DNA of 64,000 bases. It comes from Candidatus Bathyarchaeota archaeon (GTDB lineage Archaea; Thermoproteota; Bathyarchaeia; TCS64). The notes beneath the pieces are model-generated. The model was given only the letters and a program-made list of their open reading frames with translations, ran no database searches and was not told where the DNA came from. This document shows positions 1 to 64,000 of this stretch, piece after piece (the first letter of the stretch is position 1; the number at the start of each line of letters is the position of its first letter). The DNA lies in contig CAVYLP010000003.1 in assembly GCA_963769425.1 (NCBI GenBank), positions 96,001 through 160,000 on the forward strand. The letters are read 5' to 3'. A program made the translations under genes and the position numbers.

Positions 1-420
1 AAAATAGTCTCATTCGGACTCAAACCGTATCCCCTAGATCGTGTCTACTTCGCCAGAAAACTCGTCAGTATAATCCTACCCCGATCAACATTTAGCGGGG
101 TTTTCTTATTTTCCAGAAGAGCTTGGCTTGAAAACGAGAAGGAAGAGGACGCCAAGAAGGTTTACAGAGCCCAAGACACATTGATGTTCCGATCGATTAG
201 GATAAGATACCCGGCCCGCCACTATTGGACTAAATCACTCCACCTAAGATCGCGAACCAAGGAGTCAAACTACTACTACTCGAGGGGACAGGTCAGCTAC
301 CAGGTTACAAAACGAAGCTCATTATTCGTTTTTCTCTCAAGCATAGTGTACCTACACCCGAAGATGTTCGTTGGATACAGACACGCTAAGCGAATGAAGA
401 TTAAGCGAGTCAGCTTGTAA
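1..420 (+). CDS. 3' part of a gene running off the window, possibly a glycosyltransferase family 2-like protein
   Basis: Frame 1 is open from base 1 to TAA at 418-420 (KIVSFG...TFSGVFLFSRRAW...AQDTL...); family call is weak. Confidence 0.45.
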   Translation, partial: KIVSFGLKPYPLDRVYFARKLVSIILPRSTFSGVFLFSRRAWLENEKEEDAKKVYRAQDTLMFRSIRIRYPARHYWTKSLHLRSRTKESNYYYSRGQVSYQVTKRSSLFVFLSSIVYLHPKMFVGYRHAKRMKIKRVSL

Positions 421-463
421 ACCTCTCGGAATAAAAATACAAAAAAATCATTTTTAAAAATGA

Positions 464-542
464 TGGCGCCCTGGCCGGGATTTGGACCCGGGATCTTTCG
501 GGTGACAGCCGAACATACTAGGCCGGACTATACTACCAGGGC
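464..542 (-). tRNA. tRNA-Asp(GTC)
   Basis: Acceptor GCCCTGG/CCAGGGC, anticodon arm TTCGG-CTGTCAC-CCGAA, encoded CCA. Confidence 0.95.
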
Positions 543-589
543 ACGCGCCAAGCAAATGAAGGGGGTTTCTATATTAAACTTTACGGGGC

Positions 590-832
590 TCACCTGTACT
601 CCTTCGCGATGAGCATCGTCGCCGTGAGGAGGATGTCGGGGATCCCCCTCAGCTTATCCACAATTAATTTGTCGAGGTGATTCATGTCCTTCGCCTTCAC
701 CTTGAGAATCAGGTCGAACTCCCCGTAGATGGCAGCCGCCTCCTCGACTTCGCTGAACTTGAGGACCTTCTCGCAGACGTCGTCCTCGGTTCCGGTTTTG
801 ACGTTAATCATGATGTATGCTTTTACGGACAT
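590..832 (-). CDS. Stand-alone Lrp/AsnC ligand-binding (RAM) domain protein
   Basis: AYIMINV...IYGEFDLILKV...T-T-M-L pattern, 80 aa. Confidence 0.85.
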   Translation of the reverse strand: MSVKAYIMINVKTGTEDDVCEKVLKFSEVEEAAAIYGEFDLILKVKAKDMNHLDKLIVDKLRGIPDILLTATMLIAKEYR

Positions 833-879
833 GCTACATCACCACTCCCCCGGGTAACGGGGCGGTTAAAACAGTTACC

Positions 880-1359
880 CTAAGAGGGGGAGACGACGCC
901 AGCCATCACTCGACCCGTCTCCGTGAGCCTGACGGGGACACCCTTGTTGTCCCTGTCCCCTGCGGCTATGAGCCCAGCGTCCCGGAGCCCCTTCAGATTC
1001 CAGCGCACAGTCGACCGGGGTATGTCGAGCTCCTCCGAGACCCTGTCAATCAGGGTCGTGTAGAGGGTCTCTCCCTGGACTTCAGCCACTATCCGGAGCA
1101 TCATCCTCTGCTTCTCCGTGAGCCTCCGCGCCGAGGCAGCCTCTAGGGCGCCCTCCATGGCGTAGAGCTCGCGGTAATGCTCCTTGAGCGACTCCTCCAG
1201 GGAGTCAACGTTCTTCACCAATCGGTTATAGCCGATCCTGTCTGGGTTGGTTTTTCCGAATCTGGATAACTCCCTCTTCAACTCGTTGAGGGACTGTACA
1301 AGATTCTTAGATTCGGGAGTCGGGTAGAATCCAGCCTTAGCGCTGGAGGAAACGTTCAC
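880..1359 (-). CDS. Winged-helix DNA-binding protein at the end of the leu operon
   Basis: C-terminal LTEKQR...IPRSTVRWNLKGLRDAGLI...VRLTETGR wHTH; coiled-coil N-terminus. Confidence 0.7.
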   Translation of the reverse strand: MNVSSSAKAGFYPTPESKNLVQSLNELKRELSRFGKTNPDRIGYNRLVKNVDSLEESLKEHYRELYAMEGALEAASARRLTEKQRMMLRIVAEVQGETLYTTLIDRVSEELDIPRSTVRWNLKGLRDAGLIAAGDRDNKGVPVRLTETGRVMAGVVSPS

Positions 1360-1400
1360 CGGACATTCTTTCTCCCGTCTCGGTATGCGTCGTCCTCGAT

Positions 1401-2415
1401 TTAAAAGGTTTTGTCGTTGATGTGGGCGATGACGGCTTTGGTGACGTCCTTCGTCTTTGCGGTTCCTCTGAGGTCGGGCGTCAACGCCTTCCCTTCCTTA
1501 AGCACCTCGACTATCGATGCCTCCAGCGCCTTCGCAGCCTGCTTCTCTCCTAACCAGTCGAGCATCATACCCGCGCTGAGCATCTGAGCGATGGGGTTCG
1601 CTATCCCCTTCCCAGCGATGTCGGGTGCGCTGCCGTGGACGGGCTCGAAGACGGCCATCTTGTCACCGATGTTCGCCGAGGGGGCCATACCCAAGCCGCC
1701 GACGACGCCCGCCGCGAGGTCACTCAGGATGTCCCCGAACAGGTTAGTCGTCACGACGACGTCGAACCTCTCCGGGTACATGACCATCTTCATAGCGCAG
1801 GCGTCGACTATCTCCTCGTTGTACTCGATGTCCTGGTAGCCCTTGGCGACCTTCCTGCAGCTGTCCTGGAAGACGCCGCAGGTCGTCTCCAGGACGTTTG
1901 ACTTGTGGACGCCGTGACCTTCTTGCGCCCTCCCTTCGGGCGAGCTCGAAGGCGTACTTGGCGATCCTCTCGGAGGCTTGGCGGGTTATCACCTTAAGGC
2001 GACGCCCCAGTCTGGTCCACCGTCCTGTATCCGCTTGTAGAGGTCACTCGGTGTTCTCGCGGACCATGACCATGTCCATCTGCCCCTTCACGTTGGGGAC
2101 GTTCGGGTAGACCTTGGCGGGGCGTATGTTCGCGTAGAGGTTGAGCCTCTGCCTCAGTGGGATGATGACCTCCTTCGCCGTCGCGCCCACCGCCGAGAAG
2201 AGGCAGACATCCGAAGCCTTCACGGCCTCGAAGGTCTCCTCCGTCATCGCGCAGCCAGTCTTCGCCTTGTAGGCGTCCCCCGCCATGTACTCCGTGAAGT
2301 CGAAACTGAACTTGCCGGACCTGTCCTGCATCTCGGTGAGCACGGAGACCGCGGCGGACATGACCTCGGGGCCGATACCGTCACCGGGTATTACAGCTAC
2401 CCTGTACTTCGCCAT
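1401..2415 (-). CDS. leuB: 3-isopropylmalate/isocitrate dehydrogenase family protein, split by several frameshifts
   Basis: GDGIGPEV and RENTE (ORF 2044-2415), ITRQASERIA (1744-1992), NLFGDILSD and FEPVHGSAPDIAG (1401-1793). Confidence 0.85.
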
Positions 2416-2419
2416 GCCT

Positions 2420-2912
2420 TCACCACTCCTTCATATGCGTCTTTAAGGTATGGCACGAGGCCGCCCTCGTTTAGGAGCTGCACCATGAAGTCGGGTAGGG
2501 GTTTGATGTCCAGCTTCTCCTTCCCGTTGATCGTCACGGTGCCCGCGGTAGTGTCTATCTCCACCTCATCCCCGGTCTTCACCTTCGAGATGCCCGGGCA
2601 CTCGATCGCCGCGAGGCCGACGTTGAAGCTGTTCCTGTAGAAGATGCGTGCGAAGCTCTCGGCGACGACTGCTCCGACGCCTGAGTGCTTGAGGGCGAGT
2701 GGGGCGTGCTCACGGCTCGAGCCGAGGCCCATGTTCTTTCCCCCGACGACTATGTCCCCTTTCTGCACCTTCTTCGCGAACGTCGGGTCGATGCCCTCCA
2801 TCGCATGCTTCGCCAGCTCCTTGTTGTCGGTTAGCTCCAGATACTTCCCCGGGAGCATGAAGTCGGTGTTTATGTTGTCGCCGTAGTTCCAGGCCTTACC
2901 CTTTATCTTCAT
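2420..2912 (-). CDS. leuD: 3-isopropylmalate dehydratase small subunit (frameshift near 3' end)
   Basis: MKIKGKAW, DNINTD, GSSREHA, SFARIFYRN; ATG overlaps the leuC TAA; the fusion in the ORF track is frameshift-derived. Confidence 0.85.
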
Positions 2913-4172
2913 TACTTGACCTCCCTGGGGTCGCTGATGACGCCGGTTAGTCGCCGACGCGGCTGCCGTGGCGGGGCTGCAGAGGTAGACGAATCCCTCC
3001 GTGCTACCCTGGCGCCCCCTGAAGTTCCTGTTGCTCGTAGAGAGGCTCACTTCACCAGGGGCGATGACGCCGTTGTTACCGCCGAAGCAGGCCCCGCAGC
3101 TCGGGTTGCAGACGACGCCCCCCGCGTCCATCAGGGCCTTGATTATCCCCTTAGCGTTGGCGGCGTCGTAGACCTCGAAGCTGGAGGGGGTCACCATGAG
3201 GCGCACGTCCCTGCTGATCCTCTTCCCCTTGAGTATCTTCGCTGCCTCCTCTAGGTCTTCGAGGCGCCCGTTTGTGCAGGAGCCTATGAAGACTTGGTCG
3301 ATCTTTGTGCCCGCGACCTCGGTGACGCCTTTGACGTTGTCGACGGCGTGTGGGCACGCGACCTGCGGCTCAAGCGCGGAGGCGTCGATGTCGAGCCTTT
3401 TCGCGTAATCGGCATTGGGGTCGGATTTGATTATTTTATACTTGTTTCTGACGCGGTCCTTGAGGAATGCGTCTGTGACCCTGTCGGGTTCAACTATGCC
3501 GGTCTTTCCGCCCATCTCTATGGCCATGTTGCATATGGTCATCCTCCCCGCCATGCTCATGGAGCGGATGGTGTCACCACCATACTCTATCGCCATGTAG
3601 GTTGCACCGTCTGCCCCGATCTCCTTTGCAGACTTCAGGACCACGTCCTTGGGTGCTACCCACTTGGGGAGTGTCCCGTTCACCTCTACCCTTATAGTCT
3701 CAGGGACCTTGAACCAGAGCTTCCCCGTGGCGAGTGCGGCGCCCATATCGGTTGAGCCTACCCCGGTTGCGAATGCGCCGAAGGCACCGTGGGTGCAAGT
3801 GTGGCTATCCGCTCCGACCAGCACCATGCCCGGCCAGACGTGCCCCTTCTCGGGTAGAACCTGATGGCAAACTCCGGCGTTGATGTCGTAGAAGAAGGTG
3901 AAGCCCTCATCCTTCGCAATCTCTCTGCACTGCTTGTGGAGGGTCGCGTTCTGGACGTTCGTCGCTGGGGCTATGTGGTCGTTAAGGAAGACGACCTTGG
4001 TCTTGTCCCAGACCCGCTTGACGCCCATCTCCTTCATCGCATTGTAGGCGAGGACCGCTGTGAGGTCGGGTGCCATGGCGATGTCTATCTTCGCCTTCAC
4101 AATCTCCCCGGGCTCGACGCTCTTCAGTCCGGCGTGCTCGGCGAGTATCTTCTGGCTCACGGTGAGGCTCAT
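2912..4172 (-). CDS. leuC: 3-isopropylmalate dehydratase large subunit (frameshift near 3' end)
   Basis: DSHT, IGSCTNGR, PSCGAC, STSNRNFRGRQG. Confidence 0.9.
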
Positions 4173-5713
4173 TGTTCTTCGGTCTCCAGCAGCCGGTTCA
4201 TGCCTTTTAGGATTGCCTCGACGCTCGCCATGACCGTGTCGCCGTTTACGCTGCTCGCTGTGACGTTGCGCCCGTTGCGACGCATGCTCACCGTAACATC
4301 CGCCACGGCGTTTGTGCCCCCGGTGATGGCCTTCATGTTGAATTTCTCGAGGCTCATGTCGCGGAAGCCCTTCTCAACATTCGTGAGGGCCTTGACGGCG
4401 GCATCTATAGGGCCGTTACCTATGGCTGCGCCAGCGTACTCCTTGCCGTCTACTATAAGGATGGCCGAGGCGGTCGGGGTGACTGTGTTACCGGTCACGA
4501 CAACCAACTCCTTGAGCTTGACCCGTTCCTCGCCCTTGATGTTCATGATATTCTTCGTAATGGCGTAGAGGTCGGTGTCCGTGACGCTCTTACCAGAGTC
4601 GCCAAGCGTCTTTACCGCTTCGGCGATCTGCTTCAGCTGGTCCTTGTTAGGGTGGAAGCCCATGTCCTCTAGCATGCTTCCTATTCCGTGGCGACCCGCG
4701 TGCTTTCCTGCCACGATGCGGCGCTTCTTCCCCACGAACTCGGGGCTGAGTATCTCGTAGTTACCACTGTGGGCTAGGAGGCCGTGAACGTGGATGCCCG
4801 ACTCGTGGGCGAAGGCGTTGTCGCCGACGATTGGTGTCGTCGGTGGCAGGTAGATGCCACTGTAGTGCTGGATCATCTCCGAGACCTCGGCTATCTTGCT
4901 GAAGTTGAGGCCCGTCTGTATCTTGTATTGTGCCTCCAAGCAGACGGCTACCTGCTCTAGACTCGCGTTACCGGCGCGCTCGCCTAGCCCATTGATGGTG
5001 ACGTGTGCCTGCTCGGCCCCCGCCTCGATGGCAGCGAGGGTGTTGGCAACAGCCTGCCCGAGGTCGTTGTGGGCATGGGCGCTCAGAGGCGTCTTCACGT
5101 GCTTCTTCAGCTCGCTGAAGAACTCGAAGGTCATGCGGGGGGTCATGACGCCGACGGTGTCGGGGATGTTAAGCATCTCCGCCCCGGCGTCCTCTGCGGC
5201 CTTGCAGACCTCTATCAGGTAGTCCATGTCGGTTCTGGTCGCGTCCTGTGGACTGTACTCGACACGGAGACCATGGTCGCGGGCGTACTCGATCCCCTCG
5301 ACGCTCTGCCTCAGGACCTCCTCCCGAGTCGTCTTCATCATCGTCTTGATGTGGAGGTCGCTGGTGCTGATGAAGATGTGAATGTAGGGGACGTCGCACC
5401 AGAGGGCCTTATCGATGTCCTCCTTCAGGGGCCGGGCGAGGGTGGTGATCATGCTGCTCAGGCCGAGCTTCACGATCTTCTTCGTCGCCTCGGCCTCGCC
5501 CTCGCTCGATATGGCGAAGCTCGCCTCAATCTTAGGCACGCCCAGCTCGTCGAGCTTGCGCGCTATCTCGATCTTCTCATCGTTCGTGTACGTCACACCG
5601 GGAGTCTGCTCACCATCCCTCATCGACGTGTCGAAGATGATTACCCGCTTTGGCGGGTTGATCTTGCTCCTCGCCTGGAACTGGCTCAGATAGAACTCGT
5701 TGTTTGGCATCAT
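4169..5713 (-). CDS. leuA: 2-isopropylmalate synthase / (R)-citramalate synthase
   Basis: DTSMRDGEQ, HAHND, GLGERAGN, HESGIH, C-terminal regulatory domain with GNGPIDA. Confidence 0.85.
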   Translation of the reverse strand: MMPNNEFYLSQFQARSKINPPKRVIIFDTSMRDGEQTPGVTYTNDEKIEIARKLDELGVPKIEASFAISSEGEAEATKKIVKLGLSSMITTLARPLKEDIDKALWCDVPYIHIFISTSDLHIKTMMKTTREEVLRQSVEGIEYARDHGLRVEYSPQDATRTDMDYLIEVCKAAEDAGAEMLNIPDTVGVMTPRMTFEFFSELKKHVKTPLSAHAHNDLGQAVANTLAAIEAGAEQAHVTINGLGERAGNASLEQVAVCLEAQYKIQTGLNFSKIAEVSEMIQHYSGIYLPPTTPIVGDNAFAHESGIHVHGLLAHSGNYEILSPEFVGKKRRIVAGKHAGRHGIGSMLEDMGFHPNKDQLKQIAEAVKTLGDSGKSVTDTDLYAITKNIMNIKGEERVKLKELVVVTGNTVTPTASAILIVDGKEYAGAAIGNGPIDAAVKALTNVEKGFRDMSLEKFNMKAITGGTNAVADVTVSMRRNGRNVTASSVNGDTVMASVEAILKGMNRLLETEEQ

Positions 5714-5834
5714 TGCACCGGCTTTGTGTTTGTGGTATGAGCAGGCCCTTCGTTAATAAGCGAAATGAGCAACGCGTGTTGCACATCCCTCGACCGCTAC
5801 TGTTTTATCGCTCCTCAGACGGCGATTCCCTGAT

Positions 5835-6920
5835 TTGCAGTACCACGTCGTACTCACCGAGAGATGCAACCTGAGCTGCGGCTACTGCGGAGGCACGAGG
5901 CACGTCCAAGGGATACCCTTGGACGTGACATACGATGTGGGCGACCTCGTGAACTTCATCGGCCACGATCCAGAGGCGGTCATCGGCTTCTACGGCGGTG
6001 AGCCACTGCTTGCCCTCAACAATATGTACGATATTATGGACCGTGTCCCAGCCAAGGCCTTCACTCTCCAGACGAATGCCACCCATCTTGATGAGGTCGA
6101 CCCCGCATACCTCAACCGCCTCGACGCCGTCCTCGTCAGCATCGACGGCGGCAAGGAGATAACAGACGCCAACAGGCACGAGGGCGTGTACGACACCGTG
6201 ATCAGGAACTGCCGGTTGATCCGCCGAAATGGCTACGAGAACGACCTAGTAGCTAGAATGGCCTTCAGCCGGAGGGGTGATATCCACAGGGACGTGACCC
6301 ACCTTCTCAGCCTCAAAGACCCCGTCTTCGACCACGTCCACTGGCAGCTCGATGTCTTCTGGAGCGAGATAAGGGACGAGCACGAGGTGGAGGAGTGGCT
6401 TGGAAGATACGACGAGGGCATAACTAGGCTCGTGAGGGAATTTGGGGACTCCCTCGAACGCGGCGTGGTCCCAGGCGTTGTGCCGTTCATACCCATCCTC
6501 CGCACACTTTTAACTGGCGAACCCGTCCCGCACATCTGGTGTGGCTCGGGCAGGGACAGCTTCGCCATCATGACGGGGGGCAGAATCGATGTCTGTCCCA
6601 TCGCGCCCGAGCTCTCCTACTCCCCAGTCGGCGACATAAGAAACAGCACCCCCGAATCGCTTAGAGATATCCTCCCCGTCGGGGAGCCGTGCAGCCTCTG
6701 CCCGGATAAATGGGTCTGTGGAGGCCGATGCCTCTTCGCAAACAAGACGAACTTCTGGGGGAGAAAATGGTTCGACAGGGTCTGCACATCGACGCGCCAC
6801 ATGATCAGGGAACTCGAATCACTCGTCGAGCCGACTATGAATCTGATGCATGAGGGTGTGCTCGGGGCCGACGCCCTAGATTACCCTAAGATAAACAACG
6901 GGTGCGAGATAATCCCGTAG
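5835..6920 (+). CDS. Radical SAM/SPASM protein (archaeal AF_0577/TIGR04084-like)
   Basis: CNLSCGYC, FYGGEP, CSLC...CGGRC, C-terminal NNGCEIIP. Confidence 0.85.
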   Translation: MQYHVVLTERCNLSCGYCGGTRHVQGIPLDVTYDVGDLVNFIGHDPEAVIGFYGGEPLLALNNMYDIMDRVPAKAFTLQTNATHLDEVDPAYLNRLDAVLVSIDGGKEITDANRHEGVYDTVIRNCRLIRRNGYENDLVARMAFSRRGDIHRDVTHLLSLKDPVFDHVHWQLDVFWSEIRDEHEVEEWLGRYDEGITRLVREFGDSLERGVVPGVVPFIPILRTLLTGEPVPHIWCGSGRDSFAIMTGGRIDVCPIAPELSYSPVGDIRNSTPESLRDILPVGEPCSLCPDKWVCGGRCLFANKTNFWGRKWFDRVCTSTRHMIRELESLVEPTMNLMHEGVLGADALDYPKINNGCEIIP

Positions 6921-6925
6921 GGGAG

Positions 6926-8765
6926 TTATACCCCGCCCACGTTTGTCCCCTTGAACTGGCTCACGTAGAGGTTGTAGTAGAATCCCCTCTCCGAGAGCAA
7001 GTGAGTCGTGCGTCCCGCGCTCCACTATCTCACCGTCCCGAATCACGAGCACCTGATCAGCCTTCCTTATTGTGCTGAGCCTGTGGGCGATGACGAAGCT
7101 CGTCCTCCCCTCCATCAGCTTCAGCAGGGCCTCCTGTATCCTGATCTCCGTCCTCGTGTCGACGTTACTCGTCGCCTCGTCTAGGATGAGTATCTTCGGG
7201 TCCGCTATGATGGCCCTAGCGATGGCGAGTAGCTGACGCTGCCCCTGACTTAGGTTGCTACCCCTCTCCGTGAGCATCGTCTTGTAGCCCTCGGGGAGGC
7301 GCGTTATGAACTGGTCAGCATTAGCTAGCTTCGCAGCCGCTACGCAGTCCTCGTCCGTCGCCTCAAGATTACCGTAGCGGATGTTCTCCATCACGGTATC
7401 CGCGAAGAGGAAGTTATCCTGCAGCACGGTCCCGAGCTGCTTCCTCAGGCTCTCCCTCGTCACGTCCCTGACGTCGACGCCGTCGATCCTGATGGAGCCC
7501 GCCTGGATGTCGTAGAACCTGCTGAGAATGTTGACCATCGTTGTCTTCCCCGCCCCGGTTGGGCCCACTAGTGCCATCATCTGCCCCGGCTTCGCGTGGA
7601 AGCTCAGGTTCTTGATGATCGGCGTCTTGCCGTCGTAGCTGAAGTCGACATTCTCGAAGACGATGTCCCCCTTTATCTCCTCTAGGGGCTTCGCGTCGGG
7701 TTTGTCGTTTATCTCGGGCTTCTCGTCCATGGTCTCGAAGATGCGCTCAGCGCCCGCGAGGGCGGATTGGATCGTGTTGTAGAGGTTCGCAAGCTGCTGC
7801 AGGGGCTGTGAGAAGTTACGGGCATAGAAGATGAAGGTAGTGATGACACCTATGGTGACCATGCCCTGGACAGCCATCCAGCCGCCGAGCCCCGCGACCA
7901 CCGCGATGGCGACGCTGCCCATGATGTTCATTATCGGCATGATGACGAAGGCGTAGCTGTTCGCTCTTGTGGCAATCTTGCGCACGGACTCGTTGGTCTC
8001 GTCAAAGTCCTTCAGGACTCGGTCCTGCCTGCTGAAGGCCTGGACGACGCGCTCGCCGCTGATGGTCTCCTCCATAGTGCTGTTGAGCCTGCCGAGATCC
8101 CTCTGGAGGCCCCTGAAACCTGATAGGGTCTTACCGCCGATGAACACCGTCACGAATATCATGAGGGGGAACACGAGCAGACTACCTAGCGCCAGCCACG
8201 CGTTCAGGATGAACATGGCAATTAGTATCCCGATGATGGAGAGGAAGCTCGATATCAGCTGCGTTAGGCTCTGGCTTAGCGCCTGGTTTATTGCGTCGAT
8301 GTCATTCGTGAGCCTGCTCATCAACTCACCCTGGGTGCGCTTATCGAAGAAGCTGAGGCTGAGAGTCTGGAGGTGCTCGAAGAGCTCCTTCCTCAGCTGC
8401 TTAAGCACCTTCTGGGATATCCGCGCCATGAGGATTGCCTGTAGCGTGTTCGACGCATAGCCCACAGCGTATACGAAGCCCAAGATGATCACGACGCCAT
8501 AGAGTCCGGGGACGTTCCCCGTCCGTATGTACTGGTCCACGGCGACGCCTACAAAGTACGGACCTAGCAGCGACGCGACCGTACCAACTACCACGAATGT
8601 GCCTATCAACGCCAACTGGAGTTTGAATGCTAGAAGGTAGCGAGCTAGACGTGAGAGTGTCACGCCCGGGTTCTTGGCTCTAGCTACGCCCATGGCGAAG
8701 CCCGCGCCGGGACCCCTCCCCGGTGGACCTATTCCGGGCCTGTTAGCTTGTGGTTGATGGGTCAT
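6926..8765 (-). CDS. ABC exporter half-transporter (TMD+NBD), partner 2; frameshift near 3' end
   Basis: Starts MTHQPQ; GPTGAGKT, LSQGQRQ, DEATS; shifted frame ends ...YVSQFKGTNVGGV*. Confidence 0.85.
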
Positions 8766-10505
8766 AGCCTGATCCCTCCGCCGAGCTGGGAGTCGTATAT
8801 CTCCCTGTAGATCGGAGCTCGTCTTCATCAACTCGTTGTGCGTTCCCTCAGCGGCTATACGCCCCTTGTCCAGGACCACAATCTTGTCCGCTTTGAGAAC
8901 GGTGCTGATCCTCTGGGCGATTATGAAGCTCGTCCTGTTCTCCATGATCCTGTCTAGCTGCTCCTGTATCTTTGCCTCGGTCTCGACGTCGACGGAGCTG
9001 GTGCTGTCGTCGAGTATGAGTATCTTCGGTTGGACGAGTAGAGCCCTGGCTATGCTGACCCTCTGCTTCTGCCCACCTGAGAGGCCCGCGCCCCTCTCAC
9101 CGACGTCGGTGTCGTACCCGTTGGGGAAGCTCATGATGAACTCGTGGGCCTGCGCGGCCTTCGCGGCCGCGATGACATCCTCCTCGGAGGCGTCAGGTTT
9201 TCCGTATCGTATATTGTCGCGTATGGTGCCGCTGAAGAGTATGGCCTCCTGGAGAGCGACGCCTATGTTTGAGCGTAGTGACTCGAGGGTTACGTCCCTC
9301 ACGTCGACGCCATCGACGGTGAGTTTACCCTTGGTAACGTCATAGAAGCGTGGGATTAGGTCAATTATAGTGGATTTACCCGAGCCAGTGGCGCCGAGGA
9401 TCGCGATGGTCTGCCCCGGCTCAGCCACGAGACTAACGTTCTGGAGCACCGGCTCATTGAGGTTGCGAGAGTAGCTGAATGAAACGTCGTCGAAGACGAC
9501 CCTCCCCTTGACCTCTGGGAGCTGCTTCGCGTCGAGCTTTTCCTTGACCTCTATCTCGGAGTCTAGTATCTCGTAGATGCGCTGGGCTGAGGCGTTTGCA
9601 GCTGAGAGCTGGCTCGACATCATGGCGAAGAAGAGAAGGGGCATTATGGCCGTGAGGAGGTAATTGGCGAAGGCGACGACGTCGCCCACACTGAACCTCC
9701 CGCCGATGACCTCTAGCCCACCGAACCATACAACTCCAAGTAAACTGACGTTGATGATTATCTGCATCGTTGGGAAGAGGATGGCGAATATCATGAGTAC
9801 GTTCGCTGACTGCTTCGTGAGGTCCTCGTTCGCCTTCTCGAAGCGCTGCGCTTCGTGGTCCTGCCTGACGAATGCCTTCACGACCCTGACGCCAGCGAGG
9901 TTCTCCTGAAGCACAGTGTTGAGCTTGTCGAGCCTCTGCTGTACGCCGAGGAACATTGGCTGCGCCTTAAAGACGAAGGCGCCGGCGAGGAGCAGCGTGA
10001 ATGGGAGTAGGAGGAGGACGATCTTGGCGAGCTCCGCGTTGATGAGGAACATTATGGTGATGCTGCCGACGATCATTATCGGGGCCCTAATGAACATCCT
10101 GAGCCCCATCATAACCATCATCTGAATCGAGTTGACGTCACTGGTGAGCCTGACAATGAGTTGGCCGGTCTGGAACTTGTCGAGGTTGCCGAAGCTGAAC
10201 TTCTGGATCTTATGAAATGCCGCGCTCCTAACGTCAGCGGCGAAGCTCTGCGCGACTCTTACGGCAAGGAAAGTGTTCCCAATGGTTACAACTGCCTCAA
10301 ACAGCGCTACACCAATCATGAGAAGGGCAGTGGTTGCTATAATCGTTAGATCCTTAGGAACGATCCCGTAGTCAATTATGCGTTGAATAAGTGTGGGGAT
10401 CGTTAGATCCGCGGCCACCGATGCTAACAGTAGGCCAACAGCGAATGCGCTTGTGCGCGTGTAGGGCCTGACATATCCGAGTATCCTTAAAAGTGGGTTA
10501 GCCAA
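8762..10505 (-). CDS. ABC exporter half-transporter (TMD+NBD), partner 1; frameshift near 3' end
   Basis: GATGSGKS, LSGGQKQR, degenerate DDSTS typical of heterodimeric exporters; shifted frame ends ...IYDSQLGGGIRL*. Confidence 0.85.
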
Positions 10506-10553
10506 CTTCGGGCCTCCGTTTGAATGTGTCCAATCTCGTTGAATCGATCTCTA

Positions 10554-11030
10554 TCACTGCTTCTTCATCTCGTTGAGTTTTGATAGTATCACTCGGACGC
10601 TCTCAAGTGAGGCGTAGAGCGTCTTCCGCTCCTCCTCGGAGAGGGTCGAGAGCTTCTTTCTCGCGGACTCCCTCGCCTCCTTCCACCTGTCCTCCATATA
10701 CATCTTACCCTGAGGCGTGAGTCCAACCTCGATTACTCTGCGGTCCTTCTGGTCCTGCTTCCTCTCTACCCAGCCTTCTGTTATGAGCCGGTCGATGATC
10801 GAGGTCATGTTCGGCTTGGAGATGCCGAGCCAGGCACCTATCTTTGACATAGGGAGAGGGCCGTGCCTCATCAGGATCCCCATGACCTTGAAATCCGAGC
10901 TGTTCGGGTTGTGGCCTTGGTTTTCGACCCTGAGTATTGTGCGGTGGAAGAGGGGGACGATGCTGTAGATGTCGTCCAGCATCTTATCCATCTTCTCCAC
11001 GGACGATCCTTCACCCATTTTTTCGTTCAC
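10554..11030 (-). CDS. MarR family transcriptional regulator
   Basis: ISKPNMTSIIDRL...DQKDRR...LTPQG; leads the ABC exporter pair. Confidence 0.9.
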   Translation of the reverse strand: MNEKMGEGSSVEKMDKMLDDIYSIVPLFHRTILRVENQGHNPNSSDFKVMGILMRHGPLPMSKIGAWLGISKPNMTSIIDRLITEGWVERKQDQKDRRVIEVGLTPQGKMYMEDRWKEARESARKKLSTLSEEERKTLYASLESVRVILSKLNEMKKQ

Positions 11031-11035
11031 CGAAT

Positions 11036-11066
11036 TAACAGTTATGTTATAGAACTATTATATAAA
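11036..11066 (-). promoter_or_regulatory. Putative MarR operator abutting the TATA box
   Basis: Imperfect inverted repeat TAACAGTT-N9-AACTATTA (11036-11060) adjacent to minus-strand TTTATATA (11059-11066). Confidence 0.5.
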
Positions 11067-11136
11067 CGTACCTTTCTACGGATACGGTGGCATTTAAAGC
11101 TGGAGGATACGATCCAGTGCAACAAGGTGCAAGCGT

Positions 11137-11685
11137 ATGAAGATTATAGCAATACAGTCGAGTCCCAATGAGGACGGTTTAACGGCTAAGACAGCGAAAA
11201 TGGTCCTTAACGGGGCCGAGGCGGAGGGTGCCTCGGTCGAGTTAGTAAACCTGAACGAGTTCATCATAAAGCCCTGCGTAGCCTGTGAAGGTGGATGGGG
11301 ACAGTGTCGTAAGGAGGGCAAGTGTGTACAAGACGACGAGTTCCAGTTGATCCGTGACAAGATCTACGCCGCGGATGCGATGGTCTTCGCAACACCTGTG
11401 TACTGGGGGGATCTGAGTGAGTCAGCGAAGATATTCCTCGACAGACTCCGTCGATGCGAGGTAAAGGGCGATTTCAGGAACCTTAATGGTAAGATAGCGG
11501 TTGGTATAGCCTCGGCCGGTGGTACCGGCAATGGCTGTGTTAAGTGTCTCCTCCATCTTGAAGACTACATCAGACGCGTAGGCTTTACAGTCTTCGACCT
11601 AGTTACCGTGACACAAGCGTCGAAGGAGCATAAACTCCCGATGCTTGAAAAGGCGGGTCATAGACTCGCTAAGATGAAGCAGTAA
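11137..11685 (+). CDS. Iron-sulfur flavoprotein / WrbA-like flavodoxin
   Basis: SSPNEDGLT, PCVACEG...C...C, ATPVYWG. Confidence 0.85.
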   Translation: MKIIAIQSSPNEDGLTAKTAKMVLNGAEAEGASVELVNLNEFIIKPCVACEGGWGQCRKEGKCVQDDEFQLIRDKIYAADAMVFATPVYWGDLSESAKIFLDRLRRCEVKGDFRNLNGKIAVGIASAGGTGNGCVKCLLHLEDYIRRVGFTVFDLVTVTQASKEHKLPMLEKAGHRLAKMKQ

Positions 11686-11978
11686 AATAACTCTCCCTTT
11701 TATTGAGAAATTCTTTCATTTTGGTATGAAATATCTCATAGATTTTTAATTCTCTCGAAGTCATACGATGAAAAACCATACTTCATCAAACAAGGCCATT
11801 TTTTTGCTTATACTATGGTACTAGTATAATGAAGACTTAACAGCCCCTTTTTCAAATTCATTGAATTTTGACTTGCTAAGTAAGTGGTTTAGCAATTTCT
11901 TTTCTTCAACTCTAATCTAAGCCATGTATTATTAGGCTATTTGTTCTGGTTCCCTAATCGAGTCTTAGATAACTGAAG

Positions 11979-12446
11979 TCACCATTCAGGCTCCACGTCC
12001 TCCCCGACGCTCCACAGAAAGATCTCAGCCGTCGACTTGCCAACATGCTTGAACCGTTTATTCAGATCCTCGATAACCTTCGAATAGCCCACCGATTTAT
12101 CGAGACCGTCTAAGTATTTCTGAAAGCTTCCGAACTCGCTTCTTATTGCCTGCATCTGCTTGGCGTTGTAGATGGTGGCGTTGATCTTCGCCCGGTTTCT
12201 CACTATCTCAGGGTTCCCCATCAACCTCTCAATGTCCCCTTCCGTGAACTTTGCTACCTTGTCGATCGAGAAGTTCTCGAAGGCTTTCATAAAGCCCCCC
12301 CACTTGACCTCTATCGTATTCCAGTTGAGCCCTGCAGTATTGATCACCCTCGTGAGGTTCTCGAAGTAGGCGTCATCCGTCTTCGGCCTACCCTTTGTGT
12401 ACACCCAGTCAGGAGGAGTCCAACTCATATGCTCACCCAAAACCAT
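11979..12446 (-). CDS. tag: DNA-3-methyladenine glycosylase I family protein
   Basis: AGLNW, IVRNRAKINATIYNA, FKHVG. Confidence 0.8.
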   Translation of the reverse strand: MVLGEHMSWTPPDWVYTKGRPKTDDAYFENLTRVINTAGLNWNTIEVKWGGFMKAFENFSIDKVAKFTEGDIERLMGNPEIVRNRAKINATIYNAKQMQAIRSEFGSFQKYLDGLDKSVGYSKVIEDLNKRFKHVGKSTAEIFLWSVGEDVEPEW

Positions 12447-12554
12447 TCACAGATATTCAATAATAATTGTTGTTTAAAAACGAGTAAACTGCAGGATTGC
12501 GGAAGAAGAGGATTATGAAGGAACCACGATTTACGACAAGTCGTAATGAGGGTG

Positions 12555-12911
12555 TCAACCGAAGATGAAGCCCAAAGCCACTCCTAATATCAATCCCAAG
12601 CCAAGCGGGACTAATCCGAAGAACACCGCAACATACGACATCACAGTGGGCCCATACTTATCGACGAGGGCGCTGATTTCACTTGAAATGGTATCCAAGC
12701 TCACGAACCCGAAGTATACCGCCACCAGAGTGATCAACCCGAGGATGATGCCGACCTTTAGCAGCTTCTTAATCAAGAAACCGATGATCAAACCAACTAG
12801 AAAAGGAGCCGCAAGAACCACAATGGTGGGTAAACCACCTATCGTCCCCCCCAACGCACCCCACAGATCGTTAACAATACTCATAATACTCAAGAAAAGG
12901 TTCAGAACCAT
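12555..12911 (-). CDS. Small membrane protein (FUN14-like)
   Basis: Hydrophobic, GLIIGFLIKK motif, Gly-rich C-terminal helix. Confidence 0.6.
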   Translation of the reverse strand: MVLNLFLSIMSIVNDLWGALGGTIGGLPTIVVLAAPFLVGLIIGFLIKKLLKVGIILGLITLVAVYFGFVSLDTISSEISALVDKYGPTVMSYVAVFFGLVPLGLGLILGVALGFIFG

Positions 12912-13056
12912 CGGATATATCTCTTTTTACATCTCTGTCAATGAAGAAGTTGAGGATTTCCCGAAAGAGCCATTGTTTTCTACAGACAAAGTTCCCACAT
13001 TGCTACCCGAGAAGGTTTAAATCGCACACGCCGTTGAGGCTTGAGAGGCGACCGAG

Positions 13057-13789
13057 ATGGGGACCGCGATAAAGGTAAGCGATCTCTGGAAGAACTTCGG
13101 AGAATTCGAGGCGTTGAAAGGGGCTACCTTCAGCGTCGAGGAGAACGAGATATTCGGACTAATCGGGCCTAACGGTGCTGGTAAGACTACAACCCTCAGG
13201 ATACTAGGGACCTTGATCACCCCATCTTCTGGGGTTGCCGAGGTCTTCGGGCTATGAAGTGGTAAAAGACGCGAATAAGGTGAGGGAGATACTCAGCTAC
13301 CTGCCTGAGGACGCCGGAGCCTATCAGTACCTAAACGGTGAGGAGTACCTGCGTTTCATGGCCGGGTTCTACGCACACGACAAGGCAGCCATCGACGCTA
13401 TGGTGTCCGCTGGTAAGGATATAAGCGGCTTAGGTGAGCGCCTAAAGGACAGGGTCAACGGTTACAGTAGGGGAATGAAGAGGCGACTCCTCATCGCGAG
13501 GGCGCTGATGATCAAGCCGAGGCTCGCGATACTCGACGAGCCTACCTCGGGTCTAGACGTGATCCAGGCGTACCACGTCCGCGGCATGATAAAGGACTAC
13601 GCGGAGAAGATGGGCGTGACCACCATCGTCTCTAGCCATAATATGCTCGAGGTTGAGTACCTCTGCCACAGGGTCGCCCTCATAAACGAGGGCGTCATCG
13701 TTGCGCAGGGTACACCCGACGAGCTGAAGGCGAGGTACAACTCAGTCAACCTGGAGCAGGCGTTCATGGAGGCAACACAGCTTGGGTAG
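13057..13789 (+). CDS. ABC transporter ATP-binding protein (NatA-like), frameshift at about 13250
   Basis: GPNGAGKTT in first ORF; YSRGMKRR and DEPTSGLD in second. Confidence 0.85.
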
Positions 13790-15098
13790 CTTCACAAGCA
13801 TAATCGTGAAGGAGATCAAGGAACTGATCAGGGACCCGAAGATACTCTTCGGGGTCGTGCTCCTGCCCCTCCTCCTCTACCCCCTCATGGGGCAGGGGAT
13901 TCAGATCAGCCAAGAGGCCGTCCAGACCAGCATAAAGGGGGCTAAGTTCTCTCTCTACACCGACGACGCGGGGCCAATAGCCGATGTCATCGTCAAATAT
14001 GTGACGACTAATAACACGGTGACGCGTATACAGGCGGATAATCTCCCCGACGCTCTCGTAAAATTCAAAGACTCGGATTCCGTGGCCCTCGTCTACGTGC
14101 CAAACGGGTACAACTACAACATAACAAACGGAGGAAAGGGGACCGTGAAAATATATGGGAACCTTAAGAACCTCAACATCGCCGAGGCGACGGGCGCCGA
14201 GGTGGCGGGGAACATCGTGAACGTCTACAACTACTACTACTCGCTGGCGATCATCAAGGGCCTAGCAGCCGCTGCGGGTGATAGCAGCAGCGCGGTGGCC
14301 ATCCACGACCCGATCAGACTCACATACGCCTCGATCATCAAGGGAAACGTCGTCGAGGTCTCCCCCAGCCAGGTCACGGGACTCATAATGAGCCAGAGCA
14401 TTATGCTCCCCATAATGGTGATGATGATGGTCATATTCGCCATACAGATGGCAGCGACCAGCATCGCCCTCGAGAAAGAGCAGAAGACGCTAGAGACCCT
14501 CATGACTCTACCCGTGGGCAGGCTTACCATCCTCGCCGGTAAGCTCACCGGCTCTGTAGTCATCGCCATCGCGGGCTCAATCAGCTACATCATCGGGTTC
14601 AGCTACTACACGAACTCTGCCTTCAGCTTCGCCACCACGACGACGAGCGTTGACCTCACCGGCGCTGGCATAGGCATCCAGCCACTCGGCTACGCCCTCC
14701 TCGGGATAGTGATGTTCGTTACCCTCGTCTCCGCACTAGCACTCGCCATAAGCCTCGCCGTCTTCACCGACAGCGTCAGGAGCGCCCAGAGCCTCACCGG
14801 CGTCCTCATAGTCCCCCTGATAATCCCCGCCATCATACTCATGTTCAGCGACATCGACATGCTCCCAACGGCGATGCAGTGGATACTCCTCGCCATACCC
14901 TACACCCACACCATGCTCGCGACGAAGGCCGCTTTCCTCGGAGATTACTGGCTCATGATCAGGAGCATAGGCTACATCAGCGTCTTCACGGTCGTCGTCC
15001 TCTGGGCCGCGGCGAAGATATTCTCTACGGAGAGGATAATCACGTCGCGCTTCACGAACTTCAGCTTCGGGAAGAAGAGGAAGCAGCTGACGGTGTAG
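13782..15098 (+). CDS. ABC-2 type permease (NatB-like)
   Basis: KEIKELIRD, EKEQKTLETL, ILAGK, multiple TM helices. Confidence 0.85.
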   Translation: MGSFTSIIVKEIKELIRDPKILFGVVLLPLLLYPLMGQGIQISQEAVQTSIKGAKFSLYTDDAGPIADVIVKYVTTNNTVTRIQADNLPDALVKFKDSDSVALVYVPNGYNYNITNGGKGTVKIYGNLKNLNIAEATGAEVAGNIVNVYNYYYSLAIIKGLAAAAGDSSSAVAIHDPIRLTYASIIKGNVVEVSPSQVTGLIMSQSIMLPIMVMMMVIFAIQMAATSIALEKEQKTLETLMTLPVGRLTILAGKLTGSVVIAIAGSISYIIGFSYYTNSAFSFATTTTSVDLTGAGIGIQPLGYALLGIVMFVTLVSALALAISLAVFTDSVRSAQSLTGVLIVPLIIPAIILMFSDIDMLPTAMQWILLAIPYTHTMLATKAAFLGDYWLMIRSIGYISVFTVVVLWAAAKIFSTERIITSRFTNFSFGKKRKQLTV

Positions 15099-15099
15099 G

Positions 15100-15318
15100 C
15101 TACTCCTCTACCCACTCCCAGTCCTCGCACTCCTTCTTCGAGATCGCCGACTCTAGCCATCCCTGCTTTGAGCAGTATAGGAACTCGCTTAGGTGATACC
15201 GGGAGTTGAGGAGGGCGTTTAGTATCTCCTTGTTCTCCTGGCCGAGGGAGAGGCGCGTATCAGGGTCGATTACTCTCGCCCATTTGCACTCCTTGCAGGA
15301 GACCTTCAAGCGCTTCAC
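15100..15318 (-). CDS. Small Cys-containing hypothetical protein (possible Zn binding)
   Basis: CKECKW...YCSK...KECEDW; fills the gap between convergent genes. Confidence 0.6.
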   Translation of the reverse strand: MKRLKVSCKECKWARVIDPDTRLSLGQENKEILNALLNSRYHLSEFLYCSKQGWLESAISKKECEDWEWVEE

Positions 15319-15363
15319 CCGAGAATCCTTGCCGATTGGCCGTGAAAAGGATTTCCAAGGCCC

Positions 15364-16089
15364 ATGGTAAAGGTTAAGTTAGCTACATCATATGGTTCGG
15401 GGATTGGCTTGGGCAAGTACAAAGGCATAGTCTTCGACCTCGACGGAACACTCGTCAACTCCGAGATAGACTTCCCGAAGATGAAGCGGAACATGATAGC
15501 GGTCCTCGAGGCGCAGGGTGCTCCGAAGGGGGTCCTCACGCCTCAGATGACGACGGCGGCCATACTCGAGCAGGTCGAGAAGTGGTGGGTGGAGCAGGGG
15601 AAGCCGGAAAAGGAGAGGCAGGGGGTACGCGACGAGATGACTCGTCTAATGGACGAGGGGGAGCTTGAGGCCGTGGAAACCCTCACAATAGTCGAAGGGG
15701 CGAAGGAGGCGATGCACAAGCTGAAGAAGATGGGCTACAGGCTCGCCATACTCACCCGCAGTCACCACGACTACGCCATAAAGGCACTGAAGAAGACGGG
15801 TATGCTCAGCGACTTCGAGCTCATCCTCGGCAGGGGGGAGACGCCCCAACCTAAGCCATACGCCGAGGCGATGACCCACGCGGCGAAACTTATGAAGCTG
15901 AAGCTCGATGAGACCTTTCTCGTCGGGGACAACCACGTCGACTCGACATGCGCCGTGAACGCGAAGTGTCACTTCATCGGGGTCGCCACGGGACCCCGTA
16001 GGGATAAGTCCTGGGAGGTAAACAGGCCCGAAGTCATCCTCCCCAGCGTCGTGGACCTCCCCGCCTACCTCGCGGAGCACGACAAGTAG
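15364..16089 (+). CDS. HAD family hydrolase
   Basis: FDLDGTL, KP, VGDNHVD. Confidence 0.9.
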   Translation: MVKVKLATSYGSGIGLGKYKGIVFDLDGTLVNSEIDFPKMKRNMIAVLEAQGAPKGVLTPQMTTAAILEQVEKWWVEQGKPEKERQGVRDEMTRLMDEGELEAVETLTIVEGAKEAMHKLKKMGYRLAILTRSHHDYAIKALKKTGMLSDFELILGRGETPQPKPYAEAMTHAAKLMKLKLDETFLVGDNHVDSTCAVNAKCHFIGVATGPRRDKSWEVNRPEVILPSVVDLPAYLAEHDK

Positions 16090-16150
16090 GCGAAGTGGAA
16101 GGTTTTTTAACCGCTCCCCGACTATACTGAGGCAATTCAAGGCCCCCTCG

Positions 16151-16444
16151 GTGGGCCCTGCAGAGGTGTTGATTGTGTCTGGTAAAGAGGAATACGCGAA
16201 GAAACTGCAACAGGCTCAGAGCGTCCTGAATATGATCGCCGACGACAACACGACCCCGCGGAACATCCGTAGGGCCGCGAAGCAGGCGTCCGACATGCTG
16301 CTCGACGCTGGCGTGAGCATCGGGGCGAGGGCGGCGAACGCCATCAGCCTCCTCGAGGACATCAGCCAGGACCCAAACATGCCCATGTACAGCAGGACGA
16401 GGATCTGGAACGCCATCAGCGTCTTAGAGGGCATCAGGGACTAG
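16151..16444 (+). CDS. UPF0147 family protein
   Basis: DNTTPRNIRRAA...DPNMPMYSRTRIW. Confidence 0.9.
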   Translation: MGPAEVLIVSGKEEYAKKLQQAQSVLNMIADDNTTPRNIRRAAKQASDMLLDAGVSIGARAANAISLLEDISQDPNMPMYSRTRIWNAISVLEGIRD

Positions 16445-16513
16445 CCGTCCGTTTCTCAGTTCAGCTTCGTTTTAGACTCGGTTTTTTATCCCGTCGCCCA
16501 CTCATCATCCTAG

Positions 16514-17269
16514 GTGTATTCATTGGTCGGCAGAGTGCTACTCGTCGGCGAGTCGTGGGTTCAGGTCACGACCCACTACAAGGGTTTCGACCACTTCGTC
16601 AGCGGTGGATACGACACTGGGGTCGCCTACTTCAGGAGGGCGATGGAGGGGTGGGGGGATTGGGTTCACATGCCGGGGCACGAGACTCAGGCGAGCTTCC
16701 CACTTGAGGCCGAAAAGCTCAGCGATTACTCCGTTATCATCATCAGTGACATAGGGGCGGACACTTTCCTCCTCCACCCTCGGACTTGGATAAACGGGGA
16801 ACGAACCCCGAATAGACTGCGTCTCATCGAGGAGTACGTTCGCAGCGGGGGCGGCCTCGTCATGGCGGGGGGTTACCTGAGCTACCAGGGGATCAACGGC
16901 GCCGCGAGGTACCGCGCCACCCCCATCGAGGAGGTGCTACCCGTTGAGCTTGATCCCTACGACGACCGTGTCGAGTGCCCCGAAGGAATCCAGCCAAAGA
17001 CGACGAGGACAAAGCACGAGATCACCAATGGCCTAGAAGCCACTTGGCCGTACCTCCTCGGGTACAACAAAGTCAGGGCGAAGAAGGGGGCGGAGGTACT
17101 GGCCACTGTCGGACCTGATCCTCTGCTCGTCGCCGGGGAGCATGGAAAGGGTAGGGCAGTCGCATGGACTAGCGACATCGGCCCCCACTGGTGCCCGAAG
17201 GAGTTCGCCGAATGGGACGGCTACACGGCGCTCTGGAGAAGGATGATAGCCTGGGCCTCGGGGGAGTGA
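16514..17269 (+). CDS. Glutamine amidotransferase-like protein (DUF1355-like)
   Basis: LLVGESW, SDIGA, GGYLSYQG, SDIGPHW. Confidence 0.8.
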   Translation: MYSLVGRVLLVGESWVQVTTHYKGFDHFVSGGYDTGVAYFRRAMEGWGDWVHMPGHETQASFPLEAEKLSDYSVIIISDIGADTFLLHPRTWINGERTPNRLRLIEEYVRSGGGLVMAGGYLSYQGINGAARYRATPIEEVLPVELDPYDDRVECPEGIQPKTTRTKHEITNGLEATWPYLLGYNKVRAKKGAEVLATVGPDPLLVAGEHGKGRAVAWTSDIGPHWCPKEFAEWDGYTALWRRMIAWASGE

Positions 17270-17273
17270 ACCG

Positions 17274-18017
17274 GTGATAGACACCCACGCTCACCTCGCG
17301 GACCTACCCGAGGGCACAATCGATAGGGCGAGGGCGGCTGGCCTCACCGGTATAGTCGCGGTGAGCGCGAACCTGCCGACCTGCGAGGGCACACTCAGGT
17401 TGGCGAGGGCGCACTGTGGCTACGTCCACGCCGCCCTCGGTATCCACCCAACGGAGTTCTTCAACCAAAGCCTGGAGGCAGCGCTGGAGATGATCAGAGA
17501 AAACGCCCCCGAGTGCGTGGCTATTGGAGAGATCGGCCTTGACTACTGGCACAAGTTGGTCCGGAAGGAAGCGGCTATGAAGGAAAGGCAGAGGGATTTC
17601 TACGTCCGGCAGCTTCAAGCGGCCCGTGAAGTTGACCTCCCCGTCTCCATCCACAGCAGGGGCGCATGGGGTGACTGCCTCGAGCTCGCGTCGGGTCACG
17701 GCCCGGGGAGGGGCGTCTTCCACTGGTACAGCGGCCCCCTCGACGTGCTCGATGGGATCCTCGACGCTGGGTACTACGTCTCCTGCACGCCGGCGTTGGA
17801 GGTGAGTACGGAGCTCAGGGCGGCGATGGCAAAAGCCCCGCTGGAGCGCATCATCATCGAGACAGATTCTCCCGTCTGGATCAAGAGCTTGGGAAGGGAG
17901 TCGGAGCCCGCGGATGTGCAGCTGACCCTAAGGCACCTCGCCGAACTAAAGGGGCTCACCGTGTCTGACGTGGATGCGGCGACGACACGAAACGCCGAAA
18001 CCCTATTCAACCTATGA
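17274..18017 (+). CDS. tatD: TatD family nuclease
   Basis: IDTHAH, GIHP, GEIGLD, HSR, ETDSP. Confidence 0.9.
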   Translation: MIDTHAHLADLPEGTIDRARAAGLTGIVAVSANLPTCEGTLRLARAHCGYVHAALGIHPTEFFNQSLEAALEMIRENAPECVAIGEIGLDYWHKLVRKEAAMKERQRDFYVRQLQAAREVDLPVSIHSRGAWGDCLELASGHGPGRGVFHWYSGPLDVLDGILDAGYYVSCTPALEVSTELRAAMAKAPLERIIIETDSPVWIKSLGRESEPADVQLTLRHLAELKGLTVSDVDAATTRNAETLFNL

Positions 18018-18039
18018 TCCCCGGTGTTCACTGATAGCC

Positions 18040-18786
18040 TTGGGTTACAGGGAGAGGGCTGTGTTCAGGCCTGTGAGCCTACTCTACTTCGTACTGCTGC
18101 TGCTCGCGCTCGTCGTCCTGATCCCCATCATCTTCCTTTTTATAGGGGATCTGCTCGTCTCCGCCCTCGGGATACCGGCGCAGTGGGTTGGAGTCTTCCT
18201 CTTCGTGAGCCTCGTGGGCAGCTTCGTCAACATCCCCGTGGCGACGCTCGTGAGCAGGGTGCCCGTGGTTAGGGTGAGGGAGGTGAACGTCTTCGGGGTC
18301 ACTTGGCAGATCCCTGATCTTGGCTTCGGGGTGTCGAAGACACACGTCCTCGTGAACGTCGGCGGGGCGTTGCTGCCCATCATTGTGTCGGGGTACCTCC
18401 TCGGGATACCGATCCTACACGCACCGGGGAATCCAGTCGACGAGTACCTCGCTGTGGTTGCGGTGCTCGTTATCGTGGCGGTCCTCGTTAACAGGTCTGC
18501 GCAGGTGGTCGAAGGGCTCGGCGTAGCGACGCCTGCTCTGGTGCCGCCACTCGTCACAGCCCTTGCGACGATACTCGTCAACTTCATTTCTCCCCTCCAC
18601 TCACCGGCGCAGGTCGCGTACATAGGCGGGACTCTTGGGACACTCATCGGAGCGGACCTCCTAAACCTCCACAGGATCAGAGACATCGGCGCCCCCGTGG
18701 TGAGCATCGGGGGCGCGGGGACCTTCGACGGCATCTACTTCACGGGTATTGTCTCCGTCCTACTCGTCGCTCTCGCGTTGGGGTAA
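18040..18786 (+). CDS. DUF1614 membrane protein
   Basis: GSFVNIP, NVGGAL, GTLIGADL, SIGGAGTFDGI; start at TTG 18040 inferred. Confidence 0.85.
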   Translation: MGYRERAVFRPVSLLYFVLLLLALVVLIPIIFLFIGDLLVSALGIPAQWVGVFLFVSLVGSFVNIPVATLVSRVPVVRVREVNVFGVTWQIPDLGFGVSKTHVLVNVGGALLPIIVSGYLLGIPILHAPGNPVDEYLAVVAVLVIVAVLVNRSAQVVEGLGVATPALVPPLVTALATILVNFISPLHSPAQVAYIGGTLGTLIGADLLNLHRIRDIGAPVVSIGGAGTFDGIYFTGIVSVLLVALALG

Positions 18787-18818
18787 TCCTCATCTAAGCG
18801 GCGCATGCATCTTCGTGC

Positions 18819-19256
18819 ATGCAGCACGTCTACTTCGAGGTGAAGGGGGACCCGGTGCCCAAGGCGAGGGCCCGCACGGTCCGAAAGGGCGGTAGGACAT
18901 GGAGCTTCACCCCGAAGAGGGTCGCAGTTTGGGAGAAGACGGTGAAGGAGGAGGCGGCAAAGCACTTTGAGGAGCCACTCGTCGGCCCCATACAGGTCTC
19001 CCTGATATTCTACATGGACCGCCCCAAGAGCCGGAGGAAGGATGTCTGGGTCCCTACTACACCTGACCTCGATAACTTGGAGAAGGCGGTCCTCGACGCC
19101 CTCAACGGGGTCGCTTATGAGGACGACCGCTTCGTCGTGGCGAAGAACGCGCAGAAGAAGTACGTGGGTAGGGACGAACCCCGCGTCTGCGTCAGGGTCA
19201 CAAGTCTGAGCAAGCAGGTCTCCATCGAAGGCTTCTCTAAGACGTATCTCCGATAA
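18819..19256 (+). CDS. rusA: RusA family Holliday junction resolvase
   Basis: GDPVPKARAR, PDLDNLEK, DALNG..YEDD acidic catalytic residues. Confidence 0.85.
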   Translation: MQHVYFEVKGDPVPKARARTVRKGGRTWSFTPKRVAVWEKTVKEEAAKHFEEPLVGPIQVSLIFYMDRPKSRRKDVWVPTTPDLDNLEKAVLDALNGVAYEDDRFVVAKNAQKKYVGRDEPRVCVRVTSLSKQVSIEGFSKTYLR

Positions 19257-19290
19257 GGTTTTACAGTCGATTTGGACATGTGTAGCGAGG

Positions 19291-19377
19291 GCCGGGGTAG
19301 CCAAGCGGACTACGGCGCCAGTCTTGAAAACTGGTGATCTTACGATCCCAAGGGTTCGAATCCCTTCCCCGGCGCCA
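19291..19377 (+). tRNA. tRNA-Ser(TGA)
   Basis: GCCGGGG/CCCCGGC acceptor, CCAGT-CTTGAAA-ACTGG, long variable arm, CCA. Confidence 0.95.
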
Positions 19378-19428
19378 CTCAATAATTATGAACTGAATAC
19401 AGGTCTATTATAAATGGAAAGTAGGGAT

Positions 19429-20628
19429 CTACTTGAGATAAGCCGCCATTAGCTTCATTATCTTACCCGGTGACCTCGCGCAGATCTTCGCGACCGTCCT
19501 CTTTGTGTTTTGTCCATTGGCGAGGGAGAGGATCTCGTCATTTGTAATCACGGTCGAGAGTAGGTTGAGGTCGTCGTCGCTGAACTTGTCGAGCATCTCG
19601 ACGATCCTGCGGCTGTCCCTGATTCTCTTCCCCCAGTACTTCTCGAACTTGACTCGGTACTGGTTGAGCCTCTTCGCCGACGTGTCCTCGCCAACGATAG
19701 CGTCGACGGCCTCCTTGCCAGCCATCTTCCCCGCCTCGATACCACTGTGGATACCTGCCCCCGTCATGGGCACAAGCTGCCCAGCGGCGTCGCCCACGAG
19801 CATCAGGTTGTCATCAACAATCTTATCGAGCATCCCCGATACGGGCGTCACGCCGCCGTTCCTTCGGAGCACCTTCGCCCCTACGAATCTGGGGTCGGAG
19901 TCGAGGAACTTTCTAAGATAATTGATCGCGGGCTCCGTGTGAATGTTCCTTACACCGAGGCCGACATTCGCGGTCTCCCCATTCTTAGGGAAGACCCACG
20001 CGTAGCCACCCGGAGCGTAACACGTCCCGACGTAGAACTCGTTTGTGGATGGGTTGTCGAGGTGCAGTCCGCCGAGTTGGTACTGAGCGCATGTGACAAC
20101 GTCGGGGTACCACCTCTCCATGCCGGCGGAGCGGCGAACGATCGACCAGTAACCATCCGCCCCGATCGTTACCTTCGCCTTGACCTTGACCTGCTCTACG
20201 CCATGCTCCGCTATCACACCGGCGACCTTGCCGTTCTCCCTGAAGACGCCCGTCGCCTTCGTGTCAGTCATTAGCTCAGCCCCGGCCTTCACCGCTAGGT
20301 CACCGATGGCTTTGTCGAAGAACTGCCTGTTCAGCGTGTAGCCGACCCAGTTGTCACTCGTGAGGTCGATATAATTCCTATTTGGCGCGAAGACCCTGGC
20401 CTTGGTTATCTTCTGCGCGACGAGCGGGGCGACGGGCTCCAGCCCAGCGTCCTTTATGCCGTTGAGACTCAGCCCCTCGGCGCAGAAGACGGGGGACCCG
20501 ATGACCGGGTGCTCTTCTAACAGAACAACGTGCGCTCCTGCGGCCGCCGCGGCCCTGGCAGCCGACGACCCGGCGGGCCCACCGCCCACCACGGCTACGT
20601 CACAGTCTACAAGCCGCATGGTAATCAA
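19429..20628 (-). CDS. Geranylgeranyl reductase (DGGGPL reductase) family
   Basis: GGGPAG, PVFCAEG, GYAWVFPK, GDAAG...GAGI. Confidence 0.9.
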   Translation of the reverse strand: MITMRLVDCDVAVVGGGPAGSSAARAAAAAGAHVVLLEEHPVIGSPVFCAEGLSLNGIKDAGLEPVAPLVAQKITKARVFAPNRNYIDLTSDNWVGYTLNRQFFDKAIGDLAVKAGAELMTDTKATGVFRENGKVAGVIAEHGVEQVKVKAKVTIGADGYWSIVRRSAGMERWYPDVVTCAQYQLGGLHLDNPSTNEFYVGTCYAPGGYAWVFPKNGETANVGLGVRNIHTEPAINYLRKFLDSDPRFVGAKVLRRNGGVTPVSGMLDKIVDDNLMLVGDAAGQLVPMTGAGIHSGIEAGKMAGKEAVDAIVGEDTSAKRLNQYRVKFEKYWGKRIRDSRRIVEMLDKFSDDDLNLLSTVITNDEILSLANGQNTKRTVAKICARSPGKIMKLMAAYLK

Positions 20629-20658
20629 ATAGTCGCCCGCGGCTTTCGTATATTAAGG

Positions 20659-20877
20659 CTACCTCTCAAGGACCTTCTGGGCTGCTATCTCGATGTCCTT
20701 AGCCTTCACGGTCTTTCTGCCCGCGTGCTTCGCGTAGTCGAGGGCTTCCTTCGCCACCTTGACCCCAATCTCCTCTAAAGCCTTCCCTAGCGCGATGGCG
20801 CTCTCCTCGCTAACACGATCCGCACCAGCGCGCTTGATCAGCTTATGCATCGGAGCAACCTTAATCTCATCAGTCAA
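20659..20877 (-). CDS. Archaeal histone (HMf type)
   Basis: AGADRVS...HAGRKTVKAKDI. Confidence 0.95.
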   Translation of the reverse strand: MTDEIKVAPMHKLIKRAGADRVSEESAIALGKALEEIGVKVAKEALDYAKHAGRKTVKAKDIEIAAQKVLER

Positions 20878-21146
20878 GTGAAATCCACCTTAATATAATT
20901 CAGGATTCCTTAAATATTTAATACTTTTCCCCTTTTCCCGCAAATAAACCCGAAAATGGGACTATACTCGTTTTAAGGGTGATTAACGGCCCCCTTCAGA
21001 TGGGTAACCTTTGATAGGACGTGTTGGGAAGAGCCCGATTAGTCTCATTAAATATAAGAAGAACACATACACTCGGAGAGCACCCGAGATAAACGTTTAA
21101 ATGAGTGCCCAAGCCTCATAGAGCATCGACAAACCATCCCGGTGGA

Positions 21147-21383
21147 ATGAAAGTGGGTAAAGTTAGAACAGAGATGGTCAAGAGAGTAGCAATCGAGCTC
21201 ATCGAAAAGTATCCTAGGAGCTTCGATACTGAGTTCGACCACAACAAAAAATTCCTTACTGAACTCAACATTGGCGTCTCCAAGAAGATGAGGAACAAGG
21301 TCGCTGGTTACGCCACTAGGGTTGTGAAGTCAGACCTCATGGCCGTAGAGGTCGAGGGCGAAGTAGAGCCCGACAACATCTAG
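21147..21383 (+). CDS. rps17e: 30S ribosomal protein S17e
   Basis: GKVRTEMVKR...FDHNK...SKKMRNKVAGY. Confidence 0.95.
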   Translation: MKVGKVRTEMVKRVAIELIEKYPRSFDTEFDHNKKFLTELNIGVSKKMRNKVAGYATRVVKSDLMAVEVEGEVEPDNI

Positions 21384-21431
21384 GCTACCAAAGCCCCTAT
21401 TACTCACGAATCAGCTTTCTCGTCGAGGCCC

Positions 21432-22292
21432 ATGTCATCGAGACCGCAAATAGCTTATACTATAGATCATTATGGGCTTCGCCTCGATCTGGCCGTTGTT
21501 GACCTTAGTAGCCTAAGCGTCCACGAGGAGACGATGCAGGGACACACCGAGGAGTTGAAGAGAGGAATTCTCGAGCGGGGCTCCCTCGGAACACCCATCT
21601 TCGTCGACAGGGCTACAAACATCGTCTTAGATGGTATGCACCGCGTCAGGACCCTCGGGGAGCTCGGATGCTGCTTCGCCCTCGTCTGCTTCGTCGACTA
21701 CTCGGATCCGAGGATAACGCTGGGGCGCTGGTGCAGAACTATACCGAAGCCATTCAGCAGACTCGACGCCGAAAGAGTGGTCATTAGCCTCGGTGCATCT
21801 CTCAGACCAGCGAAAGGGGTTAACCCCACCCAGAGTAGCAATTTATTACTAGCCTTTGGGGACGGTACCTTCCAAGTAGAATACCCTGAAAAAGACGTAA
21901 TGTCAGTCTACCGCCTCTCACATAAACTAGAACATGCACTCATAGGAGAAGGCTACGCTGTCGGTTACATGGGTGAGGACGACGCAACGCGTTACCTCGC
22001 TACAGGTGACTTCTCAGCTATCCTATGCCCCCCGGTGATCACGAAGCAGCAAGTCGTTGACGTGGTCCAGCGCGGCGAGGTGTTCCCCCCGAAATCCACT
22101 AGACACAGGATACCCGCGCGCCCACTAGGCGTGGATCTGGCCCTTGAAACATTAAAAGACGAGGGCAGAACATTGGATGAGATCAATATCAACCTCGGCG
22201 CAAAACTAAGGTCTTCTAGGATGAGACGGCTTCCCCCGGGGAGTACATATCGGGGAAAACGCTTCGAAGACACCCTATACATCTTCGAGTAG
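21432..22292 (+). CDS. ParB/Srx-fold protein, SerK/SbnI serine-kinase-like
   Basis: HEET, PIFVD, LDGMHR, FPPKSTRH. Confidence 0.7.
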   Translation: MSSRPQIAYTIDHYGLRLDLAVVDLSSLSVHEETMQGHTEELKRGILERGSLGTPIFVDRATNIVLDGMHRVRTLGELGCCFALVCFVDYSDPRITLGRWCRTIPKPFSRLDAERVVISLGASLRPAKGVNPTQSSNLLLAFGDGTFQVEYPEKDVMSVYRLSHKLEHALIGEGYAVGYMGEDDATRYLATGDFSAILCPPVITKQQVVDVVQRGEVFPPKSTRHRIPARPLGVDLALETLKDEGRTLDEININLGAKLRSSRMRRLPPGSTYRGKRFEDTLYIFE

Positions 22293-22859
22293 CAGGTAGC
22301 GGTCCACGTCCTCCCTCTTGAACCCGGCCTCAACGAGTTTCTCCGCGACAGCTTCGCCCGTCAAGCCGGTGGACCTTATCTTCCCAGCTACCTCGAGGAG
22401 ACACTCCTTCAACTCCCAGGGGTAGACCACCCACTCATTCACACTCTCAGCGTAGTAGTCGGGGATGAATCGGCTCCAAGGCTTGATGTGGATGGTGGCA
22501 ATCCTGACCTCAGATGCCCCCTTCTCTCTAATATGCTCCCTCGCCTTGATTATCGAGGCCCCCGAGTCGGAGACGTCGTCCACAACTAGAGCCTTCCTTC
22601 CCTTAAGATCAGCGTTGACAGGGAGGACGACGATGGGCTCCGGCCGCTTGACCATGCCATCGTAGGCCTCGACCTGCACGCTGGCGAGCCTACGGATGCT
22701 CAGTTGGTCACAGAGTATCCTTGCTGGGTCAAATCCACCCCTACTTATAGCGACTATCATGTCTGGCTGGAAACCCGAGGCCTGTATCTTGCTAGCTACT
22801 ACCTCCACGAGCCTCTGGACGTCGTCCCAGGATAGGTGTAGGAATCGAAGGTTCTCCAT
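22275..22859 (-). CDS. Purine phosphoribosyltransferase family protein
   Basis: AISRGG, VVDDVSDSG, WVVYPWE. Confidence 0.9.
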   Translation of the reverse strand: MENLRFLHLSWDDVQRLVEVVASKIQASGFQPDMIVAISRGGFDPARILCDQLSIRRLASVQVEAYDGMVKRPEPIVVLPVNADLKGRKALVVDDVSDSGASIIKAREHIREKGASEVRIATIHIKPWSRFIPDYYAESVNEWVVYPWELKECLLEVAGKIRSTGLTGEAVAEKLVEAGFKREDVDRYLLLEDV

Positions 22860-22961
22860 CGAGTTGCCTCTTTGAGGTGATGTATTGTAACTCTTTACGA
22901 CGAATATAAGGGAAACGCGCTTAAACTGCGCTTTATATCGGGGCAGCTACGATTCTGGATC

Positions 22962-23819
22962 ATGGTTCCAGGGAACGACCTTAGTGAGTGGGTTAGGAAG
23001 CTAGTCGAGGGTTTCATAGCCTCGCCTGAAAACTCTTTCAACGACGTCGGCGAGCCAGCCTGGGAAACGCCCCTCGTCGGTTTCTCAAGCGGTGCCGACC
23101 CACTCTACGACTTCTACAAGAAGGACATAGGAAGCTTCTATCTATCACCATTAGAGTTCTTCAGGAACGCCCACCCATCGGTTGAGGCGAAGCCCGAGGA
23201 GCTAACAGTCATCAGCTGGGTACTCCCTCAGACAAAAGCCACAAAATATGATCACAGGAAGGAGACGAAGATGCCCAGTGAGAGGTGGGCGCGTGCTAGG
23301 ATAATGGGTGAGGGCGTGAACGTGAAGCTCAGAAGATTCATAGTCAAAGAGCTGGGTGGGTTCGAGTACCCTTCGGTTGCCCCGATGCTCTCCCCCCTCT
23401 GGGGGCAACACATGTCGGAGAAGTACCTATTCGCCTCGTCCTGGTCTGAAAGACACGCCGCCTACGCCGCTGGGCTCGGTACATTCGGACTGAGCGACGG
23501 TCTAATCACCGCCAAGGGTAAAGCCCATAGGGTCGGCTCAGTAGTCGCAAAAATCCCCATACAGCCGACCACTCGCCCATATACAGACCACCACGCCTAC
23601 TGTCTCTGGTACGCTAAGGGAACCTGCGGCGCGTGCATTCAGAAATGCCCCGCCGGGGCCATCACCGAGAAGGGTCACGACAAGCAGAGATGTAGCGACT
23701 ACGTCGACACGACACATGCTTTCGTCGAGGAGCACTACCACTTTAAGGGGTACGGGTGCGGTTTCTGCCAAGTCGGTATACCCTGTGAAAGCAGAATACC
23801 CGAGGGCATCGACCTCTGA
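22962..23819 (+). CDS. Epoxyqueuosine reductase (QueG)-like Fe-S protein
   Basis: WSERHAAYAAGLG, CGACIQKCPAGAI, CGFCQVGIPC. Confidence 0.75.
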   Translation: MVPGNDLSEWVRKLVEGFIASPENSFNDVGEPAWETPLVGFSSGADPLYDFYKKDIGSFYLSPLEFFRNAHPSVEAKPEELTVISWVLPQTKATKYDHRKETKMPSERWARARIMGEGVNVKLRRFIVKELGGFEYPSVAPMLSPLWGQHMSEKYLFASSWSERHAAYAAGLGTFGLSDGLITAKGKAHRVGSVVAKIPIQPTTRPYTDHHAYCLWYAKGTCGACIQKCPAGAITEKGHDKQRCSDYVDTTHAFVEEHYHFKGYGCGFCQVGIPCESRIPEGIDL

Positions 23820-23869
23820 GGGAAACAGATAAAGAGTCGCCTGACTAGTCTCCTCCAACTCCGGGTGAT

Positions 23870-24421
23870 GTGTTGGCCCGCGCTCTCTTCGTCGGTAGAT
23901 TCCAGCCCTTCCACTTCGGCCACCTACATGCGATCCAGACGATCCTCGATGAGGCCGAGGAACTCATCATCGTGATAGGTAGTGCCCAGATGAGCCACGA
24001 GCCCGATAACCCATTTACGGCCGGTGAGCGCATCGAGATGATACGAGCCGCCCTCAAGGAGGCTGGGGTGAAGAGGGAGAGGTATATGCTCATCCCCATC
24101 GCCGACGCCCCCAGCCATCGGACCTGGGTGAGTTACGTCGAGTCCCAGACCCCACGCTTTGCTGTGGTCTACTCGAATCAGGCCTTGACTCGTCGACTCC
24201 TCATAGAGGCGGGTTATGTTGTGAAGGAGATTCCCCTCCACAAGAGGAGCAAATTCGAGGCTACTGAGATTAGGCGACGCATTCTTAAGGGGGAGGACTG
24301 GGCGGACCTTGTCCCTACCTCAGTCCATAGGATAGTAGAGGAGATAGATGGCGAGAATCGGATACGCGACCTCGGTAAATCGGACTCCTTCCGCGTGCGT
24401 GAAGAGAACCAATCAGGTTAG
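23870..24421 (+). CDS. nadM: Nicotinamide-nucleotide adenylyltransferase
   Basis: GRFQPFHFGH, NPFTAGER, ATEIR. Confidence 0.9.
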   Translation: MLARALFVGRFQPFHFGHLHAIQTILDEAEELIIVIGSAQMSHEPDNPFTAGERIEMIRAALKEAGVKRERYMLIPIADAPSHRTWVSYVESQTPRFAVVYSNQALTRRLLIEAGYVVKEIPLHKRSKFEATEIRRRILKGEDWADLVPTSVHRIVEEIDGENRIRDLGKSDSFRVREENQSG

Positions 24422-24425
24422 CCAG

Positions 24426-25085
24426 ATGTACCTCAAACTTGACCCCGAACTAAGCTCCAAGTTCCCCGGACTATCAGCGAGACTAACCAACATCCACGGG
24501 GTGAAAATAGCTCCACGGAGCCCCGAGTTAGAAGTCTTCAAGAAGCAGGTCTTCGAAGAAGCCGCGGAGAAGTGGAATATCGATGAGCTTAAGGAAAACC
24601 CGGTCTTCCGAGCCTACAGGGACTTCTTCTGGAAGGTCAAGGTCGACCCAACGAAGACACGCCCAGCGGCGGAGGCTCTTCTCAGGAGGATTCTGCGGAG
24701 CAACCCACTACCCACGATCAACTCACTAGTCGATGCTTATAACGTCGCATCCGTCGCCACCAGTATACCCTTTGGTGCTTTCGACCTCGACAGGATGAGG
24801 GGCGAACCCATTATGAGGGAGGCGAGAGCCGGAGAGGAGTTCCTCGGTATCGGGATGGATGGGCCAATCACACTCGGAGGTGGAGAGGCCGTTATAGAGG
24901 ACGATGAGAGACTCATCGCCGTCTACCCCTACCGTGACGCCGACTATAGCAAAGTCACAACGTCCACGAGGAACCTCCTACTCATGACCTGCGGGGTCCC
25001 CGGGATCGGTGAAGATACCCTAACCCACGCTGAGGCGGTTTGCATAGGGTATATTAAGAGATTCTGCGGTGGTACCCCAGCTTAG
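24426..25085 (+). CDS. B3/B4 domain (PheRS-beta editing-like) protein
   Basis: YRDFFW..DPTKTRPAAEALLRR, INSLVDAYN, GVPG. Confidence 0.85.
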   Translation: MYLKLDPELSSKFPGLSARLTNIHGVKIAPRSPELEVFKKQVFEEAAEKWNIDELKENPVFRAYRDFFWKVKVDPTKTRPAAEALLRRILRSNPLPTINSLVDAYNVASVATSIPFGAFDLDRMRGEPIMREARAGEEFLGIGMDGPITLGGGEAVIEDDERLIAVYPYRDADYSKVTTSTRNLLLMTCGVPGIGEDTLTHAEAVCIGYIKRFCGGTPA

Positions 25086-26162
25086 GTGGGTCGCGTGCTA
25101 GAGGTTGACGGTTCACTGATGGAGGGGGGCGGCCAACTACTCCGTATGGCCACCACCTACAGTGCCATACTGGGTGAACCCATTAGGATCGTCAATGTTC
25201 GAGCCAAAAGGAACCAACCCGGGCTGAAGCCACAACATTTAGTGACCCTTAGAGCGGTGGCGGAGCTCTGCGCCGCCGAGACGAAGGGCCTCGAGGTGGG
25301 TAGTGGCGAGGTAGAGTTCAAGCCCGGTCGCCTAAGAAGCGGAAGTTACGATTTCGACATAGGTACCGCAGGGAGTTGCAGCCTTCTACTCCAGTGCGCG
25401 GCGCCCGTAGCCGCGTACGCAGATGGCCCAGTCAAGATCAGGATACGGGGTGGGACAGCGGTCCGTTGGTCTCCCCCGATGGCGATAGTGCAGTATGTTG
25501 TCTGGGTCGGGCTCAGGAAGATGGGTTTCTCTGGGGAGTTGAGGGTCCTCCGGGATGGATATTACCCGAAGGGGGGCGGTGTAGTCGAGGCAAACATCAA
25601 ACCTATACGAGGCTTTCAACCGATTAACGGCGAGGTAGCCGATGTCACGGGGGTGAGGGGGCTCTCCACCTGCGGCGGGCTCCCCAGACACGTGGCAGAG
25701 AGGCAAGCGGAGTCAGCTAAAAAAGTACTGCAAGAGGAGGGGTTGGAGGCTAGCATCGATGTGGCGACGCCCGGGAGGGCCACGGAGCCACTGTCGCCAG
25801 GTAGCGTTATTTGTCTCTGGGCGGAGGGGGATGCTCTCATCGGGGACGACGGGCTTGGGGAGCGTGGTAAGACCGCGGAAAAGGTGGGGGCCGAGGCGGC
25901 TCAGCGATTTGTTAACCAGGTTAAGACCGGTGCATACGTAGACCTTCACACAGCGGATAACCTAATACTTCCCTGCTCCCTCGCCTCGGGTAAGTCAAGT
26001 TTCACTGTCTCACGTCTGACCATGCACACCCTCACAGCAGTCGAAGTGGCGAAGATGGTTATTGGGGTCAGAATAGCTGTGGAGGGAGTTGAGGGGAAGC
26101 AGGGTAAGATAATCATAGAGGGACGGGGTACAGTGAACCCCCGTTACTCGGATCAGGTTTAA
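25086..26162 (+). CDS. rtcA: RNA 3'-terminal phosphate cyclase
   Basis: EGGGQLLR, PGLKPQH, GYYPKGGG, DLHTADN, catalytic H in TMHTLT. Confidence 0.9.
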   Translation: MGRVLEVDGSLMEGGGQLLRMATTYSAILGEPIRIVNVRAKRNQPGLKPQHLVTLRAVAELCAAETKGLEVGSGEVEFKPGRLRSGSYDFDIGTAGSCSLLLQCAAPVAAYADGPVKIRIRGGTAVRWSPPMAIVQYVVWVGLRKMGFSGELRVLRDGYYPKGGGVVEANIKPIRGFQPINGEVADVTGVRGLSTCGGLPRHVAERQAESAKKVLQEEGLEASIDVATPGRATEPLSPGSVICLWAEGDALIGDDGLGERGKTAEKVGAEAAQRFVNQVKTGAYVDLHTADNLILPCSLASGKSSFTVSRLTMHTLTAVEVAKMVIGVRIAVEGVEGKQGKIIIEGRGTVNPRYSDQV

Positions 26163-26166
26163 CCGC

Positions 26167-27498
26167 GTGGAGCCACGAGTCATTTCATCGGCTTTGGTTG
26201 TGCTCAGCTTCGACCGAGGGACTCTTCTGGTCGTGGACGACAAGGGTAAAACTACGAGGCACCGCGCTAGCGACTACTCTAAAGTTGTCAGAGAGCTTCG
26301 GGAGACTGGCCTTGAGTATAAGGACGACGCGCTCAGGTCACCGTTGACAGGGCAACTCACCTCCAAGTATGAGTCAAGGGATTATCAATCCGAGGCTGTT
26401 GAGAGCTGGGTCAAATCAGGGTATAGGGGAATAGTGGTACTCCCCACGGGTGCGGGTAAGACGGTGATGGCGATCAAGGCGATGGAGCGGCTTCAGGTCG
26501 CGACGCTCATCGTCGTCCCTACCATCGTGCTGATGGAGCAGTGGAGGGAGACGCTCGCAGAGGCATTCGGTTCCGAGGTGGGCGCCCTCGGAGGAGGCTC
26601 AAGAGATGTGAAGCCAATAACGGTCGCTACCTACGACTCCGCCTCCCTCAGAGCTCGCGAGATTGGTGATAGGTTCTCGTTAATAATCTTCGACGAGGTT
26701 CACCACCTTCCTGCTTCAAGTAACTCGCGAGCTGCTACTTGTTACCTTGCACCGTACCGGTTAGGGCTCACAGCTACGCTCGGGCGAGACGAGAATGTGA
26801 TCAGCGGCCTTGAGGAGCTTGTAGGAGGGCTCGTCTATGAGAAGGGGGTTGAGGAGCTTGCGGGTAAGCATCTAAGCGACTACACTGTGAAAACCATGAA
26901 TATTCCCCTCACCCCCGATGAGAAGGCGGAGTACGAGAGACAATTCGCCGTCTACAAGGGCTTCCTCCAGCGAAGGGGGATCAGGATCAGGAGCGCCCGT
27001 GATTATCTACTCTTCGTGAAGAGGAGCGGGGTGGACCCCGAGGCGCGGAGGGCGCTGATGGGTAGGAACGCGGCAATGGACATAGCGTTGAATAGCAGAA
27101 GCAAGGAGGAGTACCTCCGGGAGCTCCTCGCCGCGAACCCTAACGCGAAGACGATCATCTTCACCCGCCACAACAAGCTCGTCTACAGGATCAGCAGGAG
27201 CCTACTCATCCCCGCCATAACCCACCAGACGGTGAGGGAGGAGAGAGATGAGATACTTGACAGGTTCCGCAGCGGAGTCTACCGCAGGATAATCACGAGT
27301 CAGGTCCTAGACGAGGGAATAGATGTCCCCGACGCCTCTGTGGCCGTGATTCTGAGCGGTACAGGTAGTAGCCGAGAGTTCATACAGCGTCTCGGGAGAA
27401 TATTGAGGAAGAAGGAGGGAAAGCAGGCCACCCTTTACGAGCTCGTGAGTTTTGGTACCGCGGAGACCCGCATTAGCAGGAGGAGGAAGGAGGCTTGA
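26167..27498 (+). CDS. xpb: XPB (Rad25-like) DNA helicase
   Basis: PTGAGKT, DEVHH, GLTAT, RDE, QRLGRILR. Confidence 0.9.
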   Translation: MEPRVISSALVVLSFDRGTLLVVDDKGKTTRHRASDYSKVVRELRETGLEYKDDALRSPLTGQLTSKYESRDYQSEAVESWVKSGYRGIVVLPTGAGKTVMAIKAMERLQVATLIVVPTIVLMEQWRETLAEAFGSEVGALGGGSRDVKPITVATYDSASLRAREIGDRFSLIIFDEVHHLPASSNSRAATCYLAPYRLGLTATLGRDENVISGLEELVGGLVYEKGVEELAGKHLSDYTVKTMNIPLTPDEKAEYERQFAVYKGFLQRRGIRIRSARDYLLFVKRSGVDPEARRALMGRNAAMDIALNSRSKEEYLRELLAANPNAKTIIFTRHNKLVYRISRSLLIPAITHQTVREERDEILDRFRSGVYRRIITSQVLDEGIDVPDASVAVILSGTGSSREFIQRLGRILRKKEGKQATLYELVSFGTAETRISRRRKEA

Positions 27499-28649
27499 TT
27501 CTCCCACACGAACTCATCCGGGTGAGACGCACTAAGGCGGCGCTCACACCGCTCTTCGCCGACGATGAGAAGCTCGGCCTCGCCAAGACACTCATAGCAG
27601 TCTACATCGAAAACAAGGATAAGAAGAGGGCGGAACTCGGTGAGAACCTAGCAGCCTGTGAGGAGCTAGGCTACGACTTCAAGCTGGTTAGGGGCCTATC
27701 GGCGGTCCTTGACTCGCGCAGTATCTTCGGAGCCCGCTCATTCATCCCTCCACCGAAGGCTCGTAGGCTGCTCTTCGAGGAGGCGGCGAGGAGACCATCT
27801 ATCTCTGAGAGAGACCGCATGGAGATAATGGGGAAGGTTGCAGATGGTCTCGGCGTCGCCTTAGCTGACCTGGATGAGAGCCTTTATGCTGACCTTCTCG
27901 ACGAGCAGTTCCTAATAGACTTCAGGGAGCCCAAACCGGATGAGTTGCTCAGACTCTACAACTTCGCCCTAGTCTCGGTTGTACTCGCCTACTCCATACA
28001 CATAGCTGTTGGCTTCTCGGGAAAGAATGAGAGTCTCGAGAAGGCGGTGAAGAACCTGGGTGAACCAGATGTTAGGGTCGGCTCCATAAGCGTTGATCTG
28101 AAGCCCTCGAAGCAGGTTGGGCTCCGCGGGGGGAAGGTTGAGGCTCTTCTCGCCCGGCTCATCGAGTTAAAGGACTGGAGCCTGAAGGCTGACGTCGCGT
28201 ATCCCCCTCGCTACCACGAAACGAGGCCCCTTGAGTTGAATCGGAGAACACACGACGGGATACTCGAGGCGGAGCCAGTTGTGGAGGAGACGATCATCGA
28301 GATCAAGGCCCTCGCTAGGAAGAGCAGCTTCGGAGACATCATCGTCATCGACGACGTCGCTAACCGGTTTGGTCTGACAGATAAGGAGCTTCTGAGGAAG
28401 GTTGAGGCTGAGACGGTGAAGTATGTCCGGCTTCCAGGTGTCCTTGTGACCCCGGAGAAGTTGGAGGCGCTTCGCTCAGGTATTGGGGAGGTTGAGGGGA
28501 ATGACCTTGCATCCTACAAGGCCTTCCTTAAGGGGATGGGGTGTAAGAACCCGATCCCTGTTCTGGAGGCGCTGGGGTACTTCGTAGAGGTAGACCCTGA
28601 GACGCGTAAGCCTAAGGTTACTAGGCTCCACCGCGGAGCGTCAGGTTAA
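27495..28649 (+). CDS. Bax1/DUF790 family protein, apparently lacking the nuclease domain
   Basis: MILPHELIR, DFKLVRGL, LYADL, YN..L; overlaps the xpb stop. Confidence 0.75.
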   Translation: MILPHELIRVRRTKAALTPLFADDEKLGLAKTLIAVYIENKDKKRAELGENLAACEELGYDFKLVRGLSAVLDSRSIFGARSFIPPPKARRLLFEEAARRPSISERDRMEIMGKVADGLGVALADLDESLYADLLDEQFLIDFREPKPDELLRLYNFALVSVVLAYSIHIAVGFSGKNESLEKAVKNLGEPDVRVGSISVDLKPSKQVGLRGGKVEALLARLIELKDWSLKADVAYPPRYHETRPLELNRRTHDGILEAEPVVEETIIEIKALARKSSFGDIIVIDDVANRFGLTDKELLRKVEAETVKYVRLPGVLVTPEKLEALRSGIGEVEGNDLASYKAFLKGMGCKNPIPVLEALGYFVEVDPETRKPKVTRLHRGASG

Positions 28650-28686
28650 TATCGCTGCGGGATTAAGGGGGTTCGGAAGTGGCGAC

Positions 28687-29292
28687 ATGGGCTGGCAAGA
28701 TTATCAGGGCGCTACGACAATAGGCCTCATATGCAATGGCGGGGTTGTCCTCGCCTCGGAGAAGCGCGTCACCTGGGGTAACATGCTCACAAGCAGGGGC
28801 GGCATGAAGGTCTTCAAACTCAACGACAGGATAGGCCTCGCCTTCGCCGGCCTCATGAGCGACATGCAGGCGCTGACCCGCGAGGTCGCGGCCTACGCCA
28901 GCCTCTACGAGCTTGACAACAACAGGCCCATAGGGGTCAAGGCGATGGGTAAGCTCGTCGCTAACATGCTCTTCCAGAGGCGGATGTTCCCGCTCTTCAT
29001 GGAGACTCTGGTGGGGGGCGTAGACGAGGATGGTCCGGCCCTCTTCAGCATGGACCCGGTTGGTAGCCTAATCCCCGACCCATTCATAACCGCGGGGACG
29101 GGTGCGCCCATCGCTATGGGTGTCATCGAGGCGGAGTACAAGGATGGACTGAGTATGGAGGCGGGTGCCGAGTTGGCCATCAAGGCGATCAAGGCCGCCG
29201 TGGCGCGCGACATCGCGAGCGGCGACGGCATCGACATGCTCCTCATCACTAAGGATGGGACCGAGGAGCGCAGCATTAGTTTAAGGAAATAA
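28687..29292 (+). CDS. psmB: Proteasome beta subunit (Ala at the Thr1 position)
   Basis: GATTIG, ASEKR, DPVGS, GTG, RDIASGDG. Confidence 0.9.
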   Translation: MGWQDYQGATTIGLICNGGVVLASEKRVTWGNMLTSRGGMKVFKLNDRIGLAFAGLMSDMQALTREVAAYASLYELDNNRPIGVKAMGKLVANMLFQRRMFPLFMETLVGGVDEDGPALFSMDPVGSLIPDPFITAGTGAPIAMGVIEAEYKDGLSMEAGAELAIKAIKAAVARDIASGDGIDMLLITKDGTEERSISLRK

Positions 29293-29294
29293 GT

Positions 29295-29715
29295 TCAACT
29301 TTGCGATTCTTCTTCTAAAGGTTGAAAGGGTTTCGTCATTTCTATAGAAAGTCGTACGGCTTCGAGCGCTGCTTCAAGTCGGGCATCTGTTGGTTGTGTT
29401 GTGTCGTTTGCTAACTCTTGCGCATTCTTGATTGTTAGCATGTAGAATACGTAGGCGATTTTGTTTCGCGCAGTGATTGTGATAGGGAGGAGGGTGAGAA
29501 CGGTCGCTAGGTCGTCGTCTCGGCTTCTTAGCCTCTGGTGGTGGAGTCTGCGTATGGTTAGGGCAAGGAACTTTATCTCATACATGAATTGTTTTTCATT
29601 TTTGCGGATTCTGGTTTAGAGTAACATGTAAGTGGGGGGAGTCTTCACGACTTTACTTTACCTTCTACCCACTGGATGATCAGGGCACGCTCCTTCTCAG
29701 TGAAAATGTGAATTT
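29295..29715 (-). pseudogene. Frameshifted paralog of the 35963-36355 hypothetical gene
   Basis: IHIFTEKERALIIQW / REDSPHLHVTL / TRIRKNEKQFMYEIKFL pieces joined by two +1 A shifts align with MRTYIYTPNERRALTAW... Confidence 0.7.
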
Positions 29716-29873
29716 GTTCAATTCTTCATCAACGTTATGCCAGACTGATATCGTGGTTTTTCCCCTCGAAGTAACCGCTAGGCATAGTTACATGAATAAG
29801 ATTATCTTCTCGGTGAATATTCCCAAGTTTAATTGTTATATATAATTATTTTTGACTATAAATTATTAACTTT

Positions 29874-30629
29874 CTAAGCAGTTGCTCCGCCGTCAATTAC
29901 TAGCATAGCTCCGTTCATGAAGCTGGAGTCGTCGCTAGCAAGGAACAGGGCACCTTTCGCGATCTCCTCAGGTTTCCCAATTCTCTTCAGCGGTACCTCC
30001 TGCTCGAGGTATCTGCGCCTCGCAACGGGGTCCTGAGCCCTATTGATACCGAGTTCGAGCATGGGAGTGAGGGTGACACCGGGGCAGAGGCAGTTTACGC
30101 GTATGTTCCTGTCGCCAAACTCGAGGGCGAGGGCGCGTGTTATCTGGACGACTCCCCCCTTTGCGGCGCAGTAGGCGGCGTAGTTGCGAGCGCCGCTTAT
30201 CCCGATCTCGGAGGCTGTGTTGACTATCACTCCCCCGCCCTGCCTGAGCATCTCGGGGATGGCGTGCCTACACCCGAGGTAGACGCTTTTCAGGTCGATG
30301 GCGAGGACCCTGTCCCAGTCCTCCTCCGTGGTTTCTAGGAAGGGGCGGTACATGCCTATCCCCGCGTCGTTGTAGAGGACGTCGAGTTTGCCGTATTCGC
30401 CGACGGCGAGCTTGACCGCTTTATCCCAGTCCCTCGACTTGGATACGTCGGCCTTGATAGAGACGGCGTCAGCGCCTCTATCGCGCGCCTGCTTCGCCGT
30501 GTTCTCAACCTCCCCGTCAATGTCGAAGAGTGTGAGCTTTGCGCCCTCCTCGGCGAAGAGCAGTGATGCAGCCCTGCCGATCCCAGACGCAGCCCCTGTG
30601 ATCAGAACCGATTTACCCTCTAGTTTCAT
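29874..30629 (-). CDS. SDR family oxidoreductase
   Basis: TGAASGIG, YCAAK, IDGG. Confidence 0.9.
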   Translation of the reverse strand: MKLEGKSVLITGAASGIGRAASLLFAEEGAKLTLFDIDGEVENTAKQARDRGADAVSIKADVSKSRDWDKAVKLAVGEYGKLDVLYNDAGIGMYRPFLETTEEDWDRVLAIDLKSVYLGCRHAIPEMLRQGGGVIVNTASEIGISGARNYAAYCAAKGGVVQITRALALEFGDRNIRVNCLCPGVTLTPMLELGINRAQDPVARRRYLEQEVPLKRIGKPEEIAKGALFLASDDSSFMNGAMLVIDGGATA

Positions 30630-30687
30630 GGGTGATACGCCGCCGCGGGTGCTTTATCTGATTTGTTCCCGCCGGATCGCTGAGTGG

Positions 30688-31271
30688 TCACAGAGTTAAT
30701 GGAAGGTCATAGGAACCGTGGGCGAGGTAGATCCTATTCACCTTCATGGCGCGGAACCGTTGCCAGTCGTTTGCAGGCTTCTGATCCCTCCGGGGAACCG
30801 TTCGGCGGGGGCAGGTCGCCAGTGAATGCGATGCCCTCGTCGAGGACGAGCGTGACGTGGTCCTCGCCGTGCCCCGGCGTGGCGATTACCTCGCCGTCGA
30901 TGCCCAGCCACCTCAGGAATGCCCTGCTGTCGCTGAGCCTCAGCAGAATATTGTCCTCGTCCTTGATCTTGTTGTAGATCATCGGAGGCCTGATGAACCT
31001 AGCTTGGTCGTTGAGGTGCGTCCTCTGGTTCTCCATGACGATGAGCCTAGCGCCCTTGTCCTTCAGCTCCTGGGCGATAGCGCCGTGGTCCATGTGGTAG
31101 TGCGTCGCGAGGACATGGGTCACGTCCTTTATCGTGTAACCAACGTTCGTCAGGCTAGCCTTAAGCTCCTGCATCCCGCCGGGCCAGCCTACGTTGATTA
31201 GCAGCTTGGCCTCTCTCGGTGACGAGGAGGTAGCAGTTGACCGACCTGTACCCCACGTTGAGTATCTTCAT
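30688..31271 (-). CDS. MBL-fold metallo-hydrolase (frameshifts near both ends)
   Basis: MKILNVGYRSVNCYLL, THYHMDH, TPGH, FTGDL, YLAHG. Confidence 0.8.
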
Positions 31272-31353
31272 CTGAACCCCGTCACCGTTGCTAATCATCT
31301 GAGATTGTGCTGAAAAAGGCTTTTAACTTCGGCGAGAGTTTGAAGGGGCGTTA

Positions 31354-31428
31354 GGGCGCGTAGATTAGTAGTAGATCGCCTGCCTCGCACGCAGGAGGTC
31401 AGGGGTTCAATTCCCCTCGCGTCCACCA
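31354..31428 (+). tRNA. tRNA-Ala(CGC)
   Basis: G3:U70 pair, CCTGC-CTCGCAC-GCAGG, TTCAATT T-loop, CCA. Confidence 0.93.
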
Positions 31429-31466
31429 CTTTTTGGCCAAGATTTATTGTCACCAAAATTACTTGT

Positions 31467-31724
31467 TTGTATAGTGTCTCTATGGTTGAGCTTCGCAAGT
31501 TCACGATCGATGAGTTGAAACAATACGATGGTAGGAAGGGTAGGCCGGCGTACATCGCATTTAGGGGCAAGGTCTACGACGTGACCGACAACTACACGTG
31601 GGGTGATGGAAACCACTACGGCGAGCATCAGGCCGGAGGCGACACCACAGACGGGATCACGGATGCGCCACACGGCGACGAGAAACTCGAAGCAACAGTC
31701 TTGATCGGTGAATTGGTGAAGTAG
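31467..31724 (+). CDS. Cytochrome b5-like heme/steroid-binding protein
   Basis: FTIDELKQYDG, GKVYDVT, H..G.D, APHG. Confidence 0.85.
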   Translation: MYSVSMVELRKFTIDELKQYDGRKGRPAYIAFRGKVYDVTDNYTWGDGNHYGEHQAGGDTTDGITDAPHGDEKLEATVLIGELVK

Positions 31725-31763
31725 CGAGGGGCAACAGTGTAGTATATAGTGGGTGACACCACC

Positions 31764-31789
31764 ATTAATATATCCCCTCCCCCCGGATA
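31764..31789 (+). promoter_or_regulatory. TATA box and putative CsoR operator
   Basis: TTAATATA followed by TATCC-CCTCCCCCC-GGATA (inverted repeat around a C-tract), just upstream of csoR. Confidence 0.6.
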
Positions 31790-31796
31790 GGATGCC

Positions 31797-32066
31797 ATGT
31801 CGACCATTCACAAGCAGCGGAAGAACGCCCGGGACAGGCTCGTCAGGGCCGAGGGCCACCTCCACGGCATCATAAAGATGATAGACGAGGACAAGGAGTG
31901 CCCCGACATCCTCATACAGATAGCCGCCGTCAAGGCCGCACTAAACAAGGCGGGCGAGGTAATCCTCGAGGACCACCTCGAACACTGCCTCGTCGAGGCC
32001 GTGAAATCGGGTGACATAGCGCCCCAACTGGAGGAGTTGAAGGCGGCCCTCCAGAAGCTCATCTAG
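31797..32066 (+). CDS. csoR: CsoR/RcnR metal-sensing repressor
   Basis: RL.RAEGHLHGI, CPDIL.Q, HLEHC. Confidence 0.9.
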   Translation: MSTIHKQRKNARDRLVRAEGHLHGIIKMIDEDKECPDILIQIAAVKAALNKAGEVILEDHLEHCLVEAVKSGDIAPQLEELKAALQKLI

Positions 32067-32074
32067 GTGATGAC

Positions 32075-33909
32075 ATGGCAGCAACCTGGAAGAAGATAAT
32101 ACTGGCGATCAGCGTCGCTTTAGCCGCGGTCAGCTGGCTCAGCCAGACCTTCGGCCTCCTGCCACTGGAGACATCCACCATCATCGGCATGATCGCCGCG
32201 GGCCTCGGGGCCGTCTTCATCGGTGACAGCGCCTTCCGAGCCCTCCGCGAGGGGAACTTCGGCATAGACATCCTCGCCACCTTCGCCGTCGTCGCCTCAA
32301 TATACGTCGGAGAATATGTCGCCGCGGCCGTCGTGGTCCTGATGCTTGGTGGCGGCGAGATCCTCGAAGACTACACGAGCGGCAGGGCCTCCGTGGCGAT
32401 CGAGAAGCTCGTGGAGGAGTCGCCGAAGACGGCGATCGTTGTACGGGACGGCAAGGAGTTGGAGGTGCCCATTTCCGAGGTTAAGATAGGGGAGACCGTC
32501 GTCGTCAAGCCTGGGGGTAAGATCCCCGTAGATGGCGTAGTGAAGTCAGGTAATGCTTCCGTTAATCAGGCGTCGATCACCGGAGAGTCGATGCCCGTCG
32601 AGCGCGGTGTCGGCGAGAGCGTCTTCGGCGGCACGATCATCGAACTCGGCAGCCTCGACGTAGAGGTGACGGCGATCGGTGAGCAGAGCACCTACGGCAA
32701 GATAATAAAGATGGTCGAGGAGGCGGAGAAGCACAAGGCACCCATTGAGCGCACGGCCGACAGGTACGCCAAGTACTTCACGCCTATTATCCTCGGCCTG
32801 GGCGTGATAGTCTACATAGTTACAGGTAGTCTCCTCAGGGTCGCGGCGCTCTGGGTCATCGCATGCCCATGCAGTCTTACCCTGGCAACGCCCATGGCCG
32901 TCGTCGCAAGCATAGGCAACTCGGCCCGCAAGGGCATACTGATACGCAACGGTGAGAGCCTCGAGAGGCTGAGCAGCGTCGACGTCCTCGCCCTCGACAA
33001 GACCGGAACTATAACCACCGGGCGCCCCGAGGTCGTGGCCATTAAGGCCTTCGACGTGGAGGAGAGCGTCGTACTCGGTGTCGCCGCCACCGCGGAGAAG
33101 CGGTCCGAGCACCCCCTCGCCCAAGCCATCCTGAAGAAGGCTAATGAGGACGGGGTAAACGTCGATGATCCTCAGAATCTGGTGATGGAGCCGGGTCTTG
33201 GAGTCACGGCGGAGACGAAGGATGGGGCCATCCTCGTCGGCAACGACAAACTACTGGCTAAAAATGGTGTCAAGCTCACCAAGGAGGCATCTGAGTACTC
33301 GTCGTCGGTCGAGTCAAACAGGACACTGATCTACGTCGCCCGTGGCGGACATCTACTAGGCGCGATCGAGGTCGCGGACACCGTCAGAGGCGATCTTGTT
33401 GGCACCTTCAAGGAGACGAAGAGGTACGTGAAGAAGACGATCATGCTCACCGGCGACAACGAGTCCGTTGCGAAGACGATCGGCGAGCAGGTAGGCGTCG
33501 ACGAGGTGTTCTTCAACCTACTCCCCGAGCAGAAGGTCGAGAAGATCAAGGAGCTGAAAGCTCAGGGGTACAAGGTCGCCATGATCGGCGACGGCGTAAA
33601 CGACGCACCGGCCTTGGCCACGAGCGACGTGGGGATCGCCATGGGCCTTAGAGGCACTGATGTAGCCATCGAGACCGCGGGGGTAGTCCTCGCTACAGAC
33701 GACCTAAAGCGGATACCCAAGCTCCTCAGGATCGGCACCTCGACGATGACGGTCATAAAGCAGAACCTAGTCTTCGCGATGACCGTGAACGTAATAGGGA
33801 TAGGGCTGAGTGTGACCGGCATCATCCCGCCGCTAGTCGCCTCCGTCATACACGAGAGCAACGCCCTCTCGTAATGCTGAACTCACTCCGATTACTGCGA
33901 ATCGACTGA
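32075..33909 (+). CDS. Heavy-metal P1B-type ATPase (frameshift near 3' end)
   Basis: TGES, CPC, DKTGT, SEHP, GDGVND, HESN; shifted frame ends VMLNSLRLLRID*. Confidence 0.9.
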
Positions 33910-34473
33910 CTTCTCCATATTCAAGTCCTCCGAATCTAAAAAGGGAAAAAGCCTCTTGAACGGTACCCAGCACCCCGTCTTAAGGTTGTAGAACCACGCC
34001 TTGTTAATGTCCTCAAGCAACTTCTCGGTGATAGTGGCCAAGATTGGGTAATGGGCGTTTTCTACCTCCACACTCGAAGCGATCACGGGCACTATCCCCT
34101 CAGGATAATCCCACGCGCGGTCCTTAAGGACCGTACATGTCATATCGAATGTCTTCACGACTTTAAGGCTCTGGTTTATCACGGGGACAAAGGGGTAAGA
34201 TCTGCAAATAGTGGGGCGGTAGGCGTGCATCGTGCATCCACCGAGCCTTCTATGGGGACAGGAGTTGAGACGCATCTGATAGGTTATGATTTCAAATTCA
34301 GGATCCTTTGGGGAAACGCCTACTCCATAAGCGGGTCTTACTTGGTCTTTTCTGAATAGTTCGACCTCCCCGGGAAGGAGAGGTAGTCATTCGCGGACAC
34401 CTTGTCTATCAATGAGTAGTCTGTTGCAGCAGATCCCGCAGTTGATGCAGTGGTAGACTATTGGCTCGGGCAA
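33892..34473 (-). pseudogene. YkgJ-type cysteine cluster protein with in-frame TGA
   Basis: YHCINCGICC...GVRE*LPLLPGE...CPH...C.M...RPTICRSYPF all in one frame. Confidence 0.7.
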
Positions 34474-34502
34474 GGCTGAAAAGCTGGTGTGGCTTCCCCG
34501 AT

Positions 34503-34805
34503 TTAAAGCCGCTCAAGTTTGAAGACTACAGGGCGTAGCCCGTCGGTGCAGCAGGAGATCATGAAGCCTTTTTTCTTTATCCAAGGAAAATCTCCACCCA
34601 TGGCGAGATGAACCACGTCTCTCTGAATATCCGACCATGCCCAGGAGCAGAAACCTTCAGGCATACTCATGCCCTTAGAGATGTACTCCTTCCCATCCTG
34701 CATTACATTACAGGTTGGCTGCATCTCAACATCGGCATACTCCTTAAAGATTTCATGAGTAGGAAGCTTCTTAGCCACGGTTATTTTAACGTCTGAGAAC
34801 TTCAT
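34503..34805 (-). CDS. TIGR04076 family protein
   Basis: PEGFCSWAW, CCTDGLRPVVFKLER. Confidence 0.85.
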   Translation of the reverse strand: MKFSDVKITVAKKLPTHEIFKEYADVEMQPTCNVMQDGKEYISKGMSMPEGFCSWAWSDIQRDVVHLAMGGDFPWIKKKGFMISCCTDGLRPVVFKLERL

Positions 34806-34909
34806 CTATATACCCAAATAAAATAATGGTTTTTTTAGTTAATAATGGTACCCTTATTGGATCACTTTTTAAAAATGTTAATTTCTGTGAGGGAATACTT
34901 GCGAATATC

Positions 34910-35185
34910 TTAGTGACTGGAACATGAAATGCATGGGTCGTATGCTCTTACCAACATTTCCATGGTGAGCTCGATTTCTCTATCCGCCTTATTCGCGTTG
35001 GGGGAAGAAATACTTCTTGGGAGGGAGAAGAGTTACCTCATAATCAGGCCGAAGCTCATCGGGAGAATCGAGTACATCGAAGACATATTTGTCGCCTCTG
35101 GACTTGACACCTATCGTCGCCAGATATAGTCTTTTATCAGATTGGCTATGAATTCTGTAAAATCTTCCTTGGATATTATCTTCAT
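34910..35185 (-). pseudogene. Collapsed group 3b [NiFe]-hydrogenase operon remnant (beta 5' end joined to alpha 3' end)
   Basis: MKIISKEDF...LRPDYEVTLLPPKKYFFPQRE immediately followed by EMLVRAYDPCISCSSH*. Confidence 0.8.
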
Positions 35186-35546
35186 TAGATCGACACTAAA
35201 AACGATAAGGTATCCTTTACAAAGAAAATACTTGCGTACAGTAAATGGTGTATATACTTGTTTGGAGCCGCCGGTAAGGACACTATTTTTGTTTAATTTG
35301 TTTATTTTAAGTATAACCGGTGTCTTTATCGTTTTTATTAACAAATATAAATTGATGAATGAAACTGCTCATCTCTTTTTTCCAACCAGCCAAAGATAAT
35401 GCCTGCTACAAACTTCAGAACCCATAACCAGTAAATCATTGATTAAAAAAATGGTGTCTAAAAGCGTTAAAATCAGGTTAATCTATATAACAAAGACAAA
35501 CTGGCTATCCATAAAACAGATAACCAATGCAAAGGAAAAAAAGAGC

Positions 35547-35966
35547 GTGAAAATACCAAAACCCAGGCGACGATACGTGAGTATCGGGAACGTGACCCGT
35601 AGATCCCGCTATGAACCTAGACCTCGACGTATCCGAATCGACCCATCCACCAAGAGGGAGTTGTTCATCTACGAGACCGATAAAACAAAAGCCGCAATAC
35701 AGAAAATAATAGACGACCCCGAGACCCCAGACAAGATCCGAATACAGGCAGCGAACTGCTACGCCAATTTAATAAGGGTCAGCTACCAGATGGTGAGGGA
35801 CATAGACATCGAGGACGTCGAGCGCCAAATAGAAGAGCTCGAAGACGAATTTAACAAGCAAAGGGACAACGATCTCGACTTCTCGCCCCAAGCCGACTCC
35901 ACACACACAGAAGATGAGGAACAAAAACAACCCTCGAAAACTACTACCACAGTAGGTGCGACATGA
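35547..35966 (+). CDS. Hypothetical protein (basic N-terminus, helical core, coiled coil)
   Basis: ORF 35439-35966, likely start GTG 35547; stop overlaps next gene (ATGA). Confidence 0.65.
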   Translation: MKIPKPRRRYVSIGNVTRRSRYEPRPRRIRIDPSTKRELFIYETDKTKAAIQKIIDDPETPDKIRIQAANCYANLIRVSYQMVRDIDIEDVERQIEELEDEFNKQRDNDLDFSPQADSTHTEDEEQKQPSKTTTTVGAT

Positions 35967-36355
35967 GAACCTACATATATACACCAAACGAGAGAAGAGC
36001 TCTAACCGCCTGGCTTAAAGGACAAGCAGAGCGGAAAGACTCAGCCTCCCTAGATCAGGTCCTCACCAGAACAAAGAGCAACCGCGCAGCCCTTACTCGG
36101 GACCTTCAGCTACTCACGCTCACGACCAAGAAATTACACGCTGAGGGACGTAAACGGCACAAATCCGACCTAGAGGTTACTATCGCCGTCGCCCCCCTCA
36201 CTCTTGAGGCAGCGAACAGAGAAACCTACACACTGCTCCCCACGCTTCGTCGGTCAGAGGAAACCGCAAACGACCCAGCAGCACCAACAGATGTGCGCCT
36301 AGACGCCTTTCAAGAAGTTGCACGCATAGCCAAGGAGATCAGAGGAACAATCTGA
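35963..36355 (+). CDS. Hypothetical protein (YIYTxxER family; paralog at 29.3-29.7 kb)
   Basis: Translational coupling to the upstream gene; in-window paralog. Confidence 0.7.
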   Translation: MRTYIYTPNERRALTAWLKGQAERKDSASLDQVLTRTKSNRAALTRDLQLLTLTTKKLHAEGRKRHKSDLEVTIAVAPLTLEAANRETYTLLPTLRRSEETANDPAAPTDVRLDAFQEVARIAKEIRGTI

Positions 36356-36615
36356 CAAAAAAACAGGATACCATAAAAGGAATCCACAAAAACAGGAGAA
36401 AAAAAGGGAGTTACAATCCCCAAAGTAGCTTCCGCGTTCACAGGGAACACCCAACAACACTGGAATAGCAAGCCGTCAAGGACTGATCAAAGCTCCATTG
36501 TTTAAAGGAGGTGGTCATACGTTTAAAACGATCAGAAAAAATCAAATCAGGAGAAGCATTTACAACGACTTAAACCCCAAACAGACCCCTAAAAAATCTC
36601 CGTTAGGTTTTTTGT

Positions 36616-36692
36616 TGGTGCCGCTGGTGTGATTTGAACACACAACCCCTCGGTCTTCAGCCGAGCGCTCTCCCAGGCTGAGCTACAGCGGC
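36616..36692 (-). tRNA. tRNA-Phe(GAA)
   Basis: GCCGCTG/CAGCGGC, CTCGG-CTGAAGA-CCGAG, TTCAAAT, CCA. Confidence 0.95.
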
Positions 36693-36754
36693 GCGACAAA
36701 CCATAGGCTGGGGGAATTGATATAAAGATTTTCGTCGTGTGATAGGTTTCGCCG

Positions 36755-36982
36755 CTAGACGGCGTCACCAGTCATCGAAGCGCCGTTCTTTTTGGCGACC
36801 TCGACCACAATGCCGACCTGCCTGGGGTCCATCCCCTTTCCAGCCAGCACTTCAACGAGACCGTCAAGGCTCTTTATCTCCGGGTCCTCTATTGCTCTCA
36901 TTATTCGCCTCGCGTCGTAGTACCCCAAGGCGCTCCTCAGGTCCCTGTAGAGGGCCTTCCTAAACAGCGTGCTCAGCTTCAT
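36755..36982 (-). CDS. Small hypothetical protein, last gene of the hydrogenase operon
   Basis: MKLSTLFRKALY..., 75 aa, GGAGG upstream, overlaps end of the HycG-like gene. Confidence 0.6.
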   Translation of the reverse strand: MKLSTLFRKALYRDLRSALGYYDARRIMRAIEDPEIKSLDGLVEVLAGKGMDPRQVGIVVEVAKKNGASMTGDAV

Positions 36983-37457
36983 CTGATCCCTCCCTCCTCG
37001 AAACCTTCTGCTCGACCTTGCCGAGCCCCAGCAGTAGGCCGTGTATGAGCGCCTCGGGTTTCGGCGGACAGCCGGGCACATAGACGTCCACAGGCACCGC
37101 CTTGTCGACCCCACCGACGACGGTGAAGCTGTCATGGAATATCCCACCACCGCAGGCGCAGCTACCGATAGCGACGATCAGCTTCGGATCGGGAGCCGCT
37201 TCGACCGCATTCCGCAGCGTGGCGGCCGACTGCCTCGTAACCGGTCCTGTCACAAGCAGGATGTCCGCATGCTTCGGGCTTGACACCCTCTTCACTCCGA
37301 ACCTCTCCGCGTCGAAGTAGGGGGTGAGCGTGTCGATTATCTCGATGTCGCACCCGTTGCACCCGCCGGTGTTGACGTGGAAGACCCACGGGCTCCTGCC
37401 GAGCCTCCTGATCCTCTCCAGTTTCCCCTCGGCGTCTAGGCTGCGTTCACTGCTCAT
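36960..37457 (-). CDS. Group 4 hydrogenase small subunit (HycG/NuoB-like)
   Basis: GCNGCDIE, SPKHAD, GSCA, PGCPP. Confidence 0.9.
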   Translation of the reverse strand: MSSERSLDAEGKLERIRRLGRSPWVFHVNTGGCNGCDIEIIDTLTPYFDAERFGVKRVSSPKHADILLVTGPVTRQSAATLRNAVEAAPDPKLIVAIGSCACGGGIFHDSFTVVGGVDKAVPVDVYVPGCPPKPEALIHGLLLGLGKVEQKVSRREGSDEAEHAV

Positions 37458-37986
37458 CCTTGACCCTCCTGTAGGCGTCCGCGGACGCGTCGCCCCAGCG
37501 CGTCTTCTTGCACTCGGGGCAGAGATGAACCATTCCCTTGAGGCTCTTGTCGAGTTCGTATGCAAGTTCCCCATACTCCGCGAGGGTGTATTCGAGCGCA
37601 CGCTCGGTCGTGAAGTAAGAGCCGCACCCCTCGCACTTCACCCTCCGCAGCCGCAGCTCGACTTCTAGCGCCTCCTTGGTGGTGGAGGCGAGCTCGTAGT
37701 CCTCAGAGAATCTAATGGCGTCTACTGGGCAAACCTCCTCGCAGAGGCCGCACATTATGCACCTACCGTAGAATAACTTCAGCTTCCACGACTCCTCTTG
37801 CTCCTCGATGGTCAGGGCGTTGGGCGGGCACACGCGTGCGCATGCGCCGCAGCCGATGCAGGTGTCGAACCCGATCTCGGGCCTCCCCCTCAGCCCCTCG
37901 GGCACCGGCCTCCTCTCGGAGGGGTACCTGTAGGTGACCCTGCCCTTCCCGATGCCGAGTCGGAGAAGCTTGATGACACCACTCAA
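37447..37986 (-). CDS. Group 4 hydrogenase Fe-S subunit (HycF/NuoI-like)
   Basis: CIGCGACARVCP, CIMCGLCEEVCP, extra CxxC...CxxC. Confidence 0.9.
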   Translation of the reverse strand: MSGVIKLLRLGIGKGRVTYRYPSERRPVPEGLRGRPEIGFDTCIGCGACARVCPPNALTIEEQEESWKLKLFYGRCIMCGLCEEVCPVDAIRFSEDYELASTTKEALEVELRLRRVKCEGCGSYFTTERALEYTLAEYGELAYELDKSLKGMVHLCPECKKTRWGDASADAYRRVKDEQ

Positions 37987-39650
37987 ATAAGTCGCCTCCC
38001 AAGGTCCTCACCTGAGACGACTCTCTCCACGCCACTCCCCACGTCGACGATAGCAACTCTCTCCGCGCAGGAGATGCACGGGTCGATGCTGCCTATGATG
38101 ATGGAGGCGTCCGCAAGCGTCTCCCCCACGAGCATCAGCTTCGCCGCGGGTAGGTTCGCGTAGGTTGGCGCCCTAACCCTCCACCGGTAGACGGTGTTAT
38201 CCCTCCCAGTTATGAGATAGTGCGCGTCCGTTCCCCTAGGGCCCTCAACTAGTCCCACGGATGTCACGTCGGACGGTATGTAGTCGATGGGCTGATGCAC
38301 AGGGCCACCGGGGATCCCCTCGAGGACCTGCCTCATGATCTTGATGGACTCTAGTGTGTCGTTGGCTCTGATGAGTGTCCGCGCGAGGACGTCCCCGCCC
38401 GACTCCACGGGGGTCTTGAACTCGAGGCTGCCGTAGGCCTCGTAGGGGAAGTCGCGTCTGACGTCCATGTCGACGCCCGAGCCCCTGGCGAGGGGACCCG
38501 TCACGGAGTGCCTCTTCGCCTCCTCGTTGGATAGACGACCTACACCCTTTAGCCTCCGCTTCAGGGTGTCGATGTCGAGGACCGCACCGAGTAACTCCTC
38601 GTATTCGAGTTGAACTTCGCCGATGACCTTGAGGGCCTCCTTCCTCCTGTCCTCCCTTATGTCCCTCCTCACGCCGCCGGGCACGATCATCCCGTACTGC
38701 TTCCGGTTCCCCGTGAGGAGCTCGGCGAGGCCCATCACCCTGTCCCTCACCCTCCAGAACTGCATGAGGCCGGTGTCGAAGCCGACCATGTGGGAGGCGA
38801 CGCCCAGCCAGAGCAGGTGGCTATGTATCCTCTCCATCTCCAGCATAGCGACGCGTATCCACCTCGCCCTCTCCGGCGGTTCGAAGCCAGCCGCCCCCTC
38901 AAGGGCCTGAGAGTAGGCCTCGGCGTGGACGGAACCACAGATGCCGCAGACCCTCTCCGCGATGAAGGGTATAGTCTCGTATGTGAGCCTCGTCTCCGCT
39001 ATCTTCTCCAGTCCCCTGTAGTTGAAGCCCGCCCTGAGGTCGACGCCCATTATCCTCTCCCCGTCGGCGTGGAACCTGAAGTAGATGGGCTCGTGTATGG
39101 CGAAGTGGTAGGGGCCGTAGGGGATCACGTTGAACATCGGGGCGTCCTCAGGCGCCTCAAAGGGGAAGCTGCCCGTCTCCTTCGTCGGTACCTGCGTATC
39201 GACCTTGAAGCTCTTCCTCATCGGGAAGACGTCATCGGGCCAGTCGTCTGCCATGAGCAGTTTCCTCGGGTTCGGGTGACCCACCGGCGTGAGGCCGAGC
39301 GACTCTTTGGCCTCCCTCTCATACCAGTCCGCGCTTGGGACCAAGGGAGTGACTGAGGCGAAGGACTCGTCCCCTCTCCTCGTCGTGGCCCTGAAGACGA
39401 TGGTCTGCCCAAGCCTGTACCATCCCAGCACATAGTCTACGAGGTAGTCATCCTCGGTGTCAACTCTGTCGGTGGCCACCATAGTGAGGAGGTTACCACC
39501 GATGGTGTTGTGGGCGTACTCAACCACGGCTGGGAGATGCTCCTTCCGAAGCTCTATCAGCCAAGTGTTACCGCGTAGGATGCTGGTCGATTTGACCTCG
39601 TTTGGGAACTTTTGCCGAATCTCCTCGACTATGTTTCTCTCCATGTTCAC
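37983..39650 (-). CDS. Group 4 [NiFe]-hydrogenase large subunit (HycE-like, NuoC+D fused)
   Basis: WYERE, GPYH, RGLEK, ERVCGIC, DPCISC plus C-terminal extension. Confidence 0.92.
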   Translation of the reverse strand: MNMERNIVEEIRQKFPNEVKSTSILRGNTWLIELRKEHLPAVVEYAHNTIGGNLLTMVATDRVDTEDDYLVDYVLGWYRLGQTIVFRATTRRGDESFASVTPLVPSADWYEREAKESLGLTPVGHPNPRKLLMADDWPDDVFPMRKSFKVDTQVPTKETGSFPFEAPEDAPMFNVIPYGPYHFAIHEPIYFRFHADGERIMGVDLRAGFNYRGLEKIAETRLTYETIPFIAERVCGICGSVHAEAYSQALEGAAGFEPPERARWIRVAMLEMERIHSHLLWLGVASHMVGFDTGLMQFWRVRDRVMGLAELLTGNRKQYGMIVPGGVRRDIREDRRKEALKVIGEVQLEYEELLGAVLDIDTLKRRLKGVGRLSNEEAKRHSVTGPLARGSGVDMDVRRDFPYEAYGSLEFKTPVESGGDVLARTLIRANDTLESIKIMRQVLEGIPGGPVHQPIDYIPSDVTSVGLVEGPRGTDAHYLITGRDNTVYRWRVRAPTYANLPAAKLMLVGETLADASIIIGSIDPCISCAERVAIVDVGSGVERVVSGEDLGRRLI

Positions 39651-40564
39651 AACCCCAAGGCCGGAGCTAGGTACGCAAGGATCAACGAGAACACCGATAG
39701 GATCAAGACGAAGCCGTAGAACCTCGACGCCTCAAGGAGTCTGAACCTGGCGTTCAGGGACTCGGCGAGTGACAGCACTAGGGTGCAGATAATGAGACTC
39801 GCAAGGTATACGATCACGACAGCGACCGAGTAACCGACGCCGTTCAGTCCCGGTGATACAAGCGCCGAGATGTAGAACGCTGGGATGGAGCACAGGGCAA
39901 GATTCCTGAGGTACTGCCCCAGCTTCAGGGTCCCGAGGGAGGGGCCACTGAACTCGATCAGTGGACCACCCGTGATCTCAGATTCTGCTTCCGCCACGTC
40001 AAACGGGGTCCTCCCACTCTCGGCGAGGAGGCAGAGGAAGTAAGCCAACCCGCTAAAGAGCAGGGGAATCAGAGCCACATACCCGCTCGCTGAGTAGTCT
40101 AGGGTCGTCGAGCCCCTGAGAATCACCAGCGAGACGAGTGACGCGATCATGGAGGGTTCGACAACTGTTGCGAGTATGACCTCCCTGGAGCCGCCGACCA
40201 CGCCGTAGGGGTTCCCGCTCGCGCTTCCCGCTAATGCGAAGGTGAAGGCCGAGAGGACGACCAGCTCGATGAAGACGATTCCGCCATCCAATATGGGCGC
40301 CTGAGCAGTCACTGTCGACATGGTCGCGAACATTGCGAGTGAAAGTACGAGTGTAAGCACGGGCACCATGACGAACAGGATGCCGCCCGATTCGGGAAGG
40401 ATGACTTCCTTCGAGAATAGCTTTAGTACGTCGTGCCACGACTGCGTGACTGGCGGGCCGACCCGGTTCTGGAGCCTCGCCGTTATCTTCCTCCGCAGCC
40501 CGTCGAGGAGGGGCGCGATCAGTATGGCCAACGCAAGGTTTACGACTAGAGGCAGGATGTTCAT
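39647..40564 (-). CDS. Hydrogenase membrane subunit (HycD/NuoH-like)
   Basis: RKITARLQNRVGPP, D..KL, PFDVAEAESE, EFSG. Confidence 0.9.
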   Translation of the reverse strand: MNILPLVVNLALAILIAPLLDGLRRKITARLQNRVGPPVTQSWHDVLKLFSKEVILPESGGILFVMVPVLTLVLSLAMFATMSTVTAQAPILDGGIVFIELVVLSAFTFALAGSASGNPYGVVGGSREVILATVVEPSMIASLVSLVILRGSTTLDYSASGYVALIPLLFSGLAYFLCLLAESGRTPFDVAEAESEITGGPLIEFSGPSLGTLKLGQYLRNLALCSIPAFYISALVSPGLNGVGYSVAVVIVYLASLIICTLVLSLAESLNARFRLLEASRFYGFVLILSVFSLILAYLAPALGL

Positions 40565-41994
40565 ATCATCCCTCCGAGCGCCGTTATGGCTGCTAGAACT
40601 AGGAGAATCAGAACCGGGTTGAGCCTCTCGAGGACCGCAGAGGCGCGGTCATCGGGCACTCTGATTGAGTATATCGGCTTGAATATCTCGGCCCAGGACG
40701 TGAACACCTCACCACGTGACCCGCCCAAATCGGCGATCCCCGCATAGCCGGTTGTCCAAGACTTCCTCTTAACGACCTTAGACCGCGACGCGAAGGCGAT
40801 CGAAACCGCGACTGCGGCGAGGGCGATCAGAAGGAGGATATTCACTGCGTCAAAATGGAAAATCGGTTCTGCTGTGATGATCGCATATGCCCCGAGCGGG
40901 AGGACCGGAGCGAGAGCCGAGAATAAACCTACTAGCGAGAATGCGAGGGCAGGGTATTTCTCACCACTCGACATCGCCGTCCCCGGCTTCGGGAGGCCCT
41001 CGTAGACCAACGTGTACCCTCGGAAGAACACGGCGAGGGAAGCAGCCACCGTGAAGAGCGTCGCGCAGCCGAGAAGGACGAGACCTAAGTCCCCCGAGAG
41101 TCCGCTCCTCATGAATCCCTCGGCCCCGAGGCTCATGACGCTGACGATCGTGAGGTAGGCGACTAGAATCGAGGCGGCCTCGACATTGAGTGTGGCGGAT
41201 AAACCGCCGAAGTCGAAGAGCCCCGACTTCCCGGCCCTCCTGAGCAGGTCGTCGTGCAGACTGTTTATGACGATGAGGGCCAACGCGGACGGTATCAGGG
41301 CGTAGATGAACAGCGCAGCGTCTACCTGCGACGCGACGATTAATAGCCCGAAAGTCACCTGATGGATCGCCGACGACAACGTGGCGAAGTTCTTCGACAC
41401 CATCCCCTGGAAGACGCCGCTGAGCATCATCAAGATACCCAGAACCAGGACGAGTGGCAGCAGTGCGGCGTAGGACGCCCTATTCGCGTTGAGATAAAGT
41501 AACGCGCCGATCGACACGAGTATCCCGATGGACCTGTAGTTCGAGTACATCTCCGACAGCCACTTGTGGAACGGGGGGACGCCGAGGAGCAGTAGGAGCA
41601 CCGGTATTGGGGCGAACTCGAAGCCCATGAATTGAAGGAGGAGCGTCAGAGGTAATACCACCAGCGAGTATAACCCGATCCTGCCTTGAGCCTCCTTCGC
41701 CGAAAGCGCTAGGAAGATGAGGATCGTGATCGAGAAGAGCGGCAGGTACCCAGGAAGCCCGACCGTGGAAACGAGGGATATGAGGGAAAGCCACTGTGGG
41801 TTGACCTCCGGGTCAACAAGCAGCGCGAGGGACGCCACGAGTATCACGACCTGATCGAATCCGACGGCAACGTATCCGATAGCACCCATCCCCAGCAGAG
41901 CCACAAGAACCAAAGTGAGGAGGACTCTTGCCACTCTCCGATTGTAGAGGTAGAGGAGGGCAGGAGCCAGTAGGAGAATTGCCTGGTACATCAA
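40561..41994 (-). CDS. Antiporter-like membrane subunit (HycC/NuoL-like, divergent)
   Basis: PPFHKWL, FGGL, W.TG tail; polytopic. Confidence 0.75.
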   Translation of the reverse strand: MMYQAILLLAPALLYLYNRRVARVLLTLVLVALLGMGAIGYVAVGFDQVVILVASLALLVDPEVNPQWLSLISLVSTVGLPGYLPLFSITILIFLALSAKEAQGRIGLYSLVVLPLTLLLQFMGFEFAPIPVLLLLLGVPPFHKWLSEMYSNYRSIGILVSIGALLYLNANRASYAALLPLVLVLGILMMLSGVFQGMVSKNFATLSSAIHQVTFGLLIVASQVDAALFIYALIPSALALIVINSLHDDLLRRAGKSGLFDFGGLSATLNVEAASILVAYLTIVSVMSLGAEGFMRSGLSGDLGLVLLGCATLFTVAASLAVFFRGYTLVYEGLPKPGTAMSSGEKYPALAFSLVGLFSALAPVLPLGAYAIITAEPIFHFDAVNILLLIALAAVAVSIAFASRSKVVKRKSWTTGYAGIADLGGSRGEVFTSWAEIFKPIYSIRVPDDRASAVLERLNPVLILLVLAAITALGGMI

Positions 41995-41999
41995 ACCGG

Positions 42000-42491
42000 T
42001 TAGCCTCCTCCAGGCTGTTTGACTAGCAGCTTCCTTTCTTTCAGCAGCTTCACCGATCTACTCTTGGACTTCTTCACTACATCGTCATATTCGCCATACT
42101 CTATTGCACCGGTTGGGCAGAGTTCTACGCAGGCTGGCAGCAGGCCGTCACTCGCCCTCTCGGCGCAGAGGTCACACTTAGTCACGAAGCCCCTTACTGG
42201 ATCAGGGTCGGGGACCCCCATCGGGCAGGCGAGGACGCAGAGTTTGCACCCGACGCACCTGTTCTGCCTGAGGCTCACGACGCCCTCGTCGTTCCTGTAG
42301 ACCGCGCCAGTGGGGCAGACATCGACACAGACCGGGTTGGAGCAGTGGAGGCACGTTATCGGGACGAGTACGCCGTCGGATGTGGGGCGGACCTTAGCCC
42401 TCGGCTTCCCGTTTACGAACTCGCAGACCCTCTCGCAGAGCTCGCAGCCTATACACCTCTCCATGTCAATGACCTTAACCTTCGCCAACAT
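42000..42491 (-). CDS. 4x[4Fe-4S] ferredoxin-like subunit (HycB/HydN-like)
   Basis: Four Cys clusters: CIGCELC, CLHC..P.C..VCP, CVGCKLC..ACP, KCDLC...PAC..CP. Confidence 0.9.
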   Translation of the reverse strand: MLAKVKVIDMERCIGCELCERVCEFVNGKPRAKVRPTSDGVLVPITCLHCSNPVCVDVCPTGAVYRNDEGVVSLRQNRCVGCKLCVLACPMGVPDPDPVRGFVTKCDLCAERASDGLLPACVELCPTGAIEYGEYDDVVKKSKSRSVKLLKERKLLVKQPGGG

Positions 42492-42494
42492 CAG

Positions 42495-43556
42495 TCACCC
42501 TCGCAGGTACCTGTCGACCCAGTGGGCAGTCTTGAGACCGGTCTGGTAGGCCCTCCCCACCTTTGTGATGCCCGTCGTGATGTCACCAGTCGCGAAGACC
42601 TTAACCTTCGACGAGAGGTACCTGTCGTTAACCTCGATGCCGCCCCACCGGAGGGTCTTGATGTCCTTATACTCCTTGTTGAAAGGCGGCGTGGGCACCT
42701 GCCCTATACCGACGATGATGGTGTCGACCTTCTCGATGATCTGCTCGGTTCCGGGGATCTGCTCGAGCTTGAGGATTACACCCGCCTTTATCTCGGCGTT
42801 GACCTTGATGGTCTCAACTGACTGGACCTTTCCTTCGCCGAGTACTTTCTTGATGACAGTCCTCTCTGAGTGTTCGACCCCTTTCTTCTTGAGTCGCCCT
42901 ATCTCGTAGCTGCCCGACGGGGAGTCGAACTGGTGCTCGATGGATATGAGGCGCACGTTGTGTCCCTCGGCGGCCGCCTCGGTCGCGGCGTCGACGGCTA
43001 CTAGCCCCGAGCCGATGACCGCGACGTTCCGCCCAAGCTTAATCCTCTCCTTCTTCGGGATGAGCCCTAGTTCGTTAGCCTTGCACCTGAAGAGGTATTC
43101 GAGGGCGGAGTGGATGCCCTTGTAGGTGGCGTTCTCGGCAGGTAGCCCCCTCGAGTTCCACGTCCCCGTGGCTATGATTGTGGCGTCGTTCTCGTCAATG
43201 ACTCTCTGCAGATCAACCTTCTCCCTCGCGAGGTCATCGCCGAGTAGCTGGTCACCATTGGCGGAGACCTTACACGACGTTTTGAAGTTGACACCATAGA
43301 CCTCCTCCAGCTCCTTGCATCCGCCAAGCACCCTCTCCCTAGGGATACGGGCCTCGGGTATCCCGAAGACCATAACGCCCCCGGGGATGGGGAGCCTCTC
43401 GTAGACGGTTACCTCGTGGCCCTTGCTCGCGAGGTATCCTGCCGCGGCGAGTCCCGAGGGGCCTGAGCCTATGACGGCGATCCTCTTGCCGGTCCCCTGA
43501 GCTGGTCCCTTACCACCGCTCATGAATGAGAAGCGCATGTACCCCGGAGAAGCCAC
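42495..43556 (-). CDS. FAD/NAD(P)H oxidoreductase (GltD/SudA C-terminal part, NsoC-like)
   Basis: GSGPSGL, FGIP, ATGTW, GSGLVAVDAA, FATGD; no N-terminal Fe-S domain. Confidence 0.85.
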   Translation of the reverse strand: MASPGYMRFSFMSGGKGPAQGTGKRIAVIGSGPSGLAAAGYLASKGHEVTVYERLPIPGGVMVFGIPEARIPRERVLGGCKELEEVYGVNFKTSCKVSANGDQLLGDDLAREKVDLQRVIDENDATIIATGTWNSRGLPAENATYKGIHSALEYLFRCKANELGLIPKKERIKLGRNVAVIGSGLVAVDAATEAAAEGHNVRLISIEHQFDSPSGSYEIGRLKKKGVEHSERTVIKKVLGEGKVQSVETIKVNAEIKAGVILKLEQIPGTEQIIEKVDTIIVGIGQVPTPPFNKEYKDIKTLRWGGIEVNDRYLSSKVKVFATGDITTGITKVGRAYQTGLKTAHWVDRYLRG

Positions 43557-43619
43557 GCCGAATCATATTGCTCATCACCAAGCCCTACTTAACAATTCTG
43601 AGCACCGCTCAACGCCGCG

Positions 43620-43791
43620 GGTGTGTGGCTCACAAATCATATCTACAGACGCCGTCTACTGGAGCGACGGGAAGAGGAGCCTCCTTAAGGTCTCACGCCT
43701 CGTCGTGCTGGAGTCGGGGAGGAGAGACCTCACCTACCTCGTGAGCTACTTCCGGTTCCTAGAGAAGATGGAGCTCATAGGATTCCGGTAA
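43620..43791 (+). pseudogene. Orphan 3' fragment of a larger gene (M28/DUF4910-like C-terminal winged helix)
   Basis: AVYWSDGKRSLLKVSRLVVLE...YFRFLEKMELI*; no room for the 5' part. Confidence 0.5.
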
Positions 43792-43828
43792 CCTTTATAC
43801 GATCCGTCCGAAGTATGGTGAGTTGGTC

Positions 43829-43904
43829 GGGCCGGTGGTCTAGTGGTTATGACGTCGCCTTGACATGGCGGAGGTCGCAGGTTCGAACCCTGCTCGGCCC
43901 ACCA
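43829..43904 (+). tRNA. tRNA-Val(GAC)
   Basis: GGGCCGG/TCGGCCC, TCGCC-TTGACAT-GGCGG, TTCGAAC, CCA. Confidence 0.95.
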
Positions 43905-43987
43905 CTACTTTACGACGCCAGCGATGCCCTTGCACGGAGTTAGGGCTGGGAAAGAGTTAATCGGGACGAATCCGAAGCTCACCACGG

Positions 43988-44188
43988 ATGTTCCCGAGCC
44001 CTCAGCTCATATGCGTGGCGAAGCCCCAGACCCTGCGCGAGCTGGTCGAGGGACTAGGATCCGACATCCTCTACGCATACGAGCGACGCGTGATCGTTGT
44101 GCTCGTTAACGGTGAGAGCAGGTGGCCCTCCTCTAGGCTCATGCCCGGGGACAGGGTGACGATAATGCCGATAATCACCGGGGGCTAA
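43988..44188 (+). CDS. MoaD/ThiS/SAMP ubiquitin-like protein (start uncertain)
   Basis: VLVNG...L.PGDRVTIMPIITGG* with C-terminal diglycine. Confidence 0.75.
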   Translation: MFPSPQLICVAKPQTLRELVEGLGSDILYAYERRVIVVLVNGESRWPSSRLMPGDRVTIMPIITGG

Positions 44189-44249
44189 ACATACCCCCAT
44201 CTACTAGAAAAAGTGGCCTCAACGAGAGGCCATCTATGGCGGAGTACTA

Positions 44250-44336
44250 TCACTTCGCCATCTCTTTTTCTTTCTTCTTTCTCCTCTTCTCTTCTCTCTC
44301 CTTCTTGGTCAGCGGTTTGTTCTTCGCGGAGTGCAT
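44250..44336 (-). CDS. Putative 28-aa Lys/Arg/Glu-rich small protein
   Basis: MHSAKNKPLTKKEREEKRRKKKEKEMAK*; GAGGT SD-like sequence upstream. Confidence 0.45.
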   Translation of the reverse strand: MHSAKNKPLTKKEREEKRRKKKEKEMAK

Positions 44337-44505
44337 ACCCAATTCAGTTACCTCATATGATTAATCAATGGACGTTAGATAAAGGCTTTCAAGTGAGTGT
44401 GGAACTCACCCCCGTATTTCACTCAAATATCACTATCATCGCATAATCAGACAAGTAGGTTTCTTAATAGCCTCTCACACTCGCCTTCTAGATGGGTGAC
44501 CCGAC

Positions 44506-45672
44506 TTGGTTACGAACCTCCCCCCGCAGGCGAAGGAGAAGTGGAACGAGGTAACCCTCACCCGCAACCCGGAGGAGAGGCTCCGCCTCATGGGGGAGTT
44601 CCTCAGCATCGTCCCGAAGCACCACGGGACCGACCGGATGATAAGTCAGGTAAAGAAGCAGATGGCCGCCCTCCGCGAGGAGATAGACAAGAAGAAAAAG
44701 CAGCAGAAGGCTGGGAGCGCACCCGCATACTTCGTCCCAAAAGCCGGCGCCGCGCAGGTGGCAATCGTGGGTCCCACGAACGTAGGGAGAAGCAGCCTCC
44801 TCAGGGCCGTAACCAACGCCCAGGTGGAGGTCACCCCTTACCCATACGGCACAAAGACCCCCGTGCCCGGCATGCTCACCTACGAGGACATAATGTTCCA
44901 GCTCGTCGAGGTCCCCGCCATCGTTGAGGGGAGCAGCGAGGGGCGATTCGACGGATTCATGAAGCTCGGCATGGCGAGGAATGCCGACGCGCTGATAATC
45001 GTAGTCGACGTCCGCGACGACCCCGCAAGCAACTTCCTCATGATCGCGGAGGAGCTGGCGAACAGTCGGATACTTATAGCACGGCCCGAGGGGGAGGTGG
45101 AGATCGAGAAGAGGGCGGGAACCCAGATACAGTTCCTCTGGGAGGGGGAGCTATCCGGCTGCTCGACCGAGGACGTGATCACCCTCCTAGGCGAGTACAA
45201 AATCAGGTCAGCGCTCGTCAGGATCAGGGGGGTGGTGACCCTCGAAGACGTTGAGGACGCCATCTTCGGTAACACCGTCTACCGCCCCACGATAGTACTG
45301 GTGAACAAGGCTGACCTCAAGCCTGACTGTGGGACTATGGAGCAACTGCGGATGGCCACCGAGCCCCTTGAGGTCGTCATCACCTCCACCGAGCATACCC
45401 GCGGCCTCACCATCACACTAGGAGCGAAGCTATTCAGGTTACTAAACATCACCAGAGTATACACGAAGGAGCCGGGGAGGGCACCTGCGAAGGTCCCCAT
45501 GGTCTTTAAAGGGCCAGTCACCGTCGGCGAACTCGCAAGAATGATCCACAATGACTTCTACGAGAACTTCAAGTACGCACGAATCTGGGGCCCATCGGCA
45601 AAGTTCCCGAACGAGAAGGTCGGCCTCGACCGGAAGCTGACTGACGGCACGGTCGTCCAGCTCTACACCTGA
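44506..45672 (+). CDS. DRG/Obg-family GTPase-like protein with TGS domain
   Basis: GPTNVGRS, PYGT..PVPG, NKAD, RVYTK, HNDF...FKYARIWG. Confidence 0.85.
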   Translation: MVTNLPPQAKEKWNEVTLTRNPEERLRLMGEFLSIVPKHHGTDRMISQVKKQMAALREEIDKKKKQQKAGSAPAYFVPKAGAAQVAIVGPTNVGRSSLLRAVTNAQVEVTPYPYGTKTPVPGMLTYEDIMFQLVEVPAIVEGSSEGRFDGFMKLGMARNADALIIVVDVRDDPASNFLMIAEELANSRILIARPEGEVEIEKRAGTQIQFLWEGELSGCSTEDVITLLGEYKIRSALVRIRGVVTLEDVEDAIFGNTVYRPTIVLVNKADLKPDCGTMEQLRMATEPLEVVITSTEHTRGLTITLGAKLFRLLNITRVYTKEPGRAPAKVPMVFKGPVTVGELARMIHNDFYENFKYARIWGPSAKFPNEKVGLDRKLTDGTVVQLYT

Positions 45673-45707
45673 AGCCTGTTAAATATCGAGTCGCCATCAA
45701 GTTAGCC

Positions 45708-46067
45708 ATGGTTAACCTCGGCTTGGACCACGTCCACCTCTACGTCAAGGACCTGGAGGAGGCTATCAGCTTCTACAAGATGGTTGGACTCGAGTTCGTC
45801 GAGTACACGAGCCACGGAGGGAAGGCGGCGATGATGAGGGTCCCCGGTTCCCCCATCAGCTTCGAGATACAGGAGACGAGGGTCATCGACAACCCCGGCC
45901 TGAACCACCTAGCCTTCGTAGTGGATGACCTCGACGATCTCTGCGACAGCTACAAGGCGAACGGCGTCAAGGTCGATGGCCCCCTCGACAATAAGGTGAC
46001 GGGTAGGCGCCTCGCCACAATCAGGGACCCCCACGGCTTCCTCATCCAACTGGTGCAGAAGAAGTAA
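45708..46067 (+). CDS. VOC (glyoxalase) family protein
   Basis: DHVHLYV, NHLAF.V, DPHG..IQL. Confidence 0.85.
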   Translation: MVNLGLDHVHLYVKDLEEAISFYKMVGLEFVEYTSHGGKAAMMRVPGSPISFEIQETRVIDNPGLNHLAFVVDDLDDLCDSYKANGVKVDGPLDNKVTGRRLATIRDPHGFLIQLVQKK

Positions 46068-46068
46068 C

Positions 46069-46983
46069 CTAAACGACCCTCTTCAGGTCGTATACGTGTC
46101 GTTCATAGACTGTAGCAGCGCTGTACCTCTTTTTCCCATTTGGCACGAAGACAACTTCGTATATGTCGAAGTCCCCGAAGGTGAACGAGTCTACGCCGCT
46201 AGGATTCAGCGGTAACTCCTTGTTGGCGCTCGTCCCGAGGGCGATGAGTAATTTCCCATTCTTCAGATAAACCTCTGCAGAGTTCTCCTTCGATTCATAT
46301 CTCCCAACGAACCTTTCCGGGCTCCCAGACGCTGGGGCATCAGGATATCTGAACCTCCTGTGATCGAGGAGCCACCCGTAGAACTCCTCGTTCATGTAGG
46401 TCTCGGTCCAGCTATCGTGATCCGCCTCCGGATAGACTGTGTACTTTACGTTGCTGTATTGCTTTAGGGCCTTGTTCATGTCCTCCGAGTGCTTGATGGG
46501 GACGACGCTGTCCTTTGCGCCGTGGAATATCCAAGTTGGGATGTGGCGTAGCTTCCACGCCGTTGACGGATCACCACGCCCGCATATCGGCGCGATGGCG
46601 GCGAAGAGTTCGGGGTATTTAGCCGCAGTCTCCCAGGTCCCGTAGCCACCCATGCTAAGGCCTGTGAGGTAGACGCGCTCCGGGTCCACCCTAAGAATCC
46701 CAATCAACTCCTTTGTGAGCCAGGCGACCATATCCGGGGACCACCACTCACCAAGCGCAAGCTGAGGCGAGGCGACGATGAACGGCATCTTCTTACCACC
46801 CTCGATGAGTTTCGGCGGTCCATGAATCTTAACAAGTTCGAGGTCGTCCCCCCTTTCACCTGCGCCGTGGAGAAAGACCAGGAGGGGCCACCTCTCCCCC
46901 TTATCAGAATCATAACCATCAGGGAGGTACAGAAGGTATTTGACCTCCTTCGAGAAGCTCTTCTTCGCCTGCTTCGTTGGCAT
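46069..46983 (-). CDS. Alpha/beta hydrolase (esterase/phospholipase-like)
   Basis: FLHGAGE, GLSMGG, HGAKD, HDSW. Confidence 0.85.
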   Translation of the reverse strand: MPTKQAKKSFSKEVKYLLYLPDGYDSDKGERWPLLVFLHGAGERGDDLELVKIHGPPKLIEGGKKMPFIVASPQLALGEWWSPDMVAWLTKELIGILRVDPERVYLTGLSMGGYGTWETAAKYPELFAAIAPICGRGDPSTAWKLRHIPTWIFHGAKDSVVPIKHSEDMNKALKQYSNVKYTVYPEADHDSWTETYMNEEFYGWLLDHRRFRYPDAPASGSPERFVGRYESKENSAEVYLKNGKLLIALGTSANKELPLNPSGVDSFTFGDFDIYEVVFVPNGKKRYSAATVYERHVYDLKRVV

Positions 46984-47071
46984 GGTGATCAATCCCCAAT
47001 TCTTGGAATAAGCGTTACCACCGCCCAGGGGTAAGCGATTTACACTCACCCTCGACGTATCATGGGGGCAT

Positions 47072-48106
47072 ATGTTAGGGGAGGAGAGGGTAGAGAGGAG
47101 CATAGCTTGGCTCCTAGACAACGGCTCAGCGCCGGTCAGGTACATGACCCTGCTCAGGATAGTCGGGGAGGACCCCTCCTCCGCCGAGATGCGCGTTCTC
47201 TGGAGGGAGGCGCAGCGCGACCCCGACAACGTCGAGATCTTCTCCAAGCAGAGGGCAGATGGCTCCTGGTGCGACGGCGGCTCGTGGGCGCCGAAGCCAG
47301 GCTACGTCCCGCAGGGAGGCTGCACGCCGGTTAGCCCCAAGTACGTAACAACCTCTTGGCTACTCAGCCTCCTGGGCGACGCGGGGTACACGATGTCGGA
47401 GCCCAAGGTCAACAAGGCGGTGGAGTGGGTCCTCGGCTTCCAGCGCCCAAATGGCGTCCTCACTGAACGCCGGGACCCGGTAACCGAGGAGGACTACGAC
47501 GAGAACCCTCGAAACGTCCCATGCAGGATGAGCATCCAACTCGCGGGCCTCGCCAAGGTTGGTGTAGCCAACGACTCTCGTGTACGAAAGGGCTTTGACG
47601 TACTCTTACGATGGCAGAGGGAGGATGGCGGTTGGGTCCAGGAGGGGCACAGAGAGGGGACCGTCGCACCCTACAAGGTCTGGACGCGGAGCTGTCCGTG
47701 GGTCACATTCTTCACATGCTCCGCCCTACATGCAAGCCGCCTACCCGAGCATCGCGAGCAGCTGAGGCGAGGCCTCGGCTTCATCCTATGGCACCTGAAC
47801 CAGAAGAGAAGGGCGGACCTGCGCCGCTTCTACTGGCACGGCCACGAGCCAATCCGCGAACTCATCATGCTCGCCGAGAATGGATTCAGCAGAGACGAGC
47901 CCGCAATAGAGAACCTCCTCCAATGGCTCGAGTCCATGTACGATGAGGGGACGGGCTCCTACCGGTATAATGGCAAGCCGATCTCCAAGATGACCCTACG
48001 CGAGGACGGCGGAGACCCACGCGTCATGAAGTACCGCCTCTACCACCTCATCGAGGAGGAGTGGCTCACATACTGGATGACCCGCATCGAGAAATGCTTC
48101 CTCTAG
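47072..48106 (+). CDS. Prenyltransferase/squalene-cyclase-repeat (QW motif) protein
   Basis: QRADGSW, QRPNG, QREDGGW repeats. Confidence 0.65.
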   Translation: MLGEERVERSIAWLLDNGSAPVRYMTLLRIVGEDPSSAEMRVLWREAQRDPDNVEIFSKQRADGSWCDGGSWAPKPGYVPQGGCTPVSPKYVTTSWLLSLLGDAGYTMSEPKVNKAVEWVLGFQRPNGVLTERRDPVTEEDYDENPRNVPCRMSIQLAGLAKVGVANDSRVRKGFDVLLRWQREDGGWVQEGHREGTVAPYKVWTRSCPWVTFFTCSALHASRLPEHREQLRRGLGFILWHLNQKRRADLRRFYWHGHEPIRELIMLAENGFSRDEPAIENLLQWLESMYDEGTGSYRYNGKPISKMTLREDGGDPRVMKYRLYHLIEEEWLTYWMTRIEKCFL

Positions 48107-48187
48107 TTACTTCAGGAAATTTTTTTTCTTTTATCTACACCCACGCAAGTTATTTCACCTCAAGCAGCCCATCTAACCCCGATCAAC

Positions 48188-49246
48188 ATGAGTCTATCAG
48201 GCCTAAGCGGCGACCTCTCGGGGCTACCCGTCCTGAGGGACGCCAAGAGGAAGAGATTCAGCAGCTACGACCGCACCGGCGGGAACAAGGACTACATCAC
48301 CGTTCCAGCCGGGGAGACCGCCACCCTCGCCGAGATTAAGGGTGCCGGAACTATCAAGCACATCTGGGTCACCATCAGGACCCGAGACGAGTTCTTCCTG
48401 CGCAAGCTCGTCCTACGCGCCTACTGGGACGGCGAGGAGAACCCGAGCATCGAGGTCCCGATTGGCGACTTCTTCGGCATCGGCCACGCAATAAGCAAGA
48501 ACTACGTCTCCGCTCCACTCCAGATGAGCCCCGAGGACGGGAAGGGCTTCAACTGCTGGTTCCCCATGCCCTACTCCAAGGGCGCCAAGATCACAATCGA
48601 GAACCAGGGCAGCTGGGACTGCGAGTCCTTCTACTACTACGTCGACTACGAGGAGCACAAGAAGCCCCAGGAAGGACTCGGCCGGTTCCACGCCACGTGG
48701 CACCGCGAGAACCCCACCAAGGGCGACGACAGCGACGAGTGGGACAACCCCACGTGGCTCTTCCGCGGCACAAACCTCGACGGCAAGGACAACTACGTCA
48801 TCCTCGAGGCCGAGGGCAAGGGCCACTATGTGGGCTGCAACATGAATATCCACAACCTCCGCCCGACTCAGCGCTTCAACTGGTACGGCGAAGGCGACGA
48901 TATGATCTTCATAGACGGTGAGAAGACGCCGAGCCTCATCGGCACGGGTACAGAGGACTTCTACGGCATGAGCTGGTGCCCGACGCAGGAGTACTGCGCC
49001 CCGTACCACGGCCTGCCCCTGCCCGGCTCCGACAAGAACTGGAACGGCAAGATAACGTGGTACCGCTACCACATCCTCGACCCCATCTACTTCGAGAAAT
49101 CCATCAAGGTCACAATCGAGCACGGCCACGCCAACAAGCGCAGCGACGACTACAGCAGCACCGCCTACTGGTACCAGACCGAACCCCACAAGAAGTTTAA
49201 GCCCCTGCCCCCAGTACAGGAGCGTCTACCGAGGGAGAAGCCATGA
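48188..49246 (+). CDS. Glycoside hydrolase family 172 (DUF2961)
   Basis: SSYDRTGGN.D, HIW.T, WDGE..PS, GEGDD, GTGTED, YRYHI.DPI.F, IEHG. Confidence 0.9.
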   Translation: MSLSGLSGDLSGLPVLRDAKRKRFSSYDRTGGNKDYITVPAGETATLAEIKGAGTIKHIWVTIRTRDEFFLRKLVLRAYWDGEENPSIEVPIGDFFGIGHAISKNYVSAPLQMSPEDGKGFNCWFPMPYSKGAKITIENQGSWDCESFYYYVDYEEHKKPQEGLGRFHATWHRENPTKGDDSDEWDNPTWLFRGTNLDGKDNYVILEAEGKGHYVGCNMNIHNLRPTQRFNWYGEGDDMIFIDGEKTPSLIGTGTEDFYGMSWCPTQEYCAPYHGLPLPGSDKNWNGKITWYRYHILDPIYFEKSIKVTIEHGHANKRSDDYSSTAYWYQTEPHKKFKPLPPVQERLPREKP

Positions 49247-50787
49247 AAGTAGGTGTATTCAGCCCGAACGACGCCCGCCCTTGGGTCAGGGAGGACAACA
49301 TCGACCAGATGATCAACGCGGAGAAGCTCCTCGTCGACGCTCTGAAGAAGGAGAAGGTCGAGGTAGTCAGAGGCGGCGAGAAGCACGCGAAGATGGACCA
49401 GATTGCATGGAACACGCGGCTCGTGCAGGAGCACATAAAGCACATCGCAGCGGCGAAGCCAGAGACACTAATCATCAACCAGGGGAGCTGGACCTTCCCG
49501 TGGGACAGCGTCGACGCGGTGAAGCGCTTCGCCGCCGAGACGGGCGACGTCCCACGCGTGGTGATGTTCAGCCACAAGGACCCGACTGTCCCCGGACTCG
49601 TCGCCGGAATGGCGGCGGGTGGAGGACTAACCCGCATCGGCGTCCCATACAGCCACGTCTTCGGCGACATCAAGACGGACAAGACGGTCATCAAGCGTCT
49701 CATGGCGATCCTCGCCTTCAACGAGCGCCGAGCCGCTGAGGCGGAGACGGCAAAGAGGGTCATCACCGACCTCAAGGCGCAGAAGTACCTCGCTTTCGGC
49801 GGCATGAGCCTCAAGATGCCCACAACGACGGCAGACGTCGACCAGTGGCAGAAACTCTTCGGCGTAAGCTACGAGGACCTCGACCAGAGCGAGCTGTTAC
49901 GCAAGGCGCTCACTATGGTAGAGTGGAGCAGCAAACCCGGCGAGGGTAAGTACAAGATACTCGACCCGCGCCTCAAGAAGGCCGCCGACTACATTCAGAA
50001 GCACGGCAAGATCGACTACAGCCGCCCCAAGCTCAAGGAGTTCGCGAAGATGCTCCTCCAGCTAAGCCTCTACTACGCAGGGGAAGACATTGTGCAGGAG
50101 TACGCCGTCACCTTCGCGGGAATAAAGTGCCAGGATGAGCTCAGCGCACAGCACTGCACGGCGTGCCTCATGGCGGCCTACCTGAGCAATGACGTCGGAC
50201 CAGATGGGAAGCCCAAGAAGGTGATACCCGTCGCCTGCGAGAACGACATGGACTCCGCCCTCACCCAACTCATCATGCACCTTGCATCGGGCAAACCCGC
50301 CGGATTCGGCGACTTCCGCGACGTCGAGGGCAGCGTCCTATACATAGTCAACTGCGGCCAGCATCCCCCCTACTTCTTCGGGGGACCCGAGATGGACTCC
50401 GTGAAGAAGCTCGACAACGTCGAGTACATGGGGCAGGAGCTCTTCTACGACGCGGGCGGCAGCAGCGTCAGGGGCAGGACGCCGGGCGGTCATATCATGA
50501 CCGTCGCGCGCCTCGGGAGGGAGAATCTTCGCTACCACCTCGTCGCCAGCGTCACAGAGACGCTCCCCGTCGAGCCGGAGGAGCACGAGAAGTACAACCC
50601 TAGCTGGCCAATAATCAAGGCCAAGATACCCATGTCGGACGAGGAGATAATCAGCGTCTGGCCCTGCAACCACCTCGGCTTCGCCTACGGCGACCTCACT
50701 CCAGCGCTCGCCGAGATCGCGCACAGGCTCGACATCGGCTACACGATCTACGACGCCGACGGCAACAAGTACCACAAGCCGACGTGA
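49243..50787 (+). CDS. L-fucose/D-arabinose isomerase family protein
   Basis: D.RP, GIKCQDEL, ACENDMD, NCG, WPCNHLG. Confidence 0.8.
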   Translation: MKVGVFSPNDARPWVREDNIDQMINAEKLLVDALKKEKVEVVRGGEKHAKMDQIAWNTRLVQEHIKHIAAAKPETLIINQGSWTFPWDSVDAVKRFAAETGDVPRVVMFSHKDPTVPGLVAGMAAGGGLTRIGVPYSHVFGDIKTDKTVIKRLMAILAFNERRAAEAETAKRVITDLKAQKYLAFGGMSLKMPTTTADVDQWQKLFGVSYEDLDQSELLRKALTMVEWSSKPGEGKYKILDPRLKKAADYIQKHGKIDYSRPKLKEFAKMLLQLSLYYAGEDIVQEYAVTFAGIKCQDELSAQHCTACLMAAYLSNDVGPDGKPKKVIPVACENDMDSALTQLIMHLASGKPAGFGDFRDVEGSVLYIVNCGQHPPYFFGGPEMDSVKKLDNVEYMGQELFYDAGGSSVRGRTPGGHIMTVARLGRENLRYHLVASVTETLPVEPEEHEKYNPSWPIIKAKIPMSDEEIISVWPCNHLGFAYGDLTPALAEIAHRLDIGYTIYDADGNKYHKPT

Positions 50788-52322
50788 CCGCCTTGGCGTA
50801 CCTAGTAGGCACGGACATCGGCACCCTCGGGACGAAGACCGTCGTCGTCGACGCCGAGGGGCACATCAAGGGCTCATCCTTCCTCGAGTACGGGGTGCTG
50901 ACCCCCAAGCAGGGCTGGGCCGAGCAATGGCCCGACGTCTGGGAGAAGGCGGCTCAGGCCTCAATCAAGACGGCTATAGAGAAGGCTAATATCAACCCGA
51001 AAGAGATAGCCGGGGCAGCGATCAGTAGCCTATACGGTGGCAGCGGTATCCCACTCGACAAACATATGAAGCCTATCCGCCCCTGTATAATCTGGGCGGA
51101 CCGCAGAGCCACAGACGAGTGTAAGTGGCTGCGTGACAACCTCGGGGCAGACGCCCTCTTCAGAGTCACCGGAAACGTCATCGACCCCTACTACGGCTAC
51201 ACGAAGATGCTCTGGATAAAGAACCGGGAACCCGACAACTGGGCGAAGATACACAGGTTCGAGACACCGAACGCCTACGTCATCAGGGGGCTTACGGGGG
51301 AGGAGAGCGTCGACTACAGCAGCGCCGGCAACTATGGCGGCCTCTTCGACATTCACAAGCGAGACTGGTCGGAGAAGATGATGGGCGAGCTAGGCGTCCC
51401 GAGGGAGTTCTTCCCCGAGAAGATCATAAGTTCCGAGGACGTCGTCGGCGAGGTCACGGCGAAGGCGTCGAAATCGACGGGGCTCCTGAAGGGCACCCCT
51501 GTCTGCGCCGGGGGGATCGACGCGAGCGTCAGTGCACTGGCGGGGGGAGCCATAGAGGACGGCGACCTAGCCTCGATGCTCGGCACCAGCATGTGCAACG
51601 GCTTCATCAGCCACACCCCTCGCCTCTCCCCGAGGATGATCAACTTCCCCTACGTCGTCAAGGGGCGCCAGTACACCTACGGCTTCACGGGCATCGCCAC
51701 CGCGGGCTTCAGCGTTCGCTGGTTCAGGGACGAGCTCGGGCAGAAGGAGAAAGAGGCCGAGAAGGCAACTGGCGTCGACGCCTACAAGCAGCTAGACGAG
51801 CTCGCCGCCAAGGTGCCGATAGGGAGCGATGACCTCGTCTTCCTACCCCACCTCATGGTGGGCGAACGCGCCCCCTACTGGGACGAGCACCTCCGAGGCG
51901 GATTCCTCGGCCTCAGCGTCTACCACAGCCGGGGACACATGTTCCGCAGCGTACTCGAGGGCGTCGCGTACGCGATGAGATATAGCCTCGAGGCCGCGTG
52001 GGAGACCGGCTTAAGGGTGAATAGGGCGACCCTCGTCGACGGTGGCGCACGAAGCCCGCTCTGGCGTCAGATAATCGCCGACGTCACCGGCGTCCCTATG
52101 AGCTACATACCCGGCGCCCAGGGAGCCCCTCTTGGAGATGCTATCCTCGCCGGCCTCGGAACCGGGGTGATAACTGACCACAAGGTCATCGAGAAGTGGA
52201 TACCAGAGAAGGTCCCGATGAAGCCGATCCCCGAGAACGTCAAGGCTTACCAGCACTTCTACGAGCTGTACAAGATCAGCCTCGAGGCGAGCCGCCCACT
52301 CTTCAGGGAGATGGCTGGCTAG
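50784..52322 (+). CDS. FGGY carbohydrate kinase (pentulokinase-like)
   Basis: DIGT..TK, WADRR, GGID, GERAPYW, EGVA, GGARS..W.Q. Confidence 0.9.
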   Translation: MTALAYLVGTDIGTLGTKTVVVDAEGHIKGSSFLEYGVLTPKQGWAEQWPDVWEKAAQASIKTAIEKANINPKEIAGAAISSLYGGSGIPLDKHMKPIRPCIIWADRRATDECKWLRDNLGADALFRVTGNVIDPYYGYTKMLWIKNREPDNWAKIHRFETPNAYVIRGLTGEESVDYSSAGNYGGLFDIHKRDWSEKMMGELGVPREFFPEKIISSEDVVGEVTAKASKSTGLLKGTPVCAGGIDASVSALAGGAIEDGDLASMLGTSMCNGFISHTPRLSPRMINFPYVVKGRQYTYGFTGIATAGFSVRWFRDELGQKEKEAEKATGVDAYKQLDELAAKVPIGSDDLVFLPHLMVGERAPYWDEHLRGGFLGLSVYHSRGHMFRSVLEGVAYAMRYSLEAAWETGLRVNRATLVDGGARSPLWRQIIADVTGVPMSYIPGAQGAPLGDAILAGLGTGVITDHKVIEKWIPEKVPMKPIPENVKAYQHFYELYKISLEASRPLFREMAG

Positions 52323-52425
52323 ACCATCTCCAACCATAACCCTCTCGGATGATCCCTATTCATCTGGTGAATGGACTAAGAAATAGTCGCATACCTTGCT
52401 CTATTCCTCACCAAGCGTGAGAATC

Positions 52426-52650
52426 CTACCTTAGTCCCTCAAGCAGTTTTTTGAGGTACGAATAAAGTCTCTCCGTGAAGAGGATAGTACCTGCTAGAAG
52501 CCAGACCGTCGAATCCGCGACGTATAATATCCCAAAGCTCTCTGCTGAGTACACGACGTAGCTCCACGCATATTTTCCGCCGAGGATGAGGCAAACGACA
52601 CCTAGGAGGAGCTTGAATATCGAATACAGTAGCCGCTGCTCCTGGGCCAA
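52426..52650 (-). CDS. Small two-TM membrane protein
   Basis: 74-aa ORF with two hydrophobic segments. Confidence 0.45.
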   Translation of the reverse strand: MAQEQRLLYSIFKLLLGVVCLILGGKYAWSYVVYSAESFGILYVADSTVWLLAGTILFTERLYSYLKKLLEGLR

Positions 52651-52738
52651 GAATACGCCTCCAATGGAGAGCCTCCACTTGAAGTGGAATATGGAGTGTG
52701 TAACCTGAGAAGAGGTTTAGCGGTAAAAGTGGAGGCGT

Positions 52739-53437
52739 CTAGAGGATGACGCGCGCGTCGACCGCGCGTGCGCCCTTCTCGTAGACGAGGATGGGGTTCA
52801 TGTCAAGCTCCTTGATCTCGGGGCACTCCATGAGCATCTTGCTGACGGAGAGGAGGGTGTTCACGATGGTCTCCTTGTCCGCCTTGGCGGTCCCGCGGGG
52901 GCCGTCGAGCATCTTCTTCGCCTTGATCTCGTCGAGCATCTCCCACGCGTCGTCCTTCGTGATCGGGGCGAGGCGGAAGCTGACGTCCTTGAGTATCTCG
53001 ACGAAGATGCCTCCGAGGCCGAACATGATGGTGGGACCGAAGGTGGGGTCGACGGTCGAGCCGATGATGATCTCTGTGCCTTTGGGGGCCATCTCCTGTA
53101 CGAGGATGCCCTCGATGACGGCTGCTGGCACATTCTTCTTGATGTTGGAGATGATCTTCTGGTAGCCCTCCCTGATGCCTTTCTCGTCGTTGACCCCAAC
53201 GATTACGCCCCCGGCGTCGCTCTTGTGGAGGACCTGAGGGGAGACGATCTTTAGGACTATCGGGTAGCCGATCTTCTTCGCCGCAGCGACGGCTGCGTCC
53301 TCGGTCTTCGCCACCTCGATCTTTGTGATTGGTATGCCGTAGAGGCCGCAGAGCATCTTAGCCTCGTGCTCGAAGAGGAAGTTTCTGTTCTCGGCCTTGG
53401 CGATCTGGAATATCTTGTCGATCTGTGGGTCCCTCAT
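52739..53437 (-). CDS. acdB: Acetate--CoA ligase (ADP-forming) beta subunit
   Basis: GYPIVLKIVSP..LHKSDAGG, DPTFGP, FGLGG, ELDMNP, DARV. Confidence 0.9.
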   Translation of the reverse strand: MRDPQIDKIFQIAKAENRNFLFEHEAKMLCGLYGIPITKIEVAKTEDAAVAAAKKIGYPIVLKIVSPQVLHKSDAGGVIVGVNDEKGIREGYQKIISNIKKNVPAAVIEGILVQEMAPKGTEIIIGSTVDPTFGPTIMFGLGGIFVEILKDVSFRLAPITKDDAWEMLDEIKAKKMLDGPRGTAKADKETIVNTLLSVSKMLMECPEIKELDMNPILVYEKGARAVDARVIL

Positions 53438-53498
53438 GTGGGCAACCTTCCTGAACGGATATGGGGTACCCCTTCCCCTTTTAAAAATATGGGGTGGC

Positions 53499-54822
53499 TC
53501 ACCGGATGGTCTTCTCTGCCGCCTTGAGGCCCTGCTCGAAGAGGGCGAGTAGCTCGTCTAGTTCCTCGCGCTTGGCGCAGAGGGGAGGGCCGATTTGTAT
53601 GTGGTCGCCGGCGGTGCCATCGATGGTGCCCGCACCGGGGTAGACGATTAGTCCGCGGTCCCAGCACTCCTTGAAGACGCGCTGGTTGAAGCCGAGCTTG
53701 GGGTCGAGGGGCTCTTTCGTCTTCTTGTCCTTGACGAACTCGATTCCGGCGAAGAGGCCGAGTCCGCGCACGTCGCCGACGGTCGGGTGGTCATATAGCT
53801 CCTTGAGCCTCTTCATGAGGTATTTACCGCCCTTGGCTGATTTCTCGACGAGGTTGTGTTTCTGGATGTAGTCGAGGCAGGCTGAGCCCGCGGCGCAGCA
53901 TAGGGCGTGGTTGCCGTATGTGTGGCCGTGGGCGAATGGGCCCTTGAATGTCTCGTAGACCTTGTCGCTTGCTATGACGGCGCCGAGGGGGAGGTAGCCG
54001 CTGCTGATGCCCTTCGCGGCGGTCATGATGTCAGGCTCAACGTCCCAGTGTTCGATGCCCCAGTTCTTTCCGGTACGTCCGCAGCCGGTCATAACCTCGT
54101 CTGCGATGAAGAGGACGCCGTGTTGGTTGCATATCTCTCGGATGAGCTGGAAGTAGCCCTTAGGGGCTGGAACAGTTCCGAGGGTGGCGCCGACGACAGG
54201 CTCGGCGATAAAGGCGCTGACGTACTCGGGGCCGGTTGCCTTGATCATGGTATCTAGTGCCCGGGCGCATTCGAGGTCGCAGTGGTCTGGGGTTTTCGTG
54301 TATGGGCAGCGGTAGCAGTAGGCGGCGGGTATGTGCGGGAAGTCGATGAGCATGGGTGCGAATCGGCGCCTCCTCCCGATGTGGCCGCTCATGCTGAGTG
54401 AGCCGAGGGTGTTGCCGTGGTAGCTCTGCCATCTGGCGATGACCTTGTAGCGGGTCTTGTCCCCGTTCTCGAGGTGGTACTGGCGCGCCATCTTGGCGGC
54501 GGCTTCGGTTGCCTCGCTTCCGCCGTTGCAGAAGAAGTTGTGCTTGAGGGTGCCGGGGCTGAAGGTGGCGAGCTTCTCGCTGAGCTCCTTGACGGCGTCC
54601 GCGACGAAGAAGCCGCTGTAGGCGAAGCTGACGGCGTCCATCTGGCGCTTTGATGGAGGCGTTTACCTCGTTTACGCCGTAGCCTATGTTGACGCAGAGG
54701 GGTCCTCCGCTCCCGTCTAGGTACTTCTTGCCGTCGGAGTCCCAGATGTAGACTCCCTTGCCCTTGACGAGTGTCGGGGTCTCTCCCGCTGCCCTCGAGA
54801 ATAGGTTGTGGTCTCTCGGCAT
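53499..54822 (-). CDS. Class III aminotransferase (frameshift at about 54645)
   Basis: GSEATE, SYHG, DEVMTGCGRTG, AKGI, HGHTY. Confidence 0.85.
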
Positions 54823-55276
54823 GGTTGTTCTGTATTGTTTGTGTGTGGATGTTGGTTTAACACTAACGGGTGTCTGTGGCGTGCTACTGTGTATAACAAT
54901 TTTTATTTCTCTTCAGTGGCTTAAATGCCCATTTTGGGACATAATCAAGATAGTCGGCGCGTTATTTTAGCTTCTCCTGCTGGACGGGTCTGTTTTTAGG
55001 GATGGATGGGTTACCCACTCTCCACCTTTTTTTAATCCGATTTGGGGTACTAGAATGCGGAACAAGGGTTAAATGGTTTAAGTGGGTATTTTTACGCATA
55101 TTCGAGTCCAATCGGCGCGTTTTCTAAGCTCTTTTCGCTGGAAGAGGCTATTTTTTAGTTTGGATAGTTTACCTTACCCTACCTTTTTTGGGATTCGGCA
55201 CAGATTGGGCGCTCTTCTGGGGTAAGGTTGATAGGTACGATGTTCGTGTCTGCTGTCTTATTCGAGTTGGGTATGG

Positions 55277-56641
55277 ATGCTGCCGACCGCCGTCTTTTCC
55301 GTGGTCATCTTCGTCGGTACGCTGGTTTTGATGATCAAGCAGCCGAAGGGGATCAACCTGGGACTAGCCGCAGGGATCGGGGCGGCAGCGTCTCTTCTGC
55401 TCGGTACGGTCTCCGTCAGTGACGCCGTTGTGGCCTTCGGCAGCATCTGGGACGCTGCCCTCGCCTTCGTGGGAATAGTGACACTCTCCGTGACACTGGA
55501 CGTGATGGGCTTCTTTAAGTGGGCCGCGCTTAGGGTGGCGAGGCTAGCTAAGGGCAGCGGTGTGAAGCTCTACTTTTACATCGCCCTCCTCGCCGCAGCT
55601 GTCAGCATCCTCTTCGCAAACGACAGCGCCGTCCTCATCCTGACGCCCCTAGTGCTCGAGATTGTGCAGCAACTCAAACTGGAGATGAACGGTAAGATGG
55701 CATATCTCTTCGCTGCTGGGCTCATCGCTGACACGGCTGCGATGCCACTTATCACGAGTAACCCGGTGAACATCGTGAGCGCCGACTTTTTCGGTTACTC
55801 TTTTCTTGAGCACATGGTCTTCATGGCACCCATCGCCGTTGTCACAATTGCCCTCAGCCTCATCGTCGTCTTCCTCTACTTCCGTAACGCTATACCACGG
55901 AGCTACGACCCGGCACTCGTCGACACCCTCATAGTGGATGGTTCCGTTATTCAGCCTAGGCAGCTGAAGGTCAGCTTCGCGACACTATTCGTGATCGACG
56001 CGCTCTATGTAGTGGCGAGTCTGAGGGGAATACCCGTCAGTTTCGTGATCTTCGGGGGCGCCATGTTCCTACTAGGATTCTACGTCTTCACGATGCACCA
56101 CTCCCACATGCACGAGGAGGAGAAGCACGGCGTCACGTACATCCTGAGGCGAGTGAATTGGGACATCCTCGTCTTCATGGTAGGCATCCTGCTCGTGGTA
56201 CAGGGGCTAAAATCGGCTGGGGCGATCCAGTTCTATGCTGACGCCTTCGCCTGGTGCCTAACCCTCCCCTCCTTCCTCTCCACTCTAGTGCCAAGCCTCC
56301 TCGTGACGGTTAGTGCCAGCGCCATGAACAACTGGCCGATGACGATGCTGGGGCTCCTCAGCGTCCAGCAGTCAACCATAAGCCATGCGCTGACGGGGGC
56401 TGGGAGCACGGCCCTCATCTTCTCGAATATAATCGGGAACAACCTCGGCCCCCACTTCTTCCCCATAGGGAGCCTCGCTATTCTCATGTGGCTGAACACG
56501 ATGAAGCGGAAGGGGCTCAACATCAAGCTACGCGACTACCTCAGGGTAGGCTCGGTCCTATCAATCATTGAGGTGACGGCCGCCGCGGTCATACTCTGGG
56601 TCGAGATATACATCCTCCACTGGACCCTCGCGTTAGCCTAG
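55277..56641 (+). CDS. ArsB/NhaD-family membrane transporter
   Basis: FANDSA.LILTP, SNPVN, MNNWP, GSLA. Confidence 0.85.
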   Translation: MLPTAVFSVVIFVGTLVLMIKQPKGINLGLAAGIGAAASLLLGTVSVSDAVVAFGSIWDAALAFVGIVTLSVTLDVMGFFKWAALRVARLAKGSGVKLYFYIALLAAAVSILFANDSAVLILTPLVLEIVQQLKLEMNGKMAYLFAAGLIADTAAMPLITSNPVNIVSADFFGYSFLEHMVFMAPIAVVTIALSLIVVFLYFRNAIPRSYDPALVDTLIVDGSVIQPRQLKVSFATLFVIDALYVVASLRGIPVSFVIFGGAMFLLGFYVFTMHHSHMHEEEKHGVTYILRRVNWDILVFMVGILLVVQGLKSAGAIQFYADAFAWCLTLPSFLSTLVPSLLVTVSASAMNNWPMTMLGLLSVQQSTISHALTGAGSTALIFSNIIGNNLGPHFFPIGSLAILMWLNTMKRKGLNIKLRDYLRVGSVLSIIEVTAAAVILWVEIYILHWTLALA

Positions 56642-56723
56642 GGCGTGTAGGTAAACGATAAATAAACGTAAAAAAAAGTAGACCTGTGCGCAGCCTTCGA
56701 CCCATTCTAGCAGCTAGGCTGGT

Positions 56724-57398
56724 ATGACCATGGGTGTAAAGGACTACTTCCGGGGGCTGAGGACGAAGTACGGGTACTTGTCTTCCAACAAGTTGTTCAT
56801 TCTCGGGGAAATAGTGCTTGTCCTCCTCGTGAACATATTTCGATATGCCGAGCCGTTCGGGACCCTGCTGATAGGCTGGTTCTCCCTCTGGTTCAGGGGC
56901 AAAACTTGGAGGGACGTCGGCCTCACGAACCCCAAGAGCTGGAAGCGGACCCTACTTACCTCCGCGGTCCTAATCGTCGTCGTGATTATTTTCTCGCAGG
57001 TCGTCTCGTACCTCGTCTACGACGTCATCGGGCAGTTCCCAGACACGAGTACCTTCGACATCCTGAAGGGGAACTACTACCTGCTCGCCTTCTTCCTTAT
57101 TGTGGCAGTGTCATGGGCCGGGTTCCCGGAGGAGCTGGCATACAGGGCGTACTTCTTCAACAGGTTGACGGACCTCTTCGGGGAGAGCAAGGCAGGGTAC
57201 GTCCTCAGCGCCGTGGCCTCGTCCGCACTGTTCGGCTACGCCCACTTCTACGAGGGACTCAACGCGGTGATATCCATCGCCCTGCTGAGCCTACTCTTCA
57301 TCTCCATCTACCTGATGAGCAAGAAGAACATCTGGTCCCTGATTATAATCCACTCGGTCTACGACATCTTCGGCTTCATCGTCTTCTTCCTGAGCTAG
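56724..57398 (+). CDS. CPBP (CAAX/Abi) intramembrane protease
   Basis: EELAYR, F...H, H...D. Confidence 0.85.
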   Translation: MTMGVKDYFRGLRTKYGYLSSNKLFILGEIVLVLLVNIFRYAEPFGTLLIGWFSLWFRGKTWRDVGLTNPKSWKRTLLTSAVLIVVVIIFSQVVSYLVYDVIGQFPDTSTFDILKGNYYLLAFFLIVAVSWAGFPEELAYRAYFFNRLTDLFGESKAGYVLSAVASSALFGYAHFYEGLNAVISIALLSLLFISIYLMSKKNIWSLIIIHSVYDIFGFIVFFLS

Positions 57399-57712
57399 TA
57401 CTTCTGCTGAAACTGCGCGTCGGACATGGTGAGGAATCTAATCCCCTCAACGAGGCCCAGGACGGCGGGGATTATCGTCCAGAAGAAGAAGAGGTAGACG
57501 ATGCCCTGAGTGTACTCCTTCAGGTAGAACTTATGGCCCCCGAATATGCCGAGCATAACGGCGATCAGCCCTGCCGTGACCCTGTCCTTGTGCTCGACAT
57601 AGAGTAGGTTCCTGGCACCGCAGACGGGGCAGAACCTTGAGCCTTTGGGAAACTGAGCGCTGCAGTTGAGGCAGTAGACCTTTTCTTCAGCGACTGGCTC
57701 TCCCTGAGACAT
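57395..57712 (-). CDS. Zinc-ribbon + TM2/NINE domain membrane protein
   Basis: CLNC..FCPVCG, GIFGGHKFYL, FFWT. Confidence 0.85.
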   Translation of the reverse strand: MSQGEPVAEEKVYCLNCSAQFPKGSRFCPVCGARNLLYVEHKDRVTAGLIAVMLGIFGGHKFYLKEYTQGIVYLFFFWTIIPAVLGLVEGIRFLTMSDAQFQQKY

Positions 57713-57795
57713 CAATATTTCACTACGTTTTGGATGAATAAAATATCTTAGGGCAGCGGGCGTGACTTCGAGTCGGTGGTTAGGCAAAAGTAGGG

Positions 57796-58881
57796 TTAGA
57801 AGTACCTCTTCGCCCTGAGGTACTCGGCGGATTGGACCGCCCCGCCACCCGCGCCTTTGTCGAGGTTGTCGCTCGTGACGACGTAGGCTAGGCCGTTCTT
57901 GAAGACGGGGTCCTTCCTTAGCCGACCCACGAGGGTGACATCCCCGCCGTACTGTCTGTGTAGCTTAGGCTGTGGCATCTCGGGCTCGTCGAAGACCTTT
58001 ATCGTCTTCTCCGGCATCGAGGGGAGCTTTAGCTTCTGGGCCTCGCTCATGTAGCTCCTCATGGCCTCCTTCGCCTCCTCCGCGCTGCAGGGCTTCTTCG
58101 TGTCTACGTAGACGGCTTCAGTGTGCACTGTCTGGACGTGGACACGCGTGCAGGTGGCCCCGACGATTATGCCCGCGCCCTTGACTCCGTCACCCGACAG
58201 CTTGCCGAGTATCTTGTTCGTCTCCTTCTCCACCTTCCCCTCCTCCCCGTCGATGTAGGGGAGGACGTTCATCTCGACGCTCTTCCGGTAGGCGGAGTCG
58301 AGGCGCAGTCCCTTCTCGCCGGCCCCGCTGAGCGCCTGCTCCGAGACCACATGGATTGCGCGGACACCGTAAGAGTCCATGAGCGGCTTAAGGCTCACGA
58401 CGAGGCCGACGGTCGTGCAGTTCGGCCCCGGGCAGATGAAGCCCTCCCAGCCGCGTTTCTCCCTCTGCGTCTTGATCAGCTTTGCGTGCTTCGGGTTCAC
58501 GTCCGGCAACAGGATGGGCACATCAGGCTCGTATCGGTAGGCGGACGCCGTGCTTATCACGGGGACGTGCTCAGCGCAAACCTCGGCTCCTGTACCTTCG
58601 CCACATCGCTGGGCATCGCGCTGAAGGCGAGGTCGTATTCCTTCGGTGAAACCTTGTCTACGTTCAGCACCTTCATGGCGAGGACTTCGTCGCTGGGCGT
58701 CTTTTCGAAGAACCGGGCACCCTCTATCGCCTTCTCGTATGTCATCCCCGCCGACCTGCTCGACGCGGCGAGGGCTGACTAACTCGAACCAGGGATGGTT
58801 CGCAAGGGACTCGACAACGTTCTGACCGGCTGCGCCGGTCGCTCCGATTACTATTGCTCTCTGTTTCCTCATGTCATTCAC
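57796..58881 (-). CDS. asd: Aspartate-semialdehyde dehydrogenase (compensating frameshifts)
   Basis: GATGAAG, PNCTT, QALSGAG, CTRV, N..KGAGG; ORF 58557-58745 supplies the missing in-frame segment. Confidence 0.9.
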   Translation of the reverse strand: MNDMRKQRAIVIGATGAAGQNVVESLANHPWFELVSPRRVEQVGGDDIREGDRGCPVLRKDAQRRSPRHEGAERRQGFTEGIRPRLQRDAQRCGEGTGAEVCAEHVPVISTASAYRYEPDVPILLPDVNPKHAKLIKTQREKRGWEGFICPGPNCTTVGLVVSLKPLMDSYGVRAIHVVSEQALSGAGEKGLRLDSAYRKSVEMNVLPYIDGEEGKVEKETNKILGKLSGDGVKGAGIIVGATCTRVHVQTVHTEAVYVDTKKPCSAEEAKEAMRSYMSEAQKLKLPSMPEKTIKVFDEPEMPQPKLHRQYGGDVTLVGRLRKDPVFKNGLAYVVTSDNLDKGAGGGAVQSAEYLRAKRYF

Positions 58882-60282
58882 CCGAAGAACTCCTTGTAGA
58901 CCGCCGCGACCGCCAGTGGCACGTCGCCGTCGCTTACGCTGAATCTGATTATGTTCTCGCTGTTGGGCTGGGTCGCCTGCTCGATGTTCACGTCGTGCTC
59001 GGCAAGGGCGCCGGTGAGCCTGCTGAAGAAGCCCTTGACGCCCCGCATCTCTGACCCGATTACGCTAATGGTGCCCTTCGCCCCCTCGATGGGCTTGACC
59101 TCCATCGCGGATGGTAGTCCCCCGAGCGCTTTGAGTGCGACTTCCACGTCCTGCTTCGCGACGAGGAGGCTTATCTGGTAGCCCGAGGTGGACGCGTACC
59201 TGACATCGACACCCGCCGAGGCGAGGGCGCCGAAAAGCTCGGCGTAAACCTCGGTCGGTAGAACCGACTGGGTTGGCAGTATTCTAACACCGTAGAGGTT
59301 CCTCTGGAAACTCACGGCTTTGGGGTGGCCGCTGCCAGCCCCACCGTTTTCGGGGCCGATGACCGTCCCCTCGCCGCTGCTATCGATGCTCTTCAGCTGC
59401 AGCTTGATCCCGCCCCGCATTAGCGGGTCGAGGACCTTGAAGTGGACTATCTTCGTCCTCTCCTCCCGTGAGCAGCTCGGAGGCCTCGACGTAGCTGAGG
59501 TAGGGGATGAGCCCCGGCTTGGGGAGCTTCCCGACCTTGGACACCACCTCGGGTTTCTCCATCTCGGCGACGAACTTGGGGTCGAGGCTCATTATGCCCC
59601 CCTCGTCTACGAACTTGACGAGCCTCTTCACGCCGAGGCAATAGGCGAGGCACGCGGCGGTGTCGTCGGTGCCTCCGCGGCCGAAGATGGTTATGAGCCC
59701 CGAGCCGCTACGCCCCGCGAATCCAGCTATGACTGGGACAATGCCGTCCGCCACGCACGGCGCGAGAAGTTCCTCGACCCTGAGCCTGGTCCTGTCGAGG
59801 TTGACCGCCGCCTCCCTGTTGTTCTCGTCGGTGACGAGCAGGTCCTCCCCGTAGAAGCACCTGCTCCTGATGCCCCGCGCCTCGAGGTGGGCGGAGATGA
59901 GGCGCATGACGAAGTTCTCCCCCCTGCTAACCGTGTAGGCGTAGACGGAGTCCCCGAGCTCTCCCGAGGACCTCACGTAACTGAGGACGTGCTCGAGCTT
60001 CTCGAACTCCCTCCGTAGGGGTTCAGGGTCGGCGCCCGCTGGTAGGGAGGAGAGGTGCTCGGCCGCTAGGCCCTCGACGAAGGCCTCTCGGCTCGAACCC
60101 CGCCGTCCTGCACCTGGCTTAGCGCGTTTATGATCTTGTCCGTGACCCCCTTCATGGCGGAGACGACGCAGACCGGTAGGCTACCCGAGCCCATCTCGGA
60201 CTCGACGACGTCCGCTATCCTGCCCAGGTCCTCCTCGGCCCCGAAGAATGGAGCCACCTAGCTTCAATACGACGATGTCCAT
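58878..60282 (-). CDS. lysC: Aspartate kinase (multiple frameshifts)
   Basis: VLKLGGS, VVSAMKGVTD, GRGGTD, DP, LSY.EA.EL, C-terminal ACT domains. Confidence 0.85.
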
Positions 60283-61566
60283 CACCGCCACCCCCTTACT
60301 CCCTCAGGAGCCTCCTGAGCGAGGCGGACATCGACGAGGTGTCGAGTCGCGTGGGCGCGTTGGCCCTTGGCGGCATGTATCCCCTTGAGCTTACCAGTGT
60401 GGTACCCCACCGTGGCGTCTGGGTCCTTCAGGAGGTTACCGGTGAGTACGCAGACGACGTCCTCGTCGTGCCTTTATGACGCCCGCCTCGACGAGTTTCC
60501 TCGCCCCGGCGACTGAGGCCGCGGACGCGGGCTCGCAGCCCACACCGCTACCGTCGACGACGGCCTTCGCCTCCATGATCTCGGCGTCGGAGACGACTTC
60601 GACGACGCCGTCCGTCTCCCTGATGACCCTGATGGCCTTCTCCCAGCTCACGGGGTTGCCGATCTTGATGGCGGTGGCCATCGTCTCGGGATGGAGGGAC
60701 TCGAGCTCCTCTCCGCCCCCCTTCCAGAGCTTGTAGAACGGTGCTGCGCCCTCAGCTTGGATGGACGCTATGCGTGGCACCTTCTCGATCCAGCCGAGCT
60801 CCACTAACTCCGCGATGGCCTTACCGAAGGCGCTGGTGTTCCCGAGGTTCCCCGCGGGGACAATTATCCAGTCTGGGGGTTCCCACCCACGCTGGTGGAG
60901 GAGTTCGAAGATTATCGTCTTCTGCCCCTCGATGCGCCATGGATTTATAGAGTTGAGTAGGTAGAGGCCGAGCTCCCTGCTCGCCTCCTGCACTATCCTC
61001 ATCGCGTCGTCGAAGCTGCCGGGGATCTGCACGACCTTTGAGCCGTAGGCGAGTGCCTGGCTCAGCTTCCCGTAGGCGATCTCCCCCTCGGGGATGAATA
61101 CTATCCCCTTTAGGCCTGCCTGGGCCGCGTATGCCGCCATCGAGGCGCTCGTGTTCCCCGTAGAGGCGCAGGCGACGGCCTTCGCCCCCTGACGTAGGGC
61201 CTCAGAGACGGCGACGGTCATCCCCCTGTCCTTGAAGCTCCCCGTTGGGTTCTCCCCCTCGTGCTTCATGGTGAGCCTCTCGACGCCGACGTACTCGGAG
61301 ACGACGCCGCGATGGTAGACGTTCGTGTTGCCCTCGGGGCGGGTGACTATGAGGCCCGCGGGTAGGCCGGGGTGGATGAGCTCCTTGTACCTCCACACCC
61401 CGCTGCTATAGGGTGCACCCATGGGGCAGAGGCGGGAGTCGACGACGCTCCTATCCCACTTGATCGGCTCGTGGACGACCTCCAGTAGGCCGCCGCACTC
61501 GCACCTGAAGACGCTGCCGGGCTCATACTCCCGAGCGCAGCGCACACACCTGAATTTGGAGGGCAT
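60282..61566 (-). CDS. thrC: Threonine synthase (frameshifts near 3' end; end approximate)
   Basis: CxxC, NPTGSFKDRG, ASTGNT, PAGNLGN, EPASA, TGNLLKD. Confidence 0.9.
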
Positions 61567-62481
61567 CAGACGACCCTCGTACCCAAGATTCGTAGGCCGG
61601 GTGAGGTAGACCTCAGCGGGGGTGTCCCCGAAAGCCTCCACCATCGCCTTGCCTAGTTCCGCCGGCTCCTCGCCGACGGCGAAGACGCTCGGGCCACCCC
61701 CGGAGATGCTACACCCGTAAGCCCCCGCTTGTAAGGCGGCGAGCTTGACGAGGTGGAAGTTCGGTATCATTCCCGCCCTGTGCGGCTCGATGACGCTGTC
61801 GCAGATGCTCCTTCCGAACATTATCGGGTCCTTCAACGCGACTGCGGCCGCCATCCTGGAGGCGTAGCCAATGTTCCTGACGGCGTCCTTGAGGTTAACC
61901 GTCTTCGGGAGCAGCCCCCTCGCCATCCTCGTCTTGTTCTCATACCTTACGTCGGGGACGACGACCACGAAGCCAACGTCGGGTATATCCATCCTCATGA
62001 CGTCGTACCCGTCGCCCACGAGGATGAATCCACCTAGGAGGCTAGCTGAGACGTTATCTGCATGGGCACTCCCGGCCACCGCCGCCTCCCCCTGGGCGGC
62101 GAGTTTCACCAGCTCCCTCTGAGGGAGTGTGAGGCCGAGGAGATTCACCGCCGCAACGGCCGCCGCAGCAGCCGAAGCACCGGATGAACCCATGCCCTTA
62201 CCCGGGGGAATCCCCTTCTCGATCTCCATGACGACGCCCTCGGGCTCCGTGAGCCTGCTGAGCGCCGCCTCCATGACGGCTCCGGCGCTGTTTAGCTGCG
62301 CCTTCACCGGAATCTGATCCGCCTCGAATCCCTTCACTATGACCCGGACGCCCGGCTCGGAGACCCTCTTGACACTGATATTGTCACCAAGTCCGTCGAG
62401 GGCTACACCGAAAACGTCGAAGCCGGGTCCAAGGTTCGCGATAGAGGCGGGGGAATAAACTTTAAGCTGTTTGATGGTCAC
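61566..62481 (-). CDS. thrB: Homoserine kinase
   Basis: PASIANLGPGFD, GMGSSGAS, HADN, ISGGGPS; the fusion to thrC in the ORF track is frameshift-derived (TGATG junction). Confidence 0.9.
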
Positions 62482-62610
62482 CCATCACTCTTACACCTGG
62501 ACAGCACAAGGGGTGCGGCTGCCCTTTTTAACCTTTACCGTGTCGAATCCATCACAAACAGCATCAGGGGTATTCCTCATAGGCCACCCGACCCGTCTCT
62601 CAACCTTTAA

Positions 62611-62868
62611 ATGGAGCCTCGTATCCACCATTCTGAAGGTGCGATTTTGGAGAAGGCAGAAGTACAGAAGGCACTCAACGATGTGCGCCCACAGCTACAG
62701 ATGGACGGCGGAGACGTCGAACTCGTCGACATCGTGGACGGCGTCGTGAAGGTGAAACTCAAGGGCCACTGCGCGGGCTGCCCCATGAGTCAGATGACCG
62801 TAAAGTGGGGAGTCGAGCAGTACCTGAAGAAGAAGGTCCCCGGCGTGAAGGCCGTCGAATCCGTCTAA
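62611..62868 (+). CDS. NifU C-terminal domain (Nfu) protein
   Basis: VRPQLQMDGGDVELV...GHCAGCP. Confidence 0.9.
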   Translation: MEPRIHHSEGAILEKAEVQKALNDVRPQLQMDGGDVELVDIVDGVVKVKLKGHCAGCPMSQMTVKWGVEQYLKKKVPGVKAVESV

Positions 62869-62882
62869 GAGGAGCAATCTGA

Positions 62883-63347
62883 ACGCTAGCGTCTGACCTA
62901 GAGGCCTGCAGGGACTACGGGGACATCTTCGCCCTCGTAAAGCGTGGGGTGAAGAAGACCCTCGGACTACACAGGGTGGGGCTCATGCTTCTACTCGGCA
63001 ACCTACCGATGAACGTCGGGGCATTCCACCCGATGGGGACGAACGAGATCGTCCTCAACAGGAGGCTGCTCAAAGGGAAGACGGGGATGAGCGAGCGCTG
63101 CCATGTCTACACGATCCTCCTCCACGAGTACCTACACAGCCTAGGGCACGAGGACGAGGCCGTAGTCAGGCGCCTTACATACAAGGTCTGTCTAGACAAC
63201 TTCGGCAAAGCAAGCCCGGTTGTTGAGGCCGCCCTAACGGGGCCTTGGGCTGACCTGACGGAGGAGGACTTCGACGAGTTGGAGCCGGAGCTCAACCTGG
63301 AGCTTGTCAGGAACTTTGAGAGGCCGGACAGCGGCTATATCATTTAG
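62883..63347 (+). CDS. HEXXH putative Zn-metalloprotease (start uncertain)
   Basis: LLHEYLHSLG...E; frame open upstream of GTG 62949 to about 62883. Confidence 0.7.
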   Translation, partial: TLASDLEACRDYGDIFALVKRGVKKTLGLHRVGLMLLLGNLPMNVGAFHPMGTNEIVLNRRLLKGKTGMSERCHVYTILLHEYLHSLGHEDEAVVRRLTYKVCLDNFGKASPVVEAALTGPWADLTEEDFDELEPELNLELVRNFERPDSGYII

Positions 63348-63563
63348 ACTGTTAGTCTCTGTTCAAGGAATTTTGGGTATTCTAGCCCTTTTTCGTATCC
63401 CATGGAGTAGTTTACGACTATTCCGTGGGTTGGGCACTTGAAGGCGTAGAATGGAAGAATGCCGCTCTAGCCCTCCTTAGCGAAGTATCCTAAGCATGTT
63501 CTACCTGTGATTCCCATAGTGATCCTCTATAGCAGGGTAAGTCTGAATGATGGTATTTGTCAT
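63344..63563 (-). pseudogene. Decayed small Zn-ribbon-like gene
   Basis: RLTLL*RIT...KEG*SGILPFYAFKCPTHGIVVNY...YPKF with two TAG codons. Confidence 0.55.
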
Positions 63564-63730
63564 GTTTTCGTCCCTTCTCCGAGGTTACCAAGTAGATCAG
63601 ATCGAGACATCATCATTGACTTCACCCTCGCCACGATTGATGGTGCTGTAACCATGGGAAAAAAACCAATGAAATATGGGTTAGTCTAAGGCTTATAACG
63701 AGACCTCGCTTCCTATTTCACGTGGTTTAG

Positions 63731-64000
63731 ATGCCAAGAGACAAGGTTGAAACATTCAAGTATGTCCGCGAGATGAATGAACTCCTGACGAAAAATGGGA
63801 TATTCCTCGTCGCCGAGGGGAAGGATAAGAAGCCCAACACGATGACCATCGGCTGGGGCTTCCTCGGCACGATGTGGGCGAAGCCGGTCTGCATCGTCGC
63901 CGTTCGTCACAGTAGGCACACATTCAAGTTCATGGAGGAGGCAAAGAGCTGGACTGTTTGCTTACCTGCAAAGGGCATGGAGGCGGCCCTCGACTTCTGT
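63731..64000 (+). CDS. Flavin reductase (flavoredoxin) family protein, partial
   Basis: MPRDKV...NTMTIGWG...AVRHSRHT...LDFC runs off the window. Confidence 0.85.
   Translation, partial: MPRDKVETFKYVREMNELLTKNGIFLVAEGKDKKPNTMTIGWGFLGTMWAKPVCIVAVRHSRHTFKFMEEAKSWTVCLPAKGMEAALDFC

Follow-up and report, generated by a model that had tools for sequence, protein, structure and literature searches.

An uncultured sediment archaeon of the Bathyarchaeia carries an operon that probably encodes a membrane-bound HycBCDEFG [NiFe] hydrogenase whose electron module is a short FAD flavoprotein of the SudA/NfnB/Fdh3B type, and not a formate dehydrogenase (FDH). The probability of this reading can be put at roughly 65%, and the enzyme would then work as an NAD(P)H:H+ or an H2:NAD(P)+ oxidoreductase. 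A group 4 hydrogenase of the FHL type in which an NAD(P)H flavoprotein replaces FDH had been proposed in the initial annotation of the window (the whole stretch of 64,000 nucleotides that was analyzed), and this proposal is now supported by gene linkage in seven of seven informative related loci, by a complex prediction, and by the precedent of the purified enzyme Fdh3 of Thermococcus onnurineus (PMC8965080).

The operon comprises eight close-packed genes, as first described, all on the minus strand (Table 1). A short GltD/SudA-like flavoprotein gene is followed by homologs of hycBCDEFG and then by a 75-aa open reading frame (ORF), with successive intergenic spacings of +3, +5, -4, -4, -4, -11, and -23 nt. 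There are thus seven core subunits plus the ORF, and the only HycB-like gene sits where E. coli has hycB. The tRNA-Phe gene that bounds the unit occurs at an equal position in genomes G219, G216, G198, and G135, and tRNA-Val also lies upstream of the operon in G219 and G135. Genes for a P-type ATPase, a GTPase, a glyoxalase, and a hydrolase flank the operon and are unrelated to it. Family scans of the tRNA-bounded unit and its flanks revealed no FDH, CODH, or Mrp gene within the operon, and because of the tRNA boundaries and the unrelated neighbors no such gene belongs to it, which agrees with the initial annotation. Also, hycA, hycH, and hycI are absent from the operon; two HycI-type proteases and HypD are encoded elsewhere in the genome.

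Table 1. Genes of the hydrogenase operon and its bounding tRNA genes (positions in the window)
Feature	Coordinates	Strand	Length	Basis or remark
tRNA-Val	43829..43904	+		divergent; upstream boundary of the operon
Short GltD/SudA/Fdh3B-like FAD flavoprotein	42495..43556	-	353 aa	Pyr_redox_2, E 3e-30
HycB-like 4x[4Fe-4S] polyferredoxin	42000..42491	-	163 aa	Fer4_11, four Cys motifs
Highly divergent antiporter-like (HycC/NuoL-type) membrane subunit	40561..41994	-	477 aa	predicted fold and motif remnants
HycD/NuoH-like membrane subunit	39647..40564	-	305 aa	PF00146, E 4e-49
HycE-type [NiFe] large subunit with fused NuoC-like domain	37983..39650	-	555 aa	PF00329 (30-kDa), PF00346 (49-kDa), PF00374 (NiFeSe_Hases)
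HycF-type 2x[4Fe-4S] subunit	37447..37986	-	179 aa	NF009053 match
HycG/NuoB-like small subunit	36960..37457	-	165 aa	from Met49 of the listed frame; PF01058, E 2.5e-32
Small ORF	36755..36982	-	75 aa	from Met57; clade-specific; 23-nt overlap with the end of hycG
tRNA-Phe	36616..36692	-		downstream boundary of the operon

The metal-binding motifs of the catalytic subunit are intact. HycE carries the L1 motif RVCGICGSVH at residue 233 and the L2 motif DPCISCAER at residue 523 of 555, with 27 residues past the last cysteine and a 24-residue tail past the arginine of L2, and so the RVCGIC and DPCISC signatures and the C-terminal extension listed in the initial annotation are all present. Both motifs satisfy the group 4 patterns C[GS][ILV]C[AGNS]xxH and [DE][PL]Cx[AGST]Cx[DE][RL] (PMC7886697), and all four cysteine ligands of the Ni-Fe site are intact. 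The co-encoded partners are complex-I-like, namely NuoB (PF01058), NuoI (HycF models), NuoH (PF00146), and an antiporter-like protein recognized by fold only. Judged by its motifs and partner subunits, the enzyme classifies as a group 4 energy-converting [NiFe] hydrogenase. The features of the FHL type (HydDB 4a) are found as well, including the NuoC-like domain fused to HycE, the hycBCDEFG gene order, and the cysteine quartet of HycF. The best solved match of HycE is its E. coli namesake (7z0s_E, 431 bits), compared with 235 bits for MbhL and 169 bits for MbsL (6u8y_L). A quick LG+G4 tree likewise groups the protein with E. coli and Thermococcales sequences in one clade of the FHL type (SH-aLRT 99).

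These characteristics bear on the idea that the complex, like MBS/MBX, uses NAD(P)H to reduce sulfur or polysulfide instead of protons. Protons or sulfur have been named as possible acceptors for the homologous complex of Desulfurococcaceae, and the choice was left open for Thermosphaera (Spring et al., PMC3035292). However, sulfur reduction is very improbable here given the intact Ni-Fe ligands and L1/L2 patterns, the C-terminal processing tail that is accompanied by HycI-type proteases and HypD, and the far better score of HycE against E. coli HycE than against MbsL.

Three entries of the initial gene list needed correction: two gene starts had to be moved, and the HycC-like label holds only by predicted fold and motif remnants. 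HycF scores 158.6 bits against NF009053 ('formate hydrogenlyase complex iron-sulfur subunit'), below the cut-off of 204, and it carries an extra cysteine quartet at positions 118, 121, 156, and 159; the quartet of E. coli HycF is formed by Cys117/120/155/158 (PMC9474812). HycG most likely starts at 37457 rather than at the listed 37601, because homologs align only from residue 49 of the listed frame, and a ribosome-binding-like GGAGG is present at the revised start. The small ORF was reduced to 36755-36982, and a longer frame was discarded because its extra part merely mirrors the overlap with hycG. This ORF is kept downstream of hycG in loci L012-L017, L116-L118, and L123. It has no Pfam match and no Atlas match, and is unlike both E. 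coli HycH and the small ORF of Thermogladius.

Recognition of the antiporter-like membrane subunit depends on structure prediction. Profile searches of Pfam, NCBIfam, and PDB gave no match with E values up to 10, and PF00361 (Proton_antipo_M) was among the unmatched families. An AF2 model of moderate confidence (pLDDT 64.8, pTM 0.71) nevertheless yielded 130 PDB matches in Foldseek with E <= 0.001, and each of the best 50 of these 130 is an antiporter-like subunit, from complex I, NDH-1, Mrp, or FHL. E. coli HycC (7z0t_C) was matched with a TMq of 0.67, and NuoL/N were matched also. The motif remnants that are co-linear with E. coli HycC are limited to PFHKWL (of PLHxWLP) and a C-terminal WxxGY. 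The predicted fold contains two five-helix repeats in inverted arrangement, like that of NuoL/N/HycC.

The only domains of the flavoprotein are those for FAD and NAD(P)H, and both Rossmann motifs are present (GxGxxG for FAD; GxGxxA for NAD(P)H, here the previously reported GSGLVA). It scores 335 bits against NCBIfam PRK12770 ('putative glutamate synthase subunit beta'), slightly below the cut-off of 343, and its best solved match is the large subunit of Pyrococcus furiosus NfnI (residues 152-470 of 474, 138.6 bits). Longer homologs carry an N-terminal 2x[4Fe-4S] domain (PF14691), which a Pfam scan did not detect in the flavoprotein, and there is no cysteine among the invariant columns of the flavoprotein alignment (A1). 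Without an Fe-S domain or a conserved cysteine of its own, the protein therefore needs the cluster of a partner.

Use of NADP(H) had been deduced initially from the GxGxxA motif, but the residues nearby point the other way. In NADPH-dependent homologs, the second beta-strand of the NADPH domain ends in a Y-R-R sequence whose Arg-Arg binds the 2'-phosphate of NADPH; the flavoprotein has S205-I206-E207 there. Y-R-R is found in 72 of the 83 homologous loci that cover this position and in all four of the solved NADPH enzymes inspected in the alignment, whereas S-[IV]-E replaces it in all seven orthologous loci and in all nine Bathyarchaeia-type rows of alignment A1. Glutamate in place of arginine is a general rule of the Rossmann fold for discriminating NADH from NADPH. 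Because glutamate replaces the phosphate-binding Arg-Arg of its relatives, the flavoprotein is more likely to use NADH than NADPH, and this switch provides a simple prediction that is open to testing. In T. onnurineus Fdh3, Arg204-Arg205 have been assigned to the 2'-phosphate (PMC8965080).

A candidate for the partner cluster is provided by the HycB-like protein, in which all 16 cysteines are invariant across 12 homologs and which matches, among other solved structures, E. coli HycB (7z0s_B) and AorA (8c0z_C). A complex prediction for the flavoprotein and HycB, run on alignments built for this analysis, gave a score of 0.87 versus 0.30 for the best of three controls. This score lies above a mark that 58 of 80 solved complexes attain, as do 2 of 110 mismatched pairs. 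The runs agreed in at least 93% of their contacts, and the partner pLDDT was 91. The predicted interface involves the invariant N-terminal MRFxFM peptide together with residues 14-25 and 117-132 of HycB and its terminal cluster, which is bound by Cys13/16/19/125. We infer from this model that the flavoprotein docks on that cluster, although the interface may echo the intramolecular contact between the ferredoxin and FAD domains of solved NfnB-type proteins and thus show likeness, not binding.

Gene linkage gives further information. The flavoprotein-HycB pair lies directly upstream of the hydrogenase in all seven orthologous loci that reach upstream of hycC (L012, L014, L015, L017 [= L032], L018, L033, and L117), and none contradict this order; L117 may share a source population with L012, and five further loci end too early. 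Six Thermoproteota loci (L036, L037, L038, L043, L053, and L069), including that of Thermogladius, also have the pair ahead of a group 4 hydrogenase, and in a Thermococcus paralvinellae locus on a MAG contig (L034) the pair is found downstream of the hydrogenase genes and an antiporter subunit. Overall, flavoprotein and HycB-like genes are adjacent in 31 of 80 homologous loci. In 17 Thermodesulfobacteriota loci the pair occurs without a hydrogenase and therefore can serve other partners; in L047, the sole hydrogenase-free pair locus scanned, the next gene encodes a FAD-dependent protein (PF21688).

A module this portable might also act on its own as a soluble NAD(P)H:acceptor oxidoreductase, linked by co-transcription only to the hydrogenase HycCDEFG, which would be fed by ferredoxin as in Mbh/Ech. 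This is quite unlikely given the presence of a single HycB-like gene at the E. coli hycB position, since HycB in the solved E. coli FHL is the relay subunit of the hydrogenase itself and is bound to HycF and HycE (PMC9474812). Furthermore, the two gene spacings involved are only 3 and 5 nt, and the linkage is kept in every informative ortholog and recurs in Desulfurococcaceae.

The lack of an FDH gene in the operon was initially given too much weight. The E. coli hyc region examined also has no FDH gene, and so this absence proves little. In addition, the genome encodes a bona fide FdhA (TIGR01591, 910.7 bits; cut-off 666) on another contig, beside an HdrB-like gene. Both facts are compatible with a classical FHL in which FdhA docks on HycB in trans, like E. 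coli FdhF, and the flavoprotein is an accessory or second port, for example in a three-way formate/NAD(P)H/H2 complex. Retention of the HycF quartet, which lies close to the interface with FdhF in the E. coli enzyme (PMC9474812), and the joining of FdhA to a similar flavoprotein in T. onnurineus Fdh3 (PMC8965080) would suit such an arrangement as well. However, a classical FHL is unlikely, because the HdrB-like neighbor suggests that FdhA belongs to a different complex and because FdhA presence does not track the operon. FdhA is above the cut-off in four of eight operon-carrying genomes and in two of three non-carriers searched. The closest relative, G219, is 95% complete and has the full operon with no FdhA above the cut-off; the other three such carriers are only 84-88% complete. 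No FdhA homolog was found in any fetched flank of the flavoprotein-linked hydrogenase loci, whereas in the Bathyarchaeia lineage G046 FdhA does adjoin HycB and a hydrogenase that is 40% identical. FdhA-linked FHLs therefore exist within Bathyarchaeia.

With the flavoprotein as the electron module, a hydride would be exchanged between NAD(P)H and FAD. Single electrons would then pass from FAD to the terminal [4Fe-4S] cluster of HycB, through its three other clusters, and onward via HycF and HycG to the Ni-Fe site of HycE, where protons and H2 would be interconverted. The membrane arm would be minimal, with HycD and a single divergent antiporter-like subunit. On textbook potentials, formation of H2 from NADH requires about +18 kJ/mol under standard conditions, and therefore H2 evolution would be expected only at low H2 pressure or by spending an ion gradient. 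Alternatively, the complex might run in the other direction as an ion-translocating H2:NAD+ oxidoreductase. The genes, their linkage, the intact metal-binding motifs, and the family relations behind this scheme are observed; the contact between subunits, the nucleotide, the direction, and the ion coupling are inferred.

A more specific and rather doubtful possibility is that the complex is a minimal NADH:proton oxidoreductase, for which an FHL scaffold recruited a GltD-type NADH module independently of NuoEFG and possibly of Desulfurococcaceae. Where habitats are anoxic and low in H2, such an enzyme might dispose of NADH as H2 and move ions at the same time; alternatively, it might conserve energy as an H2:NAD+ ion pump. 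If true, it would be a living analog of the step in complex I evolution at which a hydrogenase acquires an NADH port, and would supply a missing redox-balancing route in mesophilic Bathyarchaeia. If NADH/H2 interconversion drives ions, the finding bears on NADH disposal by fermenters without bifurcating hydrogenases and on the origin of the NADH port of complex I. A practical concern is that classification by the large subunit alone probably would label the enzyme 'formate hydrogenlyase / formate-respiring' because no solved structure is closer to it than E. coli HycE. In the operon it is paired with a flavoprotein for pyridine nucleotides, and therefore metabolic reconstructions of Bathyarchaeia could misassign formate metabolism. 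The literature searched contains no characterized flavoprotein-linked group 4 hydrogenase and no experiments on one. The compact, Mrp-free version from a likely mesophile lends itself better to expression and cryo-EM than do those of hyperthermophiles.

The architecture as such is not new. Replacement of fdhA by sudA was published in 2010 for Thermosphaera, Desulfurococcus, and Staphylothermus and was read as an NADPH dehydrogenase-linked membrane complex (Spring et al., PMC3035292). The loci described as encoding a 'dehydrogenase-linked MBX complex' are Tagg_0050-0059 of Thermosphaera aggregans, that of Desulfurococcus kamchatkensis, and Smar_1055-1071 of Staphylothermus marinus (PMC3035292; Anderson et al. 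2009, PMC2678158). In these descriptions, fdhA is replaced by the gene of a flavoprotein that resembles SudA but is about 120 aa shorter, and HycB-like and HycD/E/F/G homologs follow; the six Thermoproteota loci noted above show this layout again. What differs here is the Bathyarchaeia host, the lack of Mrp, the antiporter-like subunit recognized by fold only, and S-I-E where the Desulfurococcaceae flavoproteins retain Y-R-R. Thermogladius has two PF00361 antiporter subunits, MnhE, and another upstream PF00361 gene, in contrast to the one Pfam-negative subunit of the window. Identities between the window and Desulfurococcaceae are 37-40% for the flavoprotein and 41-44% for HycE. The HycE clades are separate in the quick tree, and forcing them into one costs 25 lnL (p-AU 0.042, for a group named after the tree was seen).

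Other known systems share parts of this design. E. coli FHL-1 (FdhF-HycBCDEFG; 7z0s/7z0t) has the same gene order, four-cluster HycB, HycF quartet, HycE tail, and single antiporter-like subunit plus HycD, but its input is an unlinked Mo/Se formate dehydrogenase and its HycC has 608 aa, whereas the shorter counterpart here is unrecognizable by sequence profile. Purified T. onnurineus Fdh3 (Fdh3A/B/G1/G2) contains a 39-kDa NAD(P)-binding subunit and 18-kDa Fe-S subunits and reduces NADP+ (PMC8965080). Its NAD(P)(H) port likewise combines Fe-S proteins with a flavoprotein that resembles NfnI-L but has no Fe-S domain, homology of TON_0542 to the window flavoprotein being taken from that description and the NfnI template. 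Unlike the complex proposed here, its catalytic partner is a soluble W-FDH, and NADP+ is preferred. No other purified enzyme containing a module of this type was found in the literature searched. The Mrp-linked group 4b enzymes of Thermococcales (Fdh-Mfh-Mnh and CODH-Mch-Mnh) have a HycE-type large subunit with 44-47% identity, but their Mrp/Mnh module and FDH or CODH genes have no equivalent in the operon; Mrp/Mnh-type genes do occur at the Thermogladius and T. paralvinellae loci.

Homologous FAD and NAD(P)H domains are found in NfnAB/SudAB, GltD, and E. coli AegA/YgfT. The HycB-like protein matches positions 6-161 of the AegA profile and the flavoprotein positions 325-649, yet AegA is a single fusion, whereas the window has two genes in the opposite order. 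Unlike NfnAB, the window has neither the PF14691 domain nor an NfnA-like partner, and without the latter there is no evident bifurcation. Finally, complex I shares NuoB/C/D/H/I/L homologs and an NAD(H)-reactive flavoprotein that tips the Fe-S relay, but the flavoprotein here is of the FAD/GltD type and unrelated to NuoF, and one antiporter-like subunit stands against three. Because its acceptor site keeps the Ni-Fe ligands, the complex would deliver electrons to protons, not to quinone as complex I does.

The operon lies on the minus strand between two tRNA genes (table below), and its eight open reading frames follow one another at spacings of +3, +5, -4, -4, -4, -11, and -23 nt. Gene order, family scans, motifs, and spacing all agree with the eight-gene, same-strand unit proposed in the initial annotation. 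The gene list given there was also right, although the start of HycG and the coordinates of the small ORF needed correction; the HycG start listed here is most likely because homologs match only from residue 49 of the originally listed frame. A family scan revealed no hydrogenase-related genes flanking the operon, and no Mrp module accompanies it. The small ORF matches nothing in Pfam or the Atlas and does not resemble E. coli HycH or the small ORF of Thermogladius. An Rfam scan of the region returned the two tRNAs and nothing else, and a sigma-70 promoter and terminator scan, a method ill-suited to archaea, gave counts at shuffle level. Adjoining tRNA-Phe is a 2-kb stretch (positions 34001-36400) at 44% G+C in a window that is otherwise 49-64%. 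It carries ORFs at 35439-35966 and 35963-36355 without Pfam matches, and may be an integrated element.

Features of the hydrogenase operon and its boundaries (window coordinates)
Feature	Position	Strand	Assignment or evidence
tRNA-Val	43829-43904	+	operon boundary
Flavoprotein, 353 aa		-	Pyr_redox_2; NCBIfam PRK12770 'putative glutamate synthase subunit beta', 335 bits (cut-off 343, not reached)
HycB-like, 163 aa		-	Fer4_11, four Cys motifs
HycC-like membrane protein, 477 aa		-	no match in Pfam or NCBIfam
HycD/NuoH		-	PF00146
HycE, 555 aa		-	NuoC-like and NuoD/[NiFe] large-subunit domains fused
HycF-type di-cluster protein		-	family scans
HycG/NuoB-type small subunit	start 37457 (most likely)	-	family scans and homolog alignment
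Small ORF, 75 aa	36755-36982	-	corrected coordinates
tRNA-Phe	36616-36692	-	operon boundary

The hydrogenase itself resembles formate hydrogenlyase in several respects. The order hycB-C-D-E-F-G is identical to that of the E. coli hyc operon, and HycE aligns end to end with E. coli HycE (431 bits, versus 235 bits for Pyrococcus MbhL). Its motifs RVCGICGSVH (residue 233) and DPCISCAER (residue 523) conform to the [NiFe] L1 and L2 patterns quoted elsewhere (PMC7886697), and 27 residues follow the last Cys, a C-terminal tail with which the two HycI-type proteases and HypD found in the same genome are consistent. HycF shares a Cys quartet (118/121/156/159) with E. coli HycF (117/120/155/158; PMC9474812). 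When 58 large subunits were placed in a quick maximum-likelihood tree, HycE of the Bathyarchaeia clade grouped with E. coli HycE and Thermococcales (SH-aLRT 99), although the long E. coli branch is of unsure placement. This group is nested in a larger FHL-type clade (SH-aLRT 100). The 11-subunit 'Hfo' group 4g hydrogenase of termite-gut Bathyarchaeia was rejected as a counterpart, being an Fpo/Nuo-like complex without a flavoprotein (PMC7886697); the terms 'glutamate synthase', 'GltD', 'HycB', and 'NADPH' are all absent from the text of that paper. The host genome also encodes two further NuoD/[NiFe]-large-subunit homologs, one near position 60007 of contig C5 and one near 128504 of contig C1. 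A HycI-type protease gene lies 2 kb upstream of the C5 copy, which groups with other Bathyarchaeia group 4 loci arranged in the order G-E-D-F.

The 477-aa membrane protein is more difficult to place. Sequence profiles do not bear out its designation as HycC-like: a search of PDB sequences gave no match at E up to 10, and hhalign against the Thermogladius antiporter subunit and E. coli HycC gave probabilities of ~1%. However, the designation is favored by weak co-linear alignments that keep traces of the PLHxWLP motif and of the C-terminal WxxGY motif, and by the predicted fold. With the AlphaFold model (pLDDT 64.8, pTM 0.71) as a Foldseek query, all 50 matches listed were NuoL/M/N, NdhB/F, MrpD, or HycC proteins, including E. 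coli HycC (7z0t_C, TMq 0.67).

The flavoprotein aligns with residues 152-470 of the large subunit of Pyrococcus furiosus NfnI and, because the match begins only at residue 152, lacks the N-terminal 2x[4Fe-4S] domain (PF14691) that is present in longer homologs. No invariant Cys was found among 18 homologs. Without such a domain or Cys, electrons from FAD must pass to a cluster of another protein. Complex prediction supports HycB as that partner, scoring 0.87 where the best of three controls scored 0.30, on alignments built for this analysis; 58 of 80 solved complexes and 2 of 110 mismatched pairs attained the mark applied. The runs had at least 93% of contacts in common, with a partner pLDDT of 91. 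In the predicted interface, the invariant N-terminal MRFxFM peptide and a C-terminal helix of the flavoprotein face residues 14-25 and 117-132 of HycB, around the cluster bound by Cys13/16/19/125. This arrangement may echo the intramolecular domain contact of solved NfnB-type proteins. A possible flavoprotein homolog, AorC of the tungsten aldehyde oxidoreductase AorABC, was rejected because no chain of 8c0z matches the flavoprotein (E <= 0.001); AorA (8c0z_C) matches HycB and is the sole component to match. HycB is also matched end to end (84 bits) by chain E of PDB 9mqx (152 aa, 'Fe-S-cluster-containing hydrogenase subunit'), an entry in which no chain matches HycE (E <= 1e-20) or the flavoprotein (E <= 0.001).

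Comparative genomics ties the two genes to this hydrogenase. The flavoprotein and HycB genes stand in the same order and orientation in 7/7 orthologous loci that extend upstream of hycC (L012, L014, L015, L017, which is one record with L032, L018, L033, and L117), where L117 has identities equal to those of L012 and possibly represents the same population. Five further loci (L013, L016, L116, L118, and L123) stop within the operon and are uninformative on this linkage. The host assembly (2.55 Mb, six contigs, 91% complete) is one of few carriers: HycE orthologs (63-86% identity) occur in six of 17 same-genus genomes and in one genome of another family, with 300 other genomes of the class sampled, in which the next-best match is only 42% identical. 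The operon therefore belongs to a small, patchily distributed clade. The closest named homologs of both HycE and the flavoprotein come from 'Candidatus Bathyarchaeota archaeon'. More distant group 4 clusters elsewhere in the class (L019-L031, no more than 42% identity) are arranged differently, and no flavoprotein gene lies in the flanks fetched for them. In four genus genomes (L012-L015) the small ORF is immediately followed by tRNA-Phe, and in two of these tRNA-Val lies upstream, so there appears to be one conserved operon site, though only those six genus relatives carry the operon. Mesophily of the host was not supported, as no RNA run is listed and DNA runs contain at most 0.28 of the sampled words.

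A rival explanation is that the complex is a true formate hydrogenlyase whose formate dehydrogenase is encoded elsewhere. The genome does hold an FdhA on another contig (TIGR01591, 910.7 bits, cut-off 666), and because the fetched E. coli hyc region likewise lacks a formate dehydrogenase gene, linkage alone cannot dismiss this possibility. However, FdhA exceeds the cut-off in just four of eight carriers (G000, the host itself, G198, G135, and G108) and was not found above it in G219 (95% complete, best 340 bits), G216 (84%), G279 (88%), or G040 (87%), while two of three non-carriers searched have it. No FdhA homolog occurs in the fetched flanks of the flavoprotein-linked hydrogenase loci, whereas in G046, of another Bathyarchaeia lineage, FdhA adjoins HycB and a 40%-identical hydrogenase. 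A formate input thus seems improbable, and input through the flavoprotein is preferred. The host FdhA (contig C6, L001:913-3120, minus strand) directly adjoins an HdrB-like gene (L001:2928-3809, minus strand; TIGR03288, 270 bits, below cut-off), which suggests that it is wired to a heterodisulfide-reductase-type complex. The G046 locus (L020/L021, contig C13), in which an FdhA homolog and a HycB-like gene lie between two group 4 clusters with HycE 36-40% identical to that of the window, amounts to a linked formate hydrogenlyase from another family of the class. In a Dehalococcoidales MAG (L076, 10001-13824), a GltD-like gene (31% identical, YRR type) precedes an FdhA homolog (50% identical to the host FdhA), which looks like an NADP-linked formate dehydrogenase.

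The nucleotide used by the flavoprotein can be approached through its 2'-phosphate-binding position. In Thermococcus onnurineus Fdh3, Arg204-Arg205 are assigned to the NADPH 2'-phosphate after the NfnI structure (PMC8965080). In alignments with solved homologs, YRR[TS] stands at this position in the NfnI large subunit, T. maritima NfnB, a second Nfn, and the Stn subunit, and the window flavoprotein has S205-I206-E207-H208. Among 83 fetched loci covering this position, YRR is found in 72, and S-[IV]-E in seven, which are exactly the Bathyarchaeia hydrogenase-linked loci; alignment of the flavoprotein homologs gives S-[IV]-E in 9/9 Bathyarchaeia-type rows and YRR in 9/9 others. E207 lies 20 residues past the GxGxxA alanine, presumably the place of the ribose-binding acid in NAD(H)-specific Rossmann folds. 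The replacement of YRR by S-I-E and the position of E207 point to NADH. NADP(H), previously favored from GxGxxA, is not borne out, that motif being the weaker argument. Of the other four loci, one has neither motif and three are GltD-like homologs from unrelated bacteria (L074, L079, and L094) with [IL]-E in place of YRR, so the loss of YRR seems to have arisen more than once.

Electrons would pass from NADH to FAD, through the four HycB clusters to HycF and HycG, and on to the Ni-Fe site. With textbook potentials of -320 mV (NAD+/NADH) and -414 mV (H+/H2), making H2 from NADH is uphill by about 18 kJ/mol under standard conditions and would be favorable only when H2 pressure is very low. The enzyme may instead run from H2 to NAD+, which could power ion export, and the divergent antiporter-like subunit may move ions. 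Overall, synteny, the predicted interface, and family relations indicate that the original reading of a group 4 hydrogenase with flavoprotein input is right in outline.

The flavoprotein and HycB genes also occur in other settings. A flavoprotein-alignment scan of species genomes gave 80 loci, with a HycB-like gene directly after the flavoprotein in 31 and a HycE homolog nearby in eight (one Bathyarchaeia, six Thermoproteota including Thermogladius, and Thermococcus paralvinellae). Seventeen Thermodesulfobacteriota loci (among L039-L059, L067, L070, and L073), whose hosts are Desulfovibrionaceae, Desulfomicrobiaceae, and relatives, carry the pair but no hydrogenase; in L047, the one such locus scanned, the pair is followed by the gene for a 538-aa FAD-dependent protein (PF21688/DAO). 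Occurring with and without hydrogenases, the pair is therefore a portable module. On the T. paralvinellae MAG contig (L034), it lies downstream of an antiporter subunit (PF00361) and of HycC/D/E/F/G homologs, which places the module at the end of a Thermococcales Mrp-linked hydrogenase cluster as well; the 20 kb fetched contained no FdhA homolog.

One bench precedent for such a module is Fdh3, purified as a W-formate dehydrogenase together with a 39-kDa subunit that is NfnI-like and binds NAD(P) and with Fe-S subunits of 18 kDa; the enzyme reduces NADP+ at 77 U/mg in strong preference to NAD+ (PMC8965080). From that description, the 39-kDa subunit is probably homologous to the window flavoprotein. 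Closer still are the 'dehydrogenase-linked MBX complexes' of Thermosphaera aggregans (Tagg_0050-0059), Desulfurococcus kamchatkensis, and Staphylothermus marinus, where a sudA homolog replaces the missing fdhA; Spring et al. (2010, PMC3035292) concluded that this complex 'is linked to a NADPH dehydrogenase' and that its acceptor is either protons or sulfur. The SudA homolog Smar_1055, 120 aa shorter than SudA, lies beside Smar_1057-1071 (Anderson et al. 2009, PMC2678158). The flavoprotein-linked large subunits of Bathyarchaeia and Desulfurococcaceae do not group; forcing them together, as a group named after inspecting the tree, costs 25 log-likelihood units (p-AU 0.042), which does no more than hint at separate recruitment or an exchange of modules. 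Searches covering the main texts of open-access PMC papers and bioRxiv preprints yielded no description of a flavoprotein-linked hydrogenase in Bathyarchaeia. The architecture was predicted in 2009-2010 and is still uncharacterized, and what is new here is the variant and the lineage. The Bathyarchaeia form would be distinguished by its predicted NADH specificity and by its pared-down membrane arm, whereas the Thermogladius locus has two PF00361 subunits between HycB and HycD, with MnhE and another PF00361 gene upstream.
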